In this document: positions 1-28,296 of the stretch, piece by piece
Layout of the letters: every line of letters begins with the position of its first letter
How positions within the stretch are numbered: the stretch's first letter is position 1
Virus record (IMG/VR): IMGVR_UViG_3300009037_000184
Location: 1 to 28,296 of that record
Source: a virus
Taxonomy: Duplodnaviria; Caudoviricetes
DNA: 28,296 nt
Strand: one strand, 5' to 3'
The notes under the pieces: generated by a model
The model's input: the letters and a program-made list of their open reading frames with translations, nothing else
The model's database searches: none
Told to the model about the DNA's origin: nothing
Made by a program: the position numbers and the translations under genes

Positions 1-108
1 GTTGGACGGACGTTGGCGGGACTGGACACGTCTCCATTGTACGCCGAGTCTGTTTTGGGGAAGGGGCATCGGACAATCGCCCCGGAGGAGCGGGGTTGGG
101 AATACTAA
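1..108 (+). CDS. 3' end of a probable Tas (TIGR-associated, Nop-domain/IS110-related) protein; partial, runs off the window start
   Basis: Frame 1 reads VGRTLAGLDTSPLYAESVLGKGHRTIAPEERGWEY* (TAA 106-108). This resembles, from recall, the C-terminal 'WR.LEGLP...PY.E..LG..H..I.P' motif of phage Nop-domain proteins. It ends 10 nt before the dual-repeat array. Only 35 aa are visible, so the subtype (TasA/H/R) cannot be called. Confidence 0.6.
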   Translation, partial: VGRTLAGLDTSPLYAESVLGKGHRTIAPEERGWEY

Positions 109-118
109 CCGGAGAATG

Positions 119-334
119 AGCCACATCGCAAAAGAAACCCAAAGGGGCTAAGCGAGTCAAATCCCGAAAGAAACCCACAGATCGGAAGCGAGTCAATGCC
201 AGCAAGAAACCCAATGATAGGAAGCGAGTCACGCTGTGCAAGAAACCCAAAGTGGATAAGCGAGTCATTGCCAGCAAGAAACCCAATGACACCAAGCGAG
301 TCACGGTCCGGAAGAAACCCATTTTTCATAATCG
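119..334 (+). repeat. TIGR-like dual-repeat guide-RNA array 1 (6 x 36-nt units)
   Basis: Units start at 119, 155, 191, 227, 263 and 299 with pattern AG(T/C)CA-N9-AGAAACCCA-N9-AGCG (last unit ends ATCG). Spacer pairs: catcgcaaa/aaggggcta, aatcccgaa/cagatcgga, atgccagca/atgatagga, cgctgtgca/aagtggata, ttgccagca/atgacacca, cggtccgga/tttttcata. Confidence 0.9.
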
Positions 335-354
335 TATTGAAAGGAGAACAAACA

Positions 355-696
355 ATGGATAAAGGAGCGCCAAGCGTAACCCACCGAGTCAAAATGGGCT
401 GTGGCAACGTCTATCTGCGAGTGGTGATTGACGATAATGACAAGCCCAAGGCCGTGTTCATCACCATTGGAAAAGCCGGAGGTTGTCAGGCTGCCTTGGC
501 GTCGTCACTAGCCTCAGTAATTACACGGGCGCTCGAAAGCGATGTGTCGCTTAAGTTAATCATCAAGGCGCTCCGGGGAGTAACCTGTTTCGAGAGTCAA
601 CCAGGTGAACCGGAAACGCGATGCACCAGTTGTGTGGATGCGTTGGCAAAAATATTAGAACAGTACAACAACCCGTTCAAAGGAGAAAAGAAATGA
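355..696 (+). CDS. Stand-alone TSCPD-domain protein (like the class II ribonucleotide reductase C-terminal domain, NrdJb-like)
   Basis: Motifs GCGNVYL, VFITIGKAGG, LRGVTC and TSCVDALAKIL. RBS AAGGAG at 341-346 precedes ATG 355. The ORF-track start at 196 lies inside the array. Confidence 0.8.
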   Translation: MDKGAPSVTHRVKMGCGNVYLRVVIDDNDKPKAVFITIGKAGGCQAALASSLASVITRALESDVSLKLIIKALRGVTCFESQPGEPETRCTSCVDALAKILEQYNNPFKGEKK

Positions 697-1169
697 GCAT
701 TTCATGGGATGATTATTACATGGAGATTGTTCAGGCCGTCGCCCAAAAGTCCAAGGACCGTTCCGTGAAAATTGGAGCGGTGATCGTCGGACCCGACCAC
801 GAAATCCGGTCCACCGGATATAATGGCTTCCCGCGAAAGGTAAGTGACACTGACGAAAGCAGGCACCAGCGCCCGGAAAAATACAATTGGACCGAACACG
901 CGGAAAGAAATGCCATCTACAACGCCGCCCGCTGTGGAATACCCCTCAAGGGGTGCATTCTGTTCACCCAATGGCTCCCGTGTAACGATTGCGCCCGCGC
1001 AATTATTCAATCGGGGATCATTGGGGTTTGTTACAAGCCGCTTCTCAACATCCAGGATGGGAGCAGCTTGCTTAACAGAGACCATTACGACCGCTCCCGC
1101 GAAATGCTTAAAGAGGCTGGAGTGTTGGTAATCAACCTGAACAATCCGAAAGAGGAGGATTACGAATGA
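693..1169 (+). CDS. dCMP deaminase (ComEB/cytidine deaminase family)
   Basis: WDDYYM, S.D...KIGAVIV, TGYNG.P, the HAE.NAI and PC..C zinc motifs. ATGA overlap with the upstream stop; AGGAG at 681-685. Confidence 0.92.
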   Translation: MSISWDDYYMEIVQAVAQKSKDRSVKIGAVIVGPDHEIRSTGYNGFPRKVSDTDESRHQRPEKYNWTEHAERNAIYNAARCGIPLKGCILFTQWLPCNDCARAIIQSGIIGVCYKPLLNIQDGSSLLNRDHYDRSREMLKEAGVLVINLNNPKEEDYE

Positions 1170-1510
1170 ACGCGAGCGACCGTGAAGTTTTTTTCAGGGG
1201 GTTGTTTGACGAATGTTTGGCAATTGCCAAACGCAAGGGATCGGACTATAGCGAGAACAAACCTAACGCTGACGTGAACTCCAATTTCAAATTGGCGGCG
1301 GAGCGTTTGTCAACCGACGCAAGACCGATCACGAAGTACGACATCTGGTTTGTGTACTTCTATAAGCATCTCACCGCCATTGAAACTTTCATTGCAACCG
1401 GCAAACTGGAGAGTGAGGGGATCAGGGGGAGGATCATTGACGCCATCAACTACCTTGTAATTCTTGGCAGTATGGTAAAGGAGGACGAGCAAGCTAACCC
1501 ACAAAAGTAA
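1166..1510 (+). CDS. Nmad1/DUF1599-like all-alpha protein (nucleotide-modification-associated, NTP-pyrophosphatase-like)
   Basis: K..DY...D..SNF and E....RIIDAINYLVIL pattern. ATGA overlap and GAGGAGG RBS. Confidence 0.65.
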   Translation: MNASDREVFFRGLFDECLAIAKRKGSDYSENKPNADVNSNFKLAAERLSTDARPITKYDIWFVYFYKHLTAIETFIATGKLESEGIRGRIIDAINYLVILGSMVKEDEQANPQK

Positions 1511-1743
1511 CCCATCAGCCGCGAGCGAGTCACAGTCCAGAAGAAACCCATTATCAACAAGCGAGTCATGGGCGCTAAGAAACCCAGCCGCATGAAGCGA
1601 GTCAATGAAGGGAAGAAACCCATTTGCCCTAAGCGAGTCATGGGCAATAAGAAACCCAGGCGCATCAAGCGAGTTATCAACCGGAAGAAACCCACATGAT
1701 TTAAGCGAGTCACGGTTTGAAAGAAAACCAAAACAGGCAAACG
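1492..1743 (+). repeat. TIGR-like dual-repeat guide-RNA array 2 (7 x 36-nt units, terminal units degenerate)
   Basis: Units start at 1492, 1528, 1564, 1600, 1636, 1672 and 1708 with the same repeats as array 1. Spacer pairs: acccacaaa/tcagccgcg, cagtccaga/ttatcaaca, tgggcgcta/gccgcatga, atgaaggga/tttgcccta, tgggcaata/ggcgcatca, tcaaccgga/catgattta, cggtttgaa/aaacaggca. Confidence 0.9.
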
Positions 1744-1748
1744 AACCG

Positions 1749-2654
1749 ATGCAAATCAACATTATAAAATTCTACCGTGACCATCACATCCCTTATTTCG
1801 TCGAGGGGACGGAACACACTCGGCCAGGATGGGTCCAGACCCAATGCCCATACTGCTCGGGCAGAGTCGGGGACCACCTGGGGTTCAACCAGGCGTTCGG
1901 TTATTTTAACTGCTGGCGTTGCGGACCGCACCCGGTGATCTTCACTCTCTCACGCCAGACCGGAATGACCGCTTCCGCCGTCAGGTCCATCATTGGAAGT
2001 TACCAAACTCGAAGGCCGGTCAAACCAGTTAAAATTGAAGTCAGGCGTTATGCCTTTAAGTTCCCTTCGGGGACCGGCCAGATTGCCAAAGCCCACGAGA
2101 AATATCTGGTCAAAAGGAATTACAAACCGGCGGAAGTAGAGAGGGTATGGCAGGTAATGGGGACCGGGCCGGTAGCCGTCCTGGATGGAATTGATTACAA
2201 ATTTAGACTGGTGGTCCCGATCATCCTTGATAATAAAATCGTCAGTTTCCAAGCGAGAGACATTACAGGCAAAGCCAGACTGCGATATCTTGCCTGCCCC
2301 AAACAAAGGGAACTCTTGGACCACAAATTCACACTCTATGGATTGGATCAGTGCAATGACAACGAGCGAGTAGTAATTGTCGAGGGTATCTTTGACGCCT
2401 GGAGGATTGGACCGGGGGCGGTCGCAACCTTTGGGATTCAGTACACCAAGCAGCAAGTCCATAGGTTAGTAGATAGCTTTACCAAAGCTCTGGTGGTTTA
2501 TGATGATGAATTACAAGCTCAACGACAGGCCAGACAATTGCAAGGGATGCTGGAAATGTACGGGATTACAACGGATGTTGGCACTGCCCCCGGCGACCCC
2601 GACACTTTCAGTAAAAAGGACTTAGATGACATCAAAACGTGGATGGGAGGATAA
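1749..2654 (+). CDS. Phage DNA primase (zinc finger + TOPRIM)
   Basis: CPYC...CWRC zinc finger, VSFQAR, VEGIFDA and YDDE/GDPD TOPRIM motifs. Start placed at ATG 1749 after the array; the ORF-track start at 1605 lies within the array. Confidence 0.88.
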   Translation: MQINIIKFYRDHHIPYFVEGTEHTRPGWVQTQCPYCSGRVGDHLGFNQAFGYFNCWRCGPHPVIFTLSRQTGMTASAVRSIIGSYQTRRPVKPVKIEVRRYAFKFPSGTGQIAKAHEKYLVKRNYKPAEVERVWQVMGTGPVAVLDGIDYKFRLVVPIILDNKIVSFQARDITGKARLRYLACPKQRELLDHKFTLYGLDQCNDNERVVIVEGIFDAWRIGPGAVATFGIQYTKQQVHRLVDSFTKALVVYDDELQAQRQARQLQGMLEMYGITTDVGTAPGDPDTFSKKDLDDIKTWMGG

Positions 2655-2716
2655 CCAATAAACGTCGTTCCTGGGGCCTCTCCGTTCGTCTGGCGGGGTA
2701 TTTTAAGTCAACAAAA

Positions 2717-2761
2717 GGGTCCAAGGGACCGTCCTCCAGAACAAAAACGGCCCTTGGACCC
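2717..2761. terminator. Hairpin at the convergent junction of the replication and virion operons; possible terminator
   Basis: GGGTCCAAGGG-a-CCGT (2717-2732) pairs with ACGG-CCCTTGGACCC (2747-2761). An AAAA run just 5' gives a U tract on the minus-strand transcript. Confidence 0.6.
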
Positions 2762-2763
2762 AC

Positions 2764-2797
2764 TGATCGGGTAAAAGGAGTCACCAAACCCCGATCA
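2764..2797. terminator. Second hairpin at the convergent junction
   Basis: TGATCGGG (2764-2771) and CCCGATCA (2790-2797) form an inverted repeat overlapping the stop of the last minus-strand gene. Confidence 0.35.
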
Positions 2798-3070
2798 AGT
2801 TTTCGGTTGCTTAAATATCTCTTTCAGTTCCGCCAAGACCCAACTGATAATCATTGCCGCCGCCGCCGGACCAACTTCATCCATAATCGGCTTCAACAGT
2901 ATACCAGCTTGGTAGCACGACTGAACAAACAGGGGGTCGTCAGGCTTAAGAATGGAACTGTCCTCCCCCTTCTTTAACGCCATCAAAAATACGGCGTTGC
3001 CTCGGAACCACACTTTGATGGATTCCTTCACCTGCGCTAAAAACTCCAACGCTGCTTTATTGTCCGCCAT
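2795..3070 (-). CDS. Hypothetical protein, last gene of the late operon
   Basis: 91-aa ORF with an AAGGAAGGTG RBS, closely packed behind the upstream gene. Confidence 0.75.
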   Translation of the reverse strand: MADNKAALEFLAQVKESIKVWFRGNAVFLMALKKGEDSSILKPDDPLFVQSCYQAGILLKPIMDEVGPAAAAMIISWVLAELKEIFKQPKT

Positions 3071-3073
3071 GAG

Positions 3074-3433
3074 TCACCTTCCTTTCATCCGATTTTTAAG
3101 GTCAAGAAACTTCTCCTTGGACTTGTCCACCGAATCTTCAAATTCCTTCCGGGCTTTGGTTGTTAGGGATGTGTCGTCTCTCAAATCTCGTTTGATTGAC
3201 TTGGCAGCAGGAGGATTGGAAATAATCCCGGCTTTTTCTTTAATTTCCACCTGCTCAACCGCAGAGGTTAGCGCCGTAAGCGCTTGCTTAGCTGCTTTGT
3301 AGTCCCCTACAATTTTGAAAATCAAAGCTGTCAGGGCTGTACTTACCAAGCCAGCAAATGCCAGCAGGCCCAATATAGCCTTCTGATTTTCAGAATTGGT
3401 AAGCCAAGCCCACACTGCTAAAATTTTGTCCAT
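3074..3433 (-). CDS. Membrane protein, holin-like
   Basis: One N-terminal TM segment (AILGLLAFAGLVSTALTALIF), charged C-terminus, AAGGAGG RBS, located in the lysis region. Confidence 0.55.
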   Translation of the reverse strand: MDKILAVWAWLTNSENQKAILGLLAFAGLVSTALTALIFKIVGDYKAAKQALTALTSAVEQVEIKEKAGIISNPPAAKSIKRDLRDDTSLTTKARKEFEDSVDKSKEKFLDLKNRMKGR

Positions 3434-3446
3434 GAACCACCTCCTT

Positions 3447-4241
3447 TTACGGACTCTTTGTATGCGTAACGGTGCAGTAATATGCAGTCACGGTATCCGA
3501 TCCATGACCTGATGCAATCCGCACCCTCAGTTTCAACGCATTTGCCGCATTAAGCACCCCGGTTCCATAAGCAATATTAGGTGATGCATCGCCATTGGTA
3601 TGGAAAGAACACCCTGCTTTCTGCGCCGTCGCGCTGGTAAAAAGAATGTTCCCCGCAATCTCCCAAACGCCAGCGGTGGTATTAACAGACACCGGCTGGC
3701 AAACGGTTGATCCCGCAAGGGAGATGGAAGCGGTAACAGACTCGTTTGCCCCTGCCGTCAATCCATAACACTTAACGTCGAGAGAATCACGAGCGCCAAT
3801 AGTGCTAGCAGGTATGGTATACCCGTAGATAAGCGTCGCGCCGTCGGCCAGAGTAAATCCAGCGGAAGTCGTAGCGCCGACGCCAAGTCCATAGGACAAA
3901 TGACTTAATTCTGATCCACTGACGCCGGTCAGTCCATCCAACTGGTTTAGTTCGGTCGCCGACAAACCGGTCAGTCCATCCAACTGGTTCAGTTCACTGA
4001 TGGTTGTCGTTAAGGTTTCTCCATCAACAACAAGGGAGTCACCTTCAAGACTTGAGACCTCAAATCCAGTTACAGTTGCATTTGTGAAGGAAACCGCCGC
4101 CCCATCAAAGGTTGCTTTATCCTTCACCTTTAACTGGCGGGCGTTTATTTGGGGGACAAACTCTCCCCCGGCAAATACAGCCACGCTGGTAATGAGTAAT
4201 AGAACTACGATTCCAAACACCTTTCCAATTCGACTTTTCAT
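3447..4241 (-). CDS. Signal-peptide-bearing beta-rich protein with ELNQLDGLTG repeats (exported or virion-associated)
   Basis: AAGGAGG lies 9 nt upstream of ATG 4241. MKSRIGKVFGIVVLLLITSVAVFA is Sec-like. Internal 14-aa repeats. Confidence 0.65.
   Translation of the reverse strand: MKSRIGKVFGIVVLLLITSVAVFAGGEFVPQINARQLKVKDKATFDGAAVSFTNATVTGFEVSSLEGDSLVVDGETLTTTISELNQLDGLTGLSATELNQLDGLTGVSGSELSHLSYGLGVGATTSAGFTLADGATLIYGYTIPASTIGARDSLDVKCYGLTAGANESVTASISLAGSTVCQPVSVNTTAGVWEIAGNILFTSATAQKAGCSFHTNGDASPNIAYGTGVLNAANALKLRVRIASGHGSDTVTAYYCTVTHTKSP
3925..3989. repeat. 23-bp direct repeat, 42-bp period, coding (NQLDGLTG)
   Basis: CCGGTCAGTCCATCCAACTGGTT at 3925-3947 and 3967-3989. Confidence 0.85.
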
Positions 4242-4270
4242 GATCTTCATCCTCCTTAATAATTTTAACC

Positions 4271-4909
4271 TTACGGCCAATATTCCCAACCACACCCGTA
4301 AAGATAAAACTCGTCTGCGGCGTCATCAGTCGAAATCTTTACGGACAACATCACGTCATTACTCATGTCCACAGTTGTTTGAACGGCATTACCTAAATGA
4401 GCAAGAGTAGTCCCTTCAGCAACTTGGGCATCGCCAAAGCCACTTTGGTTTGCCTCATCACCAACTTCAATTAACAAATAATGCCATTTCACTGACCCTT
4501 TGTTATCACTATTAAATACAATGGAGGCGTTAATAGTGTTACCAACGTATAGTGATGCTGTTTTAACATTGGCTTCACCAATTAATCCCCCGTAACATAC
4601 AAGTTCAACCGCTTCCTCATCGTCCATCATTCCAGCAGGAAGTTCAACAGTTGACCCAACCACTTCCGCCGTTGTTGCTCCGGTTACCACAATAGTAGTT
4701 GTAACTTTAAGAACTTGACGTGGACGATTGGTAGAATCCCTAAATGTAAAGTCATTATGGATGTTGAGATCATCGGTTGTAATTGACGTGTCCGCTTGGA
4801 GCGTTTTACAACGAATGTGGTAAAAATAGGTTGCAGTGGCAACAGCCGATTGAATAATTAGCAATAAAATTACCACGCTTAAAACCACTTTGAACTTTTT
4901 CCAAAACAT
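4271..4909 (-). CDS. Signal-peptide-bearing beta-rich protein, probable paralog of 3447-4241
   Basis: AAGGAGG RBS before ATG 4909. MFWKKFKVVLSVVILLLIIQSAVA is Sec-like. Shares the 'L/IPA......V.CYG......TAS' pattern with the next gene. Confidence 0.65.
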   Translation of the reverse strand: MFWKKFKVVLSVVILLLIIQSAVATATYFYHIRCKTLQADTSITTDDLNIHNDFTFRDSTNRPRQVLKVTTTIVVTGATTAEVVGSTVELPAGMMDDEEAVELVCYGGLIGEANVKTASLYVGNTINASIVFNSDNKGSVKWHYLLIEVGDEANQSGFGDAQVAEGTTLAHLGNAVQTTVDMSNDVMLSVKISTDDAADEFYLYGCGWEYWP

Positions 4910-4925
4910 TTCATTCCTCCTTTGG

Positions 4926-5657
4926 TTAGTACCCACCATCAGCAATTTTGAGAACACGTTCGGTGATCGGTCCAACAATCCCATCGGGGACCAAACCATG
5001 CCCTCCTTGAAATTGAACCACAGCAGCCTTTGTTAAACTCCCGTAATCGCCATCAACCATCAATCCAGCATTCTGAATTTTGTTGAGCGCCGTTTGAATC
5101 CACTTTACCTTCGCTTCCTCCGCAAGATTTTCAGCCTCGCCGGTTTTATTGTTAATAGCATTAATACAAAACCGAGCCATCGCTTTGTACCCGCCTTTGG
5201 AGTAAGCTGCCTGCCCATCATCCCCCCGCCAATCATGGTGCCAACACTCGCTGCCTCTCGCGGCAATCCCAATCCAACCATGCTTTTTTAGAATGGCCTT
5301 AGTCCTAGCCAATCCAATTATCGTATTGCCAACGTCAATGTCAATTGCCCTGGCAGCCTCGTGCATTGACCCGCCTGGAGGCGGGGAGTACGCTGACTTC
5401 CGCCCGGTCTTCCAATCAAGGTAGGCGCGTCGTTGGGCCTCCGTACTCCGAAACATATCACTGATAAACAAAGTCCCGCCTGCTTGCGTTATCTCAATGA
5501 TTGCTTTGTCCAACGACTCCGCCGCCGGACGAACCAATTTAGCCATGTAGTCGGGGAGATAGTGCGTTGCCTTGTAAATATCAGGCACCTTAACGCAAAC
5601 GACCCCACTATATTTAGGGTCCGTCCCAACAATTCGACAGCGTTGTTCTTCAACCAT
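4926..5657 (-). CDS. Endolysin: peptidase M15-type catalytic domain + C-terminal peptidoglycan-binding domain
   Basis: FRS...Q, SMHEAARAIDI (SxHxxxxAxD) and ECWH motifs, plus C-terminal IQTALN..VDGDYG..T..AV..FQ...GL.PDGIVGP.T (PG_binding_1). Confidence 0.9.
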   Translation of the reverse strand: MVEEQRCRIVGTDPKYSGVVCVKVPDIYKATHYLPDYMAKLVRPAAESLDKAIIEITQAGGTLFISDMFRSTEAQRRAYLDWKTGRKSAYSPPPGGSMHEAARAIDIDVGNTIIGLARTKAILKKHGWIGIAARGSECWHHDWRGDDGQAAYSKGGYKAMARFCINAINNKTGEAENLAEEAKVKWIQTALNKIQNAGLMVDGDYGSLTKAAVVQFQGGHGLVPDGIVGPITERVLKIADGGY

Positions 5658-5702
5658 TCTACACCTCCTTTTCTCTTCCGCTAGTTACGAACAATATCCA
5701 AA

Positions 5703-6236
5703 TCATCTTGGCCTCCTATGCTTTTTCGATTTGTGCCCGTGAATTTTTTTCCAACACGTCCAAATCCGGCCATTCCCCGCCTTCAGTTGGTTGATAGTCC
5801 ACCGGGTTGAAAAGTCCACGTCGCGGGCCTGGGCCTTCGTTACGGTCGGATGCGCGTCCAAGTTGATTTGATATAGCCCATAAGATGACTCCCGCCGGTT
5901 GTCATTAACGGCATTGGGATTGAGGGAAGATTCACAGCGGGCGAGGGCGATCAGCGTATCCGGCTTATTATATCCTTCCTCTTTGGCAATGGCCCGGATT
6001 TGATCCTTGATGGACAGATCATCCCGTGCGGGGTCGGGCGCGGGCGGAGGCGCGCATTGCTCTTCGAGGGTCTTGACCCGCTCGTGTAGAAATTCGATTT
6101 CGTTTTGTTGGGCGCGGTTGCTGGCCTCCAAGCCCTCGATCCGTTCGCGGGTGTCGTCCAGGCCCACCTGCTTGACCAGCGAGCACCCGCCCGCGACAAT
6201 CAGAAATCCGAAAAAAACCAATGAGAATTTTTTCAT
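5703..6236 (-). CDS. Lipoprotein with coiled coil, proline linker and SLT-like lytic transglycosylase domain
   Basis: Lipobox-like VAGGC after a hydrophobic stretch. Lysozyme-like motifs ARCESSLNPNAVN, SYGLYQI and WTC. Confidence 0.8.
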   Translation of the reverse strand: MKKFSLVFFGFLIVAGGCSLVKQVGLDDTRERIEGLEASNRAQQNEIEFLHERVKTLEEQCAPPPAPDPARDDLSIKDQIRAIAKEEGYNKPDTLIALARCESSLNPNAVNDNRRESSYGLYQINLDAHPTVTKAQARDVDFSTRWTINQLKAGNGRIWTCWKKIHGHKSKKHRRPR

Positions 6237-6256
6237 AACGACCTCCTATTCCCGCA

Positions 6257-6355
6257 CTACGCCTGACCCCAGACCATCATCAGTCGGCATTCGATCATTG
6301 CCTCGTAACAAAAGTCAAGCCAGGCGTCCGGTACGGTCATTATTCTGTAATACAT
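6257..6355 (-). CDS. Possible 32-aa small protein
   Basis: MYYRIMTVPDAWLDFCYEAMIECRLMMVWGQA*. The ATG is 1 nt after the upstream TGA and the ORF fills an otherwise empty gap; no other support. Confidence 0.3.
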   Translation of the reverse strand: MYYRIMTVPDAWLDFCYEAMIECRLMMVWGQA

Positions 6356-6356
6356 A

Positions 6357-6683
6357 TCAATCATCAATCCTTGTTTTTAATAATCCATCGGTATGGGACT
6401 TGGAATTTCCGTTCATTGTTTCCAGGTATTTCTCAACCCGACCCAAGGATTGAAACATCAATTCCTGCTTGATTTCTATACTAACCTGTTTGTCCTTCAT
6501 CTCTTTTTGGTTTATTTTAATGTCGGCAATATCGTGATACAGCGCATCATGGGTCGGTTTACACCATGCCTTATCAACCTTCGTGTCGTCCGTTTTTTTC
6601 AAGCGGAAATTAAGCATCGCCCACACCACGCCAATCAGCCCGACGCCGACCGCCGACGCTATACTTATTAATGTAGTAGTCAT
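6357..6683 (-). CDS. Small membrane protein (N-terminal TM + coiled coil), holin/lysis-associated
   Basis: TM segment LISIASAVGVGLIGVVWAML; AAGGAG RBS; upstream of the lysins. Confidence 0.6.
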   Translation of the reverse strand: MTTTLISIASAVGVGLIGVVWAMLNFRLKKTDDTKVDKAWCKPTHDALYHDIADIKINQKEMKDKQVSIEIKQELMFQSLGRVEKYLETMNGNSKSHTDGLLKTRIDD

Positions 6684-6708
6684 CAAAGTCTCCTTTATTA
6701 TTTACTGA

Positions 6709-7080
6709 CTATCCGCGCCATAAGACCAAAATTAAATTGACGACGCTTAATGCCAACCCGATGACGGAGATAAACAAAGTTGAGTTGAGCGCCGACTGAT
6801 TGGCTTTCCCTTCGAGTTGTGCCTTCGATAGTTCAAGGGATTTGATGGTCGCGTCCATCCGGGAAATCCGACCTTCAACCTCATCGCGGGTAATGAACCT
6901 TACCGACTGGTCCTTGAGCGCTTCCCGGAACTCGTTCATGCCGTCAAGTCTTTTTTCCATTGCGACCAGGGCCACGTCGCGGGCGCGGTCCGCCGCCTCG
7001 AATCTAACGTTGAAGTAGTCGCGCAGCTCGATCACTTTGCTGTCGAGAAAATCACGAAAACTTATTTGTTCATTGGTCAT
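6709..7080 (-). CDS. Coiled-coil protein with C-terminal TM helix (lysis-module, XhlA/holin-like)
   Basis: Heptad-rich body and a hydrophobic C-terminus (TLFISVIGLALSVVNLILVLW). Confidence 0.6.
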   Translation of the reverse strand: MTNEQISFRDFLDSKVIELRDYFNVRFEAADRARDVALVAMEKRLDGMNEFREALKDQSVRFITRDEVEGRISRMDATIKSLELSKAQLEGKANQSALNSTLFISVIGLALSVVNLILVLWRG

Positions 7081-7083
7081 TTA

Positions 7084-8703
7084 TTACCTCGTTAAAGTCC
7101 TTTCGATTGTATAATTCAAATAATCGCAGTCAACGATAATTCGAGCGGCAACAGGGGCGGTGTTCCAAGCAACCACGCCGGAAAACACTGTCGCGGCGGG
7201 GAAGGTCGTTAATGTCGAGGTCCAAAGAGACGCGCCGGCCGCCGAATAGATCGTATAGGTTATGGTATCTTTGGCGGCGTTGATAACAATCTCGCCGCGA
7301 TACCAGGTCGCGTCCGCGTAGGTGTAGGCGGTCGCGGTGGTCTGGACCCCGCCCCCGCCGTTCTGGGCCTTGCCCGCGATGGTGCCCGCGCCCTGGTCAA
7401 AGTAAAGCCAGATACCGTTACTTGGATCAGATACAGCGACCCCATCTTGCCAGCCTGCCCGCCAGCGGCTGTTACCGGATGCTCCATTGGTAGCCTTGAA
7501 AATAAACGTTATTTTTTCAGAACCACCAACAATAAAAGCGACTGATGTAGTGGCAATATAATAACCAGAATTGTTTCCCGTGGTGCTTCTCAGTGATATA
7601 ACACCCGGATGATCTACATTACCTGCAGCAACAACCATTGTGCCGGAGGCAATTGCAGCGCTTGAAAAAGGTGAGATGCCCCCAGCCGTAACCCCCAAGA
7701 AGTCAGTCTCATAGACAATTAACTTACGATAGCGGGCGTCGCCGCGTGCGTCGGTATGATATATGGAGTGGTCATCATCGCCGAGTCCCACCAAGCCGCC
7801 GTGGTCCTGTTGATCCCAACCAATGCCCAATGTCGCGCCGGAATTAATCGTCAGAACATATCCATCTGTGCTCCCCACCGATAGGCCGGCCGCCTCGCCA
7901 AGTCCGGTCCCCACCGCAATGTCTCCCACCGTATCAAACCACAACAATCCAGGGAGAGATTCGGTTGGACGAGGGATTAAAATCTGTGAGGGCGATTGGC
8001 TATAAGCAACGCCCGGAGATATTTTAATATCTACCGTGTCACCATTAGTCTGTCCCCCAATTTTAATCATAATGCTGTCTGTAGGTTCAACAGTAAACCC
8101 CGATTGTAGTGAGGAATCATCCATCTTCTGCATGAAGTCGTAGTCATCCGCAATAATATTACCACCGTTAAATGTAAATAATCCCGTTGTGGACCCATCA
8201 ATCGTCGAGCGTGAGTAAACGCTGTAAACAAGCCGACAGTCGCCCCGCGTTGTTCCAGTCAGTTTCGCGTAGGCCCAGATATCGAAATGCCAAATCCCTG
8301 GGGGGATACTTGTTGCGCCGGGGTACCCACCATCTATCGTATTAAACCCATAAAGCCCGTAGTCAACATCACCCCAATCGCCGCTTGCCCCAACCACATC
8401 ATCATAAGAGTGAACGTAAGTGGTTGTGTAAAGAGGGGCAGCCGTTGAAATTAAAGACATCAATTTGTTAACGGCATCTATATCAAGCACGTCGGGGTAA
8501 TAACCGATTGCGTTATCACGCCTTATAAACGTGGGGGTCAATCCGCTTCCGGTGATGTCCCCTACCGAATTAAACACCGGGACGTACCCATTAAGGTATT
8601 TTATGTCGGTATTGGATTTTGTTTGAGTGTCATGTTGATAGGCCGCAATCATTGCCAAGATTGCGACAACTAACGCCCCGATGAAGATAGCTTTTCGTTT
8701 CAT
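7084..8703 (-). CDS. Putative tail fibre/receptor-binding protein with N-terminal hydrophobic leader
   Basis: Position after the tail tip genes; Gly/Thr/Ser-rich. Contains DHGGLVGLGDDDHSIYHTDARGDARY and a GD..VG......L.VG..GYVLT fibre-type motif; C-terminal lectin-like beta domain. Confidence 0.65.
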   Translation of the reverse strand: MKRKAIFIGALVVAILAMIAAYQHDTQTKSNTDIKYLNGYVPVFNSVGDITGSGLTPTFIRRDNAIGYYPDVLDIDAVNKLMSLISTAAPLYTTTYVHSYDDVVGASGDWGDVDYGLYGFNTIDGGYPGATSIPPGIWHFDIWAYAKLTGTTRGDCRLVYSVYSRSTIDGSTTGLFTFNGGNIIADDYDFMQKMDDSSLQSGFTVEPTDSIMIKIGGQTNGDTVDIKISPGVAYSQSPSQILIPRPTESLPGLLWFDTVGDIAVGTGLGEAAGLSVGSTDGYVLTINSGATLGIGWDQQDHGGLVGLGDDDHSIYHTDARGDARYRKLIVYETDFLGVTAGGISPFSSAAIASGTMVVAAGNVDHPGVISLRSTTGNNSGYYIATTSVAFIVGGSEKITFIFKATNGASGNSRWRAGWQDGVAVSDPSNGIWLYFDQGAGTIAGKAQNGGGGVQTTATAYTYADATWYRGEIVINAAKDTITYTIYSAAGASLWTSTLTTFPAATVFSGVVAWNTAPVAARIIVDCDYLNYTIERTLTR

Positions 8704-8716
8704 CAAACACCCCCAA

Positions 8717-9505
8717 TTATTCCTGGGCCTCCGAATAAGTAACCAGGATGTTGTATGCTAATGCCCGCCAAGGACTACCTGTCCCTGACGCCATTGTTAA
8801 TTTCAGATCGCCAGTGGTACTATCAATCCATATCCTTCCCACGGCTGCTACTCCACTTATCAAAGTGAATGTATAGGTTAGATAAGGTTCTGTCGTCGAA
8901 TCGGCCCCGCCTTCAGCCGAGTAGAGCCAATCATCAAACAAGCAATAACTTGTAATTCCCGATCCGGCACCAGGAGCGTTATAAGAAGGAGTTCCGTGTG
9001 CTGCTATCTGAGAATGTATTTTTTTATCATAGGCAAGAATGTCTCCTAATGTGTAGCCATCCGTTCCCGATTCGTGTCCAGCAAGTAAAAGCCCACGCAC
9101 TTGAATATAACGAAACCGCCAATCAATGGTATCTTCAAGCACAATAGTGTATGGATAAGCGTCATCACCATTCCAACCATGAAAATGAATGATGTTGCCT
9201 CCAACGGCATGAAGATAATCCAAGTTCTCCCGTATTTTATCCATCAAGGTCTGATTCAGCGGGCTGTTTACGTCCGTCTCGCTTGCCGCGATTGAGGACC
9301 ACGCCCCGACAAAAACAAACAACATCTCCGGGCGTAAGATATCTAACTGATCGAGGATTGACAAGCAGCAGGCAATCATGGTCAAGACCAGGAGAATAAA
9401 TACCAACGACGGGCGGACCGGCCTGTACCCGATCACCCGGCCACTCTTTGTTTCCTCCGGGCGAATCGGCTGCCAGCCGGTTTTATTACTCCACTTCATC
9501 ATCAC
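8717..9505 (-). CDS. Putative minor tail protein
   Basis: AWSSIAASETDVNSPLNQTLMDKIRENLDYL is a segment typical of tail proteins following the hub gene. Start uncertain (9505/9502/9499, or 9325). Confidence 0.55.
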   Translation of the reverse strand: MMMKWSNKTGWQPIRPEETKSGRVIGYRPVRPSLVFILLVLTMIACCLSILDQLDILRPEMLFVFVGAWSSIAASETDVNSPLNQTLMDKIRENLDYLHAVGGNIIHFHGWNGDDAYPYTIVLEDTIDWRFRYIQVRGLLLAGHESGTDGYTLGDILAYDKKIHSQIAAHGTPSYNAPGAGSGITSYCLFDDWLYSAEGGADSTTEPYLTYTFTLISGVAAVGRIWIDSTTGDLKLTMASGTGSPWRALAYNILVTYSEAQE

Positions 9506-9512
9506 CCTCCCA

Positions 9513-11840
9513 TTACCATATCATATACCCATTTTCTTCGGCGACCAAATCTCCATCTCCGTCTAGGAGATTAGAAGCATCACCAATCCAAGCATACCGC
9601 CGGGCAAAATCATCGGCGGCTGAGCTATATAGTAACACAACTTCGACGCCAGCGGAATGGGATGCCGCGACAGCCGAAGTTCGATCCACACCCGTCAACC
9701 TGACAATCGTCCAACTCGACGACTCCTCAATTAAAGTAGCAGTCGTATAAGTAATTTCCTCCTCTTCAATTTCAATCTGATGAGGGTGCCCACCGCTGTC
9801 AAAGTCGTCAATCGTCATTGAAGTCCCACTAATGTCAACATCAATTGTCACGTCGTTTTCATCAATTGCATGGGCCAAGGTTGGATTGGGAGGCCCAATG
9901 GCAGCATATCTAAAGTTGCCGCCAAATCCGGCCTGTTCAAAAATTAACTTGATCCGGCTCCAGCCGTCCTTGACTTTTGACGTTAAAATATAAAAGACCT
10001 CTCTAAGCGTTCCACTGGCATCGGCGTCCTCGGCAATTTTAAGTTTGAGAAGGTCCATCAAACTGATATCATCGTCTTTCAATTCCAATGACGCCTCCAG
10101 TTTATTAATCCCCTCGTGGACGCGGGTATAAATATGATCGGCAACCCACTTGGCATCATCTGAGTCATCAAGCCACTCGCCATAAATATTCTGCTTCTGA
10201 ACGTCACCATAGACGTTTTCATTTTCAGCTTCAGCGTCACGGAACCCAGCAAGTCCCCAATAATCATCTTGGAGTTTGTCCTCGCCACTCGTTTTGGGAT
10301 CGGGTTTATAAGGACGATACCACACCTGAATGCGTGATTTGCGGGTTTTGTCGTTGCCAGTCCAAGTCTTTGTTCCTTTGACGATATCATCATCGGTAAT
10401 GACTTTGGAATAGGTTGTAATCGGCGGGACTTGGAGACTGACGTTAATTTTACCATCGGTGTCCGGCCAGACGTTGGCAAACGCGCACGCCCGCCACGTT
10501 TCAATCCGGCCAGCTACATCCTTTTCGCTCTCGAACCTGGCTTTAAACGATAACCCTGGATGCCAATGACCAAGAGCTTCCGTCACGCCGAACACCAACA
10601 CGGAATCGCCGGAAGTATGCGCGGCTGCCGTTGTTCCATACTGCCCCCGCCGGCAATTAATTAAATCGCCCGCCAAGGTTGCTCGAAACCAAATCGCCTC
10701 ATCGCCAATGCGAATAATTCCATACTCTGGTAAAGAATCAAGGCTGCTTACTGGGATGGTGGTGTCGTTGTCGTCAATATTATCCGTAATAGTAATATCG
10801 TGGTCGTAAGTCTTAATATAATCAATCCCAATTTTAGCATAAAACATCAACAGGTCCATAAGGCAGTGATCGGCCAACACCCGACTGCAATCAGTCCAAG
10901 TAGCGCCGTCGTCCTCAGCGTAAACTGTCACCTGCGCAATGTTTACATCAGCCTCATGGGCCACTGGATCAGTGCCATAAGCTCCACGGACCAATCCAGA
11001 AAATGTTGTCCCGCCAGCGGCAGCCGTACAGCTTGTGTAAGTGATATACTCATCTTCAATTTTGAGAGTTCGAGGCTGATTAACGGTCGCCACATCAAAC
11101 AAAGATGTGGCATCGAGTGTTTCCGATCCGTCGTCAATAATCAAAGACAGTGCATTGGCTGTAATTGCTGTTTTCAAAACAATAAAGTCTGAAACCTGCC
11201 CGGGGAACTTCCGATCCGACGCTTCCCACAAAAAGCTGCGAATCATAATCCTTGCGCCTTTGGGATTGACGGCAATATCATAAACCCCGCCGGTGAACTC
11301 CAATTCAAAATCATCGGGGTCCAAGTCCACAAACCCGCGATAGAACTTTGCCAACCGCATGGTGTAATTCTTGTTCCGCGCTTTCCACGTTACCCAAAAG
11401 CTGGCGCCATCAACTTCATTGAGAGAATAATCCCCAATGTTCTTTTCCGGGTTGGCAAGATCGTAACTGGACAACGGAAAATCGTCAAAGTCCAAACGAA
11501 GCTCACCCACTTCCGTTTTGAATTTCTCGGCGTTGACCTTAACCGGCAAATGGGTGACTTCCTTTTTCATTAAAGGGTATGCGCCGGGGATGTACGCCTC
11601 TCGATTACAAAACTTAAAGACCCGCGTCCCTTTAGTGTAATTCGGAGTGTCTTGGCAAGTAAACCAGGTGTAGTAACAAGGAACAACAGCGTTACATTCC
11701 CGAAATCCGCCGGAGGAAGCGTCGGACGACGCGCCGGAACCGATGCACGGATTGAGTTTGGTGCACATATCCATGTGCAGTTCCAGAAGGTAGCAGGGCT
11801 GGCGATAGACTTCAGCGCGTTTATCGTCCATTACAGTCAT
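9513..11840 (-). CDS. Tail tip/hub protein
   Basis: 775 aa, second gene after the tape measure. Cys-rich N-terminus and three copies of an 'I.I.DE.I.Y...RG.YGT...AH..G..V' module. Confidence 0.7.
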   Translation of the reverse strand: MTVMDDKRAEVYRQPCYLLELHMDMCTKLNPCIGSGASSDASSGGFRECNAVVPCYYTWFTCQDTPNYTKGTRVFKFCNREAYIPGAYPLMKKEVTHLPVKVNAEKFKTEVGELRLDFDDFPLSSYDLANPEKNIGDYSLNEVDGASFWVTWKARNKNYTMRLAKFYRGFVDLDPDDFELEFTGGVYDIAVNPKGARIMIRSFLWEASDRKFPGQVSDFIVLKTAITANALSLIIDDGSETLDATSLFDVATVNQPRTLKIEDEYITYTSCTAAAGGTTFSGLVRGAYGTDPVAHEADVNIAQVTVYAEDDGATWTDCSRVLADHCLMDLLMFYAKIGIDYIKTYDHDITITDNIDDNDTTIPVSSLDSLPEYGIIRIGDEAIWFRATLAGDLINCRRGQYGTTAAAHTSGDSVLVFGVTEALGHWHPGLSFKARFESEKDVAGRIETWRACAFANVWPDTDGKINVSLQVPPITTYSKVITDDDIVKGTKTWTGNDKTRKSRIQVWYRPYKPDPKTSGEDKLQDDYWGLAGFRDAEAENENVYGDVQKQNIYGEWLDDSDDAKWVADHIYTRVHEGINKLEASLELKDDDISLMDLLKLKIAEDADASGTLREVFYILTSKVKDGWSRIKLIFEQAGFGGNFRYAAIGPPNPTLAHAIDENDVTIDVDISGTSMTIDDFDSGGHPHQIEIEEEEITYTTATLIEESSSWTIVRLTGVDRTSAVAASHSAGVEVVLLYSSAADDFARRYAWIGDASNLLDGDGDLVAEENGYMIW

Positions 11841-12616
11841 TGTTCTTTACGCCCCTCTAATGAAAATTGCAAACTGCGGAATAACACTTGATTGTACGGT
11901 TGGGTGACGGTTTTGCCGCTGAATTTCATAAAGTACGTTTCAGTCGGGATGTCGGAGTCCCACATCCAAAAGAAAGGCAAACCCCGATGGGTCTGACGGA
12001 AAGGAATCCAGTCATCAGCAATAAATGCCGGCGTGAGATAGGGGTAACTGAACGACGGGTTCCGTTTCACAAAGGCAATGGATTCACCCAACAGCAGTCC
12101 CGATTCGCTGACCTGAGTGTCCCCAATCTCCTCACAACTATCAGGGTCCAGTCCGTTTGGGTCTGGATTGCGGGGGATTTCCAAATGTTCCCCGATGAAC
12201 ACAATCCCGATCTGCGGAGTAAAATTACCACCGCCGTTGTTATCAATGGTCAACTTCAGCAACGGGTAGTTCACGGAATTAAACTGATGCGCTTGGCAGT
12301 AATCATTAGTTGGAGTTTGATAAGCAACAATGGAGTTCCATGATGGAATTGAACTTCCATCATTCGATCCTTCCAATTTGTACCTGGCCCCGCAAGTATG
12401 GAGATTGTGCGCCATAATACACAAGGAGGTAATGCCCTCACCGGCGGAAGCGTCCAGTTCAAATTCAATTTCATAGGAGTTTGCGCCGGACGCTTTCCAA
12501 ATGCTAGTCTCACGCCAAGTAGCAATGTTGGAAACCGGATAACCTGCATCCTCAGATGAGGCTGCGATGGTTGATCGAGCCACGGCGTTGTCCCACATGA
12601 TTCTTGATTTACCCAT
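11837..12616 (-). CDS. Distal tail protein (galactose-binding-like N-terminal domain)
   Basis: ATG overlaps the tape-measure stop (TAATG at 12614-12618). ASSEDAGYPVSNI...W motif; position directly after the TMP. Confidence 0.7.
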   Translation of the reverse strand: MGKSRIMWDNAVARSTIAASSEDAGYPVSNIATWRETSIWKASGANSYEIEFELDASAGEGITSLCIMAHNLHTCGARYKLEGSNDGSSIPSWNSIVAYQTPTNDYCQAHQFNSVNYPLLKLTIDNNGGGNFTPQIGIVFIGEHLEIPRNPDPNGLDPDSCEEIGDTQVSESGLLLGESIAFVKRNPSFSYPYLTPAFIADDWIPFRQTHRGLPFFWMWDSDIPTETYFMKFSGKTVTQPYNQVLFRSLQFSLEGRKEQ

Positions 12617-15600
12617 TATCTCACCTGGATATCCACTCCCATTCCTTGGAGTTGATTGAACTCGGAAACCAATTCCCGCGTGAACTCGCCGAGGTCTTTG
12701 ATGATCCCGGCCTTGTCCGCCAACCGGCCCACGTCCACAACGTACTGGACCTTGCCGCCAAACTTGCCTTCTTTCTGAGCGCCAACATCGGGAGTCGGGG
12801 TTGTTGAGTACCCACCTCCGCCTCCGCCTCCACTGGCGGAGCTTCCACTTCCACTTACTTTCTTTCCCATCCCACCAAACAAAGAACCAAGTGTTTTTAA
12901 CGCCACTCCGCCGGCAATAACCGCCCATCCAGCAGGATCATGTTCAGCAACCATTGCCACGCCTTTAGTGACATAATAAGTTCCAAATGCGCCTGCCAGT
13001 GATCCAATTAATTCATAAGTCGCAGCAAGTATATCTTTATTCCGTGATTTCATTCCCAACATCATTGCTGCAAAATACTGCCCCATTGCCGATGACATTC
13101 CTTGTCCGAGTTGTTCATAACTATCACGAACGAGATCATGAAATGCAGTTGTATCAGCCAGAATCTTCTCCCAATGCTGGTAATTTGCATCTTCCTCCAA
13201 GAGACGGTCCTGCACTTCGTTTTCAGCCGCCAACTTTTTATTTCGCTGGAGTTCATCGTACAATCCCTTTTCAAAAATAGCAGCGTTCTCCCGAATCTGC
13301 GCCTTTCGATTCTCATCCTCCTGCGCCGCCGCTAAAAGAATTGCGGTGTTTGCTTGGAAATCATTCAGCCGCTTCATGTAGTCCAAGTTTTCCTTAGCAA
13401 ACGTAGCCTCCAATCCAACCAAGCCATTAGTCTGGATTTTTAGCCACTCCTCATTAACATGACGGTAAGCATCCACCGTCTTCTGAGCGTCAGCAATGTC
13501 ACGGTCATGCGTCCGCGCCTCATAATGTTGAGTTGCCGTAGCACTTGGACCTTTGCCAGTTTTAGATGGAACTGGAGCGAACGGCATGTGTTTCCCTTCA
13601 GATGCTAACTTTTCCATTTCAGGATCAACCGCAAACAATGGAGACGTTGCGTTTAACCCCGCCAAACCAGGACCGGACGGAGCGCCGATGTCTCGCACTT
13701 CTTTCAGGTACAACCGGAGATCGTCAATACCCTGTCGGGTAAATCCGCCCATGCCCTTCTCAAGCCGCTCGAAGTTAGCAATCAGTTGGTCCACCGTCAT
13801 ACCCGTAAGGTCCAATTCCTTCTTGTACCCACCAGACATGACATAATAAATCCGGTCCATCATGTCTGGAATGATAGAATTACGAACGACTCTATTATCA
13901 ACAGACTCATAGATTGCAATCATTTGGCTGGCCCATGATCTAGTAGAGGCAAGCATCCTTGCATAACCTGCCGCCATGACCGCCGTCATACTCCCCATCA
14001 TTCGAGCGATGATACTGGTTGACGTACTTGCCATTGATTGAAATTGTCCTTGGACCCCGGAGGACATCTCCCCCATCTTGGCCGTTGTAGAGGCCGTCAT
14101 GGCAGACACACCCGCCTCCGACGCCGCCGCGACCACCGTCCAACCAGCAGTCATACTTGCGGCCATTTGATCCATGCCCAAACCCTCGCCGCCGCTGACC
14201 AAATCTTTCCAGCTTGAGAAAATCGTGGTAACGCTCGCGGCGGCTGAAGCCAAGGGAGTGACCATCAGATCGGTAAGACGGCCAAACTCCTCCCCGATAG
14301 CATTAACCATATCAGGGACAATGGACCGGCCAACAAGCTCAACCGACATTTGTTTAACTGGATCAATCGCTGCTTGTGTTGCCGCCATCATTGCTGATGA
14401 CCACGGACCAGCGCTGGCAGATATAATACCTGCGGCTTGGTTCATTGTTGACTGTGTTTGAGTTACAACATCCTGCGCCATTGCAGTTGACGCTTGGGAC
14501 GTTGCTGGTGCCTTTCCTTGCACATCCGCTTGTGATTCCAATTGTTTCAATTCAGCCAGCATTGATTTTAACTCTGCAAGCCGGGCTTTAGCTTTCGCAG
14601 TGGAATCTACGCCCGTAACGCGCTCCAATTCGGCCCCGCCTTTTTCCCACACACCGGCATAGTTCTTCAGACCCTCCTCCAGCGGAGCGATTTGCGCTTC
14701 AATTTGAGTGCGGGCCGCGTCAAGATTTTTCACCCCGCCAACTGATTGAAGCAACTGAAGTTGGTCAAGCGACGACTCGTACTCCTTAATTTTAGCGTCA
14801 AACGCTGCTTTGCTTGGTATTCCAGTCAAGTCTTCAATCGAAGGGCCGGCAACGCCCTCCCCCAATTTCTTACCAAATTTATCACGGCCTAATTCGGCAA
14901 GGCGGTCCAATTCTTGCGATATAGTAGTGATTGATTCATGCAATTCCACCCGACCCTTCTTTATGTCCTCAGCTTTTAAGATTGATGCAAACGGAAGATC
15001 AGGCGCTTTAATATTAGCAAACTGACCAGTCGCCTTTTCCATTTCTTTAGCGGCGTCAGAAACCAACTGAGGCAACATTTCATTTATACTACTTAATACC
15101 TTTTTTAAGTCACCGCCATAATCCTTCTCCCAAAATTCAATCGTTTCTTTCCCAACTTGCTTTGACAAATCTTTATTCTTTCGTAACTGAGCCGTCGTTG
15201 TGATCCCACCATTTATTAACAATTGAAGATTATCACGGTCAGCCGTCATTTTAACGGCCATTTCATTTACTGCTAAAATCTTAGTGTCAGTAATATAACC
15301 ATTATAATCCTCAATCTGCTTACTGTATTCATAATCCGTAATCTCGCCAGCATTTCTTTGGTTGTTTAGATGCTGTATCTGAAGGCGAGATTCATCCTCT
15401 ATTTGTTTTTGATATGTCTTGATTGATTTCAATTGATCGGATTCAATTTGCTTACTTCCAGTAAGTGACGTAACATCAGGGCCATTCCCCAAATCGCGCA
15501 TTGCTTTGAAAAATTGAAATATTGGCGGTGGGCCAATCGCTCCTATTTTTTCCATAAGACGGAGAAATGTGCCAAGATCACTATTAACATCAGCCATAGC

Positions 15601-17178
15601 CGACCGTGCCTGACCACCTCCGTAAGTTATACCTTCAAGAAAATCAGCCAATCCAATAAGGCTCACCTTAGCAGTATCCAATCCCCCTGACTTACCAAAC
15701 TCAATCGAAAGCCGCTCCCAAGCAGCCTTAACTGCTTCTATCTTCATCGCACCAGTTTCCAATTCTGGACCCATAGCATCATCCAAGTTATTATTCTTCA
15801 TGGACTCCATTAATTCACGGTATTTCGCTTCGACCTCTTCATTTGCTGTAAGCATTGACATTACCGCTCTGGATTGCTTACGGGTAAATAACTGGTTAAA
15901 TTCCTGGTCGGTCAACTTCATCGCCGCCTGCACCTTGTTAAGCGACTCAACCATTCCCTCCGTTTCAATCATACTTTGGAACTTCTTCATGGAGATACCA
16001 GCTTTTTCCAGCGCCGACTTGAATTTGCCGGACGTACCGGTGATTTGCATAAATGACTGCCCAAGGTATTGTTGCGCTTGGGTAGCTGAAATCCCACCGA
16101 GAGTCATCGCCGCAACCATCGCCGATGTCTCCTCGAAGGAGACGCCGGTAATGCGGGCGAGAGCGGCGCACTGACCAAATTGGCTGGTAAGATCGTCCAC
16201 TGTCAAAACACCCAACCGGACTTGCTCAAACATAACATTGGAAACTCTGGCCGCGTCATCCGCCGATATTCCATAAGCATTGATTGCCGCAACCACCATT
16301 TTAGTGGTATCGGTCATTTCACCAAGTCCGGCGATGGAAAGTTTGGTTGACGCCCGTAAAATACTCAAAGCCTGATTTGTATCGGTAATACCAGACGAGT
16401 AAATTTCATAAGAGGCGGCGCCTAATTTTTCTGGAGTGATCGGCAGTTCACGGCTGAGGCTCATAATGCCTTTTGATAAGGCTTCAATTGCCGGTCCCCT
16501 GCGCCCAAGATCGTCAATCGTCGTGGCGACATTGGCCATCTGCTTTTCAAAATCCATCGCATTTGTAATCAATGATTTTGGGATTCGGATTGTTTCCCAT
16601 ATAGCAGTGCTAACAACCATGTAACGGGCAAACCGCATAAAAGAACCAGCAAGCCCTCCTAATTGAGCAGAAGTAGATTGAGAAGTTGCCCCCACTCTAT
16701 TAAGTCCCGCTACAACTTGATTGGCATTCCTACCACAAGCTAGTAACCCATTCCCGGCCCCAATTGCCGCCGCTCCAGTTTTATTTAATGCCGGAGGAAG
16801 CTGGTTCGCCGCCATACTAGTTGACTTAAAATTATAAGCAACTTGTTGGCACCGATTAGCTACATTATTTAATCCAGGACCAACCGCATTGACCGCCGGA
16901 ATAACGGCATTAAACCCCGCCCCCATTTTTTGAGCGGCAATTGCAACTCCATTAGCGCCAGCTTTGAAATTATACAGTTGACCGTTCGCGCCAATAAATG
17001 CACCGCCAAGCTGTTTTACGCCGCCAGCGGCATTAAAAGCAGCCTGGTTAAGCTGTGTCCCAGCAGCGGCAGCCTTCCCCTGAAACTGCTGAATCTGAGC
17101 AACAGCCTGTTGAAGACCAGCATTCAACGGCGCGACGTTTGCGCCGATGGTTACTTGGAGGTCGGCAATCGTCGCCAT
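12616..17178 (-). CDS. Tail tape measure protein (TP901-like core)
   Basis: 1520 aa, Ala/Gly-rich helical. MATIADLQVTIGAN start and FEKQMANVAT...YEIYSSG core; follows the chaperone genes. Confidence 0.95.
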   Translation of the reverse strand: MATIADLQVTIGANVAPLNAGLQQAVAQIQQFQGKAAAAGTQLNQAAFNAAGGVKQLGGAFIGANGQLYNFKAGANGVAIAAQKMGAGFNAVIPAVNAVGPGLNNVANRCQQVAYNFKSTSMAANQLPPALNKTGAAAIGAGNGLLACGRNANQVVAGLNRVGATSQSTSAQLGGLAGSFMRFARYMVVSTAIWETIRIPKSLITNAMDFEKQMANVATTIDDLGRRGPAIEALSKGIMSLSRELPITPEKLGAASYEIYSSGITDTNQALSILRASTKLSIAGLGEMTDTTKMVVAAINAYGISADDAARVSNVMFEQVRLGVLTVDDLTSQFGQCAALARITGVSFEETSAMVAAMTLGGISATQAQQYLGQSFMQITGTSGKFKSALEKAGISMKKFQSMIETEGMVESLNKVQAAMKLTDQEFNQLFTRKQSRAVMSMLTANEEVEAKYRELMESMKNNNLDDAMGPELETGAMKIEAVKAAWERLSIEFGKSGGLDTAKVSLIGLADFLEGITYGGGQARSAMADVNSDLGTFLRLMEKIGAIGPPPIFQFFKAMRDLGNGPDVTSLTGSKQIESDQLKSIKTYQKQIEDESRLQIQHLNNQRNAGEITDYEYSKQIEDYNGYITDTKILAVNEMAVKMTADRDNLQLLINGGITTTAQLRKNKDLSKQVGKETIEFWEKDYGGDLKKVLSSINEMLPQLVSDAAKEMEKATGQFANIKAPDLPFASILKAEDIKKGRVELHESITTISQELDRLAELGRDKFGKKLGEGVAGPSIEDLTGIPSKAAFDAKIKEYESSLDQLQLLQSVGGVKNLDAARTQIEAQIAPLEEGLKNYAGVWEKGGAELERVTGVDSTAKAKARLAELKSMLAELKQLESQADVQGKAPATSQASTAMAQDVVTQTQSTMNQAAGIISASAGPWSSAMMAATQAAIDPVKQMSVELVGRSIVPDMVNAIGEEFGRLTDLMVTPLASAAASVTTIFSSWKDLVSGGEGLGMDQMAASMTAGWTVVAAASEAGVSAMTASTTAKMGEMSSGVQGQFQSMASTSTSIIARMMGSMTAVMAAGYARMLASTRSWASQMIAIYESVDNRVVRNSIIPDMMDRIYYVMSGGYKKELDLTGMTVDQLIANFERLEKGMGGFTRQGIDDLRLYLKEVRDIGAPSGPGLAGLNATSPLFAVDPEMEKLASEGKHMPFAPVPSKTGKGPSATATQHYEARTHDRDIADAQKTVDAYRHVNEEWLKIQTNGLVGLEATFAKENLDYMKRLNDFQANTAILLAAAQEDENRKAQIRENAAIFEKGLYDELQRNKKLAAENEVQDRLLEEDANYQHWEKILADTTAFHDLVRDSYEQLGQGMSSAMGQYFAAMMLGMKSRNKDILAATYELIGSLAGAFGTYYVTKGVAMVAEHDPAGWAVIAGGVALKTLGSLFGGMGKKVSGSGSSASGGGGGGGYSTTPTPDVGAQKEGKFGGKVQYVVDVGRLADKAGIIKDLGEFTRELVSEFNQLQGMGVDIQVR

Positions 17179-17498
17179 TAGTCGGGTTCCTTTTTGGCAA
17201 GTGTTAGCATGGTTTTCTTCATAACTTCCACCGACTGACGTTCCGGTTCAAATTGAAACATGAAATCGCTTTCATGGAAACTTGTTCCGCTACTATGCGT
17301 GTTAGCCAAGACCTGGCAGATGCGGGCCATCCTCATGTCGGCCCTCACTTCACCCAACGGTTCGAGTTGATAATACGCCCGCCATTCTGCCAGTTCTCGC
17401 GCATCCAACAAATCTCCTAATCTATTGGGGTGAGGCACTCCGAGGGCGAGGCAGAGTCGGAATCGCCATCGCCATTCGGGGTGCTCTCGGAGTTTTTT
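17178..17498 (-). CDS. C-terminal (-1 frame) part of tail assembly chaperone GT
   Basis: KLREHPEWRWRFRLCLALG...ELAEWRAYYQLEPLGEVRADMR, reached via a slippery site in the upstream gene. Stop overlaps the TMP ATG. Confidence 0.8.
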   Translation of the reverse strand, partial: KKLREHPEWRWRFRLCLALGVPHPNRLGDLLDARELAEWRAYYQLEPLGEVRADMRMARICQVLANTHSSGTSFHESDFMFQFEPERQSVEVMKKTMLTLAKKEPD

Positions 17499-17848
17499 AC
17501 CAACTTCTCCTGGTCCACTGCCGTAATCCCATTCAACTCCTGAGCCGCCGCCGTAATGATTCCCATCGCTTCCGTGCATTTCTTTCCAAGGTCACGGGCG
17601 TCCTTTTCGGTAAAGATCGGCTTGCCCTTTTCATCGGATAAGCAAATAGCGCACAACCGCGCCCGGAAGTTTTCCAACCGACGAACGCGGTCACTGTCAT
17701 CATCAGCAATCATCGCCGCGTCGAAATGGTCCCGTTCCGATGAGGACATGGTGCGGACGTAAACCGTATCGTTCCACGGTTTCACAAAAACCTCAATCAC
17801 CTTTTGGTCGTCAATCCGTAAAATCGAATCTTTGGTAGTCAAAGGCAT
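17417..17848 (-). CDS. Tail assembly chaperone (gpG-like)
   Basis: Between tail tube and TMP; V..W...VYVR.MS..ERD motif; AGGAGG RBS. Confidence 0.85.
   Translation of the reverse strand: MPLTTKDSILRIDDQKVIEVFVKPWNDTVYVRTMSSSERDHFDAAMIADDDSDRVRRLENFRARLCAICLSDEKGKPIFTEKDARDLGKKCTEAMGIITAAAQELNGITAVDQEKLVKNSESTPNGDGDSDSASPSECLTPID
17492..17498 (-). other. Programmed -1 ribosomal frameshift site (A AAA AAC)
   Basis: Minus strand reads TTG GTA AAA AAC TCC, an X XXY YYZ heptamer; the -1 frame is open to 17178. Confidence 0.8.
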
Positions 17849-17866
17849 GGGTAGCCTCCTTTCATT

Positions 17867-18292
17867 TTAGCTGCCACTGTCACTGTTGATAGTGACCTGA
17901 CCGCTGATCTTGAGCGTTACTGAACACGAAATCTGCTTGTCAACCGGGATTTCCAAACCCATGTCCGAAACATTGGCCTGGAACGCCGCAGTCATCTTGT
18001 CAACGCCGGGGAACAGGATTTCGTAATCAATCAACACGTCCGACTCGAAATCACCCTTCATAATTTCGTAGGTGTCCCGACGATAGATCATGTCCAGTTT
18101 GATTGATCCGCCGTCCCGCAATCCGAAGATGAACTCCTTGTAACCGCCAATGCTGTCAAGGCTGGTCACGTCAATTGTATCACGCTTCAGATCAGGACCG
18201 CTGATCTTCATAACTTCAGCAATATCTTCGTAGTAAGAGGTATTCTTACGACGAAACTTCGCGCCGATTCCTGAAGTCGCAAGTGATGCCAT
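17867..18292 (-). CDS. Major tail (tube) protein
   Basis: I..ISGP..KRDTIDVTSLDS.GGYKEFI.GLRDGG and C-terminal TLKISG, typical of siphovirus tail tubes. Confidence 0.9.
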   Translation of the reverse strand: MASLATSGIGAKFRRKNTSYYEDIAEVMKISGPDLKRDTIDVTSLDSIGGYKEFIFGLRDGGSIKLDMIYRRDTYEIMKGDFESDVLIDYEILFPGVDKMTAAFQANVSDMGLEIPVDKQISCSVTLKISGQVTINSDSGS

Positions 18293-18310
18293 TTAATCCC
18301 TCCTTTGCTT

Positions 18311-18721
18311 CTACTCGATTTGCGTCCGCATTATTTCAAAATTAGCAGAAAACACAAACCGATTGTTTTCATCCTTGGGGAGATGGATTATGTCGCCTCG
18401 CTGCTGAATTAAAATGTAACGGCTTCCATCCCCGCTAGCGCTATCCTCAACCTCCATGTTCCCAACATTATGGAGAGACCTTGCAATCCGATCAATCCGA
18501 TCATACGTCTGATCGTACTTCTTCGGGTCGCCATGAACTAAAACCTGGACCGAGGGCCGGAAAACATCCACTCCCGGCAACGGCGTCCGCCCCCCTGAAT
18601 TAAACACGGTAATCCTGTCGTTTGGGAGGGTAGGGGCATTATCAACAAAAATGTCCGTCCCCAACGCCCCAAACCCAAGCGACGCAAGATAAAGAGCAAT
18701 GTCATACGCCGGACTGTTCAT
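18311..18721 (-). CDS. Tail terminator (minor capsid-type) protein
   Basis: G.LGTDIFV...P..P, PSVQVLV.G and DEN.R..FS.NF motifs; position before the tail tube. Confidence 0.8.
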   Translation of the reverse strand: MNSPAYDIALYLASLGFGALGTDIFVDNAPTLPNDRITVFNSGGRTPLPGVDVFRPSVQVLVHGDPKKYDQTYDRIDRIARSLHNVGNMEVEDSASGDGSRYILIQQRGDIIHLPKDENNRFVFSANFEIMRTQIE

Positions 18722-19122
18722 GGAGTCCCCATTGCTTGTCGAACGGACGCTTCAATTATTTGGATAACGGCAGCCTCATTTTCTATCACCGCCCGTTCAA
18801 GAAACTTGTACCCATCACCACCGCCGGCATTAGGGTTCTCATGGACCTTCACCGCGTAGTGATAACCATCTTCGGGGGCCGCTGCTGAATACCCAATTGT
18901 AACTTCCATACGATCAACCCCGAAATTCTCAACATTTTCAAGACTCCCCACCAAGATTCCCTCCACAACAGGCGTTCTACCACGGGAATCATTACTTACT
19001 AACTCAGTAGCAGCACGGACGCCATCAGGTAAAGCAACTCCCAATCGCGCTATCCTGGCGTTAAGAGCGGCGGTCACAAATGCTATATTAGGAACTTGTA
19101 ATATGATCTGAATCCCGAGCAT
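18718..19122 (-). CDS. HK97 gp10-like neck/tail-completion protein
   Basis: TPV..G.L..S, YAVKVHE and KFLERA motifs. Confidence 0.8.
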   Translation of the reverse strand: MLGIQIILQVPNIAFVTAALNARIARLGVALPDGVRAATELVSNDSRGRTPVVEGILVGSLENVENFGVDRMEVTIGYSAAAPEDGYHYAVKVHENPNAGGGDGYKFLERAVIENEAAVIQIIEASVRQAMGTP

Positions 19123-19125
19123 TCA

Positions 19126-20118
19126 TTACCCTCCACCCTTTACTTTACCTGAAACGATCTTCTTTTGCAACCACACGATTAAATGGGAATTTTTACTATG
19201 GAGGTCGGCGTGTTCCTCCCGCGCTCGAATTGGAAAGGCGTTGACGCTGTAATCGGGACTCTGGTCGGAGCTTAAGTCCTCCATTGTTCCCCTCATCAGA
19301 TAACCATCAAGCGTTAATTGGCGGTCGGGGTACACCTTGGCAACCGAAAGCATCTGCTCCCCGTTTGCGCCGGAGAACAATACCTCCTGGTCCTGCCACC
19401 GGCACTTGATCTGGATTGGGTCAGCTAAGTCCGCTTGCCCAAAAGCATCAAAACCATCACACGCCCAATAAACAGCGTCCTGCTTGAGGAACCGCCGCAG
19501 GAACGCCGGAGACGGAGACGAAACCGGGGTGTAGGGATTCCGTTGGGACCGGAACGACTGAGGGTTAATCAACTGAAGTTCCGGCGTCAACTCCAAAATA
19601 ATAAAAACGTAGGTGGTATTTGGATCAAGCCCGGTAATAGTTTTTGTGCCATCTTCTGATGCCACACTAAGATTAATATCACCAGAAACCGATGTATAAA
19701 AGATAAGGACGTACGCCCCATCTTCTAAATCCGCAACAGTAAATATGACATTGGTCCCATCTTCACTTCGGTCACTCATTGTGATTGTTGATCCTGATGC
19801 TGAAAAATCAAACAGTGGTGAAAAAGCAAAATCACTTGGAGGCCCATAATTACCACTCCCATCTTTGGCTACAGCAAATACTACACAAAATGGCATTTCC
19901 CCCGCTGTAAAATCAAAAAAGTTGTCAGCGGTGGTCAAATCAAGCGTAACCTCTCCATCACCAACGCGAGAACCGGCCAAAAAAACAGGCGCCGTCGCTC
20001 CGCCAGCAATTGCACAACCATAAACCTCTATCGTAAGAAGCTGATCGGTGACGGAAACGTCACACGTCCCAACTGCTACATCACGACTATAATTACTTAT
20101 GACAGGTTTTTCAATCAT
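19126..20118 (-). CDS. Head-closure (stopper) protein with ~200-aa N-terminal Ig/FN3-like extension
   Basis: C-terminal LKQDAVYW....DAFGQ....P..IKCRW.D is closure-like. The N-terminal part is beta-rich with TITGLDPNTTYVF. Confidence 0.65.
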   Translation of the reverse strand: MIEKPVISNYSRDVAVGTCDVSVTDQLLTIEVYGCAIAGGATAPVFLAGSRVGDGEVTLDLTTADNFFDFTAGEMPFCVVFAVAKDGSGNYGPPSDFAFSPLFDFSASGSTITMSDRSEDGTNVIFTVADLEDGAYVLIFYTSVSGDINLSVASEDGTKTITGLDPNTTYVFIILELTPELQLINPQSFRSQRNPYTPVSSPSPAFLRRFLKQDAVYWACDGFDAFGQADLADPIQIKCRWQDQEVLFSGANGEQMLSVAKVYPDRQLTLDGYLMRGTMEDLSSDQSPDYSVNAFPIRAREEHADLHSKNSHLIVWLQKKIVSGKVKGGG

Positions 20119-20462
20119 AACGCTTGCACCATAATATTCTTCGATGAGATGGACAATACTCCGCGAATGTCCAGTGTTTTTACTTGCTGACCGTACTGAG
20201 TAAAGTCCAACCCCATCCCAAACTTACCAGCATACTTCCGACTCGCGTCACCAAATGCGTCCCCCGTCAACTGACGCTGACGCATGGCAATAAAATGCGC
20301 CGCTAAATATCGCTCAATTTCAAAGAGAAGATCATCACTGTATCCAGAAGAAGCCAAAGTCTCATCCACCAACACCGTTGCTGTTGCAATGAAGGCGTCA
20401 ACGTCAAGAGAGCTGTCCACTTCAATGATCTTCTCCACGTCGTCTGATGTAACCCTAGCCAT
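20115..20462 (-). CDS. Head-tail adaptor (DUF4054-like)
   Basis: MARVT..DV, IERYLAAHF and GL..TQYGQQV..LD motifs. Confidence 0.8.
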   Translation of the reverse strand: MARVTSDDVEKIIEVDSSLDVDAFIATATVLVDETLASSGYSDDLLFEIERYLAAHFIAMRQRQLTGDAFGDASRKYAGKFGMGLDFTQYGQQVKTLDIRGVLSISSKNIMVQAL

Positions 20463-21166
20463 TATTCTTCCTCCTCATCAACACAGGGGACATCATCAAT
20501 CTTGTCCCTGCCTGACCACAGCGATGGAGTAACAAAATTATGGACTACTTCCCGGTTCCACTCCAACCCAAGGTGAGACACTACACGCTTTATCTCACCG
20601 TAGTTTCCTGCTATAATTTTGTTCGGCCATACTTCCACCAAATTCAAACCAGCATCTTTCATCTCCTGAAACCGCTTGAGGTGAACATTCACCCACTTCT
20701 GCCATCCGGCTTCATCATTATATGCTCGCATAAATCTGGTGCGAAGGCAAGAACTAATAATTCGAGCGGGATCACGCCGGACAATAATCCACTTGGCATT
20801 GGGGAAAGCATCAGCCCATTGCGTCCAAACCAAGCACATCTTCGCTCCCTTGTAAAACCAAGGACCGCCCCTATAACCCTGATTCCTGATGACGGTAAAG
20901 ACTTTCTGCCGCCAGAGAGGATCAATTTTCCACGTCGCCGGATTGGGTAGTGGTTTTTGCCCAAGCGGATCGAACCCGGCTTTTGATAATGACTTCTTTG
21001 TAAGCTCGTTACGAATTGCTTGGTTCTCAAACTGCCCTTTTTTGTTGTGGGGGGTCGGACCAGTCATAATCCCACCCCATGCGCCGCAGAAATGAACAAT
21101 CCCGCCAACGATACTGGTCCCAGATCGAGCGCATCCTGTAATCAAAATTGGTTCATGGTCTTCCAT
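20462..21166 (-). CDS. Sulfotransferase-family protein
   Basis: PILITGCARSGTS (5'-phosphosulfate-binding loop) and FPNAKWIIVRRDP..IISS (3'-phosphate-binding motif). Confidence 0.8.
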   Translation of the reverse strand: MEDHEPILITGCARSGTSIVGGIVHFCGAWGGIMTGPTPHNKKGQFENQAIRNELTKKSLSKAGFDPLGQKPLPNPATWKIDPLWRQKVFTVIRNQGYRGGPWFYKGAKMCLVWTQWADAFPNAKWIIVRRDPARIISSCLRTRFMRAYNDEAGWQKWVNVHLKRFQEMKDAGLNLVEVWPNKIIAGNYGEIKRVVSHLGLEWNREVVHNFVTPSLWSGRDKIDDVPCVDEEEE

Positions 21167-21893
21167 CCCAATTACTCCTTACCCACGGGATACCCGTAAT
21201 CTGATGAGGACGCGGATTTCCATGACAAGAAACAATCCGAGCATCCTCTGGTAACTGGTTGCCTCTGGACCGAACGTGTCGTTTGTAACTCACAACCTGT
21301 CGAGGACAAACTTTGTCCCACCTATCACCGCCTCGTTCTCCGACAACGTACCGAAACCAATACCGCTCACGTCCACCAGTCAACCGCTCAACGCGACTCG
21401 GTTGCTCGGCAAGGGGCTTCCAAAACCGATCACAATTCTCAGCGCCAGCGCGGAATGAAGTCACGTCACCGTCCAGCTTGTATTGTTCACCGGGCTTGAA
21501 CTTGGACCGGGCGCAGAACTCGCCGGAATAAGAGACAATATCCGCCAGACAATCAACAATAACAATGTCCAAGTCCAGCGCCAAAACCTGCCGCCCGAAC
21601 AACCCGCTCTCCTCCGAGAACATCCACATGCGGGGGAGAACGCCTCGCGGGCAAGGGGCCTCAAATTTACGGACAACAATTCCTGGATTGAGGCCATCCA
21701 ACTCCTCATTGGTAAAACAAATAAATTCAAACTTGTCCCTCATCAATAGCAAATGGCTCAGAACACCCCGATAGAGCGCATTGATATATTGAGCGCCAAG
21801 CCCATCATTTGCCCACCTGTCACCCAACCAATAAAAGCAAACAACCGACAGCGGGACTTCCAATTTCGGAATACTAAGATCACGACGTTCCAT
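21153..21893 (-). CDS. Glycosyltransferase (GT-A fold)
   Basis: SVVCFYW, FICFTN, LALDLDIVI (DxD) and IVSCHGNPRPH. ATG overlaps the upstream TAA. Confidence 0.8.
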   Translation of the reverse strand: MERRDLSIPKLEVPLSVVCFYWLGDRWANDGLGAQYINALYRGVLSHLLLMRDKFEFICFTNEELDGLNPGIVVRKFEAPCPRGVLPRMWMFSEESGLFGRQVLALDLDIVIVDCLADIVSYSGEFCARSKFKPGEQYKLDGDVTSFRAGAENCDRFWKPLAEQPSRVERLTGGRERYWFRYVVGERGGDRWDKVCPRQVVSYKRHVRSRGNQLPEDARIVSCHGNPRPHQITGIPWVRSNWDGRP

Positions 21894-22570
21894 TAGCTCA
21901 CCAATCCTTTCACCCAAGCCTGCGACAACGCCCGATTATAAAGCGGCTTGGGATGTCCAAAGATTATTTTTACTCCTGGAGGCGGGCCGCTATTCCAGCA
22001 GTGCTTAAGTTTTATAAACCATCCTTTAGGAAAAGTAGCGCCGACGTTCAAAAAAAAGTCACCGAAAAAATCCTGGTCCCCCCGATACTTCTGCCGTAAA
22101 TCAGCTTGGACCAGCGGTTCCTGAATATCAGGTGGAAGCAGAATATTACCAGCAGTAAACCCAATTACTGAACTTTGAAATCGAGTCACCACTCCAGCTT
22201 TAATTTTCGGGTCGTTGGATGGAGTCCCAAGCGGAGGCGCAAATAAAATGGACTTGGCATTAGCGCGTTGAAATGAAACCAAGCTATCCAACTCCCCGCA
22301 AATAAACGTGTCCAAATCCAAATAGAGGACCGGTCCCGTCAATGGCAGTCCCATAAACAATTCCAATTTTGCCCACCAACCAACCAGTGAGTTAGCAAAT
22401 CGTAACGGTATCTGACGGTAGGGCGCATCTGCTTTAATATCATTTGTTAAGCAAACAAATTCAAATGGGGTTGATAACCACCGATGGCACATGCGGCAAA
22501 GGCGAGCCACATGATCGTGGGTGTAATCACGATTACGGAAATCCCCCCGCCACAAGACGCATGTAATCAT
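21893..22570 (-). CDS. Glycosyltransferase (GT-A fold)
   Basis: MITCVLW, FVCLTND, GWWAKLELF, LYLDLD, FQSSV and GDQDF. TAATG overlap at the start. Confidence 0.85.
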   Translation of the reverse strand: MITCVLWRGDFRNRDYTHDHVARLCRMCHRWLSTPFEFVCLTNDIKADAPYRQIPLRFANSLVGWWAKLELFMGLPLTGPVLYLDLDTFICGELDSLVSFQRANAKSILFAPPLGTPSNDPKIKAGVVTRFQSSVIGFTAGNILLPPDIQEPLVQADLRQKYRGDQDFFGDFFLNVGATFPKGWFIKLKHCWNSGPPPGVKIIFGHPKPLYNRALSQAWVKGLVS

Positions 22571-23316
22571 TAGCATCGAACCTGCCCTTTCCAGATACGG
22601 TCGGCGTAAGTGTAACCCATCTCCTCTAAAAGATGGTTCTTCACTGGATGACATGCGATCATTCGTTTGTGAGTAATATCAATTGGGTCAGGTCCGCGAT
22701 CCTGCTTACAAAGTTTACGCGCCCAATTGCGAGGAAACTTCGGACGATCTTTCCCAAGACAAACCGCCATCCAATCTTGGTCCCCGCAATACCGGTCAAT
22801 GTGGACTGCTGGATTGAAGTCGGTATAAATACAATCACACTCTCCCTTATCGTACACAATAGCATCAGAACTGTAAATCGGAATTAATTCCTGGTGACGT
22901 GTTTTTTGCACTCGATGAATTGCCTGTTTTGTTGAAAAGAATTTGGAGTAGGACCAGTAATCCGCCAATGCAACAGGCGCGTCAAAATCAATAATGCTGT
23001 TCATGTCCCCCACAATCAGCATGTCAATATCTAATGCTAAAACACGTTTCTCCAAATCCACTCCAGGGCGGAAGCACTCGATCTTTGACCACCATGCCGG
23101 CCAATCCTTCTCCAACGGAATGACTCGAATGTCATTGCGAAACTGCTTCGCCGGAACATTACTGAAACAAACAAAATCAAGTTCCTTTGTTGAATGCAAT
23201 GATAGCATGTCCTTCAACCGACTAATGTAGATTGGAGAATAGTAACGAACGTGGTTAGTCCCAATCCGTGACCAAGAACCAACCCATAAAGCGCAAGTGA
23301 CGCTAATCCTGGTCAA
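22570..23316 (-). CDS. Glycosyltransferase (GT-A fold)
   Basis: VTCALW, FVCFSN, WWSKIECF, LALDIDM and GDQDW. TTG start 6 nt after GGAGGAGG. Confidence 0.82.
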   Translation of the reverse strand: MTRISVTCALWVGSWSRIGTNHVRYYSPIYISRLKDMLSLHSTKELDFVCFSNVPAKQFRNDIRVIPLEKDWPAWWSKIECFRPGVDLEKRVLALDIDMLIVGDMNSIIDFDAPVALADYWSYSKFFSTKQAIHRVQKTRHQELIPIYSSDAIVYDKGECDCIYTDFNPAVHIDRYCGDQDWMAVCLGKDRPKFPRNWARKLCKQDRGPDPIDITHKRMIACHPVKNHLLEEMGYTYADRIWKGQVRC

Positions 23317-24841
23317 CGACAACCTCCTCCACCTGACTGCCAACCTGGTCTTTTTTCCAAGTCATCCAAACAGCGTCGGGATGGAATATAGTTACCTTCA
23401 CCAAGCATTCATTATACGCTTTACGAACACCGTCCCAATTAGCATCATGCCCTAAAATCATCCCTTCCGGCTTTACTTTGGGGAGATACGCTTTGATATC
23501 AGACGAACACGCTTCGTAGGAATGATCGGCGTCAATGAAAACAAAATCGAGGGATTCGTCCTCAATATCGTTTGCGCCATCCAACGATAATTTGTTGATG
23601 AGCGTAACGCGACCACCACTATTACGATTCAATTTGTGCCTAAATTTTGGCTCCATCTTGGAGAAACCCCCCGGCCATTTATCCACAGCAATCATCTGTA
23701 ACCCCGGATTATCATGTATGAGAGCAAACGTTGTTTTACCTTGCGCCACACCAACCTCCGCGCCAATGGTCCACTGATACTGTCTAATTAATTGATTCAA
23801 CAAATCAACCCTTGTAAGCTGGTTGCCTAGTGGAACAACCGTAAACGGACCATACTTTTCCCAAATGGAGCAACGGGCGTCCCGTTTTGACGTAAGAGGA
23901 ATATTGATATTATGAACGTATAATTGCATATAAACTTGACGTTCCTCATCAGCCCACGACACTCCCCGAATAAGGTCGCCATTGGCATCCAAAACCATAA
24001 ATTTGTCACCTTTCGTAACGTCCCAAATTTTCTTACTCATCTTTTCTCTCCTTCTTGACTTTTTGGCCTCAACAACTTCCACAGGGTGGTTGCGTTGGTT
24101 TATTGGCGTGATTGTCAACGAATCCGACTGCGGAGGCATCTTTTTTTTGTTTTGAATAATCTGAACAAACTCATCAAATGAAATTCGTGGAAAGTCCAAA
24201 ATAGCACTATCGGGGTTAACGTTGATAATTGTGTAACCCAACGACCGAGCAGCTTTGGCAATCTCATGGGTCGTCCTGATAAGACGCTCATAAAACTTTT
24301 GCTTGGTATCGCTGTTGGTAAACTTCCTAACTTCCTTATACCCTTCATGCCAATGAGTCGCCCCATCAGCGCCAGAGCAAGCATCAAACCCAAAAAGAAA
24401 CGCCCTGCCCTCCGGGCCGGTAAGGTGATACGCCAAATTTATGGCCGACCCCCCGGAGTTACCATTCCACCGCACCGTCTTTGGGTCGGTTGAAAGCCCC
24501 ATGTCCTTCCGCCCACGTTGACGGTCAACATATTTAATGGCTTTATCAGTCGCAGCATGAGAACAACAACAAGCTCGGAGACCCGTAAACGAATAAAGCC
24601 CCCGATCTTTCATCGTTCGATAGAGCGCATAAAAGGGCGAATCGCCAAACCACAAAACGTGCATCCAGTCATTTGAATCAGGGATGTCCTTGTATGCTTT
24701 ATTAACCCCAATAACCTTGATTTTTTCGCTTAGCGAAAACTCACGAAGAACACCCCAATCGGCTTGCTTAAAGGATGGCCCGCCGCCGATGATAATTACA
24801 TCAGCAGCGGGCCACATCTTTGGAACTTTCCAAGTACCCAT
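23303..24841 (-). CDS. Fusion: N-terminal DUF115/MptE-like (GT29-like Rossmann) domain + C-terminal class I SAM methyltransferase (Methyltransf_24-like)
   Basis: N-terminal IIGGGPS, VIGVN, NSGGSAINLA and LFGFD.....HW. C-terminal GAEVGV..G, LDFVFIDADHSYE and GMILGHD. Confidence 0.78.
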   Translation of the reverse strand: MGTWKVPKMWPAADVIIIGGGPSFKQADWGVLREFSLSEKIKVIGVNKAYKDIPDSNDWMHVLWFGDSPFYALYRTMKDRGLYSFTGLRACCCSHAATDKAIKYVDRQRGRKDMGLSTDPKTVRWNGNSGGSAINLAYHLTGPEGRAFLFGFDACSGADGATHWHEGYKEVRKFTNSDTKQKFYERLIRTTHEIAKAARSLGYTIINVNPDSAILDFPRISFDEFVQIIQNKKKMPPQSDSLTITPINQRNHPVEVVEAKKSRRREKMSKKIWDVTKGDKFMVLDANGDLIRGVSWADEERQVYMQLYVHNINIPLTSKRDARCSIWEKYGPFTVVPLGNQLTRVDLLNQLIRQYQWTIGAEVGVAQGKTTFALIHDNPGLQMIAVDKWPGGFSKMEPKFRHKLNRNSGGRVTLINKLSLDGANDIEDESLDFVFIDADHSYEACSSDIKAYLPKVKPEGMILGHDANWDGVRKAYNECLVKVTIFHPDAVWMTWKKDQVGSQVEEVVVDQD

Positions 24842-24861
24842 CCGTTACCCCATCCGAGAAC

Positions 24862-25521
24862 TTACACGCCGTTGACCAGCGCGTCAGCTTCTTCCTTGGT
24901 AAGCGGGGCCGTATTAATCGGTTTGCCAGTTGCGTTGACAACATCATACGCCCCGTCCCGTCGGGGACGGACCGTCAAAGTCGCCGTAGGGACCGGCGGG
25001 CCTCCATCCACCTCGCCGTCCCTCATGGGGGTCAACCGCTCGAACTTGTCAATGCCCCCACCTAACTCAATCGGCCATGCCCGAACAGTCTCACCACTTC
25101 CAGTGATGACTCGTCCGTCTGGCATATAGTGAATCCCCGTGCGAGGTTTCTTCTTCCACACAGGGGGCTGAAGTGGAAGTTTCACCGGAGTAACAGGCAC
25201 AACCTCCTCCACCTTGGGCGCAATAACTTCCGATTTGGGAGGTTGAGGTTTAACTTCCGGCGTTTTTACAACCTCCTTCTTTTCCTCAACAACGGCTTCA
25301 GCTTCTTCTTCCACGTCAGCTTCTTCTTCCTCCACATCATCTTCTTCGGGTTCAGCCTCCACCGGCTCAATGGCCTTAACGGAAGGCTTCTTCTTGCTAA
25401 CCGACTCCTCCAGGTCATCCGTTTTTCTCGGGCGCCCCCTCATTGCCGGTTTCTTTTCAGCAGTCGTTTTCTTGACCGTCGTTGTTGAACGTGTCGTCCG
25501 TTTGATTTCGTCGTCCATCAT
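24862..25521 (-). CDS. Hypothetical low-complexity (K/E/P-rich) protein downstream of the capsid gene
   Basis: 219-aa ORF with an AAGGAG RBS. Disordered N-terminal half and a small C-terminal domain (YDVVNATGKPIN..PLTKEEA). Confidence 0.75.
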   Translation of the reverse strand: MMDDEIKRTTRSTTTVKKTTAEKKPAMRGRPRKTDDLEESVSKKKPSVKAIEPVEAEPEEDDVEEEEADVEEEAEAVVEEKKEVVKTPEVKPQPPKSEVIAPKVEEVVPVTPVKLPLQPPVWKKKPRTGIHYMPDGRVITGSGETVRAWPIELGGGIDKFERLTPMRDGEVDGGPPVPTATLTVRPRRDGAYDVVNATGKPINTAPLTKEEADALVNGV

Positions 25522-25564
25522 GATTCTCCTTTTTTACATGAACATGGGTAGTTCATCCAAATCA

Positions 25565-26650
25565 TTAAGTGTAATGGACGATTCCGGTGCTGCCATTGGC
25601 ATCGGCCCGCAGATTCGGGACCATAATGGTCATGACCCGATAATTGTGGACCATCCCGCCAAGGCTCTGCCATTCCACGTTGGTCATGGGCATCCCCACT
25701 ACCAGGCGGACGACATCCGGCGTCATCTGTACCAAGAGAGCGCAGTCAGCCGCCATCTTATCGCTGACCGCCACATCTTCCAGCCCATCAACCTCAAGCA
25801 GCCGCTGACGGATGCTTTTCGGATACCCGGAAACGTAGTCACGCCCGAGCACTTTCTCAAAGCCGGTGGGGATATACAGAACCCAAGGACCGTAACGATG
25901 GGCCGCGACCGAAGCCGCCTTCATGTTCAGAACGTCCTGAAGAATCTGCTCACCGATGCTGCCTTCACTGTTTGGTTCGAGGTCGTCCCAATGACCGTTC
26001 CCGAAACTGCCAGTGATCCGCGACGGGAAGTCACGATAGCCGTAGATGACCCCGCCGCCGTAAGCATAACTGGAGAGGCCGTTAAACAGAATGTCCTCCA
26101 GTTTATCAGAGACCATCGCGGCGCACTCAAACGCCTGAGCCGTGTCCAACGAGTTACCAGTGGACCGGGAAGCCGCCAGAACGCGAGCGTTAATCTGGAA
26201 CCCCTTGTGAACGATAGGCAAGGGCAGGTAGCTCATATTGAACTCAAGCCGGTCGTTATCAGGCTGAGGAACGGCGTCCATGTTGACCTGAGCCGCGCCG
26301 AGTTCACTCATGGTTTCCCACTCAAACACGGTCTTGCCAAACCCATTGGCAATGTTGAACACCAGTCCACGACTCTGGAGATCGGCGATCCCGCGAAGCC
26401 GAAGTTTGGCCGCTTGGAGAAGGGCTTTGTCATACTCAACCCACTCGTCCTTGCGGAGAGTCGCATTAGCAACCGGGCGGGCGGTCCCGCCAGCATTGAC
26501 AAACGCCCCGACACGCCCGCGTTTATCAACATCAAAATAAGGCCGCATCAACCCAACATCCAATTTTCCGCCGTTCAATGCCATGTTCATCAAAGCATTG
26601 GCGACCGGGCCAACCGATCCGGGCTGAATTACATCCACATTAGCAGACAT
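25565..26650 (-). CDS. Major capsid protein (HK97 fold, encapsulin/Linocin-like type)
   Basis: NATLRKDEW...D, RLRGIADL..RGL, LPLPIVHKGFQI..R.L.ASR, YGPWVLYIP and terminal GIVH. AGGAGGTG RBS before ATG 26650. Confidence 0.9.
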   Translation of the reverse strand: MSANVDVIQPGSVGPVANALMNMALNGGKLDVGLMRPYFDVDKRGRVGAFVNAGGTARPVANATLRKDEWVEYDKALLQAAKLRLRGIADLQSRGLVFNIANGFGKTVFEWETMSELGAAQVNMDAVPQPDNDRLEFNMSYLPLPIVHKGFQINARVLAASRSTGNSLDTAQAFECAAMVSDKLEDILFNGLSSYAYGGGVIYGYRDFPSRITGSFGNGHWDDLEPNSEGSIGEQILQDVLNMKAASVAAHRYGPWVLYIPTGFEKVLGRDYVSGYPKSIRQRLLEVDGLEDVAVSDKMAADCALLVQMTPDVVRLVVGMPMTNVEWQSLGGMVHNYRVMTIMVPNLRADANGSTGIVHYT

Positions 26651-26672
26651 ACCTATCACCTCCTCTTTTACG

Positions 26673-27185
26673 TTACAGCACCATCATCTTGATGTGCTGC
26701 TCACCGGTCAGATCGTCTGACTCCGTTCCACTGGACCCGGAAAGATCAAGGGCTTCCAGCGCAATCCCAAGCGGAGCAGCAGCAAACTGCACCAAGTTCT
26801 CCGCGTTGTTCTCCAGCCAATCGGAAGAATCCCCCGACATAGACCACAATTGAACCGTTCCATCACCGGCAGAACAAAGTACCTTTCCAATGGTAGCGGT
26901 CTGACCGTCCTTCAAAAGGACGTTCACAACGTCGCCGGGACGGAAGATACCAACCTGAACGACATCATCAGCAGCATAGGCGTCGTTGATTCCGTTGCCC
27001 TGAAGTTCGTCTTCGAGCGCGACCATCAAAGGCTTCGCCAACCCATCAGCAGTGGCGTGTTTCAGGACTTTGTTAGACGAATTGAGGGTCAGGATATGAC
27101 CGGGGTACAGCGCGGCATTCGCCAAACGCTCCTCCCGAATCTTGCTGTAATCCTTGACCACAATGGACTTGATCGTGTTAGGCAT
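26673..27185 (-). CDS. Capsid decoration/cement protein
   Basis: Between protease and MCP; A..A.YPG, ALED.LQG..I.DAYA..D.V and L.SAGDG motifs. Confidence 0.75.
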   Translation of the reverse strand: MPNTIKSIVVKDYSKIREERLANAALYPGHILTLNSSNKVLKHATADGLAKPLMVALEDELQGNGINDAYAADDVVQVGIFRPGDVVNVLLKDGQTATIGKVLCSAGDGTVQLWSMSGDSSDWLENNAENLVQFAAAPLGIALEALDLSGSSGTESDDLTGEQHIKMMVL

Positions 27186-27200
27186 TGTTCTTCACCTCCT

Positions 27201-28296
27201 TTACTTTTTGGCCGGAAACAAATCAGCCAACGACGGGAGAGCCAACGGAACCATGTCGTTAGCATTGTCCACCGGAACACCGGCGTTTCCGACGTAAATG
27301 GGACCGTCACTGGACGGCTTCTGGATCAGGGCGCTCAGTTTGGTCAGTTCCGGCACCGATTTGGCCTTCAGTTCACATTCGGTAAACTGATTGCCGGTCG
27401 CATTGGTGATGGAAGCGATCAACTCCGCTTTCCGCTGATTCAGCAAATCCAGTCCATTGGACAGCACTTCCTGATACTGGACCGGGAGACGCTTGATAAG
27501 CTCCTCCGGGGTCAATTCCGCGTTGACAACAGCAGGAACCATCGGCTCCTCCTTCGGAGCGACAACCGGAGCAATTTCAGGCTCCTTCTTCGGCTCCGGG
27601 ACCGGTTCCGCGTTGGCAGTTACTTTCTTTTCATCATCCTTCATTTCACTTTCCCCTCCATTCCCGACAGGTTTCTCCTCGCCGGTTTTGTTATGAGAAC
27701 GCTCACTACAATTAGTAGCAGGAGCATCCTCGTCTTCTTTGGGATCATCCGGTGAATCGGATTCAACCGGATCAGTCGTCTCGTTATGTTTCTCAATATC
27801 CGTCATCCCATTCGCCGTCTCCTTTCGGTTGCGAATCCCACAACCATCTTGCAAGGAACACGCGCCGACTTCATGGGGAAGGACGGCCAGATGGTCCGGC
27901 CTCATCTCCAAAATTTCAGTAACGTATTCCTCATTCCTCCACGTCCCGCCTGTTTCCGTAATAGCAATCGGAATAAAACCAGTCGAGACATCAACCGGCT
28001 CGCCGCGTTGAATACGAGCAAGCAACACGGGGTCCAGTTCACGCAAGCGGTCACGGTCAAGCCAGAGTTCCGCTCGCAACCTTGGGCCATCCATGTGTGC
28101 ATTGAACACACGGCCCACCACCAGCCGGTCATAGACGTTGGGATCATCCGCACATCGAATCGGCTGTCCTTGATTATCTACCGGATGCTGGGGGATGGTT
28201 ACTGACACCCCATTCCACTCGCGGTCGTGTTGGGAAAGGACCGCCGTGGAATAAAAAATTGGACCGTTGCTCCCATTATGGACCCCCTCCACCAAC
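27201..28296 (-). CDS. DUF2213-like prohead protease/scaffold protein; partial (5' end outside the window)
   Basis: V.EGVHNGS, HP, VG.VFNA, VSTG, PDHLAVLP...GACS..DGCG, followed by an acidic linker and helical scaffold-like tail. Confidence 0.8.
   Translation of the reverse strand, partial: LVEGVHNGSNGPIFYSTAVLSQHDREWNGVSVTIPQHPVDNQGQPIRCADDPNVYDRLVVGRVFNAHMDGPRLRAELWLDRDRLRELDPVLLARIQRGEPVDVSTGFIPIAITETGGTWRNEEYVTEILEMRPDHLAVLPHEVGACSLQDGCGIRNRKETANGMTDIEKHNETTDPVESDSPDDPKEDEDAPATNCSERSHNKTGEEKPVGNGGESEMKDDEKKVTANAEPVPEPKKEPEIAPVVAPKEEPMVPAVVNAELTPEELIKRLPVQYQEVLSNGLDLLNQRKAELIASITNATGNQFTECELKAKSVPELTKLSALIQKPSSDGPIYVGNAGVPVDNANDMVPLALPSLADLFPAKK

Follow-up and report, generated by a model that had tools for sequence, protein, structure and literature searches.

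Positions 119-1743 of the window, the 28,296-nt virus contig IMGVR_UViG_3300009037_000184 analysed here as a whole, form part of a phage dual-repeat TIGR locus of the SpTIGR type with a cut-off gene of the TasH clade. The encoded protein likely cuts contiguous 16-bp DNA sites without a fixed central dinucleotide, a reading to which we assign a probability of about 0.9. The architecture for which the locus had been singled out, an almost invariant A before each repeat, is real but already in print; it therefore matters little by itself, and the locus adds a member to the SpTIGR-TasH kind. The wider value lies in a candidate target and in a covariation of ninth spacer bases.

Layout of the locus and published counterparts

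Two arrays of 36-nt units, the second beginning at about position 1492, are separated by three genes (Table 1). Both arrays consist of two alternating repeats within the 8-12-nt range of TIGR arrays and of short spacers, at a 36-nt period. When array 1 is divided into 10-nt repeats and 8-nt spacers (10+8 register), its loop repeat is AAGAAACCCA and its edge repeat AAGCGAGTCA. The box C motif and the box D motif are present in both repeats, together with an extra pair in the edge repeat, and the repeats end in CCA or TCA. Across 140 loci, edge-repeat positions 3 and 6 read C-G 1,288 times and T-A 226 times, and positions 2 and 7 read G-C (821), G-T (538), A-T (194) or A-C (63). The stretch is not an assembly artefact: contigs of another study agree with it at 99% or more and differ from it in no letter. 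Both arrays are covered by assembled RNA contigs, but so are scattered virion genes, and the contigs are for that reason not evidence of array expression. No promoter-like site was found on the plus strand, folds of the tigRNAs did not differ from those of shuffled sequences, and blastn returned no array matches in GenBank phages. In the stretch 1166-1527, array 2 begins with degenerate units that lie within the 3' end of the preceding gene. Immediately after array 1 come a ribosome-binding-like stretch and then the next gene.

Table 1. Features of the TIGR locus and of the genes around it
Feature	Positions	Strand	Evidence or remarks
tas gene, 3' end (last 35 codons and stop), cut by contig end	1-108	+	Translation; Tas HMM, E = 1.6e-11
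TIGR array 1	119-334	+	Six 36-nt units; degenerate edges on first and last
Array 1 units	119-154, 155-190, 191-226, 227-262, 263-298, 299-334	+	Putative borders, after synthetic SpTasH tigRNAs
TSCPD-domain gene, between arrays	355-696	+	PF12637, E = 9.9e-16
dCMP deaminase gene, between arrays	693-1169	+	PF00383, E = 9.4e-23; phrog_174
Gene without assigned function, 3' end overlapping degenerate start of array 2	1166-1510	+	phrog_6802, E = 3.2e-10
TIGR array 2	1492-1743	+	One degenerate unit (G at 1523) and six units at 1528-1743
Guide unit; halves joined without gap read as codons W-A-L-M-R in an HNH endonuclease gene from a phage (L356, G021)	1564-1599	+	Exact match
Variant guide unit; the corresponding codons, here W-A-M-M-R, in a homologous HNH gene (L474, G022)	1636-1671	+	Exact match
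DNA primase gene, directly 3' of array 2	1749-2654	+	phrog_47, E = 7.1e-29

The adjacent tas gene with a Nop domain that marks TIGR-Tas systems is represented by its C-terminal 35 residues, the remainder lying off the contig; the HMM that detected it is a profile of Tas proteins from related loci. These residues are identical to SpTasH 276-309 at 20 of 35 positions, and for L037, a relative of full length, the match to the solved TasH chains has E = 4.6e-76. A quick tree of 39 Tas proteins groups the 10 HNH-bearing rows, among them SpTasH, as a single clade (SH-aLRT 100). Judged from its 35 residues, the protein most likely belongs to the TasH clade, with an N-terminal HNH domain that would lie off the contig and that the fragment's nearest relatives carry. 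One contig of run X2 extends 114 bases further upstream than base 1, and the nearest complete homologues include L195 and L164. It is improbable that the cognate Tas uses 8+8-nt guides but, being nuclease-less or inactive, binds and represses its targets rather than cutting them. The N-terminus falls outside the contig, arrays with a fixed purine are seen next to non-HNH Tas proteins as well, and nuclease-less Tas proteins repress transcription according to the available part of bioRxiv 2026.09.09.750476; against this, the top matches of the fragment all belong to the TasH clade, the HNH motif pattern is present in 22 of the top 25, and the first non-HNH Tas stands at rank 148 of 179 blastp rows, with none among the first 147.

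The locus is a phage TIGR system, since it lies in a virus record with primase, lysis and virion genes; what remains of the contig is occupied for the most part by minus-strand genes for phage lysis and the virion. A strong hairpin at 2717-2761 (11-nt perfect arms, z -2.5) is located where primase and minus-strand genes run towards each other, and contigs of two runs branch near 2660-2700. Adjoining cell-wall enzymes, one with a transglycosylase domain and the other a peptidase that has a peptidoglycan-binding domain, are encoded at 5706-6236 and 4929-5657, and sulfotransferase, methyltransferase and likely glycosyltransferase-type genes cluster among head and tail genes at 20462-24841.

The SpTIGR-SpTasH system of Salicola phage CGphi29 (PMC12045711, PMC13421893, PDB 9W02-9W04) likewise has 36-nt units and 8-nt spacers. 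Its repeats, given as AAGACAACCA and AAGCGAG(C/T)CA in the accessible parts of PMC12045711 (Tables S1/S3), share with the present locus the edge repeat AAGCGAG(C/T)CA and an AAG-type loop repeat ending in CCA, and A precedes 14 of 16 repeats in the phage genome (NC_020844). The Tas C-termini are homologous (57% over 35 aa), with a Tyr aligned to Y289. The present locus differs from SpTIGR in its loop repeat (AAGAAACCCA rather than AAGACAACCA), in its spacers, and in having two arrays downstream of tas with three genes in between; its Tas differs from SpTasH in a His placed two residues past the H296 position and in an N-terminus that is outside the contig. In the available text of PMC12045711, TIGR repeats measure 8-12 nt and the total spacer of SpTIGR is 16 nt; in that of bioRxiv 10.64898/2026.08.11.744272, the SpTasH heteroduplex falls one bp short of nine and spacer A is 8 nt long. 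The original prediction had offered a division into 10-nt repeats and 8-nt spacers, and with it a subfamily using 8+8-nt guides. Both were right, and both describe the published SpTIGR/SpTasH type, because SpTIGR has the same AAG-type 10-nt repeats, a 16-nt total spacer and 8-bp SpTasH heteroduplexes; the AAG-type repeat with 8-nt spacers is accordingly not new when set beside the published TIGR repeats accessible to us.

More distant TIGR systems share parts of this pattern. TaTIGR and ParTIGR with TasR have nearly identical repeat cores (TGAAACCCA, TGCGAGCCA), a CCA box C and the 36-nt period, but a TG start, 9-nt spacers, an 18-bp target and a RuvC nuclease, as far as the accessible portion of PMC12045711 goes. 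FpTIGR with FpTasA has repeats that also begin with AG but is described in the same portion as 9+9, with a variable ninth base and a nuclease-less protein. The statement in the original prediction that characterised TIGR repeats begin with UG holds for TasR arrays, for which that source describes it, and fails for SpTIGR and FpTIGR, which begin with AG as the repeats here do; the UG start is not family-defining, since the published motifs are said to diverge.

The constant A and position 9 in relatives

The base 5' of a recognisable repeat is A in 25 of 26 cases when degenerate end units are included (132-330, 1505-1739), the G of the degenerate unit being the sole exception; the recount agrees with the numbers that had been claimed for nine-nt spacers. 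The A is found in 23 of 24 chained spacers and in 21 of 22 strictly internal ones. Given an A frequency of 23% at spacer positions 1-8, its constancy among the chained spacers has P = 3.6e-14. The repeats begin with AG in the 9+9 register, as claimed, and read AAGAAACCCA and AAGCGAGTCA in the 10+8 register; the sequence alone is compatible with both.

Relatives were collected in two ways. A pattern scan in which the spacer was left free returned 66 loci, and the 45 non-redundant ones used for the position-9 count (1,360 spacers) carry A at 49.9%, G at 29.6%, T at 16.3% and C at 4.3%, with strong heterogeneity among loci and A throughout in 6 of the 45. Following protein-first scans there were 237 loci, 140 of which were kept as non-redundant and provided with an array. 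Position 9 is A in 85.2% of the 1,739 spacers from 90 non-redundant TasH-clade loci; 63 of these loci have at least 85% A and 4 have a G majority, counts that are descriptive and not independent events, the clade being a single lineage. Non-HNH loci (n = 41) have A at 44.5%, and 2 of the 41 reach 85%. Within the TasH clade, position 9 agrees with the locus consensus at 0.89, compared with 0.77-1.00 for repeat bases and 0.43-0.44 for position 8, and departures from the consensus accompany degenerate neighbouring repeats (odds ratio 1.7). The constant A behaves as a repeat base.

A fixed A is not exclusive to TasH. Among 131 loci not classed as TasH, a set that includes 35 without a classifiable tas, 71 are purine-fixed (at most 10% pyrimidine), with a majority of G in 51 and of A in 20; pooled, the purine-fixed non-TasH loci lean toward a 16-bp join (z 2.3). 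The original prediction named free variation of position 9 in homologous arrays as evidence that would refute it, and such variation is seen in part: the position is conserved within the TasH clade, and it is G-rich or variable in other relatives that have the same repeats. The clade-level pattern may already appear in the supplementary repeat logos of PMC12045711 (figs S4, S5, S8). Arrays with the same repeats and G replacing A at position 9 (L031, L021, L060, L005, L046, L219, L084 and about 45 more) occur inside and outside the TasH clade. One locus beside a Tas-like gene (L142, G011) has spacers that are nearly all alike, as variants of one 9-mer, and phage contigs G002 (L014/L026) and G003 (L025/L061) carry a second long array 15-20 kb from tas with no tas nearby.

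Target length

By analogy with SpTasH, the arrays would be transcribed and cut inside each edge repeat into 36-nt tigRNAs, the cut being made by the C-terminal Tyr/His pair, of which the Tyr aligns here and the His is displaced. In a Tas dimer, spacers A and B would pair over 8 nt each with opposite strands of a 16-bp site, which two HNH domains would cut. The A would belong to the repeat that the protein binds, and likely does not pair with target DNA. The targets are probably other phages. Published work on SpTasH fits a contiguous site of this length: the accessible part of bioRxiv 10.64898/2026.08.11.744272 lists mismatch substrates MM1-MM16, and the first flanking duplex pair is numbered 17 in PMC13421893, which we read as denoting a contiguous 16-bp site.

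The length of natural sites was addressed with a junction and codon-phase test, in which the two 8-nt halves of each unit were joined at gap 0, 1 or 2 and scored for fit to phage coding DNA under a three-periodic Markov model whose training set was 1,285 array-masked ORFs; spacers permuted within loci served as the control. The set comprised 831 units from 91 TasH-clade loci, including the present locus and SpTIGR. Joins at gap 0 scored z 5.1, at gap 1 z -1.0 and at gap 2 z 0.3, in a test that had no separate replication set, later scans having added one new TasH locus; 62 of the 91 loci exceeded their own background at gap 0. The gap-0 signal persisted at Markov orders 2-4, after removal of near-duplicates, in the viral half (z 2.7) and the metagenome half (z 4.5) of the set, and among the 635 units whose two ninth bases are both A (z 4.2). 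Frame-equivalent joins also scored (gap 3, z 3.8; mirror geometry at gap 2, z 3.6), and unrelated join geometries gave no signal. The pattern of SpTasH, 8-nt spacers and a contiguous 16-bp target, is therefore found at the level of the clade, through the repeat-like position 9 and the gap-0 signal, and the phase result gives genomic evidence for natural TasH sites being uninterrupted 16-mers taken from coding DNA. Anyone engineering guides of the SpTasH type should retain the A as part of the scaffold and not treat it as something that the target must provide.

Four of the 11 complete guides of the locus were also scanned against viral contigs. Matches at gap 0/1/2 numbered at least 84/at least 19/at least 17, 56/15/17, 39/20/13 and 9/26/7. 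Gap 0 was the largest class for three of the four guides, and guide 191-226 ran against the trend with 26 gap-1 matches versus 9 at gap 0. Most of these are chance matches shaped by codon usage. No self-target was found as an exact match in four geometries at gaps 0-6 when 22 contigs or genomes were searched with their own guides, and at one mismatch the counts in the same 22 equalled those of control geometries. A cross-locus search with 678 guides against 513 kb gave no exact match in the published geometry at gaps 0-3. Near-identical guide pairs (14 TasH and 23 non-HNH groups) displayed no within-half periodicity in the codon-phase test.

The bridge RNA of IS110 elements has a core dinucleotide. 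The original prediction had proposed, as its second branch, that the A is a ninth spacer base which pairs with the target, giving 18-bp sites with a fixed central AT reminiscent of the IS110 core. Three points favour this proposal: the array letters permit either register, TaTasR and PlTasA pair nine bases per spacer in the published text available, and the present locus taken alone is compatible with gap 2, its mean at gap 2 being as far above background as its mean at gap 0, although 11 units are too few. The evidence against it is broader. SpTasH, whose repeats are of the type seen here, pairs 8 bases in the accessible part of its description; 9+9 joins made with the real ninth bases give no excess in the phase test (z 1.0 for the 831 units, z 0.5 for the 635 with A at both ninth positions); AT is central in 4 of the 54 gap-2 matches listed for the four guides, close to the 1 in 16 expected by chance; and the HNH-gene matches described below are contiguous. 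Neither the SpTasH structures nor the phase tests nor the guide scans lend support to a fixed central dinucleotide, and we regard 18-bp AT-centred sites as largely refuted and very improbable. A point against contiguous sites is that TaTasR tolerates gaps of 1-2 bp in vitro, according to the available part of PMC12045711. With IS110 the locus shares a related Nop-type RNA-binding domain (a weak PF02371 match in relatives); it differs in having no recombinase and, in our tests, no fixed central dinucleotide. An AT-centred reading of guide 263-298 as 'DTMLA', which we take to be a DNA-polymerase-like motif, was rejected, as AT occurs in 2 of its 13 gap-2 matches and no family cluster was seen. 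Decayed arrays whose constant A reflects recent duplication of one unit are a negligible alternative, despite the degenerate end units and two pairs of near-identical units, since positions 1-8 vary freely while position 9 does not and 63 of 90 clade loci have the same pattern with unrelated spacers.

Candidate targets and the ninth base in nuclease-less relatives

Natural targets are called open in the published papers, and HNH endonuclease genes provide a testable candidate. Guides 1564-1599 and 1636-1671 differ at 4 of 16 bases and match the same codons of two HNH genes (Table 1) that are 62% identical and fall in PHROG 3377 and 374. The two gap-0 peptide readings, with mostly third-position changes between them, had been noted before the scan; the HNH family was picked after the match and not beforehand. 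Of all forms of the motif among the 120 nearest homologues listed, the two that were matched rank first (22 cases) and second (4 cases) in frequency. Four random changes yield the commonest form with a probability of 8.8e-5 and any observed form with 0.0037; after multiplication by the 69 distinct gap-0 matches able to supply a family, the chance is about 0.006 to 0.26. The HNH gene is one of at least 84 gap-0 matches for guide 1564-1599 and one of 56 for guide 1636-1671. The other guides of the locus have no match to G021 or G022 with fewer than three mismatches; HNH-family peptides are not enriched among all TasH guides (20 observed, 13-28 shuffled), and no proteins common to G021/G022 and the 28,296-nt window were detectable. 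Our literature search found no link between TIGR and homing endonucleases. With one match per guide, we lean slightly toward the view that this guide pair targets alleles of HNH endonuclease genes in other phages.

A second near-identical guide pair, 191-226 and 263-298, also differs at 4 of 16 bases, and the viral-contig scan returned no shared target family for it. An abundant phage gene family without a Pfam or PHROG match (L440 24-614 and 23 related matches) contains a conserved motif that guide 1636-1671 matches exactly at gap 0. This cluster of 24 gap-0 matches was rejected as the target because it is not common to the sister guide; it represents either a chance match or a second target.

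In nuclease-less relatives with a variable position 9, the ninth base of spacer A complements that of spacer B in 42.6% of 679 units, compared with a permutation expectation of 29.1% (z 9.3; 36 of 45 loci). The hypothesis of complementarity was noted before the new scans, and loci from those scans replicated it (z 4.5 in 14 loci, z 3.0 in 5 loci). Nothing comparable was seen between spacers A and B at positions 1-8 in the same locus sets (at most z 2.2), and TasH loci have no ninth-base complementarity (z 0.2). The complementarity would follow from a 17-bp site in which both ninth bases share one central pair; RNA-internal pairing or an acquisition footprint may account for it instead. In the phase test, non-HNH loci scored z 3.0 at gap 1 in the discovery set and z 3.1 when pooled, but replication failed, with z 1.0 at gap 1 for all 55 loci and z 0.8 for the 14 variable loci, where gap 2 scored z 2.2; the loci were sorted as fixed or variable once the first replication run had been done. 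The accessible text of PMC12045711 reports no obvious covariation between spacers, the available part of bioRxiv 2026.09.09.750476 makes no mention of ninth-base covariation, and literature searches found none, although supplements and the Mol Cell SpTasH structure paper may cover it.

These results can be tentatively combined, in a form that we consider unlikely to hold in full. Position 9 would set target length in the AG-repeat family, a fixed purine going with a 16-bp site and many nuclease-less relatives using a 17-bp site in which both ninth bases read one shared central pair, as an acquisition footprint; the TasH of the present phage would cut the HNH homing-endonuclease genes of rival phages, with separate guides for the two commonest alleles. 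The ninth-base complementarity bears on guide acquisition, which published papers call open. The 45 non-TasH loci concerned include L020, L053, L001, L526, L713 and L535.
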